Shown piece after piece: positions 1 through 43,688 of a DNA stretch of 43,688 nt. Both the position numbers and the translations under genes were made by a program. The notes under the pieces are model-generated. The model had not been told where the DNA came from, did not search any database, and was given only the letters and a program-made list of their open reading frames with translations. The stretch comes from a virus (lineage: Duplodnaviria; Heunggongvirae; Uroviricota; Caudoviricetes), in IMG/VR virus record IMGVR_UViG_2526164631_000038, one strand, 5' to 3'. Numbering within the stretch: position 1 is the stretch's first letter; every line of letters starts with the position of its first letter.

Positions 1-84
1 ATGGCGGGTTATTTGTCCTGGTTATTCCCCCGTTGTAAAATCTCTCCTAAACTTAACGGTACGGCACCACACTTCGGGGATGAA

Positions 85-276
85 ATGTTCGCGCTGGTAC
101 TTTTTGTTTGCTACCTGGATGGCGGTTGTGAAGATATTGTTGTGGATGTCTACAACACGGAACAGCAGTGTCTTTATTCTATGAGCGATCAACGGATCCG
201 CCATGGCGGTTGTTTTCCGATTGAGGATTTTATAGATGGTTTCTGGCGACCAGCACAGGAGTATGGTGATTTTTAA
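85..276 (+). CDS. yebW: small conserved host protein, YebW-like (63 aa from the internal ATG)
   Basis: Translation MFALVLFVCYLDGGCEDIVV... recalled as E. coli YebW, which precedes pphA in K-12. The upstream part of the 1..276 ORF is probably read-through from the window edge. Confidence 0.5.
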   Translation: MFALVLFVCYLDGGCEDIVVDVYNTEQQCLYSMSDQRIRHGGCFPIEDFIDGFWRPAQEYGDF

Positions 277-936
277 TTATTGCAATTGCACAAGAGTCAG
301 TTCGCCCCCAAAGACAGCACCGGTATCAATATAATGCAGGTTGCCAATATCCACGCGATGTCGCAACGGTGTATGACCAAACCAGAAATGATCAGCACCT
401 GTAATTCCCTGCCCTTTTTGGCGTTCACCTAATCGCGAGCGGCTCCACAAGACCTGATGCAAATCAACGTCCTTTTGCCATTCATAAACATCATCTGGAT
501 AATCGGCATGAGCAATAACATGTTTGCCGGTACGACTGTGTACTTCAAGAATAAAGGGCAAATGCTGACATTTTTCCAGCGCCGTTTTCGCTTGTTTCTG
601 TTGATTATCTGCCAGCGCAATAAACCAGTCGCCGCCATTCATCAACCACAAAGACATCTGCTGGGATGCCAGCGCATCCATCGCCATCTGTTCATGATTG
701 CCTCTTACCGCACGAACCCAATGTTGTTCCAGTAACTGCAGGCAACGTAAACTTTGCGGCCCACGATCGATAACGTCTCCCACTGAGATAAGTAAATCTC
801 GCCACGGATCAAAACCACAATGCCATAATTTGCGGCGCAACTGCTCAAGACAACCGTGTATATCGCCAGAAAGCCAGATATGTCGCCATTGATGACCCGC
901 AATTCTCTGATAAACGGGCGCAGGCTGTTTCATCAA
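277..936 (-). CDS. pphA: serine/threonine protein phosphatase 1 (lambda-phosphatase-like metallophosphoesterase)
   Basis: 219-aa translation with GDIHG, GDVIDRG and GNHE metallophosphatase motifs; matches E. coli PrpA/PphA as recalled. Start may be the second Met (933). Confidence 0.85.
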   Translation of the reverse strand: MMKQPAPVYQRIAGHQWRHIWLSGDIHGCLEQLRRKLWHCGFDPWRDLLISVGDVIDRGPQSLRCLQLLEQHWVRAVRGNHEQMAMDALASQQMSLWLMNGGDWFIALADNQQKQAKTALEKCQHLPFILEVHSRTGKHVIAHADYPDDVYEWQKDVDLHQVLWSRSRLGERQKGQGITGADHFWFGHTPLRHRVDIGNLHYIDTGAVFGGELTLVQLQ

Positions 937-1074
937 TATTTTCCTCCCGCGCTAAAGATCACATAATCTTAACAAGAATGTTAAAAAACGCTGGACTCAG
1001 ACAGTAGAGTGTGTGTTATGGTTGACTATAAAGTCAGCGAAGGAAATGCTTCTGGCTTTTAACAGATAAAAAGA

Positions 1075-1098
1075 GACCGAACACGATTCCTGTTTTCG
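1075..1098. repeat. attL: left copy of the prophage attachment-site direct repeat (displaced original 3' end of sdsR)
   Basis: GACCGAACACGATTCCTGTTTTCG here versus GACCGAATACGATTCCTGTATTCG at 43093..43117 (22/24 identical). The preceding AAAAAGAGACC is the reverse complement of the native sdsR terminator tail. Confidence 0.75.
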
Positions 1099-1226
1099 TC
1101 AACAAACTACAAAATCTTTTAGAATTAATGTGTTAAATAAATTTCTGCTCATCTTTTAATCCCTAACACGTACCATTACATATTAATACATTCAATTAGT
1201 TACCATTTTTTTCGAGTTTTTTAGAG

Positions 1227-1240
1227 AAATTTTCGGGAAT
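1227..1240. promoter_or_regulatory. candidate integrase arm-type binding site
   Basis: AAATTTTCGGGAAT resembles the tandem AAATTTCGGGGA repeats next to attR at 43053..43075. Confidence 0.35.
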
Positions 1241-1397
1241 ATTTCAGGTCAATCCATGCATACACAAGCAATTCCTGTATTGAATAATTCCGTAGCAATT
1301 ATGTAAAATCATCTCCGGCTGATTTTCATTCAAACTCGCGCTATCGAACGTCCATCAGCCAGCCGTGGCACGTTCTTGCATACGACGTGCTACGGTT

Positions 1398-1952
1398 TCA
1401 TTTATCTCCGACTGGAAACTTCTTATACAAAGTCGATACGCCAACATCATAAATGATCGCCACCTTCTGGCGAGGAACTCCTGATGCAATTAATCGTCCG
1501 GCCTGTGCCCATTGTTCTGGTGTAAGTTTGGGACGTCGTCCACCAATTCGTCCCTGTGCGCGAGCAGCTTCCAGTCCTGCTTTTGTTCGTTCAACAATCA
1601 GTTCTCGTTCCATTTCAGCCAGGGCCCCCATCACATGAAAGAAAAAACGCCCCATCGGTGTGCTGGTATCAATAGCATCCGTCAGGCTGCGAAAATTAAC
1701 GCCACGTTCGCGCAACTCCTCAACCAGAATGACCAGATGCCGCATACTACGCCCCAGCCGATCCAGCTTCCAGACAACCAGAGTGTCACCTGCCGATAAT
1801 GTCCTGAGCAGTTTTTTCAGTCCCGGCCTTTCGGACTTTGTACCGCTTATCTTGTCTTCAAAAATCAGCTCGCATCCTGCACAGTTCAACGCATTACGTT
1901 GTAGATCGGTATTCTGGTCATTTGTTGATACGCGTACATAGCCAATAAGCAT
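1398..1952 (-). CDS. site-specific DNA invertase, serine recombinase of the Pin/Gin/Hin family
   Basis: Translation from MLIGYVRVSTNDQ... with catalytic-Ser motif and C-terminal HTH; 184 aa from the ATG at 1952, which has a GGGAGA Shine-Dalgarno. The longer 1988 start lacks one. Confidence 0.9.
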   Translation of the reverse strand: MLIGYVRVSTNDQNTDLQRNALNCAGCELIFEDKISGTKSERPGLKKLLRTLSAGDTLVVWKLDRLGRSMRHLVILVEELRERGVNFRSLTDAIDTSTPMGRFFFHVMGALAEMERELIVERTKAGLEAARAQGRIGGRRPKLTPEQWAQAGRLIASGVPRQKVAIIYDVGVSTLYKKFPVGDK

Positions 1953-2040
1953 GGTAGGTCTCCCTGACAAAAGCAGGAATGATGCCATTTGCTCGTTATT
2001 TCTGCATTTTCATAAACGTTGGTTTGGGAGAAGCGGCAAA

Positions 2041-2353
2041 ACGAAATGTGGGAACAGGGGAAAATCAGATACCTGATATGTCATCATATGCATCAGGTTC
2101 AGGCTGGCGAAAAATGCCAGATGGTTCAATTGAACAGTGGGGACGAATTAGTTTTCCTGGTGAACACGGGCCTGTATCCGCCAATGTTTCATTCCCAATT
2201 CCATTTACACAGACACCGGGCATTGTAATTGTGTGCGATGGTGGTTTCGGGGGCGGGAATATGTGGGGGGCGACCAACTGGAGCACTACCGGCTTCATAG
2301 CTCACTGCAATTATGGTCTTGAAGGTGGTGCGTTTTTCGCTAAGGGCTGGTAA
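2041..2353 (+). CDS. promoterless alternative tail-fibre C-terminal cassette (Sv'-like) inside the invertible segment
   Basis: Open frame without its own N-terminus. Encodes ...[12 protein letters not shown]..., whose NVGT block is homologous, in inverted orientation, to the NVGT near the C-terminus of the fibre gene at 3370..4215. Confidence 0.5.
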
Positions 2354-2796
2354 TGATGAAATATCTGTACGTAAACAACCTGGCATATCCTTACGAACTT
2401 CAGTCTCTTTATGTTGAAAAAGGTGAATGGCCTGAAGAAAAAGGTGTTGATATAGACGAAGTAATTTTCAGGGAATATTTCTATGATACACCACCAGAAG
2501 GAAAATACAGATGTGTCGGAGAGGATGGACTGCCTGCATGGGCAGATATTCCTCCACCAACACGTGAAGAACAAATTGCATCAGCCGAAACTAAAAAGCA
2601 GCAATTGATTAACCAGGCCAACGAATACATCAACAGTAAACAATGGCCAGGTAAAGCATCAATTGGTCGTCTGAAAGGTGAGGAACTGGCGCAATATAAT
2701 TTGTGGCTGGATTATCTGGACGCACTGGAACTGGTCGATACTTCCGGTGCGCCAGATATTGAATGGCCTACGCCTCCGGCAGTTCAGGCCAGATGA
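2353..2796 (+). CDS. tail fibre assembly protein, alternative copy (Tfa')
   Basis: 147-aa ORF; ATG overlaps the preceding stop (TAATG); C-terminal region typical of caudoviral Tfa chaperones; pairs with the Sv' cassette. Confidence 0.65.
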   Translation: MMKYLYVNNLAYPYELQSLYVEKGEWPEEKGVDIDEVIFREYFYDTPPEGKYRCVGEDGLPAWADIPPPTREEQIASAETKKQQLINQANEYINSKQWPGKASIGRLKGEELAQYNLWLDYLDALELVDTSGAPDIEWPTPPAVQAR

Positions 2797-3373
2797 CGTC
2801 CGGCGCTGTGCTGGTATCTGTTGCCGTCACCGCGTCAATGTAATCCAGCACAGCGTTAAGTCGGGTGTTTTCTGGCTGCGTCAGCTTCCGCCCAGCCTGT
2901 AATTTCAGTTGAATCAGACTAATGGAAGCCATTGCAGCATCAATCAGTGACTGACGCTGTGCTTCTGCCGCTTCGACTGCTGCGCTATGCTGTGCCTCAG
3001 TATCGGTCACCCATTTCTCACCATCCCATTTATCGTATGGCGTTAATGGAGCGATAGTGGTTGTATTTTCAGGGTAATCACCCGGAGCTGTGATTTCTTT
3101 TGATTCTCCTGTTTCAGTGCTATAGACCGTTTCACCGCGATGGTCTGGCACATATTCCCATGAGTTAAAATCTGCAGAACGGCAAATTGCATAACCAGCT
3201 TTATATGAGCCAGGAGCATCTAAACAGGAACATGCCGGGATACCGACACCCACAGCAAGATATTCAGTTGATGTGGAAATATATTCCCGTGTCTCACCAT
3301 CATAATTGTAAACGGTAATGTCTCCCGCCTTTGTGGTGATGAGTTCGCTATTTAATACAGCTTTATTCATCAT
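2768..3373 (-). CDS. tail fibre assembly protein (Tfa), currently expressed orientation
   Basis: 201-aa ORF directly downstream of the fibre gene; C-terminus resembles Tfa chaperones; convergent with Tfa'. Confidence 0.7.
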
Positions 3374-4215
3374 GCGGCCCTTACGATATAATTAAAAGCG
3401 ATGTTACGAGGACGAGTTTCTGTACCTACATTTTCACTAATTTCACCATAACGTTTAACACTACGAGAGCTAATAGCTCGTAGTGAGGAAGGCACATTAA
3501 GACCGGGTTCGTCCGTTTTAACTATTCCCCCGTCACCGTATGTAGCCAGTATTCCTGGGTTTACTCCTTCCCGTGCACTTCCTGCGGCGAGTCCGTCCCC
3601 TGTCCATAATTCCATATAGTGTGCATGGTCCAAAATTGTGTGTGGCTGCCAATTAAGCAAAGCGCGACCAGTATCAATCCCGCGACCGTCATCCCAGCCA
3701 CGAATAAATTCACCGCGTAAATCAGGCAATTTATTGGTCGGGTAAGCCTTTGCCAGTTCCGGGTATTCTTCAGCAGAAAAAGCCGCACCGTTGCATTTCA
3801 GCCAGCCTGTTGGCGGTGTGACTGAAGGCCACGGAACAGGCACACCAACAGGTAATGCAGAACCTTCTCCCAAACCAAGGTTTTCGAGAGCCGTTTGCAC
3901 AGTGCCATCCGATTTGATATCGCCAAACGGATTCTTGCGGCTCAGGTATTCAACAGCAAACCCCGATCCCAGCAATTCAACAAAACCGGGCAGATCACCA
4001 TTATCAAGCACATCCCGTTGCGTTTTGTCACTTACAAACTGGGCCAGAGCTGCAGCAATAAAGCTGGCCTGTCGAATGGCTTTGTTCACCTGCGCACTGG
4101 ATGCTTTCCCTGCTGTAAATCCGGATAAAAGCGCAGGCAACGCTTCCCATTCCTCCTGCGACATAACATTGGCATTTCGATCAGTTGCAAACGCTTTAAA
4201 GTCATTTTTCGCCAT
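3370..4215 (-). CDS. tail fibre protein
   Basis: Gly-rich beta-type sequence with a collar-like segment ([18 protein letters not shown]) and the C-terminal [16 protein letters not shown] typical of phage fibres; start MAKNDF at 4215 overlaps the upstream stop. Confidence 0.75.
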
Positions 4216-4895
4216 CAGAGTAATACTCCCCATGCTCCTACATCAAAACCACTGATGAATTCGTTATCCATATCAAAACCAAAAAATTTTGAGCCTTCCG
4301 ATGGGGTTTCCACCGAAGGAGTTTCAATGCCCCCCGCCCATACCCCGGCGGCTTTTACTGTGAGATACCCCTGTTTAATTGCCGCAATTAACTCACGCGA
4401 TACATCTGAAATATCAGTATCAGGAAAGACCCAGACCGATATCGTCATGTCCTGGTTATCGACTATCTGCATTCGCAGCCCGGATCCTGCTGTTGCCGCG
4501 TCAAGAATTGCCGGAAGCGAATCATTCCGTCCGTCCCAGTTATTAATCGCAATCTTCGCTTTAAGGATGACACGATAAGTTTCATCGCTGAGGTACATGT
4601 ATCCGGAATCAGGATCGTATGGTCCCTGCCATACACCCTGATCATATCCAAGCCCGTCGGTATCCCAGCTGAAATAAACACCTGAGATAGGCTGGCTGAC
4701 AACACGGCTACGTCCGATCCACAATCCCAGAATGTCAAGTTGCACACCAACCGCAGAGTCAATATCAAATGCAGTAATCAGCCCTCTGGTGGCCGCCGCA
4801 ACATCAATAAGCGGCCGGGTCATCAGATCAACATGTGCAAGAAATTTAGGTTTGGTGGCGTGGTAGTTCGTGATTAGTTCGGTGTATTTGCTCAT
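4215..4895 (-). CDS. baseplate protein (Mu gp48-like)
   Basis: 226-aa ORF between the baseplate J-like gene and the fibre gene, translationally coupled; position and size fit Mu gp48. Confidence 0.55.
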
Positions 4896-6091
4896 GACTC
4901 CACCGTTATAACGATATTTTCCGGGGTACAGGACGCAGATTCGTTGTATCTGATATCAATGTTTGATGACGACAAAGCCCCCGGAGATTTCCCAATCGTC
5001 AGTTCCTGAATATCGTAATAGCGTGCATTCCCGCCACTCACCACGCCAAGATTCGCCGGTGAGTAAATGCGACTTAAAAGGACCGAATCACCAATCATCA
5101 GACTATTGATATAGTCGGAAATAGCCTGCTGGATCTGCTGCCCTATCTGTGAGGTATAACCCGTAAAAACTTTTAATTTAATCCGGGCATAAACAGGCAC
5201 ATCACTGGAACGCGAGAATTTGATTACATGGGGATTGCCGTATTTATCCGGAACCGTAACGGATGTTGTACCGTGAGTGGCTGTCCCCTGGCCTTTATTC
5301 CCTCTGATAGCCTGAGCAATATCCATCACATCACCGCCATCCACAATTACAGCAACAGAGTGTGGCGGTAACCCGTTACCGTCCTCCGAACCAGTATCGT
5401 TTTCATAGAGTTTGTGGCGGGTTACACCGGTAACATTAGAAACAGCACCATCCAGTGCTTCAAATGGGGTTATTGATGGCAACGCAACACTTTGCGACTG
5501 GCGGATACGTAACTCCGCATCAGTTTCTGCCGGAGAGCCAACAGTAGCCGCAGCAGGATTAGTTACCGAAACCCAGCCACGGGTTGGCGTATTAATTTCA
5601 GTGATAGTTCCAGCCAGCGCCGCCACTGCACCACTGACGGAACATGTTGCGGTCGCCATCACTGTACCATCCACGCCGACCACCACTGAAGCAGGCAAAC
5701 GCCATATCACACTATTACTGTCTTTCACGCTGCCATTAATGATGGTTGTTCCGGCAGTTCCTGTAAGAAGCAAATCAACCGTAGAATTCGTCGCGCCTTT
5801 ACGTGAAATACCATTTATTTTCACGTTACTGGTCAGTGCGGCCCCATAGCCGGTTGCCGGTGAAAAACAGTTGTAGACAGTTATCGCAGTATTATTGGCA
5901 TCATGAATCGCCAGCGCCATCAGAGCCACCATCTGGCCGTCTTTACTATCCGGTTCGAGGTAGGCATCACTGCCATAAATCTGCTGAAAATAGCTAATCA
6001 GGGTGCTGAGTATCGTCTGATAATCAGGCGCACTGATCCCCTCCGCGGTTACCTTTGCAGATAAACCGAGAGAATCAAGGTTCAGAGCCAT
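4892..6091 (-). CDS. baseplate J-like protein (Mu gp47 / P2 gpJ family)
   Basis: 399-aa ORF with an N-terminus characteristic of Baseplate_J proteins as recalled; in conserved baseplate gene order. Confidence 0.7.
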   Translation of the reverse strand: MALNLDSLGLSAKVTAEGISAPDYQTILSTLISYFQQIYGSDAYLEPDSKDGQMVALMALAIHDANNTAITVYNCFSPATGYGAALTSNVKINGISRKGATNSTVDLLLTGTAGTTIINGSVKDSNSVIWRLPASVVVGVDGTVMATATCSVSGAVAALAGTITEINTPTRGWVSVTNPAAATVGSPAETDAELRIRQSQSVALPSITPFEALDGAVSNVTGVTRHKLYENDTGSEDGNGLPPHSVAVIVDGGDVMDIAQAIRGNKGQGTATHGTTSVTVPDKYGNPHVIKFSRSSDVPVYARIKLKVFTGYTSQIGQQIQQAISDYINSLMIGDSVLLSRIYSPANLGVVSGGNARYYDIQELTIGKSPGALSSSNIDIRYNESASCTPENIVITVES

Positions 6092-6444
6092 TACGCCTCC
6101 GATTTAACAGTCGTTATTCCATAGAGAGTGTCGATTTCAGCGGAAAACATGACACGTCGGGTCGTGGTATCCACCGTCGTATTGAAAGAGAGGATTGATT
6201 TAACGCCCCGCGTTTCGAGGATGCGCTTACGGATCGCCAGGTTGTAGGTTTCCGGCTTCTGCTTACCGAGCACAGACTGGATCCACGGGGTCCCTTCGGT
6301 GGTGTCGAGAAACCATTGCCCATACCACAATTCAAATCACGTTTTTACCGCCTGCGCCACGGCCTCCGGTGAGTTAATCAGCCAGGTGTCATCACCGCTG
6401 CCAAAGGTGTAATCGCCATCGGCGTCTTCACGTCTGTATCGCAT
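6091..6444 (-). pseudogene. small baseplate protein (Mu gp46-like) interrupted by an in-frame TGA
   Basis: ATG at 6444 overlaps the upstream stop (ATGA). Frame reads MRYRREDADGDYTFGSGDDTWLINSPEAVAQAVKT, then TGA at 6337..6339, then the same frame continues FELWYGQWFLDTTEGTPWIQSVLGKQ... to 6091. Confidence 0.6.
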
Positions 6445-7196
6445 CAGTTTACCCTATCGGTATTGCTTCCACCGCGCTGAACACCGCCATGAGTGTGCGT
6501 ATCATCGATTGGCTTGCCGTTAGCCTTCACGCTACCCAAAAACTCAACAGCACCAGTGATTTTTGAAGCCACACCAGAAACCACAGACCCCACCATGCCA
6601 CCCATCCAGGTTAACAGGCCATGAATGGTTACTTTCTCAGAAAAATCAGCCAGAGGGGCAACCACATCAAGACCACCCGGAGCGACAATTTTAATTTTCC
6701 TGGTATCAGGATTAAGCTCAAAATAGGTGCTGCCGTCGTCACTACGCAACTGTGTGGCACTGGTATTAATACCGCTAATCTTCCTCGCCTGCGACTGGGG
6801 ACCGACAATACAAAACGCATCCGATAAATCATGCATTCTGTCATCAACAGGCTCCTGTATCCCGCCGTTCTGCCACCAGAAATCAATACAACGATCGGCA
6901 AAAACAACAAGACACTCATCCCCGGCTTTAACCGGAAAAGTCAACGTACAGCCTCCGCCGCGCGGAAATACCACTGGCACATCCACCAGCAACGGGTAAT
7001 TTTTGGTAATGCGGTTACCGTCGTTATCCTTTTCAACCGAACGGATAGCTGGCTGCACAACCGCCGTCACCGCGTCGGGATCGAATGACTGAACAATGCC
7101 AGGCAAGGCGACACGGATCTGGTTCTTTGTGGTTTCCCGTTCAGATTTGAATGTTTCGGCAAGGTCGCCGCTGCGGGTCTGGTCAGATACTGCCAT
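6444..7196 (-). CDS. baseplate assembly protein V / spike (Mu gp45-like)
   Basis: 250-aa ORF; VVFPRGGGCTLTFPVKAGDECLVVF segment resembles the gpV OB-fold; in baseplate gene order. Confidence 0.7.
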   Translation of the reverse strand: MAVSDQTRSGDLAETFKSERETTKNQIRVALPGIVQSFDPDAVTAVVQPAIRSVEKDNDGNRITKNYPLLVDVPVVFPRGGGCTLTFPVKAGDECLVVFADRCIDFWWQNGGIQEPVDDRMHDLSDAFCIVGPQSQARKISGINTSATQLRSDDGSTYFELNPDTRKIKIVAPGGLDVVAPLADFSEKVTIHGLLTWMGGMVGSVVSGVASKITGAVEFLGSVKANGKPIDDTHTHGGVQRGGSNTDRVN

Positions 7197-7210
7197 TTAG
7201 TAGGCTCCAG

Positions 7211-7238
7211 AAAGCAAAAAACCCGCCGGGTGGCGGGT
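7211..7238 (-). terminator. rho-independent terminator after the moron gene
   Basis: Minus-strand hairpin CCCGCCACCCGGCGGG followed by TTTTTTGCTTT. Confidence 0.65.
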
Positions 7239-7255
7239 TCATTATTGAAGTTTCA

Positions 7256-7495
7256 TTACTGCTTGTTTGCTTCTAACGCTTCAGCTATTCGGCGAAGATA
7301 CTCATTGTTTTTAAATGAAACCATGATGCACTCAAAGAATATTCGGCAAAATACAGCACATAACAAAAGCACTAAAGCGCCAGCAGCCTTCCCATTAACA
7401 AACGTTATAATGGCGGCAACAACCAGAAGTAACATTGTGATGCCATACAGAACGTTGATGATTTTTGGAGTTATTAATTTATCAAATCCGAACAT
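7256..7495 (-). CDS. small integral membrane protein (moron)
   Basis: 79 aa with two hydrophobic helices (ITMLLLVVAAIITFV, GALVLLLCAVFCRIFF); no structural-gene character; followed by its own terminator. Confidence 0.6.
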   Translation of the reverse strand: MFGFDKLITPKIINVLYGITMLLLVVAAIITFVNGKAAGALVLLLCAVFCRIFFECIMVSFKNNEYLRRIAEALEANKQ

Positions 7496-7548
7496 GCGAC
7501 AAATTCCTTATCGTGAAAGTAGAAGTACCACATTATAATTACGAGTGA

Positions 7549-7890
7549 TTAATCAACAATCTTTTTGCATGGAAAGGAACCGATGATTTTCGGCGCATCC
7601 ATGCTGTTCTGCAGCAGTTGGACATTCAGGAATCGCGTTTCGGTACCAGGGCGACGAATGTATTCAAAGCCGTAGTTGTTACCGTCTTTGGCAGGCATAA
7701 GCCCCATGTCTACTTTCAAACCATTGGTACCCAGTTCGGTGATTTTTTGAGAGGTAACTCTTTCACCGTTGATTGTCGATAACTCGCCCTGGTTTGCAAC
7801 CATAGTGTAGCCACCGCATTTAACCGTGAAGCCATCCGCCCACGCGCTGCACGCAGAAAAGACAGCTAACAGAAAAATAATACCCCTCAT
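7549..7890 (-). CDS. secreted or lipoprotein-like small protein (moron)
   Basis: 113 aa; N-terminal signal peptide MRGIIFLLAVFSACSAWA; two Cys in the mature part; embedded between baseplate genes. Confidence 0.6.
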   Translation of the reverse strand: MRGIIFLLAVFSACSAWADGFTVKCGGYTMVANQGELSTINGERVTSQKITELGTNGLKVDMGLMPAKDGNNYGFEYIRRPGTETRFLNVQLLQNSMDAPKIIGSFPCKKIVD

Positions 7891-7893
7891 TGC

Positions 7894-8955
7894 TCATTCC
7901 CTTTGCAAAGCCGATTGCGTATACAGATCCGCCGCGCCACGCGCTTCGCACATCATATCCATGTACCACGCCTGGCCCCTTGTATCGCCAGTGTACATAA
8001 TCCCGCGCACAATATAAACGCCATCCGTTGCGATGCTGGCAGGCTGCGATGTGGTGCCGCTTAGCGTAATATTTCCGTCCGTGTTCTGGTCGGTGATCTG
8101 CCCACCAGCCATAGCGATATCGTTGTTCGACAACGCGGTGCGATATACGGAAGCCTGATCCAGTTGAATGAGCCCATTAACCCGGATGTTCGGATTAATA
8201 AGCGCGCGAACGTTTACGCCGTTGCCGATGGTCTGCTGCGGCATGCCAATAAGCCCGGTAGCGCTGTTGAGCACAATCGCTTCGTGAACATATTCATTAT
8301 TCGCCACCATCTGGCGCTGACCGTCTACGAATTGCCATGTTGCGCCACATTGCCCGGCTACGTTATCCATTAGATGCCGCGTCATGCCAAAGAGCACCCG
8401 CCCCCGGGGGAATACAGTAGCAGGCATTTCAGGCGTCAGGCCTTCGGTCGCACCTTTGGCTTCGAAGTCTTTCATCAGCGCACGGTTCACATCAGCGACC
8501 GTGTAACCGGCAGCCAGCGTCTGTGAGGTTATACTGGTGGCAAAAGCCAGATCAGTATCTGCTGCCTGAATCAGGACGTAGGAATCAACCGGACTGTCTT
8601 TTCCTGTAACCGAGTAGCGAATTTCACCGCTGAAAATCAGTCCGTAGTTGCGGCCATCACTCTGGCCCACGTCCGCCGCATCAACCTCCCGCACGATCCC
8701 GACGTCGCTTGCCGACACCTCCGGCGCGATACCGTCGTAACCCGCAATCAGACGCACTTTCGAAAACTCCCGCCCGGTGATTCGGTTCACAGTATCTGCC
8801 GAGAGGTTATAAATTTTGATAGTCCCTACCCGGGACGCGCTGCTGATGTTGAACCAGTCGATCGTAAAGGTCACTTTAAAATCACTTAGCTCAATTCCCT
8901 GACCGTTCCCGTCCACAAGCTGCAGCTCGAAATGTCTCATCCAGTTCTGTGACAT
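7894..8955 (-). CDS. tail/baseplate hub protein (Mu gpP-like)
   Basis: 353-aa ORF in Mu-like tail module order between the DNA-circulation-like and baseplate genes. Confidence 0.5.
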   Translation of the reverse strand: MSQNWMRHFELQLVDGNGQGIELSDFKVTFTIDWFNISSASRVGTIKIYNLSADTVNRITGREFSKVRLIAGYDGIAPEVSASDVGIVREVDAADVGQSDGRNYGLIFSGEIRYSVTGKDSPVDSYVLIQAADTDLAFATSITSQTLAAGYTVADVNRALMKDFEAKGATEGLTPEMPATVFPRGRVLFGMTRHLMDNVAGQCGATWQFVDGQRQMVANNEYVHEAIVLNSATGLIGMPQQTIGNGVNVRALINPNIRVNGLIQLDQASVYRTALSNNDIAMAGGQITDQNTDGNITLSGTTSQPASIATDGVYIVRGIMYTGDTRGQAWYMDMMCEARGAADLYTQSALQRE

Positions 8956-8957
8956 GC

Positions 8958-9260
8958 TTACTCCGTTGATACCAGTAAATGGCTGCGACCGCCCAGGTCA
9001 GTTTTTGTGGGGTAATCCTGTGTGTTGTCATCACAGACCACCACCAGCTTAAAACCAAGCCCCATACAGGCGTACTGCGCCAGCAGGTCAGCACCAGTGA
9101 CGAGAGGAATACCGGAGATTACCGGCTCCCCTCTGTCGTTCTGCAGGTCCATAATCCAGTACAGATCGCGCCATATGATGCTAATCCGCCAGGTAACACC
9201 ACCCAGGACGATGCTGAACTGCTGGTTGTCCGCTGTCAGCGGAATTTCCTGAATTGCCAT
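8958..9260 (-). CDS. tail protein
   Basis: 100-aa ORF translationally coupled to flanking tail genes. Confidence 0.45.
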   Translation of the reverse strand: MAIQEIPLTADNQQFSIVLGGVTWRISIIWRDLYWIMDLQNDRGEPVISGIPLVTGADLLAQYACMGLGFKLVVVCDDNTQDYPTKTDLGGRSHLLVSTE

Positions 9261-9847
9261 TAGCCGCCCCCCAGTAATGACGCCACGTTACCCGTGATGC
9301 TTTTCAGCAGTGAAGTATCTGGAGGCTTGGTGGTTTTGTTGCCGCTGTTCTGTACCGCCGACGTGCTGGCCCCTTCCTTCATGTTGGTTTTATCCGCGAC
9401 GGAAATCTGCTGTGTCCGGGAGATAAGGACCTCCCTCAGGGTGAGGACGGCGGACAGGACGTTTTCGGTTGTCTTGTCCGTCGTCACTTCCAGCGCCCGG
9501 ATCAACATGTTGCTGTACAGTCGTTTACCGGTTACCACATCGAAGGGGATACGGCTTTCCTGCAGATCCAGTAGCTCCTGATACGTCTGCTGAGGACTCA
9601 GGCCGAGCAGGCTGGTAGCCGTCAGGTTACTGGCAAAATCCAGCAATGCGCCACCACCGGCGAAACCAACCTCCATCACCACTTCTGACGGTTTTTTATA
9701 GGCATGATCAGCGACAGCGGCCCCGACCTCTACCGGATGCTCTGTTATTTCAAGCATATCTGTATGCTTCTCTGAAATAACAACACAGGGAACAATCATT
9801 CCTATTTTTCTGCTCTGCTGATGAAAAAGTGTAGAGAGAATATCCAC
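9260..9847 (-). CDS. tail protein (DNA-circulation-like position)
   Basis: 195-aa ORF immediately downstream of the tape measure; first codon at 9847 is GTG, so the true start may be an internal ATG. Confidence 0.45.
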   Translation of the reverse strand: MDILSTLFHQQSRKIGMIVPCVVISEKHTDMLEITEHPVEVGAAVADHAYKKPSEVVMEVGFAGGGALLDFASNLTATSLLGLSPQQTYQELLDLQESRIPFDVVTGKRLYSNMLIRALEVTTDKTTENVLSAVLTLREVLISRTQQISVADKTNMKEGASTSAVQNSGNKTTKPPDTSLLKSITGNVASLLGGG

Positions 9848-11835
9848 TAACCCACCCTCACCTGATTACTTCGCATGACCTGAGCATTTGCAGACTGTTG
9901 CCGACGTGCAACCTCATTACCGACAGCGTGCGGATCTCCACCACCGTAAATGTGGTAGGTATTTTGCTGGTTAACCTCTGTCACTTTGCCACTAATTCCC
10001 GCCACGGCAGCCTTATTAATCAGCTCCCGAGAATAGATATTTCTTCCATTCTCATGCTGGATAATGCTGCTCATCAATGCTGACATGGTTTGCGGATCGC
10101 TCATATTCAGGGCAGCCCGGGGATCCACTCCCAGTCGTTGCGATACAGCCCTGATATACGCAGTTGTGTTGTTATTATCAGACGCAGGTGCCCAGGTAGA
10201 GATAATTTTCTCCACACTGTTTATTCCCCGTCCGGCGTACAGCATTAACTGACGAGCAAGAGCCCGTAATCCATCAAAAGCAGTTTCAAATCTGGCAAAT
10301 CGCCCGCCCGGGCGTTCAAGAGAAGCCCCTGCCTGACCAGCAAAATTAAGGTTTCCCGGATTGTTATTCCGTTCTCCTCGTTTCGTAGCCTGTGCATGTT
10401 GTTCCGGCTCATCATCACCAAACCAGCCGCGTACCGTCCGGCCCACACTGCGGGGATCGAATCCCCAGTGCTCTTTAATCCAGTCGGCAGTACTGTTAGC
10501 GCTGTCTGTAACCATCGGCATCGCTGACGGATTTTCGCTGCCCTGATTAAGTATCTGTTTGCCGATGCTGACGGCATCAGCCCAGCGGCCATCTTTGATA
10601 GCGTTGAGCAGGTCGGCGATCATGTTCAGCATTTTGCTGAATTCGCCCATCTGGTCGATGAAGTTGCTGAAATCCCACTTCAGGGACCATGATTTGGGGT
10701 CAATATTGAGCAGTTTCGCCAGCGCTTTCACCAGGTCGTTAACGGTCGTTTTAAGGTCACGAACCATCTTCAGCGCGGCATCGACCTCCGGTTTCCACTT
10801 GCCCCAGTCAATCAGGCTGTCGCCGCCTTCCTTCCAGGTCTGATAGTCCTCCCACAGGAGGGCAATACCCGCCGCCAGCGCGGTAATGAGGCCAATCGGC
10901 GACATCCAGAACGTACTGTTCAGAATGCGCAGCGCAATCGTCAGTGCGCCAAACAGCGAGATCAACTCCCGCGTTTGCTTATCCAGCGATTGCCACCAGG
11001 TGATAAGGCCTGATGTCCCCTCAATCAGTCTGAAGAACAGCCGCCCGATAATATCCCCGAGCGCCAGAATGCCTTTTATGGCTTTCGTCAGGGTCTGCTC
11101 GATACGAGGGAAGTTGTCCAGGATATGGCGGCGCAGGGTGTCCAGCGAACCCGCAAGCCCCCCCGCAAGATTAGAGCCGATTTTGTCACGGGCCATGCCT
11201 GCCATCGCGCCAAACTCACGCAGGGAGGTCATAAATTTGTTGGAGCTTCTGGCCGCCTCGTCAGCATTGAAGCCGATAGCTTTCGCCATTGCGCTGTACT
11301 GCCCGGAGAAGCCACCCACACCCCGGCGCATCGCCATAAGGGTATTTTCGTCAATGCCCAGCATCTGCGCATACTGGTTAGCCCGGTAATACGGCATGCT
11401 GCTGAGTTTCTGTCCAACGCCCGTAAAAATAGCGGCCATGTCACGCATGTTACCGCTGGCATCACGGGTCTGTACGCCCAGGCGATTCAGAAAGCCTTCT
11501 GCACCGGGATTGTTACGAATAAACCGGGATAGGCTTTCCAGAGAAGATCGCGCAGCGTCCACGCTGCCGCCAACCTGCGAAACCGCATAGCCAATAGACT
11601 GAATTCCCTGGACTGTCGCGCCGGTGCGCTGTGACGCCCAGTAAAGATTATCCAGGCCGGAGGCGATCTTAGCCGTGAAGGCCACCACGGACAACGCAGC
11701 TCCTTCAACAGCCAGCCCCATTTTGATGACATTTGCAGTTGTACCGGCGAGGACAGAACCGAACTTTTTCGCTCCTGCATCATCCACACTGAAGCCAAGC
11801 GAGACGAGGAAATCTTTAATAGTTTCAGCGTTCAT
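9847..11835 (-). CDS. tail tape measure protein
   Basis: 663 aa from MNAETIKDF (GAGAGAGGATA Shine-Dalgarno); Ala/Gly-rich helical body with hydrophobic segments; downstream of the tail chaperone. C-terminal segment contains NNPGNL. Confidence 0.8.
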   Translation of the reverse strand: MNAETIKDFLVSLGFSVDDAGAKKFGSVLAGTTANVIKMGLAVEGAALSVVAFTAKIASGLDNLYWASQRTGATVQGIQSIGYAVSQVGGSVDAARSSLESLSRFIRNNPGAEGFLNRLGVQTRDASGNMRDMAAIFTGVGQKLSSMPYYRANQYAQMLGIDENTLMAMRRGVGGFSGQYSAMAKAIGFNADEAARSSNKFMTSLREFGAMAGMARDKIGSNLAGGLAGSLDTLRRHILDNFPRIEQTLTKAIKGILALGDIIGRLFFRLIEGTSGLITWWQSLDKQTRELISLFGALTIALRILNSTFWMSPIGLITALAAGIALLWEDYQTWKEGGDSLIDWGKWKPEVDAALKMVRDLKTTVNDLVKALAKLLNIDPKSWSLKWDFSNFIDQMGEFSKMLNMIADLLNAIKDGRWADAVSIGKQILNQGSENPSAMPMVTDSANSTADWIKEHWGFDPRSVGRTVRGWFGDDEPEQHAQATKRGERNNNPGNLNFAGQAGASLERPGGRFARFETAFDGLRALARQLMLYAGRGINSVEKIISTWAPASDNNNTTAYIRAVSQRLGVDPRAALNMSDPQTMSALMSSIIQHENGRNIYSRELINKAAVAGISGKVTEVNQQNTYHIYGGGDPHAVGNEVARRQQSANAQVMRSNQVRVG

Positions 11836-12465
11836 TATCCTCTCTCCATTTCTCAATGCGTCGCTGGTTATCCGCTTTTACCGCCAGATGGTCATTCAAG
11901 AGAGCAATGTCATACAAATCGACAGAGCCATCTTTAAGTGCTGTATAAGGAATTAACCCGGCGTCAACCGGATTGAGAAGGTAGGACAGCCCGTCCGGCA
12001 GGCTGTTAAACGTCAGCCCTGTTGCAGGCTCTGCGTCGTGCTGGTAAGGGGTGTAGGCAAAAAATTTCCCAGCGAATCGGCGACCACCCGCGCCACCAGC
12101 TGCAGCATGACCAGCAAGTCAATATCATCAAACATCAGTTCGCCCTGGGTAAATACCGGCACCCATCCGTCCATATGACGCCGCGATACCACCGCAAGAC
12201 AGGGATGAATAATCGCATCGGTGTCATCTTCGGTCAGGGAAGACAGTTCCTCAGCGATACGCGGGAGCATGGTTTCAAACACCGGTTTTAACTGTTCGAA
12301 TTTCACGGTGTCGATTTTGCCGTCAGCAGGCAAACGGGAGCGAATACTCCCGAAATCTGACATCATTCCTGCCAGCACCGGCAGAAGTTTGCGGGTCACT
12401 TTCAGCTGGTCAAAAACGCTGAGTTTTGCCGTGCGATATTTCACGCCTTTAATTTCGAATTCCAT
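11825..12465 (-). CDS. tail assembly chaperone, predicted -1 frameshift fusion product (G-T-like)
   Basis: Slippery run GGGAAATTTTTTG near the chaperone 3' end (plus strand AAAAAATTTCCC at 12059..12070). The -1 frame stays open for about 70 codons and ends at a TGA overlapping the tape measure ATG. Confidence 0.5.
12013..12465 (-). CDS. tail assembly chaperone (lambda G-like short product)
   Basis: 150-aa acidic ORF between the tube and tape measure genes. Confidence 0.65.
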   Translation of the reverse strand: MEFEIKGVKYRTAKLSVFDQLKVTRKLLPVLAGMMSDFGSIRSRLPADGKIDTVKFEQLKPVFETMLPRIAEELSSLTEDDTDAIIHPCLAVVSRRHMDGWVPVFTQGELMFDDIDLLVMLQLVARVVADSLGNFLPTPLTSTTQSLQQG

Positions 12466-12468
12466 GCA

Positions 12469-12909
12469 TTAAAACTCCCCGAGAACCTGGTCAATCTTGC
12501 CGCAGTCAAACACCCACGGCATCGTATTACCGGTTTTAGCGTTGGCGTTATCCGGTTGTTTCTGGAACGCAACACTGCGTGCCGTGATGATGTCGCCGCT
12601 GACCTTGTTGCGGATCACGATAACGTTATTCCCCCATGTGGCAGAAGACTGGCTCTGTGCGTTATACGCCAGCGACAATTTTTTATTTGTCGGTGATGTC
12701 TTCAGAAGGTTAACGGTAATCGTCCCGCTTTTATCTGCATGGAGACTGTGCATCACTTCGCCATCAGCACCGATGGTCATGGTGTTTTTAGGACCGCCCA
12801 TCGCAACCACAATCCCCTCTTCAGAACTTGCCGAACCGTACCCGAGGTCAATCGAACCTGTCGGCCCGGTCAGCGTCGCAGTGACATCCATAAAAGAATA
12901 GGTAGACAT
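12469..12909 (-). CDS. tail tube protein
   Basis: 146-aa ORF directly downstream of the sheath gene; size and position of Mu-like tube proteins. Confidence 0.65.
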   Translation of the reverse strand: MSTYSFMDVTATLTGPTGSIDLGYGSASSEEGIVVAMGGPKNTMTIGADGEVMHSLHADKSGTITVNLLKTSPTNKKLSLAYNAQSQSSATWGNNVIVIRNKVSGDIITARSVAFQKQPDNANAKTGNTMPWVFDCGKIDQVLGEF

Positions 12910-12919
12910 TCACTTCCCC

Positions 12920-14065
12920 TTAGCGAACAACGTTAATCTGTACGTCAGCGTAATGAACCGCGCCTGCAAGTTTTATTGCAGCCTGAATCACCGGAGCCTT
13001 ACGGGCTTCACGTTCTGATTGAGCCTGTTCATCCAGCGGCTGAGCGTATACGTAATAACCTTTGGGCAGTGTGTCACCTGATGACAACTGACCAAGGTCG
13101 CCCCCGTTCCATACGCCCGGAGCAATCAGTCCATTCTGAACGGCCTGATCCAGTGATTTTTCAACATTTGATAACAGTCGGGTAATACCGGCTTCAGTCT
13201 GGGGAACTTTCGTGGTGCTGGTATAAAGCAGGTTATAGAGGTTGGTCTGCACATAATTCTGTAACCAGTCCAGGCCGTGGCGTTCATCAAAGAAATCGCC
13301 GTTAGCCATCACTCCCTGCTGGAGGATAGCCGTATCATTCTGGTAGTACACGAATACATTGCAGTTTTTTGCATCAAGTGCCGATGCCTGGCTGACTGTC
13401 AGTGTTTCATACCCGATACCCGGCTCCTGCTTAAACTTGAGCGTAATCGCGGTATTACTGCCATTGAAATTAACCGTGAATGCCCGGCCAAATGCAGATA
13501 ACGCAGCGTATTTATTACCCGATGAATACTGAATAAAACTGCGTGAATATCCGGCGGTTTTCAGTTTTGATGCCAAATCATCGCTGGATGCAGTCTGCAG
13601 GCATTTCTCATCGCTTGTCGTAATCGCCAGAATACGGCTTACAGAAGAGGATTCGATCGCCGCAGCCACTTTCAGCCAGTCTGCATCCTGAATATCTTCA
13701 TCGTCTGCAATCCCCAGCCCATACCATGAAGTATAATCAAGCATGGCATTCACAGCCTGCTCCAGCGTCTCAGGCGTGGCCTGTTCGCTGTCTCCCTTCG
13801 TTTTCACCCAACGACCAACAAAAACCTCCTGAGGTTTCGGTGATTGAGAGAAAAACACCTGCGCAGCCTTATATTCTGGTGATTCCACGCCAAAATCTTT
13901 TCCAATATCTTCCGCGGCAGAATAACGGCGAATGCGCTCACTTACCGGAATGATTGTGGACGGGCCGAGAATGAGTAATGCACCAAAATTTCGCCCTGAT
14001 GCTGCACGCGGCGACATGATCACATCAACATTAACAACGTTTGATACAGGCAAGCCCTGTGCCAT
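12920..14065 (-). CDS. tail sheath protein
   Basis: 381-aa ORF preceding the tube gene, in contractile-tail gene order. Confidence 0.65.
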
Positions 14066-14068
14066 AGC

Positions 14069-14635
14069 TTAATCTCCGAAAAAGATGACTGGTGCATCCA
14101 CCAGCGATTTAATACCGTACTCGCGCACAACCTTCCGGCGCAGGCGCACCGTCATATCGTAGCGGCGGACCCATTGCTGATTAATAAGTTCAGGGAAGGG
14201 AGTCAGACCTGTGTAATCGCCAAGAGACAGCCCCAGCGCATTCAGTGCTGCATTGTTCTGCGGCACAGATATACCGTCACGAAACCGGGACGCATACACC
14301 ATCCCCGCCGGTCCATAAAACGAAGCCATACACTCAATCGTTTCATGCCGCCAGAGCTGAGAGCCATCATCGGTCTGTCTGGTGAATGCCGGACTGTCAT
14401 CACCTGACCATCCGATAACCCCAAACGCACACCAGTTCGTTTCAACCGGTAGCAGTGGCGGCTGCTCTTTCTGCCAGCGCGGGCGAACCATCCCGGCAGA
14501 CAGACCGGAAACGTTACGTATCCACTGGCTTAACAGCCTGTCGAGCGCTTCGTCATAATCCGGATCGCCACTGGTTGGTATTAACCATCCGCGCTCTGTA
14601 CTGGTGTTATTGCTCAACCGGAGTTCCCCCATCAA
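14069..14635 (-). CDS. virion neck/tail completion protein
   Basis: 188-aa ORF in the head-tail joining block. Confidence 0.45.
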   Translation of the reverse strand: MMGELRLSNNTSTERGWLIPTSGDPDYDEALDRLLSQWIRNVSGLSAGMVRPRWQKEQPPLLPVETNWCAFGVIGWSGDDSPAFTRQTDDGSQLWRHETIECMASFYGPAGMVYASRFRDGISVPQNNAALNALGLSLGDYTGLTPFPELINQQWVRRYDMTVRLRRKVVREYGIKSLVDAPVIFFGD

Positions 14636-14996
14636 ACGGCATCAACTCACAATGCGCCTGAACGAATCCGGCCCCATAAGCTGTATACGGGTCGACGAAG
14701 GTCACACGGTAATCACGGCCCTGATACGTCACGATATCGGCATCACGGCCAGTCTGTCCCTGCGTCAGTCGCTCAGTCGTCACAATCAGAATTGCACCAC
14801 TGATTACCTGCCCGGCCTGCATACGACGGTTTTCCAGAGAGCGATCAACAGTAACGACTCCGGCAAACTGCTTTTTAACTTCGCTGTCGCTGCCGATTCC
14901 GTCCTCATCCACCGTTTGCACACGGCGTGTTACCCACAAATTGAAGTCGCAAAAATCGGGGTCAAAAAGCACATCTGTTACATCAAGAGTCGGCAT
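14607..14996 (-). CDS. virion neck protein
   Basis: 129-aa ORF in the head-tail joining block. Confidence 0.45.
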   Translation of the reverse strand: MPTLDVTDVLFDPDFCDFNLWVTRRVQTVDEDGIGSDSEVKKQFAGVVTVDRSLENRRMQAGQVISGAILIVTTERLTQGQTGRDADIVTYQGRDYRVTFVDPYTAYGAGFVQAHCELMPFDGGTPVEQ

Positions 14997-15537
14997 CTTT
15001 ATCCCTCACTACATGGGTAATAGCTCTGCGATATTGCCCGGTGTCAATTAATGGTTTCGCCAGATCGGTTCCGGGAGATTCGCCAGCAACACGCCGGGCA
15101 AGTTCCAGTGTTGCCCCCTTGCGCCCCCGACGAGCCCGGGCTTCAACAGTACTGTCAGCAAGCGGCGTAAAGCCGGTAATGGTCATGTAACGCCTGACGC
15201 CATTAACGGCCAGCGTTCCGGCACGGTTGAGTGCACTTTCTGCTCCCGCAGCATTACCATCAAGTGCAGCCTGCGCCGCGGCTTTAAGCTGCGGCACCGT
15301 CTGCTCTTCTGCCGATTTAACGCCGGGGACCAGGTGAGGTCGTGGCGGGATGTTCTGCTCTGGTGAGCCGTATTCGTTGAGGTAACCGATGCCCGCATTA
15401 CCAAACGGAACATCATCCCGTTCGCTGTCTTCCGAAGGGATGCCGACCAGCACATCTTTTTTGGTTAACGACCTGAGCGCATCCAGAATGGCCTTAGCGT
15501 TATCCACCCTCGTTGTTACACCGCTTTTGAAACTCAT
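14983..15537 (-). CDS. head-tail joining protein
   Basis: 184-aa ORF in the head-tail joining block. Confidence 0.45.
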
Positions 15538-15941
15538 AGCTGGCGACCGCCTGCACCGAACATCGTGATCAACTGATAAAATTCAGCGCCATATCGGGTG
15601 TTATTCCAGAAACCTGCATCAGGATTCAGCGTCGCGCTGGTGTCATAGCTGACGCTTACCTTATCCACGGACTTTGAGGACTGAACACCATTGGTTGAAC
15701 CGCCCGGACCACCAGCCAGCATCGCTCTGCTGTCAGCCGCCCAGAGCGTCATGTAGTGAGCAACGAACAACCCGGCAAAGTACGGAAACAACTTTTTGCC
15801 GGTGACATTTTCGCTCAGCAGTTCATCGGCCAGATTCAGACGGAACCCGATTTGGGCGTCGGGATATTTTGCCGGGTCAGCAAACTGCGGGAAGTCGCGG
15901 CGAAAATCACTTACCGCTGGCAGACTTTGATTCTTTGACAT
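15534..15941 (-). CDS. head-tail connector protein
   Basis: 135 aa from [10 protein letters not shown] (ATG at 15941); the longer ORF to 16040 overlaps the upstream gene. Confidence 0.5.
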
Positions 15942-16275
15942 CTTTAGCCCCATTACCGCCAGTCCGGGCGGCAGTAATCTGCGCCTGCAGGCTGTCGTTC
16001 TGCTCCTGCAGTTTGAGCAATGCATCTTTAAGATCGGCAATCAGCTTATCTTTGTCGGCAATCTGCGCTTGCAGGCCGTCGATAATGGGTTGCAGATCAT
16101 CGGTGTCGCTAATCACGCTTTCGGAAAGCTCAGAGTGCGCCTGGGTGAACCAGTGCGACGCGACCTCTTCCGGTACGTTATGCCGTCCCCGGCCAAACTC
16201 CTGTTTTGACTGATCGCCGAGCGTCAGCGTAAACGGGGTGTGAACATGGATGGTAACCAGCTTTTCTTTCGCCAT
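15907..16275 (-). CDS. coiled-coil head protein
   Basis: 122 aa from [11 protein letters not shown] (AAGGAAACTGAA Shine-Dalgarno); heptad-like [33 protein letters not shown]; the 199-aa ORF-track version is an unsupported extension. Confidence 0.5.
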
Positions 16276-16315
16276 TTCAGTTTCCTTCAGGCCCCTTTCG
16301 GGGCCATTCTGGTTA

Positions 16316-17257
16316 TCAGATACCGTCCACATAGGACAGAGTTTCTTTATACACTGGCTCGACTGCACCCAGCTTGCCGTAGTAAGTGACGATCTGATAC
16401 AGGCCGCGATACTGCACCGGCACGCTCTGAAGCGGAACCAGCGGGTAGCGGACGTATTTTTTATCGTTGGTGTACGCAACCATGCGATCCTTATTCCCCA
16501 CACCACGGCCTTTCAGCCATTTAACCGCGCGGATATTCAGCGGAACACCGTTCTGGTGATAGCTGATGGTGTTGGTCTGAAGGTACGTCAACAGGGACTG
16601 GTTACCCGCAGATGAAACGATGATGCTGGACAACAGAGCAAACTGTTCAGGCGGGATCAGCAAATCACGCGGGACCACAGAGTAACCAGAAGCGGCCCAC
16701 GCATCAGACAGCACCTGGTTAATGCTTGCGCGGATTTCGTCCGGTGTTGAGGTTGCCCACGTTTTGGCAGCGTTGTTGACAGGCACGCCGTCCAGGGTAA
16801 CAAGGCCTTTCAGGTTTAATGCGGAATCGCCAACATATACCTGTTCATCGTTATCCATCTGCCATTTCAGTTGCATCCCGTCATACTTCTGCGTATCAAT
16901 CGGGCGGCCGACCTGCTGAGCAGCCTGCAATTCTATGACCGTCCAGCCAAGTTCCATCCCCCACAGGTTCAGCGGGTTACCGGATTTGCCGGTATCCACG
17001 TTCACGCCAGCAATAGCGGTTGAGTCTTTGCCTACCCAGTTTTTGCCATTCGGATTTGCACCAGTACCCGCAGCGGCGAAGCTGGTATTCGTCCAGCTGG
17101 AAATGTCATCTGCGATAGAGACATCTTCACGCAACTGAATATCGCGGGTCCAGGTGTACCCCACCAGTGGCAGGTTCAGCGTCTGGTCGAGTCGCTCCAG
17201 CTCCCCGATGAGAAAGGCACCAGAGCTGTCAACGGTTGCCTGATCAAAAGTAATCAT
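16316..17257 (-). CDS. major capsid protein
   Basis: 313-aa ORF after the scaffold/decoration genes and before the connector genes. Confidence 0.6.
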   Translation of the reverse strand: MITFDQATVDSSGAFLIGELERLDQTLNLPLVGYTWTRDIQLREDVSIADDISSWTNTSFAAAGTGANPNGKNWVGKDSTAIAGVNVDTGKSGNPLNLWGMELGWTVIELQAAQQVGRPIDTQKYDGMQLKWQMDNDEQVYVGDSALNLKGLVTLDGVPVNNAAKTWATSTPDEIRASINQVLSDAWAASGYSVVPRDLLIPPEQFALLSSIIVSSAGNQSLLTYLQTNTISYHQNGVPLNIRAVKWLKGRGVGNKDRMVAYTNDKKYVRYPLVPLQSVPVQYRGLYQIVTYYGKLGAVEPVYKETLSYVDGI

Positions 17258-17268
17258 TCGTCTGTTCC

Positions 17269-17775
17269 TTAAATCTTCCAGGAAATTTCTGCATTGCCGT
17301 TAGCATCACCGGCACCTGTGAATTCAGCGTTGGTCAGCACCACATTTTTGCCACTGACTGACGTGGACATGAATCCACCCAGCGGCACTTTGATGGATTC
17401 ATCAGTGGAGACGACAACGTATACCGGGTCGCCTTTTTTGATAGTGCTGGCATCAAAATCAGAACCGAGATTAACGGTCACGTAGCCACGCTTCATGGCG
17501 TCGCCCGGGAAGTTCTTGCCTGTTCCCACCTGGCGAACCATGTCCGGCTGCGACGTGGTCGGATAAGGGCGCACGTAGATCCCCTTCACCTTGTCTGCGG
17601 TATCACCATCTGCCAGCGGCACGAAAAAACCGTCATCATCGTATTTACCAGCCAGCCCATAGGCAGCGAAGGCGTTATCGGATTTAAGGACCACCGGTTC
17701 GACGGTTAAGTCCTGCGGGCGAGAGACAGCCCCGGCAATACCAACAGGCATCCGGTACAGAAATACATTATTCAT
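17269..17775 (-). CDS. head decoration/structural protein
   Basis: 168-aa ORF immediately upstream of the major capsid gene. Confidence 0.45.
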   Translation of the reverse strand: MNNVFLYRMPVGIAGAVSRPQDLTVEPVVLKSDNAFAAYGLAGKYDDDGFFVPLADGDTADKVKGIYVRPYPTTSQPDMVRQVGTGKNFPGDAMKRGYVTVNLGSDFDASTIKKGDPVYVVVSTDESIKVPLGGFMSTSVSGKNVVLTNAEFTGAGDANGNAEISWKI

Positions 17776-17778
17776 TTT

Positions 17779-18999
17779 TTACCCTTTACGGTTTGCCCAG
17801 AATTCAGCGTTTTGTTTGTTCAGGGAAGCGATACTGGTCATGCCCATGTTTAGGCGCTGTGCATCGCCGGTGGTGGCGCGGGTGTTTCGCCCTTTGGCAA
17901 TCTCAGACACGGCATTAAACGCCATGTCGACCGATTGTTTCGGCAATTTGCGGATATCCGCATCACCGACTATCTGGCGAACCAGCGTTTTGTCAGCGGA
18001 AGCCAGAACCTCGCGTTTGAACGCGGTCGGTTTCATCTTACGGCTCAGATCGATACCCGGAACAATAACTTCGGCACGCCAGGCTGAGTCACCAGTAATC
18101 GTGGTTTCCTCTTCATCGTCCTCGCCGTCACCGGTCGGATTATCGTCAGGCTTATTATCGTTATCGCCCGTGGCATTTCCTTCCAGCTTAGCCAGCAGGG
18201 CTTTCAGTAATGTTTTGAGGTCATCATCACTGTCGCCGGTTGGGCCTCCCCCCATCTCTGGTGCTTTGTCCGGTAGTGGTTGCTGCGGGGACAGGTTGAT
18301 ATTGAGATTAACGCCCTGCGGCAAATCCCCCTCATCTCCTGTAACCGATGCGGGAGCCGACTCCACCAGTTCGTTCATGGTGTCGGCATCTCCTGTCTTG
18401 ATGGCCGCACGCATGCGGTTCCACCAGTTTTTCTTTTGATTTGCCATTGTGTCTCTGTCTCCAATTGCACAACGATTTCCGGCTCTGCCTTTAGGGACAA
18501 GAGCCACATGGTTTCCGGTAATATCGACCTGCTCAGCTTTACCTGGCTCGGTCTGCTCGTACTCCGCGTCATAGCCGCACGACACTTCGCGCAGGCCATC
18601 TTCGATAAGCTGAATGGCGTTTTCGTCTTTGACGATAAGGTCAGCCAGCATCAAATCAGACTGCTCACCCGTCCCGCGCCGGACATTCTGGAGGTGCCCG
18701 ACAGCAAGCTCTTTCCAGTTCTCGGGATTTACCAGCCGCACATTCCCGTTTTCATCTTCAGGATGCAGAATCGTGATGCTCATCCCTTCGAATGAGGCAA
18801 GCGTGGCCGGATGGAATACCTGCTCAGGAGAACGCGTGACGACTATTTCACCGAACTTATCGGGTTTCAGTTTTGGCAGGTCATCAGCACCATAGAGCTG
18901 CTTACCTGTTCGTCCTATCGGCACGTCTCTGCACAGCAACGAGCCGTCAGCCAGCTGATAGCGGGTTTCCCCCAGCCGGGTATTGAAAAAATATTTCAT
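17779..18999 (-). CDS. prohead protease/scaffold-like protein
   Basis: 406 aa; globular N-terminal domain plus highly acidic Asp/Gly/Thr-rich low-complexity segment (TGDNDNKPDDNPTGDGEDDEEETT) typical of scaffolds; between head morphogenesis and capsid genes. Confidence 0.5.
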   Translation of the reverse strand: MKYFFNTRLGETRYQLADGSLLCRDVPIGRTGKQLYGADDLPKLKPDKFGEIVVTRSPEQVFHPATLASFEGMSITILHPEDENGNVRLVNPENWKELAVGHLQNVRRGTGEQSDLMLADLIVKDENAIQLIEDGLREVSCGYDAEYEQTEPGKAEQVDITGNHVALVPKGRAGNRCAIGDRDTMANQKKNWWNRMRAAIKTGDADTMNELVESAPASVTGDEGDLPQGVNLNINLSPQQPLPDKAPEMGGGPTGDSDDDLKTLLKALLAKLEGNATGDNDNKPDDNPTGDGEDDEEETTITGDSAWRAEVIVPGIDLSRKMKPTAFKREVLASADKTLVRQIVGDADIRKLPKQSVDMAFNAVSEIAKGRNTRATTGDAQRLNMGMTSIASLNKQNAEFWANRKG

Positions 19000-19013
19000 G
19001 TGTTACCTGCGAT

Positions 19014-19787
19014 TCAGGCGGGATAAGATTGGGAGGTGGGAAAAACGATTTCTTTATAACAGCGACAATTCGGGAGCTCGCCAGCGTGACCTGTCATGCC
19101 GTCAAGCGTTGGAGGTTTGCCCCATTCGACAAATTTACCTTCCATTTCCCGATGAGAATGCCTGACGTCACCATCTTCGGCTGTACGCCAGATATAACTA
19201 TTCGAACCAATTGACAGCGCACGCGCCTGATCCAGCGCGCCGGTTGCACGTCCAAGTTCAGTACGGGCAATCAGGTCAGCTCTGGACTTTGCTATATCAC
19301 CCGATGCGGCTATTTCTTTAGCAAAATATTCTGCTCTCCCACCGGTCACAACAGCTTCTGTCGCCCGATTCTGGATGTCGTACACCCTGTCAGCCGCCTC
19401 GAGGGGGAGCGATTTGATGTACTTGACCTGTTCGGCGATGATGGATTGCATCACCTGGCCCACAGGAGCGCTTTCCACAAGATTGCGGAGCTCGCGACTG
19501 ATGTTCTTGCTGTGTTGCCGCCAAACTTTCTCGTTCTGCCGGGTTAGGTCCGCAGTAAAGTTTTCCGCGACCTTTGTCGCCCAGGGGGTGATGATTTCAC
19601 TGTAGCGTTCCAGCGCCTCAATAATTTCCGTGATACTGTCATTTGAACCATCGTAGCGACCATTTACGATGTCTCCGACCGCCCGCGCTATCCTGCGTAG
19701 GCTGGTTCGATAGCGGATTTCCGCCTGACGGTTCCTGCGGTTCGTCATCAGATTCGCCGATGCCGGGCGGCGCTTCATCTTCGGCAT
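19014..19787 (-). CDS. head morphogenesis protein (Mu F / SPP1 gp7 family)
   Basis: C-terminal HSHREMEGKF...GELPNCRCYKEIVFP motif typical of this family. N-terminal 150 nt overlaps the portal gene, so the true start may be internal. Confidence 0.75.
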   Translation of the reverse strand: MPKMKRRPASANLMTNRRNRQAEIRYRTSLRRIARAVGDIVNGRYDGSNDSITEIIEALERYSEIITPWATKVAENFTADLTRQNEKVWRQHSKNISRELRNLVESAPVGQVMQSIIAEQVKYIKSLPLEAADRVYDIQNRATEAVVTGGRAEYFAKEIAASGDIAKSRADLIARTELGRATGALDQARALSIGSNSYIWRTAEDGDVRHSHREMEGKFVEWGKPPTLDGMTGHAGELPNCRCYKEIVFPTSQSYPA

Positions 19788-21105
19788 TCTCGATGTCCTC
19801 GTCGGTAATGGATGCCCCGATGCCGGTTACGTCAGAATTTTCGCGCAAATCAGTCATAGCGGCTTTCAGTGTCATCAGACCATCACCCAGCGCCGTACTG
19901 ATTGCGTTGGTAGTGTTTAACGCCACCGTTGAGCGATCGACATCAGACATTTGCCAGAGCGGGTTAAACTCAAACGTGAAATCGTCCGGCAGCGGCTTGC
20001 CAAGCTCCGAACGATGCATGATGTCCAGTATCCGCCGCACCGGAAGACGTAAACGCCTCTCCTGTAACGAGCTTACCCGGTCGTAATAGTTGGCAAGGTC
20101 TGCATCGCCGGTAGAAAATCCTTTCGGGGACTGTCCGAACAACCGCACCAGTGGGATACCAACAGCGCCACTAATCTGTTCTGCAAACTGCGAAAGGATG
20201 TCATCCAGACCACTGAAGCTGTACTGATGCGTTTCAAACTTATCCCGCGAGTCCATGAGTGTCATACCTTCATTGCTCTGGAACTGTCGAATCAGGTCGA
20301 TATTCTTCAGCAACGCTTCATACGCAGGACCACCAAGTGCGATAAGCTCGCGTAGCTTCTCCACGCTGTAGGTGCGCAGATGCGCCTTGTAGACCAGCTG
20401 CGCCGCGCCGACAGTAGCGCTGTCGAACGCGGTAAGACGATCCCAGATACGCTCTACAACCGACATTCCCCATTCGTTCTCGGTCATCTTCTGCTGAAAT
20501 GGCAGCGTGACGCCATCAAAGCGAATCAGGCGACTGTGATGAATGCGCCAGGCAGGAATTCCCGTTGCTGTGGTCACCACATCGTAAAACTCAGGTTTAC
20601 CCAGGTCCGGCCCCATATCTTTAATGCGGCGGGTCAGTACCGGGTCGATCATCCAGCGGTCGAGCGGGAGAATCCCCTTAAACTTGCCCTTACCGATGGT
20701 TTCGGGTCGCAGCGGGGTCATTGGTGCCTGCCCCTCAATCATGATGAAACCCACCGCGCCGCCGTAGAGGCGCGACCATTTCAGCACGTCATTCAGCGCA
20801 TCCCAGATTTGCAACTCATCCAGTTGTGATTCGAGAATGCCACGATCTTTTGCATCAATTTCCGACGTGATGCGAATGCCTTTGCGGGTCATATCATCCG
20901 GGATAGCATCGACTGCTTCGCCGATGATCCAGGATGAACGATAGGACCATTCCACCAGCATGCGGTTACGACTGGTGAAATTAGCCCGGTAGGTGGATGC
21001 TGAGTGCTGGTTAGGTGTCTGCATCCCTACGCGGGCAATAAAATTCTCATAACCATCAGCTGTGGCCTGCGCAGTTCGCCGCAGGGCTTGTTTGTTTCGT
21101 GCCAT
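19639..21105 (-). CDS. portal protein
   Basis: 488-aa ORF immediately downstream of the large terminase, translationally coupled. Confidence 0.7.
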   Translation of the reverse strand: MARNKQALRRTAQATADGYENFIARVGMQTPNQHSASTYRANFTSRNRMLVEWSYRSSWIIGEAVDAIPDDMTRKGIRITSEIDAKDRGILESQLDELQIWDALNDVLKWSRLYGGAVGFIMIEGQAPMTPLRPETIGKGKFKGILPLDRWMIDPVLTRRIKDMGPDLGKPEFYDVVTTATGIPAWRIHHSRLIRFDGVTLPFQQKMTENEWGMSVVERIWDRLTAFDSATVGAAQLVYKAHLRTYSVEKLRELIALGGPAYEALLKNIDLIRQFQSNEGMTLMDSRDKFETHQYSFSGLDDILSQFAEQISGAVGIPLVRLFGQSPKGFSTGDADLANYYDRVSSLQERRLRLPVRRILDIMHRSELGKPLPDDFTFEFNPLWQMSDVDRSTVALNTTNAISTALGDGLMTLKAAMTDLRENSDVTGIGASITDEDIENAEDEAPPGIGESDDEPQEPSGGNPLSNQPTQDSAGGRRHRKWSLRWFK

Positions 21106-22727
21106 CAGGCCTGTCTCCCTAGCAGCTCCCAGATGTTCAGGGCTGAATTCATTGGGGCATAGTTGATCATCACCGAGTCGGCAAGGTTTGGCGATCGGGT
21201 TCCATCAGGCTGTTTATCAATAACGATTTTTCCCACACCATTAATGGAATAGGTCGGCTGCGAAAGCTCGATGATGAGTTTATCTTTGAGTGCCATGCTA
21301 CTGCTGATTGAGATGATTTCGTCCGGGTTGTAAGCCATACCTTCAACCACGGCGCGCCAGGTATTCTGAAAAAGTTTACGTAACCGCCACCAGCTCTGGG
21401 CTTTGGCGTTAGCGAAGAAGTCCTTGTTCAGACGTGCGGCTTGCCCGTTGTCCCCGCGAACAGCTTCATCATCCGGATCAAATACCGCGCCACTACCTCG
21501 AAACGGTGTGGCAAGTATTGACGGTCGACGCGCAGCGTTACGCAGTTCGTTGATAGCGCGTGCATCGCCGCGAACGCCAGCGCCCAGCCCGTCCTCGTCA
21601 AAGCGAAACTCTTCGAGGTTGTCCTGTTCGCAAAAGCCGAAAACCTTCTCGACGGACTGATAAATGTCGCTGCCCACACCGGACCATTCCCGCACATTTT
21701 CCAGGAGGAAGCCATGACGGGTGGAAAAGGCATTTTTGTCCCTGCCTTCGTCGGCGACATCCATCGCGCCAAGTCGTTTGCCTGTTGGCTGGATACCCAG
21801 TTTGATATGCGCATCAACGGCAGCCTGTACCCATTCGGATGGAATCAGAACGCCTTCCGCTGATGCGCTGTAGTTCAGATCAAGTTCCTGTGCCACCACC
21901 ACCGGATTATCGATTTTCTCGCATTCCCTGCGATACCACTCTTCATCCTTGCGAGGATCATCCCGCCAGTGGAATGTGAATACCGGTATCTTCCCGCCAT
22001 GACGCTTCTGAGCGAACGGGTTAGCCATGCCGTTAACTGAACTCAGGTCGATACGGCAACGCGTCGTTTGTGACAACGCCGCATCAATCAGCAGAGGACG
22101 CTGAAGGAATGCAGCCTCATCAACCAGATAAAGCGTGGTACGGTCACCACGACCAATATTATCGCCAGCCTCGCCTTTGATAACGGCACCAGTTTCAGGA
22201 AACTCAACACGCATATATGGCGCGTGCTTCTTCTCGCTCCACGAACCGCGAAACTCTACAGGTAGCGTTTCCACGAACTTGCGTGCCTTCCAGAACAATG
22301 CTTTCGGGTCACCGGTGCTGTCGACGTATTCCTCTTTACGGGAGCCGAAACCGATAACCATTTCTTTGTTGAAGAGACAAAGCGAGCAGGCCAGTCCGAT
22401 CGCGGTCCAACTGAGCCCCATTTCACGGGATTTTTCGGTAATACCATTCTCCCGATTGCCCCAGCGTTCCATAATCCAGTGGATCCACTCCTCCTGCTTA
22501 GGGAAGAGTAAAAACGGAATGGTCACCGGCAGGCCATAATCAATATTACGCGGGTCCGTTGTCATGCCCCAGTCGATGATGAACTGAGCCGGATTGGTTC
22601 GGTAAAACTGCTTCAATACGGGCAATATTTCAGGATTCTGGCGAATGCGCTGTAGGCGTTCCATCCGCCATTCAAAAACCATCTGGTAATCAGGATGTTT
22701 AAAATCGAAGGGGAATGGTAACGGCAT
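21105..22727 (-). CDS. terminase large subunit
   Basis: 540-aa ORF with N-terminal ATPase and C-terminal nuclease-like halves; Walker-like region; follows the small subunit gene. Confidence 0.8.
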
Positions 22728-22729
22728 AC

Positions 22730-23281
22730 TTAGCCCATCATTTTTCTATACGCCTCTGCAGCCTGCTCCGGCGTTAAGTTGGTAATTTCTGTTCTGACTG
22801 GTCCTCCATCAGCGCCAGTCACTTCATTTTTGACGTTGTCTTTAAACGCCTGAACAGAAACATGACGCCCAAGCAACTCAAGGTTTTTAACCTTATCAGG
22901 CCATTTGATTTTCTTCAGAAGTGCGGCGCTATCTGCGGATACCATCTCCACGACATCCATTCCTGATAGCGTTGTGCGCCATACCTTAGGCCAGTCTTTA
23001 ATGGGCTTTAGCTCACCGTTTTGCAGGAGAATGTCGAGCACATCCATCTGGTCGATTTCAATAAGGCGATTAAGTACATATTCTGCATTAATACCAACAA
23101 GATCATTGCGTTGCGCTTTCAGTTCAGCGATTCTGAATTGTATGTCAGGTTTTGACAGGTTTTCGGATGCGGTACGGTTAGCTGTCTTTGCGCTGTACCC
23201 CGCCCGAATAGCCGCTTGCGTGGCGTTTAAATCGATGAGGTACTCGCGACAGAACATTTCTTGCTTGTCGGTGAGTGCCAT
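22730..23281 (-). CDS. terminase small subunit
   Basis: 183 aa; N-terminal [30 protein letters not shown] motif characteristic of small terminases. Confidence 0.7.
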
Positions 23282-23416
23282 TGATATACCTGAGGAAATT
23301 ATGAAGCTTCGCGTTGCATTTCATCGATAACTTTTGGCGTCATCGGCTGATGCGCATATTTACGTTCAATCTCTGCAAAAATCCCGTTCATCGTTTCGCT
23401 GTCTGGTGGGATAACT

Positions 23417-23692
23417 TTAACGTTTAATCGTGCCATTGGTTTGTGCTGCCCTGTTTTTCTCAAAAGCCCTGATATCAGCCTTATCCCTGTTGCACTGTGC
23501 TAACGCTGACAACAACGCAACATTCAGGTTAAGGCTAGCTCCCCACGTAAACGGGTCGGGTAAATCTGGCTGGGGTGTTTCATCCGTCAGACTGGCTGGT
23601 AACGGAACGACCGGCACCGACACGTATACCGTTCGCGTATTCGTGCAACCGCTTAACTGCGCCAGAAGGAACGATACGAACAGCGCAATCAT
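23417..23692 (-). CDS. o-spanin (Rz1-like outer-membrane lipoprotein)
   Basis: From MIALFVSFLLAQLSGCT (lipobox LSGC), Pro-rich mature part; overlaps the Rz ORF in another frame. Confidence 0.6.
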   Translation of the reverse strand: MIALFVSFLLAQLSGCTNTRTVYVSVPVVPLPASLTDETPQPDLPDPFTWGASLNLNVALLSALAQCNRDKADIRAFEKNRAAQTNGTIKR

Positions 23693-23972
23693 CACCCGAA
23701 ACAGCCACTTTGATATCTTCCTGGGTTCTCTGTGACTCCAGTGCGATCTGCTGTTTTGCATGCTGGTTAGCCTCTATAACTGTATTGATGATTTGCAGAG
23801 ATTGCAGGACGTTACTGGTAATGGCTGTTGCAGATTCAGCATTTCGTACAGCCTCATCAGCACGCTCCTTTTCGTGCTGATATTTGCTGTAGTAATGCCC
23901 GGCAGACCAGATAAAAGAACCGATGACGGTAACAAAGAAGGCAACAATAACCAGCTTATATCTCAGCTTCAT
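23580..23972 (-). CDS. i-spanin (Rz-like)
   Basis: 130 aa with N-terminal TM helix and coiled-coil periplasmic part; immediately after the endolysin. Confidence 0.6.
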   Translation of the reverse strand: MKLRYKLVIVAFFVTVIGSFIWSAGHYYSKYQHEKERADEAVRNAESATAITSNVLQSLQIINTVIEANQHAKQQIALESQRTQEDIKVAVSGDDCAVRIVPSGAVKRLHEYANGIRVGAGRSVTSQSDG

Positions 23973-24432
23973 TTACCACCCCACCCGCTTCTTTAAATCG
24001 GGCAATCAGGTCACCGATTCTATGTTCATACTGACCGTAACCAGCCCCCGGCAACGAAGCCCAGATATTGCTGCAACGGTCGATTGCCTGACGAATATCG
24101 CCGCGGTCAATCATCGGTAAAGCGCCACGCTCTTTAATCTGCTGCAGCGCTACAGCATCCTGGCTTTCTGGAGAAAAATCTTTCAGGCCAAGTTGCTTGC
24201 GGTAGGCATCCCACCAGCGTGAAAGAAGCTGGTAGCGACCGGCTGCTGTTGATTTGAGTTTGAGGTTTAGCGTGACAAGTTTGCGGGGGTGATCGGAGTA
24301 ATCAGTGAACAGTTCGCCACCGACAATAACATCATAACCGTGATTTCTGGTTTTCTGCCGTCCGTTATCTGTTCCTTCTGACCATGCCACCATATCAAGG
24401 AAAGCTTTACGCTGGGAATTCAGTGTCTGCAT
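23956..24432 (-). CDS. endolysin, lambda R-type lytic transglycosylase
   Basis: Translation nearly identical to lambda R as recalled (NQRKAFLDMLAWSEGTDNGRQKTRNHGYDVIVGGELFTDYSDHP...). Confidence 0.9.
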   Translation of the reverse strand: MQTLNSQRKAFLDMVAWSEGTDNGRQKTRNHGYDVIVGGELFTDYSDHPRKLVTLNLKLKSTAAGRYQLLSRWWDAYRKQLGLKDFSPESQDAVALQQIKERGALPMIDRGDIRQAIDRCSNIWASLPGAGYGQYEHRIGDLIARFKEAGGVVNEAEI

Positions 24433-24435
24433 TAA

Positions 24436-24786
24436 TTACTCCTTATGGGCACCGAACTTGTTACCGATGACCCTCATTGCCGCACCACGAATAGCATCAA
24501 CACCAATCAGCCCCACCCCACCACCAATGGCAACAGAAAGTGATTTAGGCCATCCGACATACTCAAGCGCGGATGCAAAGGTCAGCGTCAGAGCACCACA
24601 AAGCAGAATCTCAAGCGTTTTTCGTTTCCAGCCGCCGCCACCGCCAAAATAGGCAATGCGCAAACCAGCCATAATAATTGACATAACCACTGCACCCAGC
24701 GGCGTATCTCCACGCCACCAACTTTGTAAGAGTTCCAGTAAGTCAGGCCAGGAATGAGGGGCATTGTGCATTTTCATAAGCCTCAC
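24436..24786 (-). CDS. holin
   Basis: 116 aa with two to three TM segments and a charged C-terminus; first gene of the lysis cassette; N-terminus MRLMKM offers three start codons. Confidence 0.6.
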   Translation of the reverse strand: MRLMKMHNAPHSWPDLLELLQSWWRGDTPLGAVVMSIIMAGLRIAYFGGGGGWKRKTLEILLCGALTLTFASALEYVGWPKSLSVAIGGGVGLIGVDAIRGAAMRVIGNKFGAHKE

Positions 24787-24873
24787 CTCCGAGAGTTCGG
24801 ATGGTGCTAAGTGTAAGATTCAGGCTCTCAGGCTTGCTAACAAGAAGTCGAGGATGTTTCCGGAGCCTAACAA

Positions 24874-24900
24874 CGAAAAAGCCCCGGGACATGCCGGGGC
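24874..24900 (-). terminator. rho-independent terminator between the cargo gene and the holin
   Basis: Minus-strand hairpin GCCCCGGCATGTCCCGGGGC followed by TTTTTCG. Confidence 0.5.
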
Positions 24901-24995
24901 CAGATGGAGTGCCAGATTAAGCTTCTGGCGGTATATACTCGTGTTTGATATCGTTAAATCGCCAAAAGTAACAATTCAAACAAAGAGGATTTTTA

Positions 24996-25156
24996 TGTCT
25001 GAAAAAAACAAGCCACAAGGTGAAAATAAACCTCAGCAACCCGTGGCACCAAAACCAACTCCAACACAAAGTACTGCGGACTTTGCTACACGTCGTGTTT
25101 TTGTTGGAGATTCTGCCGACTCAGTCATTGAACATATAAAAAAACAGCCGAGATAA
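24996..25156 (+). CDS. small hypothetical protein (53 aa)
   Basis: ATG at 24996 preceded by AGAGGA; MSEKNKPQGENKPQQPVAPKPTPTQS...; convergent with the membrane-protein gene and overlapping its 3' end. Confidence 0.3.
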
Positions 25157-25694
25157 ACATCGCCGCTACCGGAGCAAGGATGGTATACATCCTTGCTTTA
25201 TCGAGACTCGTGCGGATTTTCTCATTTTCCAACAGTAACTCTCTTGCTGTATCACTCAAGTCAACAAGGCGATACCTTCGTATAAGCGGCAATAACTTAT
25301 CAGGTCCTAAATATCCTGCATCAGCGAATATTTTAAAGCTCGAGGGCTCCATATCCTTATATTTTTCATGATATAGATGATCAGGAGGGGCATTGATCAG
25401 GCCCCTAACCTTCACAGATAAACCAGTACATACCAAGTAAATGGCGCACCATGTCCATAGTAATGTAAATGTGGTAATTCCGGCGGTGAGAAAATCGAAA
25501 TTAGTTTTCTGTGTCAGCAATAAAAAAGATGAGCCAATTCCAACAATCTGAATGTTCAGAAGTTTGTATCCATTCTCAACATTGGTTTTGTTAGAAAGAT
25601 GAATCTCTCGTATCGTCTCTTCCCCTTGTTTTTCAAGATAATCGACGAGCTCATCATCTACTCCTAAAAAATAATCTTTAGGTAGTTCTCTCAT
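25125..25694 (-). CDS. membrane protein of unknown function (cargo gene at the stx-equivalent position)
   Basis: 189 aa, strong GGAGGTGA Shine-Dalgarno, AT-rich; hydrophobic segments (IVGIGSSFLLLTQ, TFTLLWTWCAIYLVCTGL, ILAPVAAMFISAVFLYV); lies between tR' and the lysis genes. Confidence 0.65.
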   Translation of the reverse strand: MRELPKDYFLGVDDELVDYLEKQGEETIREIHLSNKTNVENGYKLLNIQIVGIGSSFLLLTQKTNFDFLTAGITTFTLLWTWCAIYLVCTGLSVKVRGLINAPPDHLYHEKYKDMEPSSFKIFADAGYLGPDKLLPLIRRYRLVDLSDTARELLLENEKIRTSLDKARMYTILAPVAAMFISAVFLYVQ

Positions 25695-25802
25695 CTCACC
25701 TCCACATCCTGTACTGAAAACAATTTTACCAGAATGTCTCGATTCTAGGTATTCCGCCAGGAATCGCGCTCCAGAAATGAAACATCAGGTTCGCCAGTAC
25801 CA

Positions 25803-25831
25803 GAAACAACAAAACCCGCTCAATGGCGGGT
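25803..25831 (-). terminator. tR'-like terminator downstream of Q
   Basis: Minus-strand hairpin ACCCGCCATTGAGCGGGT followed by TTTTGTTGTTTCTG, about 85 bp downstream of the Q stop. Confidence 0.5.
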
Positions 25832-25915
25832 TCTGGTAAAGTTCATGCGCTTGGTTCGCCTCGCGATACAGCTTTGCGAAGCATACCGGAATTGAAGCAG
25901 TTTATGCGTAAAAAA

Positions 25916-26458
25916 TCAAGCTATTTTTTGAGCAAATGATTCTCGCATGGGAATATATAGGGCATACTCAGCAACAGCCAACCAATTAGCAATTCGCTTT
26001 TCGCATGTGCTAAAACACCACTCAGGATGTGCATCATTTAGCAATTCAGCCATTTTGCGCTTAGTCATCCCCCGTCCTTCATACCGTTGCCGGAGGACAC
26101 TAATCAATCCAGGATGCTCTGCCAGCACCTCACTTATGACTCTATCAATACATAACGCCTCTGCATCAGTACAATGCGCCAGCCAGGTCTTTTGCTTGCC
26201 ATTGATCATCTCTCGCAAAAACGCTTCCAGCTCAGGTTTCTCTATTCCCGCTTTTTTCATCCTGCGCAGGGCTTCATTGACGGCTGTTTTCGTCAATTTT
26301 TTGGATGCCAGCAACTGGTTAAACATATTTCCCGTCTTACCGCCGCCAATATACGACCAGCGCCCCCACATGCGCAGTTTTCCCTGAATCCAGACACTTT
26401 CCAGCGTGGTGAGACGAAGGTGTTCCCCGCTTTTGCCTGTATTTGTTGGGTAAATCAT
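25916..26458 (-). CDS. late-gene antiterminator Q
   Basis: 180 aa from MIYPTNTGK (GGAAGG Shine-Dalgarno); positioned after ybcO/ybcN-like genes and before tR' and lysis genes. Confidence 0.6.
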   Translation of the reverse strand: MIYPTNTGKSGEHLRLTTLESVWIQGKLRMWGRWSYIGGGKTGNMFNQLLASKKLTKTAVNEALRRMKKAGIEKPELEAFLREMINGKQKTWLAHCTDAEALCIDRVISEVLAEHPGLISVLRQRYEGRGMTKRKMAELLNDAHPEWCFSTCEKRIANWLAVAEYALYIPMRESFAQKIA

Positions 26459-26745
26459 AAATAACCTTCCTTTCTCCAGATTTCTTGTGTGCGAAAAACA
26501 CCTTCTGCATACATCAGGCGTAATTCTTCTTTGGTGTAATCGCTGGTTTTTACCCGCCCGTCGATTAAATCGTGGCATGAGCTACAGGCAATCGCTGCCT
26601 GCATATCGTGTGGTTTTGTCGCTGTTCCGCACGTCCCCGCCAGCCTGTAATGCGCCAGCACAGAAGTTTCGGGATTGTGATTGCAGTAGCCAGGGATTCT
26701 GACCTGGCACATCTGGCCCCGCGCTGCTTTACGTAAACTCACCAT
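26455..26745 (-). CDS. YbcO-like protein with Cys cluster
   Basis: LRKAARGQMCQVRIPGYCNHNPETSVLAHYRL...IACSSCHDLID resembles DLP12 YbcO as recalled. Confidence 0.65.
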   Translation of the reverse strand: MVSLRKAARGQMCQVRIPGYCNHNPETSVLAHYRLAGTCGTATKPHDMQAAIACSSCHDLIDGRVKTSDYTKEELRLMYAEGVFRTQEIWRKEGYL

Positions 26746-27344
26746 TACGCAAACTCCAGTAGCTGCGCGGCCACATTTTCGACTTCCTCCGGAGAGGAAA
26801 ATTTACGGAACAGGATCCAGTTCCACAGCACATTCAGTACAGATTTATAAACCTGCTGAAACTCGGTTTCGTCCATGTTCGCAAATGCGATAGATTTTGC
26901 CCTGCGCCCGCGGCTACCGTCTGGATAAATATGCTCGGTGTAAAATCCGGCCTGAATGGTTACCCACTCGCGGAAAGCCTCAAACGACTTTAGCAATGCC
27001 GTATCCCGGGTTCTGCGTGTCGCAACTGTATTCAGATATTGCTCTGCGGCTTCGCTCAGAGCTGGCGTATGTTCCCGACCTACTGATTCGCACAGGTACT
27101 CAACGAAGCCTGATACCAGTTCTCGTTCTCGAGGCGTGATCACCCCACCGCTCGGAGTCCAGTAATCGAATCCCAGTTGCAGGAGTTTGAAAAAACGCTT
27201 GTGAAATGCGTAGTTACGCACACGCTTAAAGTCTGCGTGTATCCACTCACCTATTTTGATTTGATGCAAAAAATCGCAACTCTCCGGCGTCGCCGGGAGA
27301 AGTAATCCGGAAGAGGTTTGTTTGACCAGTTGTATATGCGCCAT
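26745..27344 (-). CDS. YbcN-like protein
   Basis: 199-aa ORF upstream of the ybcO-like gene, same order as DLP12 ybcN-ybcO-Q; similarity recalled, not searched. Confidence 0.55.
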   Translation of the reverse strand: MAHIQLVKQTSSGLLLPATPESCDFLHQIKIGEWIHADFKRVRNYAFHKRFFKLLQLGFDYWTPSGGVITPRERELVSGFVEYLCESVGREHTPALSEAAEQYLNTVATRRTRDTALLKSFEAFREWVTIQAGFYTEHIYPDGSRGRRAKSIAFANMDETEFQQVYKSVLNVLWNWILFRKFSSPEEVENVAAQLLEFA

Positions 27345-27415
27345 CGTAGTTCTCCGCTGGCGCAGTAGAATGGGTGTTCAGCCCGTTATGTAGTATACCA
27401 GAATTAATGCCAATA

Positions 27416-27667
27416 CTAACATGATGCTCTGACTCGCAATTCATCCAGCAGTTTATCATTTCCCATAATGTCACTTACCCTCATCGGTAAAAAAATTGCC
27501 TTTCGACCATTACGATACATCATTGATTTTGGGGTTTCAGGGAAGTAATCCATTTCGACTATAACTGACAGGTCATCACGACGTATGACTGCGTATTTGC
27601 TACTAAATAGTCTCTTTATTTTTTCCACGATGCCTCCAGGTTTATAAGTACAAACGGTTATATCCAC
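27416..27667 (-). CDS. hypothetical small protein (doubtful)
   Basis: 83-aa ORF whose first codon is GTG without a Shine-Dalgarno; AT-rich. Confidence 0.25.
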   Translation of the reverse strand: MDITVCTYKPGGIVEKIKRLFSSKYAVIRRDDLSVIVEMDYFPETPKSMMYRNGRKAIFLPMRVSDIMGNDKLLDELRVRASC

Positions 27668-27810
27668 ATAGAGACAAAAATATTAATCTGAAAAATATTT
27701 ATTTCACGCCGTATATTTGATTGTTTAATGTGCAGGTACAATGACTTTTATTTTTTGTTGTGTATATAATCAAATATATGGTTATTTTTCACCCTGCGCA
27801 TTCAGCGCGC

Positions 27811-27834
27811 AACAAAAAACCCGCCGAAGCGGGT
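27811..27834 (-). terminator. rho-independent terminator of the hok transcript
   Basis: Minus-strand hairpin CCCGCTTCGGCGGG followed by TTTTTTGTTG, about 70 nt after the hok stop. Confidence 0.7.
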
Positions 27835-27905
27835 TAAGTGCGGGTGCGTTGAGGATGCCTGACACATCAGAGGTGGCGGGAGATTACTCTCCCGCCTAGT
27901 CACTC

Positions 27906-28061
27906 TTACTTCTCAGATTCGTAGTCCACGAAGACAGCAACCTCCGTCTGGCCGGTTCGGATTCGTACCTCGCAGAGGTCTTTCCTCGTTACCAGTGCCG
28001 TCACTATGACGGTTAAACAGATGACGATAAGGGCGATTAACATCGCCTTTTGCTGCTTCAT
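27906..28061 (-). CDS. hok: Hok/Gef-family membrane toxin
   Basis: 51 aa MKQQKAMLIALIVICLTVIVTALVTRKDLCEVRIRTGQTEVAVFVDYESEK, nearly identical to HokD/RelF as recalled. Confidence 0.85.
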   Translation of the reverse strand: MKQQKAMLIALIVICLTVIVTALVTRKDLCEVRIRTGQTEVAVFVDYESEK

Positions 28062-28618
28062 AGCCTGCTTCTCCTTGCCTTTCGGCACGTAAGAGGCTAA
28101 CCTACATTTGTGAGACATAGATTGGGCCTCAGATTAATGTTAAGCGTCTTGTAGGACGCGTAATGTTAACTGGGGCTTTTCTCTATCTGCCTTTTGGTGT
28201 TCATGCCTGAGGCAGATAGCCTCAAGCACCCGCAGCAATTCTAACTATCCAATAGATCAATGCCAACTTCTTTTCCTGCAACATCTCTCATCATAAGTGA
28301 CCAAAATTCATCCAATCAGCACAAAAGAAACATTTAAAGCGTGAATGCTACCGAACGTTCATTTCAATTACATCGTTTTGATTTTTAACAGTTTTTACCT
28401 CAACAAATCAAATGGCATTAGCATTCATCATGGAAGAAAGACTGATAAAAATGATCATTTTCAATGACTTATGATCACACCGGGTATTGCCAAGTCATTC
28501 CTTTTACGCCAGGATACCCACAAGTGAGTAGTCGAGGAGAGTTTGCCAATTTTTGCGATATAAATTTCAATGTCCGAAGAACCATTAATTGTTAATTGAT
28601 TCTGTATAAGGTATTAAC

Positions 28619-29716
28619 ATGACAATTTCATATATTCCTATTCTGAAAGCGAAACGTTCTGAGTTATCAGCTTTATCGCAGCTATCCATTGAAAAGAAAT
28701 CAAAAATTTTGCCATTACTCGAAATTGAACCAGTGCCAATTGACCCTGATTCAGGTATTGCCTTAAAGAGTTATAACGAGACTCTTATAGAGTTCGGAAA
28801 GAAAGTCTCAAAATCTTGCTCAGATATGCAAGGTGTTTATATTGATGGATTATTAATTGAAGAGCATTTTATTTCTCCTGAAGATCATTACCCTATAATA
28901 AATGCGGTTAATCAAGTTAGAGATATGGGGATAAGAGTTATTCCTGTCAGTTCACCAACTCGCCCATCTAACTATAAAGGAGCGATTGATGAATTAATGC
29001 AGAATGAAATATGCTTGAGATTAACCACGTTAGATCTGGTTAACCCACAATTAATAACGCATTACATTAATCATCTGGGAATTCCTTTATCAAATATTGA
29101 TATAATTATTGACTTAAGAGATGAGTTAACCGAGGATAAACTTAATTCCGGCGAACTATATACTTTGGCAATGGGATTGATAAACAATCTGGCGCACCTC
29201 AATGAATACAGAAAAGTGATTCTTTCTGGGGGTTCATTTCCTACAGATCTCAGTGATATTTCTGTTGGTCTATATTCTCAACCTCGAATCGAGTGGATTT
29301 TATGGCAGAGTTTAATGAATAGAAAAGAACTTGCCAGAAATGTGATTTATAGTGATTATGGAGTACAGCACCCCGACTTTAATAGGCTTTCGACGCGATT
29401 CCCTAGCGTATCTGCCAGCGTCAGATACTCTGGAGATAATGACTTTTGGGTATTTCGAGGAAGAGTAGCTAATCGCTTTGGTTATGAACAATATGGTAAA
29501 CATAGTGAGGATATTCTTGCTCATCGAGAATATTCAGGGCCTACATTCTGTGCGGGAGATAGAGACATAGAATATTATGCAAACGAGTATCAAGCCTACA
29601 AAGCCAATCCCTCTGGTAACTATAAATTTGGTAGCCCAGAGGTATGGCGTAGGATTGGGCAAAACCATCACATAACTAAGGTTGTTGAGCAACTCGCCAC
29701 TCTTTACGGGCTTTAA
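28619..29716 (+). CDS. uncharacterised 365-aa protein, Beta-protein / sce7725-like; first gene of a candidate defence pair
   Basis: Translation MTISYIPILKAKRSELSAL... recalled as the N-terminal signature of the Beta_protein / sce7725 family (recalled, uncertain); AT-rich; 500-bp leader; 3' end overlaps the convergent partner. Confidence 0.75.
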   Translation: MTISYIPILKAKRSELSALSQLSIEKKSKILPLLEIEPVPIDPDSGIALKSYNETLIEFGKKVSKSCSDMQGVYIDGLLIEEHFISPEDHYPIINAVNQVRDMGIRVIPVSSPTRPSNYKGAIDELMQNEICLRLTTLDLVNPQLITHYINHLGIPLSNIDIIIDLRDELTEDKLNSGELYTLAMGLINNLAHLNEYRKVILSGGSFPTDLSDISVGLYSQPRIEWILWQSLMNRKELARNVIYSDYGVQHPDFNRLSTRFPSVSASVRYSGDNDFWVFRGRVANRFGYEQYGKHSEDILAHREYSGPTFCAGDRDIEYYANEYQAYKANPSGNYKFGSPEVWRRIGQNHHITKVVEQLATLYGL

Positions 29717-30254
29717 GTTTAACTCGAACAGCTTCACGAAGCTCGCCAACATCCATACTATTGGCGAGTTTTGACCATAAGACGCGTTTAGGTTTATTTT
29801 TCAAATTCTGTAGCTCCCCTACATCACTTAATAGGGAAAGCAATTCATCTTTCCAAAGAAGCATTGTTAAGGAAAGTTTGTCCACTTGTGGATTCAACTT
29901 GCTAGTTCGAATTGTTTTTAAATGGATACCTTGCCGTGCACCTTGCGTAACTTGCTTTATCCCCCACCATGATGGAACTATGCTTAAAGCATCATAAAGA
30001 TGGCAATCAGAGACAACCAACGTTACTTTATCCATCACTGATGAGTAATGTTGCACCTGCGCTGGTAATCTGAGCAAGTTATCACTTTTGCTCTTCAACT
30101 CATAACCATGTATAAGCCCATTGATCACTGCTATATCAGCTCTGCTAGCCCCCAGATTCATCGTAAACTCATCAATGATTAGGGTGTCAGGATCTTTATG
30201 ATGATCTCTCAAAATCTTGGCATGCACAGCCTTTCTTACATCAATGTCTCTCAT
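29676..30254 (-). CDS. uncharacterised 192-aa protein, sce7726-like with PD-(D/E)xK-like motif; second gene of the candidate defence pair
   Basis: LIIDEFTMNLGASRADIAVINGLIHGYELKSKSD has the D...(D/E)xK arrangement of restriction-endonuclease-fold nucleases; convergent with and overlapping the Beta-like gene. Confidence 0.75.
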   Translation of the reverse strand: MRDIDVRKAVHAKILRDHHKDPDTLIIDEFTMNLGASRADIAVINGLIHGYELKSKSDNLLRLPAQVQHYSSVMDKVTLVVSDCHLYDALSIVPSWWGIKQVTQGARQGIHLKTIRTSKLNPQVDKLSLTMLLWKDELLSLLSDVGELQNLKNKPKRVLWSKLANSMDVGELREAVRVKLKARKEWRVAQQP

Positions 30255-30525
30255 ACCATAGTTGCGCTTTCATCGACTCTCTCAAGCCATGATTCTATAT
30301 CATGGTTCGCATGAATGCCATTTGATATGACCAGTGGTTAAACATTGCACAGAAAAGTGGATGTGTATTTTAACAAAAGCAATGACGGCTAACCATGTTG
30401 GTATGTCGATAAAATGTTTCAACGTAAGCATTATCTGTTCCGCCCTTTCGGGCGGCCTCCTGATGTTCTGAGGGTGCAGAAATCCCTCCGGTTAAGGATT
30501 AAATTTTTAACAGTGCTAAATTTAA

Positions 30526-30882
30526 TTATTCAGTTCTGGATTTTGTCACCCTGCGTATCCGTGCTTTCGCATTACGCTCAATCTGAATTAGCTTTTCTAT
30601 ATTTTTTCGCCTTTCCTGTTCCTCCTGGCGCAATAGTTTTACATCATCTGCCAGTCTGGTTTCTCTTTTCGCCACAGAGAGCATCCAGTCAAATGGCTCC
30701 ACAACTGCACCGCAGATTTTACAGCGGACCTGACGCTCTTTTTCGTCAACCCGGACAGAAGCGTGATGGCAGTATGGTCTTTCCGATGGCTCATAAAGAA
30801 AATTAACCTGATTACGTGGGTCATCCTCTTTTACCGGAAATAAAACAATATTACTTAACTCATCTTCTGGTTTTATTTCCAT
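30526..30882 (-). CDS. hypothetical protein with zinc-ribbon-like Cys/His cluster
   Basis: 118 aa from MEIKPEDE (AGGAGAGGAG Shine-Dalgarno); PYCHHASVRVDEKERQVRCKICGAV; basic coiled-coil C-terminus. Confidence 0.55.
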   Translation of the reverse strand: MEIKPEDELSNIVLFPVKEDDPRNQVNFLYEPSERPYCHHASVRVDEKERQVRCKICGAVVEPFDWMLSVAKRETRLADDVKLLRQEEQERRKNIEKLIQIERNAKARIRRVTKSRTE

Positions 30883-30939
30883 GCTCCTCTCCTTTGATGC
30901 GAATGCCAGCGGCAATTGAAGCCTGATAGCTAATTTCAC

Positions 30940-31362
30940 TCACAGCACCACCTCCTGAAAACTCCCCTGATAAAACGCCAGCACTCGCTGCATAACCTCA
31001 CTATTCCGGCACTCGCGACAGATTATGTTCTGTCGTCTGTTGTAACGACGTATTTCTCCGTCTGGTAATGACCAGATAAGGTCAGGATCAACCACAACCG
31101 GTTTCTTCACCTTTGCCCTTGATAGTTTTTTGCGGGCGTTTTGCCAGTCTTTACGCGCCTGCTCAGACGGGAATAATCCGTAGCCAGAATTGTAAACATC
31201 ACCACTGGCGACCAGTTCTCTGGCGAGAGTGCTTATGTAATACCTTGATGCACCGGTTTTAGCCTCCAGAGCCCGTAACGTCTCGCGACCGCTCAGACGT
31301 ACAAGTTCAACAACCTGCCCTTTAATTTTTTCCCGCTCTTCTGGTGTAAATACTTTTGCCAT
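30940..31362 (-). CDS. hypothetical early protein
   Basis: 140 aa from MAKVFTPEEREK (GGAGG Shine-Dalgarno); early-right operon. Confidence 0.5.
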   Translation of the reverse strand: MAKVFTPEEREKIKGQVVELVRLSGRETLRALEAKTGASRYYISTLARELVASGDVYNSGYGLFPSEQARKDWQNARKKLSRAKVKKPVVVDPDLIWSLPDGEIRRYNRRQNIICRECRNSEVMQRVLAFYQGSFQEVVL

Positions 31363-31377
31363 AGGTGCCTCCGGCAA

Positions 31378-32139
31378 TCACTTTTCCGATGCAACACAGC
31401 GAGAAGAATCAGTAATCTGTCGAACAATATCCCGGTGCTTGTTCAGTTCCCGCAGCGCAGCACAGACTCGTTCCCACTTCTGGACATGACTTTTCGCCCG
31501 ACGCAGTTCGCGGTTTGCCATATGCAGCGATGGTAAAACCAGGTCATCCGCTCGCGTTTCAGTAAACGATGGCAGCGACTGCACAATGTCCGCCACAGTT
31601 TCTGTTTTAATATCTTCCTGTGTTGCAGCCTCACGTACTGGTAACGCAACACCTGCGGGCTGAGGAAAGGCCTTACCATCAGTTTCCGCTACCGATGCTG
31701 CTTTCGGCTCTGCTGGTAAATTATCGCCCGGTATGCAGTAACGAAATTTACCGCCCTGATTTACGCGAATCAGACGACCTTTGCTGATTGCCATTGCCAG
31801 CGTTGAAGCCACTTTGCGTGATGTGGTACCAAACAATGTAGCCAGCTCATCAGCCGTTTGTGGTCCGCGTTGTTCAATCGTCGCGGTTAAATCGCACTCT
31901 GAGATTTTCGCTACTGTTGCTGTGGTGGTTTCTTCCGGCAGTTCTGCCTGCGCTGGCTGTTCCTGCTGAACGTTGTTATCAGCCACACGCCAGGTGTACG
32001 CGCTTTTATCAACAAAACCAGCCTTTTTCAGTTCCCATAGTTCGTTCAGCACTTCTTCACGACTGATATCAAGTCGCGCAGCCAGCTCTACCGACGTGGC
32101 TTTTCCCATTGCTTTCAGTGCGTCAAAAACAGTCTCCAT
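31378..32139 (-). CDS. winged-helix DNA-binding early protein
   Basis: 253 aa from [30 protein letters not shown] (GGGAGA Shine-Dalgarno); two wHTH-like repeats. Confidence 0.55.
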
Positions 32140-32161
32140 TAAATTTTTCTCCCGGTAAAAA

Positions 32162-32908
32162 TTACTTCGCAATTCCTGGCTGGACGACATTCGGACGCCA
32201 GCTCTCCCAGTTAAAATTCACCCAACACCCGCCGTTCATGGTCATGCGATCCATAATCCTCTCGCCGAGCAATGTTTTCATGGCCTCATAGTTCAGGTTT
32301 GTCAGCATTCCCACGCTACGCATCGACGCTGTCCGTCGATCAATAATCTGGTGCAGTACCACCTGCTCGTTTTTCGTCTCGCGCTGAATGCCAATTTCAT
32401 CAAGAACCAGCAGATCCACTTCGCACAGCTCCCGCAAAAATTTTTCGCCTGACTGCCCGTCGTCATAGCTGGCGTGCAGGGCGCTCATAACATCAGCCAC
32501 GGTAACCACAATCACTGTCTGACCGTCTTTCAGCAGGCGATTCCCGATAGCTGCCGCTAAGTGATTCTTCCCGGTACCAGGTTTTCCGCTGAACGCAAAA
32601 TTTGTACACCCGGTCATCAGTTCATCGGCGATGGATTTCGCCTGGCTTAACGCGTATCGCTGCCCTTCGTTCTGCACCTGGTAATTCGCAAACGAGCATT
32701 TGCGGTGCAACGGCTGGATGCCAGAGCGATTCAGGATTTTTTCCACCCGCAACTGACGATTCAGGCGGTTGATCTCCTCGCAACGTTTCTGGCCTTCAGC
32801 AAGTTGCCACTCGCGCCACTCCGCAACCGTTCTGAATGGGGCGGTTACATGTGGTGGGGTCAGTCTGCGGATACGCTCCAGAACGCCGCCTGTCGCAATA
32901 TTTTTCAT
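32162..32908 (-). CDS. DnaC-like helicase loader
   Basis: Walker [18 protein letters not shown], Walker [10 protein letters not shown] and overall near-colinearity with E. coli DnaC as recalled. Confidence 0.85.
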
Positions 32909-32914
32909 GGTCTG

Positions 32915-33709
32915 TTACCCCCTGAAGCCTGGCGGGATCGCACTGTCCGGCAACGAGACGGTGTTAACCTGTCGGAGCAACGTCTCAGGCCGAACACCTT
33001 TCGGTGCGAACAAGCCCTGGTATTCATTGGCGATGCTGTGTCGAATCACCTGCTCAGGTGTAAAACCCTGCTGACGGAATTTTTCCAGTTCCCGTATCGC
33101 CCCGTTAGCGCCCTGCTCCGTTCGAATCGGTTTTCGCAATGCCTGTCTGAACCGGACCCACTCATGCCAGAGTGTTTCCGGCAACCAATCAGGCAGCTCA
33201 ATAGCCTCCGGCTCGAATTTTTTAGACGCTCGTTTTTGGCGAGGGGGATTTAGGGGGAGATCAGTATTTAGATCTTCCTCTTCCTCTTCCTCTTCCTCTG
33301 GTAACGCTTTTTGATCCGTTTGTGTAACGCTGGCAGCGTTACCTTTTCGTTTCAGTTCGCGTATTTTTGTAACTCGCTCGTTTGTAACCGCCCGTTTTTT
33401 AGAGCTTTTTCCGTTATGACGTTCAAAGTTAGGTAGAGAAAGCCCAACGTCATTTTCGACCAGCCATCCAACCTGAATTAACGCATCAGCAAAACCAGCC
33501 ATAAAAGTGATGCGATCTATTGCACTTTTTGTAACGCCGCGAGCGTTACAATCTGCATTACCGTCTATCATTTGTTGATCCGCCCATGCCCAGAAGCGAA
33601 TAACCTTCCCTAATGCGGCATCTGGATCAATATTCAGAATCTCAGCAAGCCTGAATATTTCCGGCTTATCCGGCGTAATAACCTCGAGCTTTATCCAGTT
33701 TGAAGCCAT
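32915..33709 (-). CDS. replication initiator / replisome organiser (lambda O-like role, Rac YdaU-like)
   Basis: 264-aa ORF immediately upstream of the dnaC-like gene; internal poly-Glu linker; contains palindromic repeats (see findings). Confidence 0.6.
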   Translation of the reverse strand: MASNWIKLEVITPDKPEIFRLAEILNIDPDAALGKVIRFWAWADQQMIDGNADCNARGVTKSAIDRITFMAGFADALIQVGWLVENDVGLSLPNFERHNGKSSKKRAVTNERVTKIRELKRKGNAASVTQTDQKALPEEEEEEEEDLNTDLPLNPPRQKRASKKFEPEAIELPDWLPETLWHEWVRFRQALRKPIRTEQGANGAIRELEKFRQQGFTPEQVIRHSIANEYQGLFAPKGVRPETLLRQVNTVSLPDSAIPPGFRG

Positions 33710-33786
33710 TTGTTTTCACCTTGTAACGCTCGCAGCGTTACATTTAACTGATACCGAACAAAACAATCCGGCACGATTAATTTCAA

Positions 33787-34209
33787 TCAATGCACTACGA
33801 CAGAATCGCCGGGCGACCCACCACCGCTGAAATGTGCTTTCCGGTAAACGGCCTGGACTGCATCATCATGCGCATCAATTGCCGTACTCAACGCTTCCTG
33901 CGCCGCCAGTAATGCACGGCGTTCCAGGGTATCGAAGATGCAGAGTCGGTGACGCAGCTCGCGCGGAAGAATTGCCAGAACCGCAGGGATCAGTTTCTGA
34001 ATTTTTTCCCTTTGCGCTTTCGTTTCACCTTTCAACCAACGGTGATAGATATTCTGCTGATTGTTCCAGTCCTTGCCTGGTACAAGGGGCAATTCGCCGC
34101 CCCCCTGGCGCAGATATTCTTCAGTAATTGCGTTAGCGACCCACGCCTGCCCTTTTTCGGCTGCCAGGGCTAACAACACTGATTCGATGTGCTCATGCCT
34201 GATTTTCAT
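33787..34209 (-). CDS. CII-like lysogeny regulator (Rac YdaT-like)
   Basis: 140-aa ORF directly downstream of cro, overlapping its stop; sequence recalled as close to Rac YdaT. Confidence 0.5.
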   Translation of the reverse strand: MKIRHEHIESVLLALAAEKGQAWVANAITEEYLRQGGGELPLVPGKDWNNQQNIYHRWLKGETKAQREKIQKLIPAVLAILPRELRHRLCIFDTLERRALLAAQEALSTAIDAHDDAVQAVYRKAHFSGGGSPGDSVVVH

Positions 34210-34448
34210 GAATCAACCGCTCCTATGCTGTTTTCGCTATGCTTACCGTCTGGGGGGAATACATCGTCAAGTCCACAATGAGTGCCAAGCCGATTAAGGG
34301 TAGAAACAATTTTTCTGCACTCCTCTAGTCCAGGGGTACGAAAATTTGCTTCGTAATTTGCCAGTCGGCTTTGTATCCACCCTAACTGAACAGCAAGTTG
34401 TCTTTGAGACAGCCCAAGCTGTTTTCGATATGTTGAAATTTTGTTCAT
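34206..34448 (-). CDS. cro: Cro-like HTH repressor (XRE family)
   Basis: 80 aa; HTH LGLSQRQLAVQLGWIQSRLANYE; GGAGG Shine-Dalgarno; divergent from the cI-like gene. Confidence 0.7.
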   Translation of the reverse strand: MNKISTYRKQLGLSQRQLAVQLGWIQSRLANYEANFRTPGLEECRKIVSTLNRLGTHCGLDDVFPPDGKHSENSIGAVDS

Positions 34449-34465
34449 TGAAAACCTCCGATGAC

Positions 34466-34497
34466 AATTTTAAACACACCTTGTGTTATATGGTCAA
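34466..34497 (-). promoter_or_regulatory. pR-like promoter with embedded operator
   Basis: Minus strand TTGACC-17-TTTAAA upstream of cro; palindrome AACACACCTTGTGTT (34473..34487) lies in the spacer. Confidence 0.55.
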
Positions 34498-34544
34498 GCT
34501 GTTTTGTGTTTTATATAAATCACGATTCGTGATACAAGGATGCA

Positions 34545-34964
34545 ATGGAAAAAGAAAACGAAAAAATTGCCGCTAGTAGGCTCAATGACAAAATTGCAAT
34601 GCGTCTTAAAGAGCGCAGGCAGAAGCTTGGTTTATCTCAAGGAAAACTTGCTGAAATCTGCGGATGGACGCAATCGCGTATAGGTAACTATGAGGCGGGC
34701 AGCAGAAATGTTGGAGTGCATGACGCTGTCGTATTGGGAAAGGCACTTGGCATATCTCCTCCTGAGCTCCTATTTGGAGAACAGGAATCTTCTGAATTGT
34801 GGTTAAATGAATCCCAACGAAAACTTCTTGAGTTGTTTAACCAGCTACCGGGCTCAGAACAACAACGAATGATTGAGCTATTTGAAGTCCGGCTAAAAGA
34901 AATCGATGAGTATGTAGAAAAATATTTGAGAGGCAGGCTTAAAGATAATCCCCCACCGGAGTAA
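34545..34964 (+). CDS. cI: CI-like repressor (XRE HTH, short form without a recognisable autocleavage domain)
   Basis: 139 aa; HTH LGLSQGKLAEICGWTQSRIGNYE; no Ser/Lys peptidase-type C-terminal domain; divergent from cro. Confidence 0.7.
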   Translation: MEKENEKIAASRLNDKIAMRLKERRQKLGLSQGKLAEICGWTQSRIGNYEAGSRNVGVHDAVVLGKALGISPPELLFGEQESSELWLNESQRKLLELFNQLPGSEQQRMIELFEVRLKEIDEYVEKYLRGRLKDNPPPE

Positions 34965-34994
34965 TGATCTTGCTATCACAGTAATATGCCAATC

Positions 34995-35019
34995 AGCCCG
35001 CTATCAGCGGGCTTTTTTG
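34995..35019 (+). terminator. rho-independent terminator after the repressor gene
   Basis: AGCCCGCTATCAGCGGGCT hairpin followed by TTTTTTG. Confidence 0.75.
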
Positions 35020-35047
35020 TACCATCATCATATGACACTCACCACAA

Positions 35048-35088
35048 AACACATATCGTGTTGACATAAGAAAACGCATTGTGTTTAA
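35048..35088 (+). promoter_or_regulatory. pL-like promoter with operator
   Basis: TTGACA-17-TTTAAT; palindrome AACACATATCGTGTT (35048..35062) overlaps the -35 and shares its AACAC/GTGTT arms with the pR operator. Confidence 0.55.
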
Positions 35089-35263
35089 TAAGCATATCCA
35101 AACAACGCCCCACCAGAGAACGGCAGGACAATACCTCGAGTTATCCAGCCACTGAACAGGGCTAAGTAGCCAGCCTGAGGCATACGAACATGACGGCAGT
35201 TGTTGATTGATACAAAGCGCAGTAGATAAAACGTTCCGCCACCCGGCGTTAAGGGGAAAAAAG

Positions 35264-35482
35264 ATGGTTGGTGAAGATCTGGTTGTTATTAACGGTCAAT
35301 TGTGCAGCAAAGATGTGGCAGCCATGCTTATTAGCAAGGTTCTTCCAACTGTGCTGGATGTCATTGCAGAAAAAGTAAAGGCTGGTCGTCCAGACAAGGA
35401 AGTTGAAGAGGCGGCAAAAACAGTTGTTCATGCCGCTACAGAAGCAATTATTTTGAAGAGCCTAGTTTCGCCCAAGCCTTAA
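35264..35482 (+). CDS. small early-left protein (72 aa)
   Basis: ATG preceded by AAGGGGA; first ORF after the pL-like promoter. Confidence 0.4.
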   Translation: MVGEDLVVINGQLCSKDVAAMLISKVLPTVLDVIAEKVKAGRPDKEVEEAAKTVVHAATEAIILKSLVSPKP

Positions 35483-35642
35483 GTGAATCGGCGCTTTTTT
35501 TAGCATCACGTTCATTGAGTAGTGACAAAAACTCATTCTCAGCATTCTCGATTTCCGAGAAAAATTCTTGATGAGTTGTTTCTCGCTGCGATCTGATGCT
35601 GAAAGCTAAAGCAAGTAGCCAGGCTTTGTCTTTATTATCCAT
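35448..35642 (-). CDS. small protein (64 aa) antisense to the early-left operon
   Basis: ORF with weak Shine-Dalgarno; convergent with and overlapping the preceding gene. Confidence 0.3.
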   Translation of the reverse strand: MDNKDKAWLLALAFSIRSQRETTHQEFFSEIENAENEFLSLLNERDAKKSADSLKAWAKLGSSK

Positions 35643-36037
35643 CGGAATACCTTATTACTGGTTGTGTGAGAACTCCAGTATACCACCGAGCCTGAAGTGG
35701 TAAAAAGACAGGCGCACAACACGAAGGCGCATTTCCGGTATTCATAAAGAGTCGGTCTTGTCTGTTAAATTTAAATGGTGGGAGTGCGCCTCCGGTTGTA
35801 AATAACGACATTGCTATGTGTAGTCTTTGGCGGCATCAGTTCTACTCCGTGGCTGCCCTGTCGCCCCTTTTTAAAGTGAATTTTGTGATGCGGTGAATGC
35901 GGCTAAGCGCACGCGGCACAGTTAAAAGCATCAGTGTTATGGGTGGATTATCCGGCGTTAATTGTTAACTGGTTAACGTCACCTGGAGGCACCAGGCACC
36001 GCATCGACAAAATTCATTTGTAAAAATGGAGATAATT

Positions 36038-36259
36038 ATGATTGCTCATCACTTCGGAACTGATGAAATACCACGTCAGTGTGTGACCCCTGGCGATTAT
36101 GTTCTTCATGAAGGTCGGACATATATCGCCTCGGCAAACAATATTAAAAAGCGAAAACTTTATATTCGTAGCCTGACTACAAAAACATGCATTTCTGACT
36201 GCATGATTAAAGTCTTCCTCGGTCGTGATGGTTTACCTGTAAAGGCGGAGTCATGGTAA
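36038..36259 (+). CDS. small early protein, 73 aa; candidate KilR-like cell-division inhibitor by size and position
   Basis: GGAG Shine-Dalgarno before the ATG at 36038; same length and position as kilR in Rac. Sequence identity not verified. Confidence 0.4.
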
Positions 36260-36502
36260 TGACTAAGAAATAAAATGTGCTTATCACCTTTGCAATAAAG
36301 AAATTGAAGAAAGCAAAATCATTACAAGACCACTTCATTTCATGCGTGGAGTTATACCAACGACGGAAATGAAAAAATATTGTAGTGAAAGTTGTGCCGA
36401 AAAAGACCAGATGGCACACGAACTTTAATTAACTGACTATTCGAAACTGAATTTATGCCAGCAATGGCAGGGATTCGCTCAACCTTAATTAAGGAGAAAA
36501 AC

Positions 36503-36778
36503 ATGATTACCAGTTATGAAGCCACTGTTGTAACTACTGATGACATTGTTCACGAGGTTAATCTGGAAGGAAAGCGTATTGGCTACGTGATTAAAACAGA
36601 AAATAAAGAAACCCCATTCACTGTGGTTGATATCGACGGTCCATCAGGCAACGTTAAAACACTTAACGAAGGCGTCAAAAAAATGTGCCTGGTGCATATC
36701 GGAAAGAATCTGCCCGCAGAAAAAAAAGCCGGATTTCTGGCAACTCTGATTGCAATGAAATTAAAAGGTGAAATCTGA
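36503..36778 (+). CDS. small early protein, 91 aa (RacC-like position)
   Basis: AAGGAGAAAAAC Shine-Dalgarno; immediately upstream of the RecE-like gene. Confidence 0.45.
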   Translation: MITSYEATVVTTDDIVHEVNLEGKRIGYVIKTENKETPFTVVDIDGPSGNVKTLNEGVKKMCLVHIGKNLPAEKKAGFLATLIAMKLKGEI

Positions 36779-36878
36779 AAGAAATAGCCTGCGTATGGCG
36801 CAGGCTATGAACAGTGTGTATCCGGCAAGATTATTCACTGAACAAACGAATTTTAATCTGAGTTGAGGTTAAAAAACA

Positions 36879-39800
36879 ATGAGCACCGATAAACAAGTTT
36901 ACCCACTGTATTACGAAGCAAAAAATGACAAAGTAAGAAAACGTCTCGGTATTAAAGGCGGTTTTTACTGGGCTGAAGCGAAAAAATTATCCATTGCCAT
37001 CTCCCGTGGTGCTGTTGCAATTGACGATGCTGGCTACGATGAAGATGACTTCAAAAAACCTGTTCGCGTCAATTTGCCCATTGTTGATGACCTCCCGCCA
37101 GAAGGCGTATTTGATACGGAATTCTGCAACCGTTACGAAAAAGGCGGGGAAGATGGCATCACAATGGTATTTATCGCGCCCTCCCCCTCTGCGCAGGGCA
37201 AACCAGCCAGCACTGACAACACCAATGTTAATGGCGAAGACATGACGGAGATTGAGGAGAATATGCTACTTCCGATTTCTGGCCAGGAGCTGCCCATTCG
37301 CTGGCTTGCTCAACACGGCAGCGAAAAACCAGTAACGCACGTTTCACGCGACGAACTCCAGGCATTACACATTGCACGGGCTGAAGAACTACCGGCTGTT
37401 ACTGCCCTGGCTATTTCGCATAAAACCAGTCTGCTCGACTCGCTGGAGATTCGCGACCTCCACAAACTGGTTCGTGACACTGACAAAGTTTTCCCTAATC
37501 CTGGTAATTCAGACCTGGGACTAATAACTGCTTTTTTCGAAGCATACCTGGACGCTGACTACACTGATCGGGGTCTGCTGACAAAAGAGTGGATGAAAGG
37601 AAATCGTGTTTCACGCATCACCCGCACGGCTTCCGGTGCTAATGCTGGCGGTGGGAACAAAACCGATCGCAATCCGAATTTAGTACACACCCTCGACACA
37701 CTGGATGTGGAGATTGCAGCAGCCACACTTCCGATGGATTTTAATATTTATGAAATTCCGGGCAGCGTTTATCGTCGCGCAAAAGAAGTAGTCCTGAACA
37801 AAGAAAGTCCGTTCAAAGAATGGTCCGCAGCACTTCGTGCAACCCCGGGTATTCTGGACTATTCCCGCGCCGCTATTTTTGCACTTATCCGAAGCGCACA
37901 CCCTGAATTTTATCACTACCCGGGACGCCTTCAGGGGTATATCAACGCCTATTTGACGGAAACTGATCACGAGAACCCCAGCAAGGAAACTCTCACAGCT
38001 GCCCGGCATACGCCGGAAAAAGATATCCTGGAAGAAATTAACCGCGAGGTGGTTACTGAGCGTGAAACAGAAGAAGAAAAACCACAACCATCTGACGCAA
38101 TGGCAGGTGAACAGGCAACAACTGAAACAATGGAACCGGATACAACTGAACATGGCCAGAACGCGCAGTCGCTGGATGCTCAGTCGCAGGTGAGTTCCGC
38201 TAACCAAGTAAAAGTCACCGCTGACGAAGTAAACAAAATTATGCAGGCAGCCAATATCAGCCAGCCTGACGCCGATAAGTTACTTGCTGTATCGCGTGGT
38301 GAATTTGTTGAGGGGATTAGCGACCCTAATGATCCGAAATGGGTCAAGGGGATCCAGACTCGCGATTCTGTGAACCAGAACCAGCATGAATCGGAACGGA
38401 ACGACCAAAAAGCGGAACAAAACAGCCCAAATGCGTTACAAAACGAGCCAGAAACGAAACAATCCGAACCAGTAGCGCAACAGGAACCGGAAAAAGTCTT
38501 CACCGCCTGCGGTCAGAGCGGTGGCGGCAACTGCCCTGATTGTGGCGCGGTGATGGGCGACGCAACATACCAGGAAACATTCGATGAAGAGAATCAGGTT
38601 GAAGTTCAGGAAAATGATCCGGAGGAAATGGAAGGTGCTGAACATCCGCACAAGGAGAACGCTGGCAGCAATCCGCATTGCGATTGCAGTGATGAAGCTG
38701 GTGAAGCGACAGCACCTGTAGTAACTGAAATCATGTGGCCGTCATATTTCGAGCCTGGCCGCTATGAAAACCTCCCGAACGAGGTTTATCACTCCGCCAA
38801 CGGAATAAGCAGCACAATGCTGAAGGATGCCCGCATCAGCCTGATGTATTACCACGGACGGCACATTGCCGGAACTATTCTGGGCGAGGAAAGTGATGCA
38901 TTGCTGCGTGGGCGGATTATTCACAGCTATGTTCTGGAAACGGATAAATTCGCTGATGAGTATGCCATTCCGGTACCGGTTCCTGAATATGTGGTTACTA
39001 CTTCTAACGAACTGATCGCCATCATTAAAAAACACAATGCCAGTCTGCCAGCACTGATGACACCAGAGCAGATGAAAGAGTGGATCGAAAGCTACAACAG
39101 CACTCTTATACAGCCACTGTCGGTAAGTGCCGGGGCCGAAGAAACAGGCATCCTTTACGGTTCGCTTCCGGAGGAATTCCGGCGTATTCCTGAGGGGGAA
39201 AAACACACAGCATCAGCAATGAAAGCCTGTATTAAAGAATACAACGCAAGCCTCCCTCCTCTGCTGAAAGCCAGTGGAACACGGGAGCAGCTCCTGGAGC
39301 AAATTGAAACTGTAGATCCAGAACTGGCAAAAAAAGAACGTGCTAAATCTTTGCCTTACAACATCAGTGGCACAAAAGAGCAATTAACCGAAATCGCCCG
39401 GAAAATTCGCCCGGAACTGGTGACACTGGAGGACTGGCAAAAATGCCAGCAAGAAGAAAACGCCGGGAAAACGTTTATCAGTCCGGATATGTATGAACAG
39501 GCAAAAAATATTCACGCAGCACTGCAAAACAATACTGATGCAGCAAGGCTACTCAACCACCCGGATCGCAAATCTGAAATCAGCTATTTCGGGTTTGATG
39601 AAGAAACCGGGCTGGAAATCAGGGTCCGTCCTGATATCGAAATCCGGCTGCCATACGAAAGCATTTGCGCCGACGTGAAGTCAGTCAGCCTCGGTTATGT
39701 GCGACAGGAACGACTGAAAGATCGCCTGCACCGTGAAATTATTGAGCGTGATTATCACCTCAGCGCAGCAATGTATTGCGATGTGGCAAACCTGGACAAA

Positions 39801-40022
39801 TTTTTCTGGATCTTCGTCAACAAAGATGCTGGCTATCACTGGGTGGCCGTCGTGGAAGCCTCGCAGGAACTCCTGGAACTTGGTCGACAGGAATATCGCC
39901 GGACGCTACGACAGATAAACGAAGCTCTGGAGACAAACAACTGGCCAGCACCGATTACCGAAAGTTATACCGACGAATTAAACGACTTTGATCTTCGTCG
40001 TCTTGAAGCACTGAGCATCTGA
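36879..40022 (+). CDS. recE: RecE-like exonuclease VIII (PD-(D/E)xK C-terminal domain) with long acidic N-terminal/middle region
   Basis: 1047-aa ORF; C-terminal ...IRVRPDIEIRLPYESICADVKSVS... nuclease-like motif; followed by a RecT-family gene as in Rac. Confidence 0.65.
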   Translation: MSTDKQVYPLYYEAKNDKVRKRLGIKGGFYWAEAKKLSIAISRGAVAIDDAGYDEDDFKKPVRVNLPIVDDLPPEGVFDTEFCNRYEKGGEDGITMVFIAPSPSAQGKPASTDNTNVNGEDMTEIEENMLLPISGQELPIRWLAQHGSEKPVTHVSRDELQALHIARAEELPAVTALAISHKTSLLDSLEIRDLHKLVRDTDKVFPNPGNSDLGLITAFFEAYLDADYTDRGLLTKEWMKGNRVSRITRTASGANAGGGNKTDRNPNLVHTLDTLDVEIAAATLPMDFNIYEIPGSVYRRAKEVVLNKESPFKEWSAALRATPGILDYSRAAIFALIRSAHPEFYHYPGRLQGYINAYLTETDHENPSKETLTAARHTPEKDILEEINREVVTERETEEEKPQPSDAMAGEQATTETMEPDTTEHGQNAQSLDAQSQVSSANQVKVTADEVNKIMQAANISQPDADKLLAVSRGEFVEGISDPNDPKWVKGIQTRDSVNQNQHESERNDQKAEQNSPNALQNEPETKQSEPVAQQEPEKVFTACGQSGGGNCPDCGAVMGDATYQETFDEENQVEVQENDPEEMEGAEHPHKENAGSNPHCDCSDEAGEATAPVVTEIMWPSYFEPGRYENLPNEVYHSANGISSTMLKDARISLMYYHGRHIAGTILGEESDALLRGRIIHSYVLETDKFADEYAIPVPVPEYVVTTSNELIAIIKKHNASLPALMTPEQMKEWIESYNSTLIQPLSVSAGAEETGILYGSLPEEFRRIPEGEKHTASAMKACIKEYNASLPPLLKASGTREQLLEQIETVDPELAKKERAKSLPYNISGTKEQLTEIARKIRPELVTLEDWQKCQQEENAGKTFISPDMYEQAKNIHAALQNNTDAARLLNHPDRKSEISYFGFDEETGLEIRVRPDIEIRLPYESICADVKSVSLGYVRQERLKDRLHREIIERDYHLSAAMYCDVANLDKFFWIFVNKDAGYHWVAVVEASQELLELGRQEYRRTLRQINEALETNNWPAPITESYTDELNDFDLRRLEALSI

Positions 40023-40033
40023 GGAAGGACACA

Positions 40034-41086
40034 ATGAACGAATTAACTCAACAAGAAAATATTAACTCTAATGTTGCGGTTTTCAGCCCTCAGTCCCTGG
40101 CTGCAATTCAGACATTTTCCCAGGTAATGGCTTCCGGCATGGCTACTGTACCGGAACACCTCCGGGGAAATCCATCAGACTGCATGGCCATCACCATGCA
40201 GGCGATGCAGTGGCAAATGAACCCTTACGCAGTAGCTCAGAAAACTTTCGTTGTGAATGGTGTGCTCGGATATGAAGCGCAACTGGTTAATGCCGTAATC
40301 AGTACTCGTGGGCCGCTAACCGGGCGTATTGAATATGACTGGTTCGGGCCGTGGGAAAAAATTATCGGGAAATTTGAAATTAGGAAGAACGACAAGGGGA
40401 AAGAATATCGTGTACCTGGCTGGAAGCTGGCCGATGAAAACGGGATCGGAGTTCGCGTCCAGGCAACACTACGCGGAGAGAGCAAGCCACGCGTACTGGA
40501 GTTACTTCTGGCGCAGGCCAGAACACGTAACTCAACGTTATGGGCCGATGATCCTCGCCAGCAGCTTGCCTATCTGGCACTGAAACGCTGGGCGCGCCTT
40601 TATTGCCCTGAAGTGATTCTTGGAGTGTACACCCGGGACGAACTGGACGAACCACAGGAAAAAATCATTAATCCGGTTCAGGAACATAAAAATACATCCG
40701 CCTGCCGTGCGGAACGTGAAACAACAATTATTGAGCAGGATGCCGGGGAAAACTGGATCAGTGCTTTCCGTGAACGTATTGAGCAGGCACAAAGCACCGG
40801 AGAAACAACATCACTTCGCCAGGAAGTGGAAGATCATAAAAATACTCTTGGCGCTCTCTACACAGAACTTAAAGGAAAAGTGGTTCAGCGTCATCACCGT
40901 CTCAATGCTATTGCCCGTATTGAGACGATGATAAATGACCTGCCTTCATCAGGTGATCCAGAAGCAGAACAAAAATTTATTGCTCTGGAAAATACGCTGA
41001 ATGCTGCACGACCACATCTGGGAGAATTATATGAGGCGTATAAAACGACACTGACAGATATGAAACCAGAATATATCGGCTCCTGA
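40034..41086 (+). CDS. recT: RecT/Red-beta family single-strand annealing protein
   Basis: 350 aa; ...QQLAYLALKRWARLYCPEVILGV... resembles the conserved Bet/RecT core; operon partner of the exonuclease. Confidence 0.7.
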   Translation: MNELTQQENINSNVAVFSPQSLAAIQTFSQVMASGMATVPEHLRGNPSDCMAITMQAMQWQMNPYAVAQKTFVVNGVLGYEAQLVNAVISTRGPLTGRIEYDWFGPWEKIIGKFEIRKNDKGKEYRVPGWKLADENGIGVRVQATLRGESKPRVLELLLAQARTRNSTLWADDPRQQLAYLALKRWARLYCPEVILGVYTRDELDEPQEKIINPVQEHKNTSACRAERETTIIEQDAGENWISAFRERIEQAQSTGETTSLRQEVEDHKNTLGALYTELKGKVVQRHHRLNAIARIETMINDLPSSGDPEAEQKFIALENTLNAARPHLGELYEAYKTTLTDMKPEYIGS

Positions 41087-41149
41087 TATTTACTATGGCG
41101 GTGTAGCCTCACCGCCATAACAAAACTTTATTTTATGAGAGAAAAGACA

Positions 41150-41344
41150 ATGCGGTATGAAAAAGTCAAACCATGTCCGTTTTGTGGTTGTCCATCAGTA
41201 ACGGTGAAAGCCATTTCAGGATATTACCGCGCAAAGTGTAACGGATGCGAATCCCGAACCGGCTATAGTGGAAGTGAAAAAGAAGCACTCGAAAGATGGA
41301 ATAAACGAACTACTGGAAATAATAATGGAGGTGTTCATGTATAA
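41150..41344 (+). CDS. lar: Lar-family restriction alleviation protein
   Basis: 64 aa from MRYEKVKPCPFCGCP...CNGCESR, a zinc-ribbon of the Lar/RalR type; Rac-like position. Confidence 0.65.
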   Translation: MRYEKVKPCPFCGCPSVTVKAISGYYRAKCNGCESRTGYSGSEKEALERWNKRTTGNNNGGVHV

Positions 41345-41525
41345 AATTACTGCCACTATTGAAAAGGAAGGTGGCACTCCTACTAACTGGACAAGATATT
41401 CAAAATCTAAATTAACGAAATCAGAATGCGAAAAAATGCTCTCAGGGAAAAAAGAAGCAGGCGTTTCCAGAGAGCAGAAAGTAAAGCTGATAAATTTTAA
41501 TTGCGAGAAACTTCTGTCCTCGTGA
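41337..41525 (+). CDS. small hypothetical protein (62 aa)
   Basis: ATG preceded by GGAGG; between lar and xis. Confidence 0.4.
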   Translation: MYKITATIEKEGGTPTNWTRYSKSKLTKSECEKMLSGKKEAGVSREQKVKLINFNCEKLLSS

Positions 41526-41625
41526 GTTGCATTATATACAAATTAGAACTTCATAGCTGATTATTAAAAATCAACCACATCCGCCAGTATTCTGTATATT
41601 TACTGGCGGTCATATCGTAAGAGGT

Positions 41626-41913
41626 ATGGCAATGAATCTTGTGACACTCAAAACGTGGGGAAAACTCAGATATCCGGATAACCCACCATCAATATCAACG
41701 CTGAGACGATGGGCAAGGAATGGAAACATTTATCCTGCACCTGAACTACACGGGAGGAGTTACAGGGTGGTTCCGGAGGCTTTCTATATCAACCCAAATA
41801 AGGTTGATACCGATATAACACACCATCAGCCTAATGGGCGACAAGGGAGAGACAGTCCGTTACTGGAGAAGTTAAAACATGCAGCGGAAAAAATACGATC
41901 CCAATTTGCCTAA
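41626..41913 (+). CDS. xis: excisionase-like protein
   Basis: 95-aa ORF immediately upstream of and overlapping the integrase; ...SISTLRRWARNGNIYPAPELHGRSYRVVPEAFYINP resembles lambdoid Xis. Confidence 0.6.
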   Translation: MAMNLVTLKTWGKLRYPDNPPSISTLRRWARNGNIYPAPELHGRSYRVVPEAFYINPNKVDTDITHHQPNGRQGRDSPLLEKLKHAAEKIRSQFA

Positions 41914-42955
41914 AAACTTAACATATCGAAGGAGGGACAAAGCATATTACTGGCGCAACCCTCTGACGAAAGAAGAATTTACACTAGGTAAAATTTCAAG
42001 AAGAGATGCAGTAGCGCAGGCAATTGAAGCAAATCATTATATATACAAAAACTACTCTCCTGCTGCCTTAATTGAAAAGCTTAAAGGGTTCGACTCATTT
42101 ACTATGGCAGACTGGATTGAACGTTACAAAACGATTCTTATAAGGAGAAAAGTGTCCAGAAATACTTATAAAATTCGGGTAAATCAACTGGAGACAATAA
42201 AAGAAAAATTGGGAGAGATTTTACTGACAGAAATAACCACTCGCCATATTGCCGAGTTTCTTGATTTGTGGATTGAAGGAGGGAAAAACACAATGGCAGG
42301 ATCAATGCGTTCTGTGTTGTCTGATATGTTTCGTGAGGCCATTGTTGAAGGACGTATATCTCAAAATCCAGTAACACCAACAAGAGCACCGAAAATAGTA
42401 GTTACAAGAGAACGACTGAAACTAAAGACATACAACTGCATCAGGGAGGCAGCAGATCAACTTCCGGCATGGTTCCCATTAGCTATGGATTTAGCCCTTG
42501 TAACAGGACAACGTCGCGAAGACATAACGAATATGCGGTTTAGTGATATTTATGATGATCGTCTCCACATCAGGCAAATTAAGACAGGAATGATGATTGC
42601 TATCCCCCTGTCACTCAGCCTTCCTGTCGCTGGTCTACGGCTTGGTACAGTAGTTGAACAGTGCCGCCTGGTAAGCCGGGGAGATTATCTAATCAGTGCC
42701 GGGATTAGAAAAAACAGCCCTGACGGCAGCATTCACCCGGATGGCCTGACAAAAAAATTTGTCGCAGCCAGAAAATTAACAGGTATCCAGTTCAGTGAAA
42801 ACCCACCAACTTTTCACGAGATCAGAAGTCTGGCTGGACGATTGTACAAAGAAACATGTGGAGAAGAATTTGCTCAGCGTCTACTTGGCCACACATCGGA
42901 GAAGACAACAAAAATGTACCTTGATGAGAGAGAAAAAACGTACGTACTGCTCTGA
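41879..42955 (+). CDS. int: tyrosine site-specific integrase
   Basis: 358 aa; C-terminal catalytic region ...[13 protein letters not shown]...[18 protein letters not shown] with the R...HxxR...Y pattern; adjacent to attR. Confidence 0.9.
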
Positions 42956-43023
42956 TTTTAACGTAAATGGATTGTTAAATGTATTTTGGTTGTGATATAA
43001 CCAAAAAAGACCGGAATACAGAA

Positions 43024-43049
43024 ATTCGAGTAAATTTCGGGGAATTTCG
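43024..43049. repeat. degenerate extra copy of the sdsR 3'-end/att sequence
   Basis: AAAAAAGACCGGAATACAGAAATTCG resembles AAAAAAGACCGAATACGATTCCTG at 43087..43110. Confidence 0.4.
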
Positions 43050-43052
43050 GGG

Positions 43053-43075
43053 AGACGTTTACAACTGATTGATTT
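43053..43075. promoter_or_regulatory. tandem direct repeats, candidate integrase arm-type sites
   Basis: AAATTTCGGGGA followed by ATTTCGGGGAG, between the integrase and the att core; a similar motif is at 1227..1240. Confidence 0.45.
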
Positions 43076-43086
43076 TAAATACAATT

Positions 43087-43188
43087 AAAAAAGACCGAAT
43101 ACGATTCCTGTATTCGGTCCAGGGAAATGGCTCTTGGGAGAGAGCCGTGCGCTAAAAGTTGGCATTAATGCAGGCTTAGTTGCCTTGC
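43087..43188 (-). ncRNA. sdsR: SdsR (RyeB) small RNA
   Basis: Minus-strand sequence GCAAGGCAACTAAGCCTGCATTAATGCCAACTTTTAGCGCACGGCTCTCTCCCAAGAGCCATTTCCCTGGACCGAATACAGGAATCGTATTCGGTCTTTTTT matches SdsR as recalled, including the terminator hairpin; CTATTCT -10 just upstream. Confidence 0.85.
43093..43117. repeat. attR: right copy of the attachment-site repeat, forming the present 3' end of sdsR
   Basis: GACCGAATACGATTCCTGTATTCG matches the attL copy at 1075..1098 with two mismatches. Confidence 0.75.
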
Positions 43189-43278
43189 CCTTTAAGAATA
43201 GATGACGACGCCAGGTTTTCCAGTTTGCGTGCAAAATGGTCAATAAAAAGCGTGGTGGTCATCAGCTGAAATGTTAAA

Positions 43279-43317
43279 AACCGCCCGTTCTGGTGAAAGA
43301 ACTGAGGCGGTTTTTTT
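43279..43317. terminator. bidirectional terminator hairpin between sdsR/ryeA and yebY
   Basis: CCGCC...GGCGG stem with inner GTTCT/AGAAC pairing, flanked by AAAAA on the left and TTTTTTT on the right. Confidence 0.5.
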
Positions 43318-43346
43318 ATTGGAAATCAAAAGGCTATTTTAGGTAA

Positions 43347-43688
43347 TTAACAGAGTTTTTCAGCTCGTTCTATAAACGGTGCCAGACTCATTTTTTCGCC
43401 GGGATTGTTAGGATCATCAATCTGAATCACCGAAATGGGTTGGGCTTTAGTCTTCCCACTGGCAACTTCCTTTTGTGCGATATCGTTTAAAGGATACTGC
43501 ACGAGGGTACTTGGGTTGATGACATACAAAGCATTACCCGGTCGGCAAGTCAGCATCACCTCTTCGCGATTAAACGCCCATTTGTCTTTACCCACTTCAA
43601 AACGGCTGACGGTAATCACCTGCGGTGCAGCCAGCGCCGCTGCAGAACTGGTGAGTAACAGAAACGCCAGAATACTTTTTTTCATCAT
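43347..43688 (-). CDS. yebY: periplasmic protein YebY-like
   Basis: 113 aa with signal peptide [20 protein letters not shown]; matches E. coli YebY as recalled; host gene to the right of the sdsR locus. Confidence 0.75.

Follow-up and report, generated by a model that had tools for sequence, protein, structure and literature searches.

What purpose do the palindromes in and just upstream of the replication initiator gene of this virus serve? The stretch of DNA analysed here, hereafter the window, is 43,688 nucleotides long and carries several copies of the dyad GTAACGC-N5-GCGTTAC, together with scattered half-sites and a short purine-rich repeat. An earlier note on this DNA proposed that the palindromes are origin iterons or autoregulatory sites, bound either by the initiator or by a CII-like protein. 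In our judgement these elements, three dyads with the extra half-sites and a polypurine tract, probably form the origin of replication of a Rac-like prophage, lying in and just upstream of the initiator gene. The comparative support for sites of this kind is strong, consisting of constraint at the level of DNA, concerted changes of the half-sites and co-inheritance with the N-terminal domain of the initiator, although it falls short of proof. From these comparisons we infer which protein binds the sites, that the element fires replication and what the tract contributes.

The initiator gene and its neighbours

The sites lie in the part of a Rac-like prophage that holds its immunity and replication genes. 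The initiator gene (32915-33709, minus strand) is of the Rac-like type and encodes 264 amino acids. Directly downstream lies a ydaV-like gene for a DnaC/IstB-like helicase loader (32162-32908, minus strand; PF01695, E 1e-19), followed by DUF1627 and DUF977 genes. Upstream, and of importance here as context only, is the gene for the CII-like protein YdaT (33787-34209, minus strand; PF06254), then those for a Cro-like helix-turn-helix protein (34206-34448, minus strand) and a repressor (34545-34964, plus strand). A 1047-aa open reading frame (36879-40022, plus strand) adjoins the immunity region, and its location corresponds to that of the exonuclease VIII / PD-(D/E)XK nuclease genes annotated in phages TL-2011b and BUCT554. 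The 511-bp region that holds the sites is found in 691 of 5426 complete E. coli genomes.

The initiator is annotated as "hypothetical" by PGAP/RefSeq in the records listed. Over its full length (residues 1-264, E 1e-90) it matches the profile phrog_2509, a 'replication initiation protein' whose members include epsilon15 gp23, CP2 ORF40 and phiPSA1 gp34. In the protein a winged-helix-like N-terminal domain (amino acids 1 to ~105) is joined by a linker to a C-terminal domain resembling that of lambda O, which matches the O-like profile phrog_678 over amino acids 101-238. The N-domain of ~105 residues matched none of the Pfam and NCBIfam models at E-values up to 10, a homologue (L016) was likewise without a Pfam family at E up to 10, and a profile of the initiator matched no PDB sequence. 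The predicted structure of the N-domain contains a helix-turn-helix and a beta-hairpin. Its structural neighbours are winged-helix domains and the N-domains of phage replisome-organiser, DnaD-like and DUF1376 proteins, the resemblance of fold in BFVD being weak (E 5.6e-4 to 0.3). As hmmscan gave no match to DUF1376 or Phage_rep_org_N, we do not count the initiator as a member of either family.

Dyads, half-sites and a polypurine tract

Three perfect dyads are present in the window. Site B (GTAACGCTGGCAGCGTTAC, 33324-33342) lies at position +367 of the coding sequence (CDS), in the part that encodes the linker, and is read as G-N-A-A-S-V-T. Site A (GTAACGCCGCGAGCGTTAC, 33531-33549) lies at CDS +160 in the N-domain coding region and is read as C-N-A-R-G-V-T. 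Site C (GTAACGCTCGCAGCGTTAC, 33723-33741) falls in the 77 bp that separate ydaT from the initiator gene, where it ends 13 nt upstream of the initiator ATG, directly 5′ of an AAGGTG Shine–Dalgarno sequence; a promoter scan in its vicinity found none. The three 19-mers quoted in the earlier note are thus present exactly, but the starts given there (33334, 33529 and 33722) were off by 10, 2 and 1 nt from the true ones (33324, 33531 and 33723). The spacing from one dyad to the next is 207 and 192 bp. Even with up to two mismatches allowed they are the sole matches to GTAACGC-N5-GCGTTAC in the 43.7-kb window, the immunity region included. The chance expectation is 0.10 per window, and three copies were seen in 0 of 100 shuffles.

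Half-sites are also enriched. The window holds 12 copies of GCGTTAC against 4.1 expected, and seven of the 12 fall within 33301-33741. One of these is a perfect terminal half-site, GCGTTAC(C) (33301-33307, minus strand; encoding A-L-P), which lies 23 nt, or two helical turns, past the right arm of site B. The additional half-sites that had been reported around 33365..33390, as TTTGTAAC motifs, are real though weaker: they read GAGTTAC (33369-33375, minus strand) and CGGTTAC (33384-33390, minus strand), and at the same position two homologues (L100 and L101) carry a perfect GCGTTAC. A further degenerate half-site, GTAATGC (33555-33561, minus strand), lies 12 nt upstream of site A. It was born of a 12-nt tandem duplication, GGTAATGCAGAT/TGTAACGCTCGC (33538-33561, minus strand), which adjoins site A and amounts to a four-residue insertion, DCNA, in the protein. 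In the window an 11-nt insertion separates the terminal half-site from site B. Taken together, the 12-nt duplication at site A and the 11-nt insertion by site B indicate that insertions and deletions here come in units of a helical turn.

Next to the terminal half-site is the polypurine tract, AGAGGAAGAGGAAGAGGAAGAGGAAGA on the coding strand (33273-33299, minus strand). It is 27 nt long, encodes eight Glu residues and is the sole purine or pyrimidine run of at least 18 nt in the 43.7-kb window. The tract is strongly strand-asymmetric, with a G+C content of 48% in the window and 40% in relatives where it takes the form (AGAGA)n; at 48% the window tract is not AT-rich, unlike classical unwinding elements. 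Site B, the terminal half-site and the tract together cover codons 123-145 of 264, between the N-domain and the O-like C-domain. On the plus strand, site B followed by CTTTTCGTTT (33324-33352) resembles the hairpin and T-run of an intrinsic terminator, antisense to the initiator gene. This signal is probably a by-product of the palindrome and of Lys codons.

Conservation of the layout among homologues

In order to ask how widely this arrangement is shared, we assembled ~40 diverse homologues with 24-72% protein identity from a one-genome-per-species scan and a search of a phage database. They come from phages of Enterobacterales, Pseudomonas, Xanthomonas and Xylella and one Vibrio phage; from the betaproteobacterial genera Ralstonia, Achromobacter, Duganella and Paraburkholderia; and, beyond the Gamma- and Betaproteobacteria, from an alphaproteobacterial MAG, from Planctomycetes (Stieleria and Phycisphaeraceae) and from Verrucomicrobia. 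Named phages among them are epsilon15, SPN1S, CP2, PAN70 and phiPSA1. Dyads or half-sites are retained in ~40 diverse homologous loci.

The layout of the sites is regular. Nearly all homologues with GTAAC-type sites carry dyads at CDS +148 to +172 and at CDS +346 to +393, the former being an equivalent of site A in ~30 diverse homologues. The second position belongs to a linker cluster, in which one to four left-facing half-sites with a 12-bp period are followed by one or two right-facing half-sites with an 11-bp period, the last of which reads GCGTTAC-C. The arrays of the homologues thus include unpaired direct repeats of the half-site at a period of 11-12 bp. In 36 of 40 diverse loci a polypurine tract begins within 1-2 nt of the last half-site, its form being (AGAGGA)n among the enterobacterial loci and (AGAGA)n in the others. 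An exact 18-mer, AGAGAAGAGAAGAGAAGA, is shared by 16 of the 40 loci, including some with a different half-site sequence. The distance between sites A and B is 198-240 bp, without clean helical phasing. As for the hexamer repeat (CCTCTT)n, the earlier view that it encodes poly-Glu is correct; it is not a separate feature, however, but belongs to the same element, of which it is the best-conserved part.

The distribution of site C is different. It is present in all Rac-like copies from E. coli and Shigella and in a Pantoea homologue (L101), and missing from most distant homologues. This bears on the idea that the sites are autoregulatory operators only, which would repress translation or transcription or block read-through, with the true origin lying elsewhere. 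The place of site C against the Shine–Dalgarno sequence fits that idea, the intragenic sites could serve as transcription roadblocks, and the initiators of iteron replicons often autoregulate through inverted repeats. However, site C is the one that most homologues lack, while the linker cluster and the tract occur in almost all, and an operator model leaves a polypurine tract that is conserved in its nucleotides and fused to the last half-site unexplained. We regard operators as the sole function as unlikely, though autoregulation and origin function are not mutually exclusive. Within an origin, we judge from its distribution that site C would be auxiliary or autoregulatory.

Some loci depart from the common layout. 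In three GTCCGC-type loci, those of epsilon15 (L134), phiPSA1 (L136) and RPZH6 (L138), the upstream half-site cluster lies at CDS +54 to +105, which in the epsilon15 type is ~90 nt closer to the start codon than in GTAAC-type genes. An upstream cluster that moves while its function stays points to DNA as the level that matters. A locus from Enterobacteriaceae bacterium LSJC7 (L104) encodes a truncated initiator of 145 aa, with a decayed GTAATGC...GTATTAC at CDS +148, and lacks the linker cluster; the replication module there seems to be dead.

A search of plasmids for the initiator gave two circular, phage-sized records only, both with the gene in a lambdoid-like module: NC_015459 of Pusillimonas sp. 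T7-7 (L140, 41 kb) and E. coli pE16EC1016-8, CP088505 (L141, 52 kb), the second of no recognized replicon type. These could be phage-plasmids, or else phage genomes in circular form, with replication starting from this origin. As support for autonomous replication they are weak.

Selection on DNA rather than protein

Sites that lie within a gene could simply reflect the protein that the gene encodes. Do the repeats then merely follow from a recurring amino-acid motif (G-N-A-x-S-V-T, and poly-Glu), with no function as DNA? The frame of site A is indeed constant, and its G, N, A and V residues are invariant. The linker dyad, on the other hand, occurs in reading frames 0, 1 and 2 among the homologues, and the same dyad then encodes unrelated peptides; site B, for example, is read as G-N-A-A-S-V-T in the window and as V-T-L-A-A-L in a Klebsiella phage (L002). 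Site C is non-coding altogether.

Codon usage points the same way. Among 26 diverse homologues the synonymous codons of site A are fixed or nearly so, with GGT in 23 of 23 cases, AAC in 24 of 24, AGC in 19 of 19, GTT in 24 of 24 and TTA in 16 of 20, against background frequencies of 0.22, 0.65, 0.28, 0.30 and 0.06, respectively. The binomial P-values range from 3.5e-5 (AAC) down to ~1e-16. As a control, other invariant Gly columns use all four codons, with the most frequent making up a fraction of 0.35-0.46, and invariant Arg, Pro and Asn columns outside site A are also saturated for codons. The Arg codons of the tract are AGA in 33 of 33 cases, compared with a background of 5% AGA (16% for AGA and AGG together). 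Furthermore, the 5-nt period of (AGAGA)n cannot be produced by repeating codons, which makes the poly-Glu repeat part of the DNA element. On the tests of frame and codon usage we reject a protein-repeat origin of the sites, and we give it next to no chance. The codon comparisons show selection acting at the level of DNA on both the sites and the tract.

The half-sites also vary in a coordinated manner. Three homologues (L115, L127 and L128) carry GTCACGC/GCGTGAC at every site that each possesses, namely sites A and B in L128, site A in L115, and site B with the terminal half-site in L127; in L115 and L128 the Val codon within these sites has changed synonymously from GTT to GTG. GTCCGC/GCGGAC half-sites are found in epsilon15, phiPSA1, RPZH6 and L132, GTAGAC/GTCTAC in both clusters of phage Raharianne, and GTGACGTAAC-type repeats in phage Eline. 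In L017 the arms carry a compensated change, GTAACGA/TCGTTAC. From the alignments, variants of the half-site are shown to change in concert at all sites of one element.

Within the Rac-like group we compared 61 unique sequences (from loci L005-L009 and L018-L099). Scored as presence or absence of variation, 7 of 49 arm positions are variable against 104 of 477 positions elsewhere (p=0.27, not significant), and the arm variants are all near-singletons. The spacers (window 33331-33335 and 33730-33734) are hypervariable in the same 61 sequences, with 10 of 15 positions variable against 104 of 477 (p=3e-4). Their main alleles are exactly inverted with respect to one another, TGCCA/TGGCA at site B and TGTGA/TCACA at site C, the pattern that template switching leaves behind at an extruded hairpin.

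Could the palindromes then act as hairpins, in RNA or single-stranded DNA, rather than as binding sites on the duplex? Such hairpins might serve mRNA stability or processing, antisense termination, or as a primosome or single-strand signal. Each dyad folds stably as RNA (-12.6 to -16.8 kcal/mol for segments of 51-71 nt, with z-scores of -2.8 at site B and -2.9 at site A), site B scores as terminator-like on the antisense strand, the arm changes in GTCACGC/GCGTGAC and in L017 are compensated, and the inverted spacer alleles suggest extrusion in vivo. However, the z-score for folding is just -0.95 at site C. The sequence of the arms is conserved across phyla while the loop varies, which is the reverse of most functional hairpins; the outer pair is broken without compensation in ~20 sites (GTAACGC...GCGTTAG); and the direct half-site repeats at 11-12 bp are unable to pair. 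We consider a hairpin function in place of duplex binding very unlikely.

Sites that travel with the N-domain

Which protein would bind the sites? The domains of the initiator have been exchanged among relatives, and this allows the sites to be assigned to one part of the gene. Klebsiella phage ST11-OXA245phi3.2, Enterobacter phage BUCT554 and E. coli phage TL-2011b share only the N-domain and linker with the window, the C-domain of the last two being DnaT-like. In all three the dyads inside the gene are retained, their arms perfect and their spacers variable, at only 68-70% nucleotide identity. Loci L003 and L004 are of this kind, with a DnaT-like C-domain. Conversely, where only the C-domain is shared, as in L010-L015 and K-12 YdaU, both the dyads and the purine tract are missing. 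The comparison thus shows the sites co-inherited with the N-domain of the initiator, and not with the swappable C-domain or with YdaT. For site A part of this co-inheritance holds by construction, as site and N-domain are physically the same DNA.

The initiator is the only gene that is constant across the loci that bear sites. This is of importance for the proposal that the sites are read by another protein, be it YdaT, a Cro- or CI-like regulator, or a host factor. YdaT-family proteins bind inverted repeats, and site C comes directly after ydaT. Nevertheless, YdaT homologues are detectable beside only 4 of the ~40 loci that keep the sites, the other upstream neighbours being unrelated, and on this ground we reject the CII-like protein that the earlier note had offered as an alternative binder. 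Switches of the half-site that are specific to one element speak against a conserved host factor, and a search of the immunity region and the rest of the window gave no further dyads. Altogether, a binder other than the initiator seems to us highly improbable.

Some residues of the N-domain vary with the switch from GTAAC to GTCAC, namely N-to-H, K/E-to-S/H after HNG, and RV-to-RK. At least two of these covarying candidates are themselves encoded by half-site DNA, which confounds covariation as a test of recognition.

A model for initiation

On the origin reading, the N-domain of the initiator would bind GCGTTAC half-sites and sit as a dimer on each 19-bp dyad, where the centres of the half-sites are 12 bp apart. 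From there it would spread to flanking half-sites, whose phasing of 11-12 or 23 bp would place the bound proteins on one face of the helix. The linker cluster (33301-33342) abuts the tract (33273-33299), and we propose that the duplex is opened, or one strand captured, at this point. The C-domain, lambda-O-like here and DnaT-like in relatives, would then recruit the helicase of the host together with the DnaC-like loader. Site A, ~200 bp upstream, and site C are probably auxiliary, through looping or cooperative loading and through autoregulation, and site C could also throttle the translation of the initiator. Several observations weigh against the origin reading: dyads that stand ~200 bp apart instead of in tandem, the lack of clean phasing between sites A and B, a tract that is not AT-rich, and the arms of close relatives, which are not significantly less polymorphic than other positions.

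The tract is kept while the specificity of the half-sites changes. This suggests a reader for it, either some invariant portion of the initiator or a component of the host, or else that a physical property counts, which could be a stable R-loop formed by the purine-rich transcript. A bolder possibility, to which we give a modest chance and which on balance is doubtful, is that the tract, rather than a passive unwinding element, is a specific initiation device working by R-loop formation or by capture of single-stranded DNA, so that coding sequence, transcript and origin would be a single object. As an R-loop, the purine-rich mRNA running through the initiator gene would open the origin or prime synthesis, like a retroviral polypurine tract. 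As a capture device, an invariant part of the initiator would take the (AGAGA)n strand as single-stranded DNA, in the manner of DnaA-trios or of Rep loop-back. Either form would apply to a class of phage origin that occurs across several phyla.

Implications

In the literature on ydaU, oriJ, the GTAACGC motif and epsilon15 iterons we found no description of these sites. Judged by the comparative evidence, the element is most likely the origin of a widespread and uncharacterized family of initiators, and a variant on the theme of an origin inside the initiator gene. If this is true, an origin is located for a large unannotated initiator family that includes epsilon15-like, Xanthomonas, Pseudomonas and Ralstonia phages. 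The family would have a lineage-specific recognition code, GTAACGC, GTCACGC, GTCCGC or GTAGAC, which could help to predict whether prophages are incompatible in replication or immune to one another, and to build orthogonal mini-replicons. The element would also be an unusually clean natural case of DNA-binding sites kept within coding sequence in all three frames. The polypurine tract would be a testable lead on how an origin opens, and the "Rac" prophages would carry at least two origin specificities.

Comparison with known origins

The closest precedent in its logic is the origin of phage lambda, which lies in the middle of gene O, has a 19-bp inverted repeat as its iteron and needs an adjacent tract for unwinding (PMC7466680). 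The lambda origin and the putative one here both lie in the initiator gene, where a DNA-binding N-domain is joined to a C-domain that recruits the loader, and both are built from a 19-bp inverted-repeat unit; in both a strand-asymmetric tract stands beside the sites, insertions of sites add residues to the protein, and transcription comes from a pR-like operon (PMC7466680). Lying between the parts that code for the two domains, the window sites occupy the place expected from lambda, and we counted this in favour of the origin reading. The analogy with lambdoid origins drawn in the earlier note is thus sound as to logic, but it does not extend to the protein family or to the layout. The N-domain of the initiator falls outside Phage_rep_O and matched nothing in Pfam, and the recognition sequence is another. 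Where lambda has 4-6 tandem iterons and an AT-rich block, the element described here has two or three clusters ~200 bp apart, arrays of convergent 7-bp half-sites and a polypurine repeat with 40-48% G+C. Nowhere in the window are there four or more tandem 19-bp iterons within ~100 bp.

The replisome-organiser, DnaD-like and DUF1376 initiators are similar in another respect, having a winged-helix origin-binding domain at the N-terminus and a swappable recruiter domain. A case in point is the G38P protein of SPP1, for which oriL lies inside gene 38. The window initiator differs from the replisome-organiser and DUF1376 types in that it belongs to neither profile (Pfam, E up to 10) and in its repeats.

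TrfA and RepE, two Rep proteins, attach to their iterons and also to a single strand of the unwinding element (PMC10602881; PMC4081077). The origins of such iteron plasmids, and oriC, resemble the window in having a phased array of duplex sites that faces an adjacent tract of short-period repeats. The proteins, however, have other folds, the window initiator being without a Rep_3 or DnaA domain. Iteron plasmids are characterized by Rep_3 (WH1-WH2) initiators, direct iterons of 17-22 bp and DnaA boxes, and this combination is not what the window presents; its half-sites are inverted or convergent, in an element described as wholly protein-coding.

The last comparison is with Rac itself, which has been reported to carry an active origin, oriJ (PMC3945230). 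The prophage of E. coli K-12 is of the same type as the one in the window, with its origin in the same position of the replication module (racR-ydaS-ydaT-ydaU-ydaV). In K-12 MG1655, however, only amino acids 146-264 align between the initiator and YdaU, at 85% identity. The two proteins share the C-domain, whereas the N-domain of YdaU is of the DUF1376 type, and ydaU has no GTAACGC dyads and no polypurine tract but a repeat set of its own in the equivalent region. That set comprises five intragenic (G/A)ATGTT(C/G)AA repeats, at 2266, 2351, 2510, 2543 and 2555 of the K-12 locus (L133, NC_000913 1419000-1424000); L010 and L015 carry them too. These repeats are candidates for the iterons of oriJ. 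With an unrelated N-domain and no dyads in K-12, the window would represent a different origin specificity within the same module.

Follow-up and report, generated by a model that had tools for sequence, protein, structure and literature searches.

We find that, in the 43,688-nt stretch of viral DNA analysed here (the window; all features are on the + strand unless stated otherwise), the interval 35264..36778 follows a pL-like early-left promoter (35047..35089), which is read from the sequence as a -35 TTGACA at 35061-35066, a 17-nt spacer and a -10 TTTAAT at 35084-35089. Two operator copies, AAACAC..GTGTT repeats at 35047-35062 and 35070-85, overlap this promoter. The same repeats are found in the repressor/cro-like intergenic region (34472-34487 and 34504-34515), with a 23-nt spacing at both places, and the promoter/terminator scan placed the terminator of the repressor gene just upstream of pL (34995..35013). 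A match to the Rfam Trp leader model (27.5 bits against 41 required) sits on this terminator and was dismissed as chance. A 1901-base query was 99.9% identical to loci annotated by RefSeq as kilR, YdaE family and recE, and the gene order matches that of K-12 Rac (recE-racC-ydaE-kilR-kilS). The prophage is full-length, with tail, head and lysis genes, and is integrated beside ryeA/ryeB. Judged by sequence, the interval is an ordinary early-left operon in which most ORFs are already-known Rac genes, and we hold with high confidence that the whole is best explained as the opening part of the pL operon, under repressor control, of a complete Rac-like lambdoid E. coli prophage.

The four small ORFs of 64-91 aa listed in the original prediction are all present where it had placed them (72, 64, 73 and 91 aa), and its matching of the 73-aa and 91-aa ORFs to Rac kilR and racC holds, as both keep their order upstream of recE. 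It had proposed a homology search for KilR, RacC and YdaE, which gave identities to the K-12 proteins of 95%, 97% and 70%, respectively. The cell-division inhibitor that it expected in the cluster is kilR (73 aa, 36038..36259), directed at FtsZ and MreB and annotated as kilR by RefSeq. Its product scores 160.9 bits on the FtsZ-inhibitor model NCBIfam PRK11354 (cut-off 92) with residues 1-73 of 73 covered, and matches phrog_294 Kil as well; GGAG stands 5 nt upstream of the ATG (36038). Expression of K-12 KilR causes filamentation that is suppressible by FtsZ (PMC12482147, PMC5793797), and from the 95% identity we infer that KilR of this prophage would do the same. The 91-aa racC (36503..36778), located between ydaE and recE with AAGGAG 8 nt upstream of its ATG (36503), scores 202.8 bits on NCBIfam PRK09790 (cut-off 171) and matches phrog_4778. 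Searches of PDB sequences with YdaE and RacC gave nothing meaningful; RacC did match 6xi1 (E = 2e-5), but the score adds up from four repeats worth about 8 bits apiece and we do not believe it. The anti-restriction gene that had been suspected in the cluster is absent from 35264..36778; the restriction-alleviation gene ralR/lar is situated about 4.4 kb beyond it, downstream of recT (41135..41344). Nor did the suggestion of anti-defence genes find support, as none of five proteins matched a defence-system model in PADLOC.

Between kilR and racC lies ydaE (36259..36428), which alignment to DEC5E and 683R6 reveals to be frameshifted. The original prediction had described a start-less frame at 36267..36428, and the zinc-binding C-x4-C ... 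C-x3-C motif and the first in-frame ATG at 36342 are as it described them, but there is nothing unusual about the gene itself, a ydaE that has lost one base. The A-run at 36268-36270 has three A, compared with four in both the 99.9%-identical DEC5E locus and phage 683R6. This is the single gap in the ydaE alignment, and because of the missing A the frame at 36267..36428 appears start-less, while the frame from the ydaE ATG (36259) stops at 36271-36273. That ATG overlaps the kilR stop codon (TAATG), through which ydaE would be translationally coupled to kilR. When the A is put back, ATG 36259 opens a normal 56-aa YdaE, to which NF041288 YdaE_coli gives 88.1 bits (cut-off 35) and Pfam RPAP2_Rtr1 32.6 bits, against a gathering score of 33. 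The frame 36267..36428 is 70% identical to K-12 YdaE residues 4-56. The locus thus has the Cys motif and the model match of the YdaE family (NF041288 / PF27493) and lacks an intact frame from ATG 36259, and what had looked like a puzzling ORF is a known gene damaged at one base.

We regard it as somewhat probable, and slightly likelier than a mutation, that the lost A is a homopolymer sequencing error. The surrounding 1.9 kb is otherwise identical to three genomes, and of 147 complete E. coli genomes in which the corresponding 61-mer is present, not one shows the deletion. Across 40 kb there is just one further single-base indel, which is likewise a private A-run deletion, at 43087 in sraC, a conserved core sRNA gene, and is shared by 0 of 214 genomes; private losses of A in both runs are a pattern typical of homopolymer miscalls. 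We give a little less than even weight to a genuine deletion, which would make ydaE a functionless pseudogene in this strain, with at most 4 residues translated from ATG 36259 or the C-terminal 28 residues from ATG 36342. Homopolymer contraction is also the commonest real indel, ydaE has no known essential role, and the 546 substitutions over 40 kb that separate the window from its closest complete relative speak for a distinct lineage. Users of the window should check both private A-run contractions against the reads. Intact expression of the zinc-ribbon ORF by programmed frameshifting or non-canonical initiation is hardly credible, for although the shift falls within an A-rich run (ACU AAG AAA UAA AAU) and A-runs are potentially slippery, ydaE is a plain in-frame gene in all 147 relatives, so that there is no conserved recoding signal, an X XXY YYZ heptamer and a downstream structure are both absent, and the frame has no ATG, GTG or TTG before 36342.

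The first gene of the pL operon encodes a 72-aa protein (35264..35482; phrog_23495 at 3.6e-50), which in DEC5E is the hypothetical protein WP_000232637.1. It forms 24 homologue clusters, found in Escherichia, Salmonella, Klebsiella and Raoultella, and the gene has a dN/dS of 0.34-0.51, with 25/27/48 variable columns by codon position. Convergent with it, and sharing 35 bp with its 3' end, is a 64-aa gene on the - strand (35448..35642; phrog_22868), which is always paired with the 72-aa gene. The 64-aa family comprises just 8 clusters when grouped at 90% identity and about 4 at 50%, and a profile search with its alignment among 1.84 billion representatives returned only the same tiny family. 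The AlphaFold2 models consist of a beta-hairpin and two long helices for the 72-aa protein (pLDDT 80) and of two helices for the 64-aa protein (pLDDT 75), and fold searches found no match better than E = 2, either in the PDB for the former or in BFVD for the latter. The 72-aa protein has no Pfam match, neither protein gave a meaningful match to PDB sequences, and no functional clue for the pair came from the Pfam, NCBIfam, PDB, fold or PADLOC searches. We considered whether the 72-aa protein is Qin YdfC, which has the same length and place upstream of dicF, but the two have zero similarity.

The antisense gene noted in the original prediction stood up to comparison across six lineages. Its frame is the sole stop-free frame in all six, is without indels at a constant 195 bp, and stays open down to about 50% protein identity, with the ATG/GTG start and the AAGG Shine-Dalgarno sequence kept. 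In the 159 nt outside the overlap with the 72-aa gene, variable columns fall 26/21/42 by codon position. A sigma-70-type promoter on the - strand (35677..35704; TTTACC, 16 nt, TGgTATACT, an extended -10) was found by the promoter scan. The -10 and the conserved leader GGAGTTCTCACACAACCAG downstream of this promoter are kept in Escherichia, Salmonella, Klebsiella and Raoultella and are the best-conserved part of the intergenic alignment. Two apparent pL-strand hairpins (35657-35700) are not preserved in Salmonella, and the conservation there was read as the antisense promoter and not as RNA structure. From these comparisons we conclude that the 64-aa ORF is genuinely protein-coding and has a conserved promoter of its own; the gene might be expressed in the lysogen independently of pL.

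We also asked how well the same observations fit an untranslated 64-aa ORF whose promoter drives a regulatory antisense RNA opposing pL or silencing the 72-aa gene. Transcription from this promoter meets pL head-on, the promoter and leader are better conserved than the ORF, for which a dN/dS of 0.55-0.66 indicates only moderate constraint, the family is very narrow, and some records leave the ORF unannotated. We nevertheless find this improbable, since the excess of third-position substitutions occurs where the ORF overlaps no other gene, and length, sole open frame, start and Shine-Dalgarno sequence are kept across six lineages; an antisense RNA and a translated ORF might also coexist. For the coding gene pair, which occupies the slot of sieB in K-12 Rac, we offer with considerable reservation, and as a rather unlikely reading, a new Rac-like two-gene module acting in superinfection exclusion or defence, as a toxin-antidote-like system or as a brake on transcription of the early-left operon, with the strongly conserved 64-aa promoter active in the lysogen and head-on to pL. 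Conserved in four genera, with a promoter of its own and no known relative, the pair is a cheap candidate for a small screen.

The stretch 35643..36025 had been described as GC-rich and non-coding, possibly with an sRNA or a nut-like element. It is indeed without a conserved ORF, but its GC content of 47.0% is below the 48.5% of the window as a whole and exceeds only that of its AT-rich neighbours (34-42%). It contains the promoter of the 64-aa gene, a DicF-family sRNA gene and a structured kilR leader, and the suspected sRNA is borne out by a DicF match above the Rfam gathering score and by an STnc100-like structure with covariation. Both sRNA elements are missing from the RefSeq (DEC5E) annotation of the region. 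A 30-bit match to Rfam RprA, for which 70 bits are required, was attributed to chance.

The sRNA gene is of the KilS/DicF type (35778..35872). It scores 55.3 bits on Rfam DicF RF00039 (gathering score 48), with the DicF core at 35815..35866 covering model positions 1-52 of 52, and the terminator scan found the hairpin (stem 35829-35835 / 35859-35865) and the T-run (35868-35872) that give the RNA the terminator and U-run of this family. Mapping to kilS (b4833) and to Qin dicF shows that it joins the 5' part of K-12 Rac KilS, with about 95% identity over the 5' 64 nt, to a DicF-type 3' half. KilS has been verified by northern blot as an Hfq-associated sRNA derived from the kilR 5' UTR (PMC8175672), and Qin DicF accumulates as a discrete RNA in an Hfq-dependent manner and represses translation of ftsZ (PMC5069750, PMC10448788), its 3' end acting through base pairing (PMC5069750). 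The Rfam DicF search of K-12 Rac gave no match. The full-length variant found here is present in 86 of 5426 genomes and the KilS 5' part in 1493.

The sequence of the 3' half is complementary to the ftsZ ribosome-binding site. Its predicted duplex with ftsZ -29..+3 (candidate pairing segments CCUGUCGCC and GGCGACAGG) has an energy of -32.7 kcal/mol, a value reached by 0.2% of shuffles, and the same calculation gave -27.9 kcal/mol for K-12 DicF, whereas the 3' part of K-12 KilS is indistinguishable from shuffles (13% reach its value); these energies leave aside target accessibility and Hfq. RNAduplex was restricted to the relevant regions, full-length runs having given unrealistically long duplexes. 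The Rac variant described here carries, directly upstream of kilR, a DicF-type sRNA with intact ftsZ complementarity, which has been lost in the homologous KilS of K-12 Rac.

Immediately downstream of the sRNA terminator, the kilR leader (35874..36019) is predicted to fold into a 22-bp closing helix (35874-35895 with 35997-36019) that encloses inner hairpins at 35899-35914, 35954-35980 and 35982-35996. In a 2-kb search, Rfam STnc100 RF02076 matched 35856..36045 with 44.5 bits (E = 7e-08), which is 2.5 bits under the gathering score of 47, for which reason we call the leader STnc100-like. The consensus structure is kept through compensatory changes: RNAalifold on nine homologues gave 45 pairs, 15 of them with compensatory double changes, and 98.3% of alignment cells are paired, compared with 33-42% in slid controls.

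As cited in PMC5069750 from Faubladier 1990, the 3' end of the 72-nt DicF is RNase III-dependent; counted from this source, it lies 19 nt past the terminator end, which corresponds to 35886, within the 5' strand of the helix. We suggest that the 22-bp leader helix is probably what RNase III cleaves to yield the 72-nt DicF of Qin; at the locus described here, such cleavage would detach the sRNA from the kilR mRNA. In Qin, the RNase III cut with the best documentation is upstream of DicF and yields a 190-nt species (PMC10448788). For the downstream cut in Qin, that one older report is the source, as far as the citing paper conveys it.

Neither a boxA (CGCTCTTA, up to 1 mismatch) nor a boxB (up to 2 mismatches) was found in 35090-36040, so that the nut-like element proposed for the non-coding stretch has no counterpart between pL and kilR, and an N-like protein was not found, the product of the first pL gene having no Pfam match and not being arginine-rich. 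The lack of both would suit a structured RNA (35874-36019) that acts in cis as a processive antiterminator, in principle like HK022 put, letting RNA polymerase escape Rho/NusG-dependent termination in kilR-recET with no sRNA/RNase III module. NusG-dependent termination silences K-12 kilR (PMC5793797), and the element persists in early-left leaders irrespective of the downstream gene (kil, ydaE, or PhD/ParE in L008), with a partial copy ahead of tciA in the P1 ban operon. We think there is little chance that this is its role, because a perfect 22-bp helix suits RNase III better than RNA polymerase and the relatives are reported as discrete Hfq-bound sRNAs, both STnc100/EcOnc27 (PMC12711010) and PasD relatives (bioRxiv 10.64898/2026.05.13.724894).

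We therefore favor a processing role for the leader, and propose that the operon works as follows. Upon de-repression, transcription from pL (35061-35089) would first enter the 72-aa gene and then the DicF-family sRNA gene, which closes with an intrinsic terminator. The sRNA could have a transcription start of its own, like KilS in K-12 Rac, or be processed out of the operon transcript, like DicF in Qin, and its 3' half would pair with the ftsZ ribosome-binding site. Transcripts that read past the sRNA terminator would pass through the STnc100-type structured leader of about 150 nt and continue into kilR, ydaE and racC, and then recE-recT; from these, KilR would be made and would block FtsZ rings and, at higher doses, MreB. 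With an ftsZ-pairing sRNA and KilR, the locus would attack cell division twice, like dicF-dicB in Qin.

Several known systems share parts of this arrangement. The early-left operon of K-12 Rac (racR / ydaG-ydaF-[sieB antisense]-kilS-kilR-ydaE-racC-recE-recT-ralR) has the gene order in common from the sRNA to recE, as well as the TAATG overlap of kilR and ydaE and the presence of an antisense gene between repressor and sRNA. In place of ydaG, ydaF and sieB, the prophage described here has the 72-aa/64-aa pair, its sRNA has a DicF-type instead of a KilS-type 3' half, its ydaE is frameshifted, unlike that of K-12 Rac, and its recE encodes 1047 aa compared with 866 aa in K-12; it is furthermore full-length and located beside ryeA/ryeB, not at the K-12 Rac site. 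The leader shares with the prophage Hfq-binding sRNAs of the STnc100 / PasD / EcOnc27 family (RF02076) a multi-hairpin architecture with a long closing helix, the match to model positions 1-206 and the location in prophages, but it is the 5' leader of kilR in an early operon, and neither free-standing nor a copy downstream of stx2B (PMC12711010, PMC12370729). In P1, of a different phage type and with a different operon, the leader of the ban operon contains a curated 'dicF-like region' (68791..68892) upstream of tRNAs and tciA. The leader described here has a 28-nt exact match to P1, in which only a partial structure is found, and a 115-nt match of 85% identity to P7 and D6, and in all three the match precedes a gene annotated for possible division inhibition.

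The Qin dicBF operon (ydfABC-dicF-dicB) likewise encodes an sRNA whose 3' half is complementary to ftsZ and which has an intrinsic terminator; next come the same structured leader, near-identical in the sequence alignment, and a small division-inhibiting protein. The Qin operon is repressed by a cI-like repressor (PMC10448788), as the operon here would likewise be. The two operons differ in their upstream genes and in the region that contains the upstream RNase III site, the sRNA described here does not keep the initial 13 nt of Qin DicF (the 5' end published as pairing with xylR), and the protein inhibitors KilR and DicB belong to unrelated families. In both Qin and this Rac-like prophage, an RNA and a protein predicted or known to inhibit cell division are thus joined at a single locus.

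The window is an E. coli prophage, lambdoid, Rac-like and full-length. Three complete genomes (O55:H7 DEC5E, O111:H2 12A and FDAARGOS_1059) matched a 1.9-kb query spanning the early-left interval between the pL-like promoter and recE (35264–36778) at 99.9% identity, and at these loci RefSeq lists three hypothetical genes along with kilR, a YdaE family gene and recE. Of 5426 complete E. coli genomes, 4642 contain pieces of the query and only 29 the entire arrangement. The original prediction had described this interval largely correctly and interpreted it partly correctly: a cell-division inhibitor and an sRNA are supported, an anti-restriction gene and a nut element are not. All four small ORFs that it listed exist, those of 72 aa (35264..35482), 73 aa (36038..36259) and 91 aa (36503..36778) on the plus strand and that of 64 aa (35448..35642) on the minus strand. 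The 73-aa ORF is KilR, the inhibitor (NCBIfam PRK11354, 160.9 bits against a cut-off of 92; phrog_294; 95% identity to K-12 KilR), and the 91-aa ORF is RacC (NCBIfam PRK09790, 202.8 bits against a cut-off of 171; 97% identity to the K-12 protein); identity and position both agree with K-12 Rac. The anti-restriction function is found outside the interval, as ralR/lar with the RalA antitoxin RNA (41135..41521).

The prophage encodes two RNAs of type I toxin-antitoxin systems, sok (paired with hokD, 28056..28231; 121.7 bits) and RalA (41343..41521; 223.8 bits), the partner of the latter being ralR at 41135..41344. Between hokD and the replication genes lies a convergent pair, 28619..29716 on the plus strand and 29676..30254 on the minus strand, named 'beta family protein' and 'sce7726 family protein' in DEC5E, which resembles a moron and may be an insertion of defence type.

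The interval is preceded by an HTH repressor gene (34545..34964) with its terminator (34995..35013), and by a cro-like/YdaT pair on the opposite strand from the repressor. Two AAACAC..GTGTT repeats overlap the promoter (35061–35089, TTGACA-17-TTTAAT) and recur with identical 23-nt spacing in the repressor/cro-like intergenic region; hexamers and shared repeat pairs thus support the earlier designation of this promoter as pL-like, and we infer that the repeats are operators. Antisense to the pL leader is a 32-codon hydrophobic ORF, MPQAGYLALFSGWITRGIVLPFSGGALFGYAY (35085..35183, minus strand), with a terminator-like hairpin at 35130..35106. A related Salmonella locus keeps its ATG and first 8 residues, the remainder diverging to a length of 28 aa, and the ORF may encode a small membrane peptide, mark an antisense RNA or have arisen by chance. 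Abutting the 72-aa gene's Shine-Dalgarno sequence on its 5′ side is a GC-rich hairpin, CGCC-ACCC-GGCG (35235..35263), which is kept even in loci (L006 and L007) with an otherwise unrelated leader upstream of it.

Arranged convergently, the 72-aa and 64-aa genes overlap by 35 bp at their 3′ ends and make up a module of 379 bp, always located between repressor and structured leader and free of indels among Escherichia, Salmonella, Klebsiella and Raoultella prophages and Klebsiella phage ST405-OXA48phi1.2. Both genes look coding: dN/dS is 0.34–0.51 for the 72-aa gene and 0.55–0.66 for the 64-aa gene, third codon positions hold an excess of the variable columns (25/27/48 for the former; 26/21/42 for the latter, in the portion not overlapped by the other gene), and the 64-aa frame is the sole one open across six lineages. 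The promoter of the 64-aa gene (35704..35677, minus strand, TTTACC-16-TGgTATACT) and its leader, GGAGTTCTCACACAACCAG, show the highest conservation when six loci from these four genera are aligned. The proteins are rare: 5.8 billion proteins yielded 24 (72-aa) and 8 (64-aa) clusters, 1.84 billion representatives about four for the 64-aa protein, and 50,697 phage records a single hit. They are modelled as small helical proteins (pLDDT 80 and 75, respectively); no fold relatives of the models were found, nor matches to Pfam, NCBIfam, PADLOC or PDB.

The stretch 35643..36025 is without a conserved ORF, as had been noted, but it is not GC-rich as claimed, since its 47.0% GC compares with 48.5% for the window and exceeds only that of the neighbouring small genes (34–42%). 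The sRNA suspected there was recovered as a plus-strand DicF-family core at 35815..35866 (Rfam RF00039, 55.3 bits, gathering score 48), with a terminator stem and T-run. In the current K-12 annotation kilS (b4833) occupies the homologous place 5′ of kilR, and K-12 KilS, discovered by RIL-seq, verified by northern blot and possibly transcribed from its own promoter (PMC8175672), maps to 35778..35872. The window sRNA is a KilS/DicF mosaic: the first 64 nt are KilS-like and common to 1493 of 5426 genomes, while the 3′ half resembles DicF of Qin and the full-length form occurs in only 86 of 5426. It is this 3′ half of DicF for which pairing with ftsZ has been demonstrated experimentally (PMC5069750). 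The predicted pairing of the window 3′ half with ftsZ −29..+3 is −32.7 kcal/mol, a value reached by only 0.2% of shuffles, against −27.9 kcal/mol for K-12 DicF; the 3′ part of K-12 KilS could not be distinguished from shuffles against ftsZ, and K-12 Rac itself gave no match to Rfam DicF. The xylR-pairing 5′ end published for DicF is not conserved in the window sRNA. We recognise KilS and DicF as variants of one sRNA locus, a relationship of modest novelty that the KilS paper does not mention (PMC8175672).

Rfam STnc100 aligns end to end with 35856..36045, at 44.5 bits, below the gathering score of 47. RNAalifold on nine homologues gave 45 pairs and found compensatory double changes in 15; in a separate count 98.3% of cells were paired, against 33–42% with partners slid, and double changes affected 15 pairs against 0–4 in the slid controls. 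Three hairpins are enclosed by a 22-bp helix (35874–35895 with 35997–36019), whose end lies 10 nt short of the kilR Shine-Dalgarno sequence. The STnc100 family of prophage sRNAs is already known; it is related to PasD and overlaps EcOnc27 3′ of stx2B (bioRxiv 10.64898/2026.05.13.724894; PMC12711010; PMC12370729). The leader is kept in related Klebsiella and Raoultella loci that lack DicF, and in one locus (L008) where the next gene is not kil. There PhD/ParE genes fill the kil slot and are followed by isrK and C4 antisense RNAs (67.5 and 79.3 bits; L008 1584..1772, minus strand), which precede a Phage_ASH/pRha antirepressor-like gene; the slot 3′ of the leader is thus a hot spot of exchangeable toxic or regulatory cargo. 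Partial leader copies occur in the ban operons of P1, P7 and D6. In P1 (68791..68892; 70080..70107) a curated 'dicF-like region' accompanies part of the leader, 5′ of tciA/terB as is the match in P7 (72453..72568), which makes the sRNA-plus-leader module common to lambdoid and P1-like phages.

We propose, from work in K-12, that after de-repression pL transcripts would yield the sRNA and that this would lower ftsZ translation, with read-through transcripts giving KilR. The sRNA would form through termination at 35872 or processing, or else, like KilS, be started separately. KilR disrupts Z-rings and, at high dose, MreB too (PMC12482147), and in K-12 NusG-dependent termination restrains kilR expression (PMC5793797). 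The full-length dicBF mRNA is described as giving rise to a 72-nt DicF when processed by RNase III (PMC5069750, citing Faubladier 1990). Its 3′ end, 19 nt past the 53-nt end, corresponds to 35886, within the 5′ strand of the 22-bp helix; going by that account, the helix is probably the RNase III site that parts sRNA from kilR message and could free the STnc100-like RNA. In Qin, the cut by RNase III that was documented in 2023 is upstream of DicF (PMC10448788). A minor alternative, that the leader is a put-like antiterminator, gains from the outcome for the predicted nut element, which was not found.

The frame 36267..36428 encodes C-x4-C ... C-x3-C with its earliest in-frame ATG at 36342, as originally described, and this apparently start-less ORF is ydaE minus one base. 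The sole difference in this region from DEC5E and phage vB_EcoS-683R6 is AAGAAAATAAAA in these relatives for AAGAAATAAAA in the window (36268–36270). Once the lost A is put back, the ATG at 36259, which overlaps the kilR stop (TAATG), begins a normal 56-aa YdaE; this reaches 88.1 bits with NF041288 (cut-off 35) and, with Pfam RPAP2_Rtr1, 32.6 bits, marginally below the gathering score of 33; the C-terminal frame in the window is 70% identical to K-12 YdaE. None of 147 complete genomes carrying this 61-mer has the deletion. The DEC5E alignment (~40 kb) contains one further single-base indel, an A lost from an A-run at 43087, within chromosomal sraC/ryeA (43083..43226) of the SraC/RyeA-SdsR/RyeB locus adjoining the prophage integrase; none of the 214 complete E. 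coli genomes carrying that 61-mer shares it, and it is also a gap against the Rfam consensus. Two private A-run losses in otherwise identical context make homopolymer errors in the source assembly the reading towards which we lean. That the deletion is real and ydaE a pseudogene here is plausible, if less favoured; we do not find programmed frameshifting credible, since all relatives carry the plain frame.

Farther downstream, RacC residues 17–62 gave four weak repeated matches (about 8 bits each; combined E-value 2e-5) to repeats of PDB 6xi1 ('Flagellin hook IN motif family'), probably reflecting a common beta-strand pattern, not homology. Between racC and recE a perfect 10-bp palindromic hairpin (36785..36809), ATAGCCTGCG-TATGG-CGCAGGCTAT, has no T-run after it on the plus strand and may be an mRNA-stabilising or processing element. 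RecE (36879..40022) has 1047 aa against 866 in K-12 Rac, the additional sequence being acidic, of low complexity and in the N-terminal and middle part, and RecT (40034..41086) has 350 aa against 269.

The order recE-racC-ydaE-kilR is common to the window and K-12 Rac. By position the 72-aa/64-aa module replaces ydaG-ydaF-sieB of K-12 Rac, with an antisense gene under its own promoter in the place of sieB, and from this promoter and position we would guess that the 64-aa gene is expressed in the lysogen. All but this pair has already been described for Rac, Qin and Stx phages, and the residual novelty is the conserved two-gene module and, more modestly, the recognition that KilS and DicF belong together.
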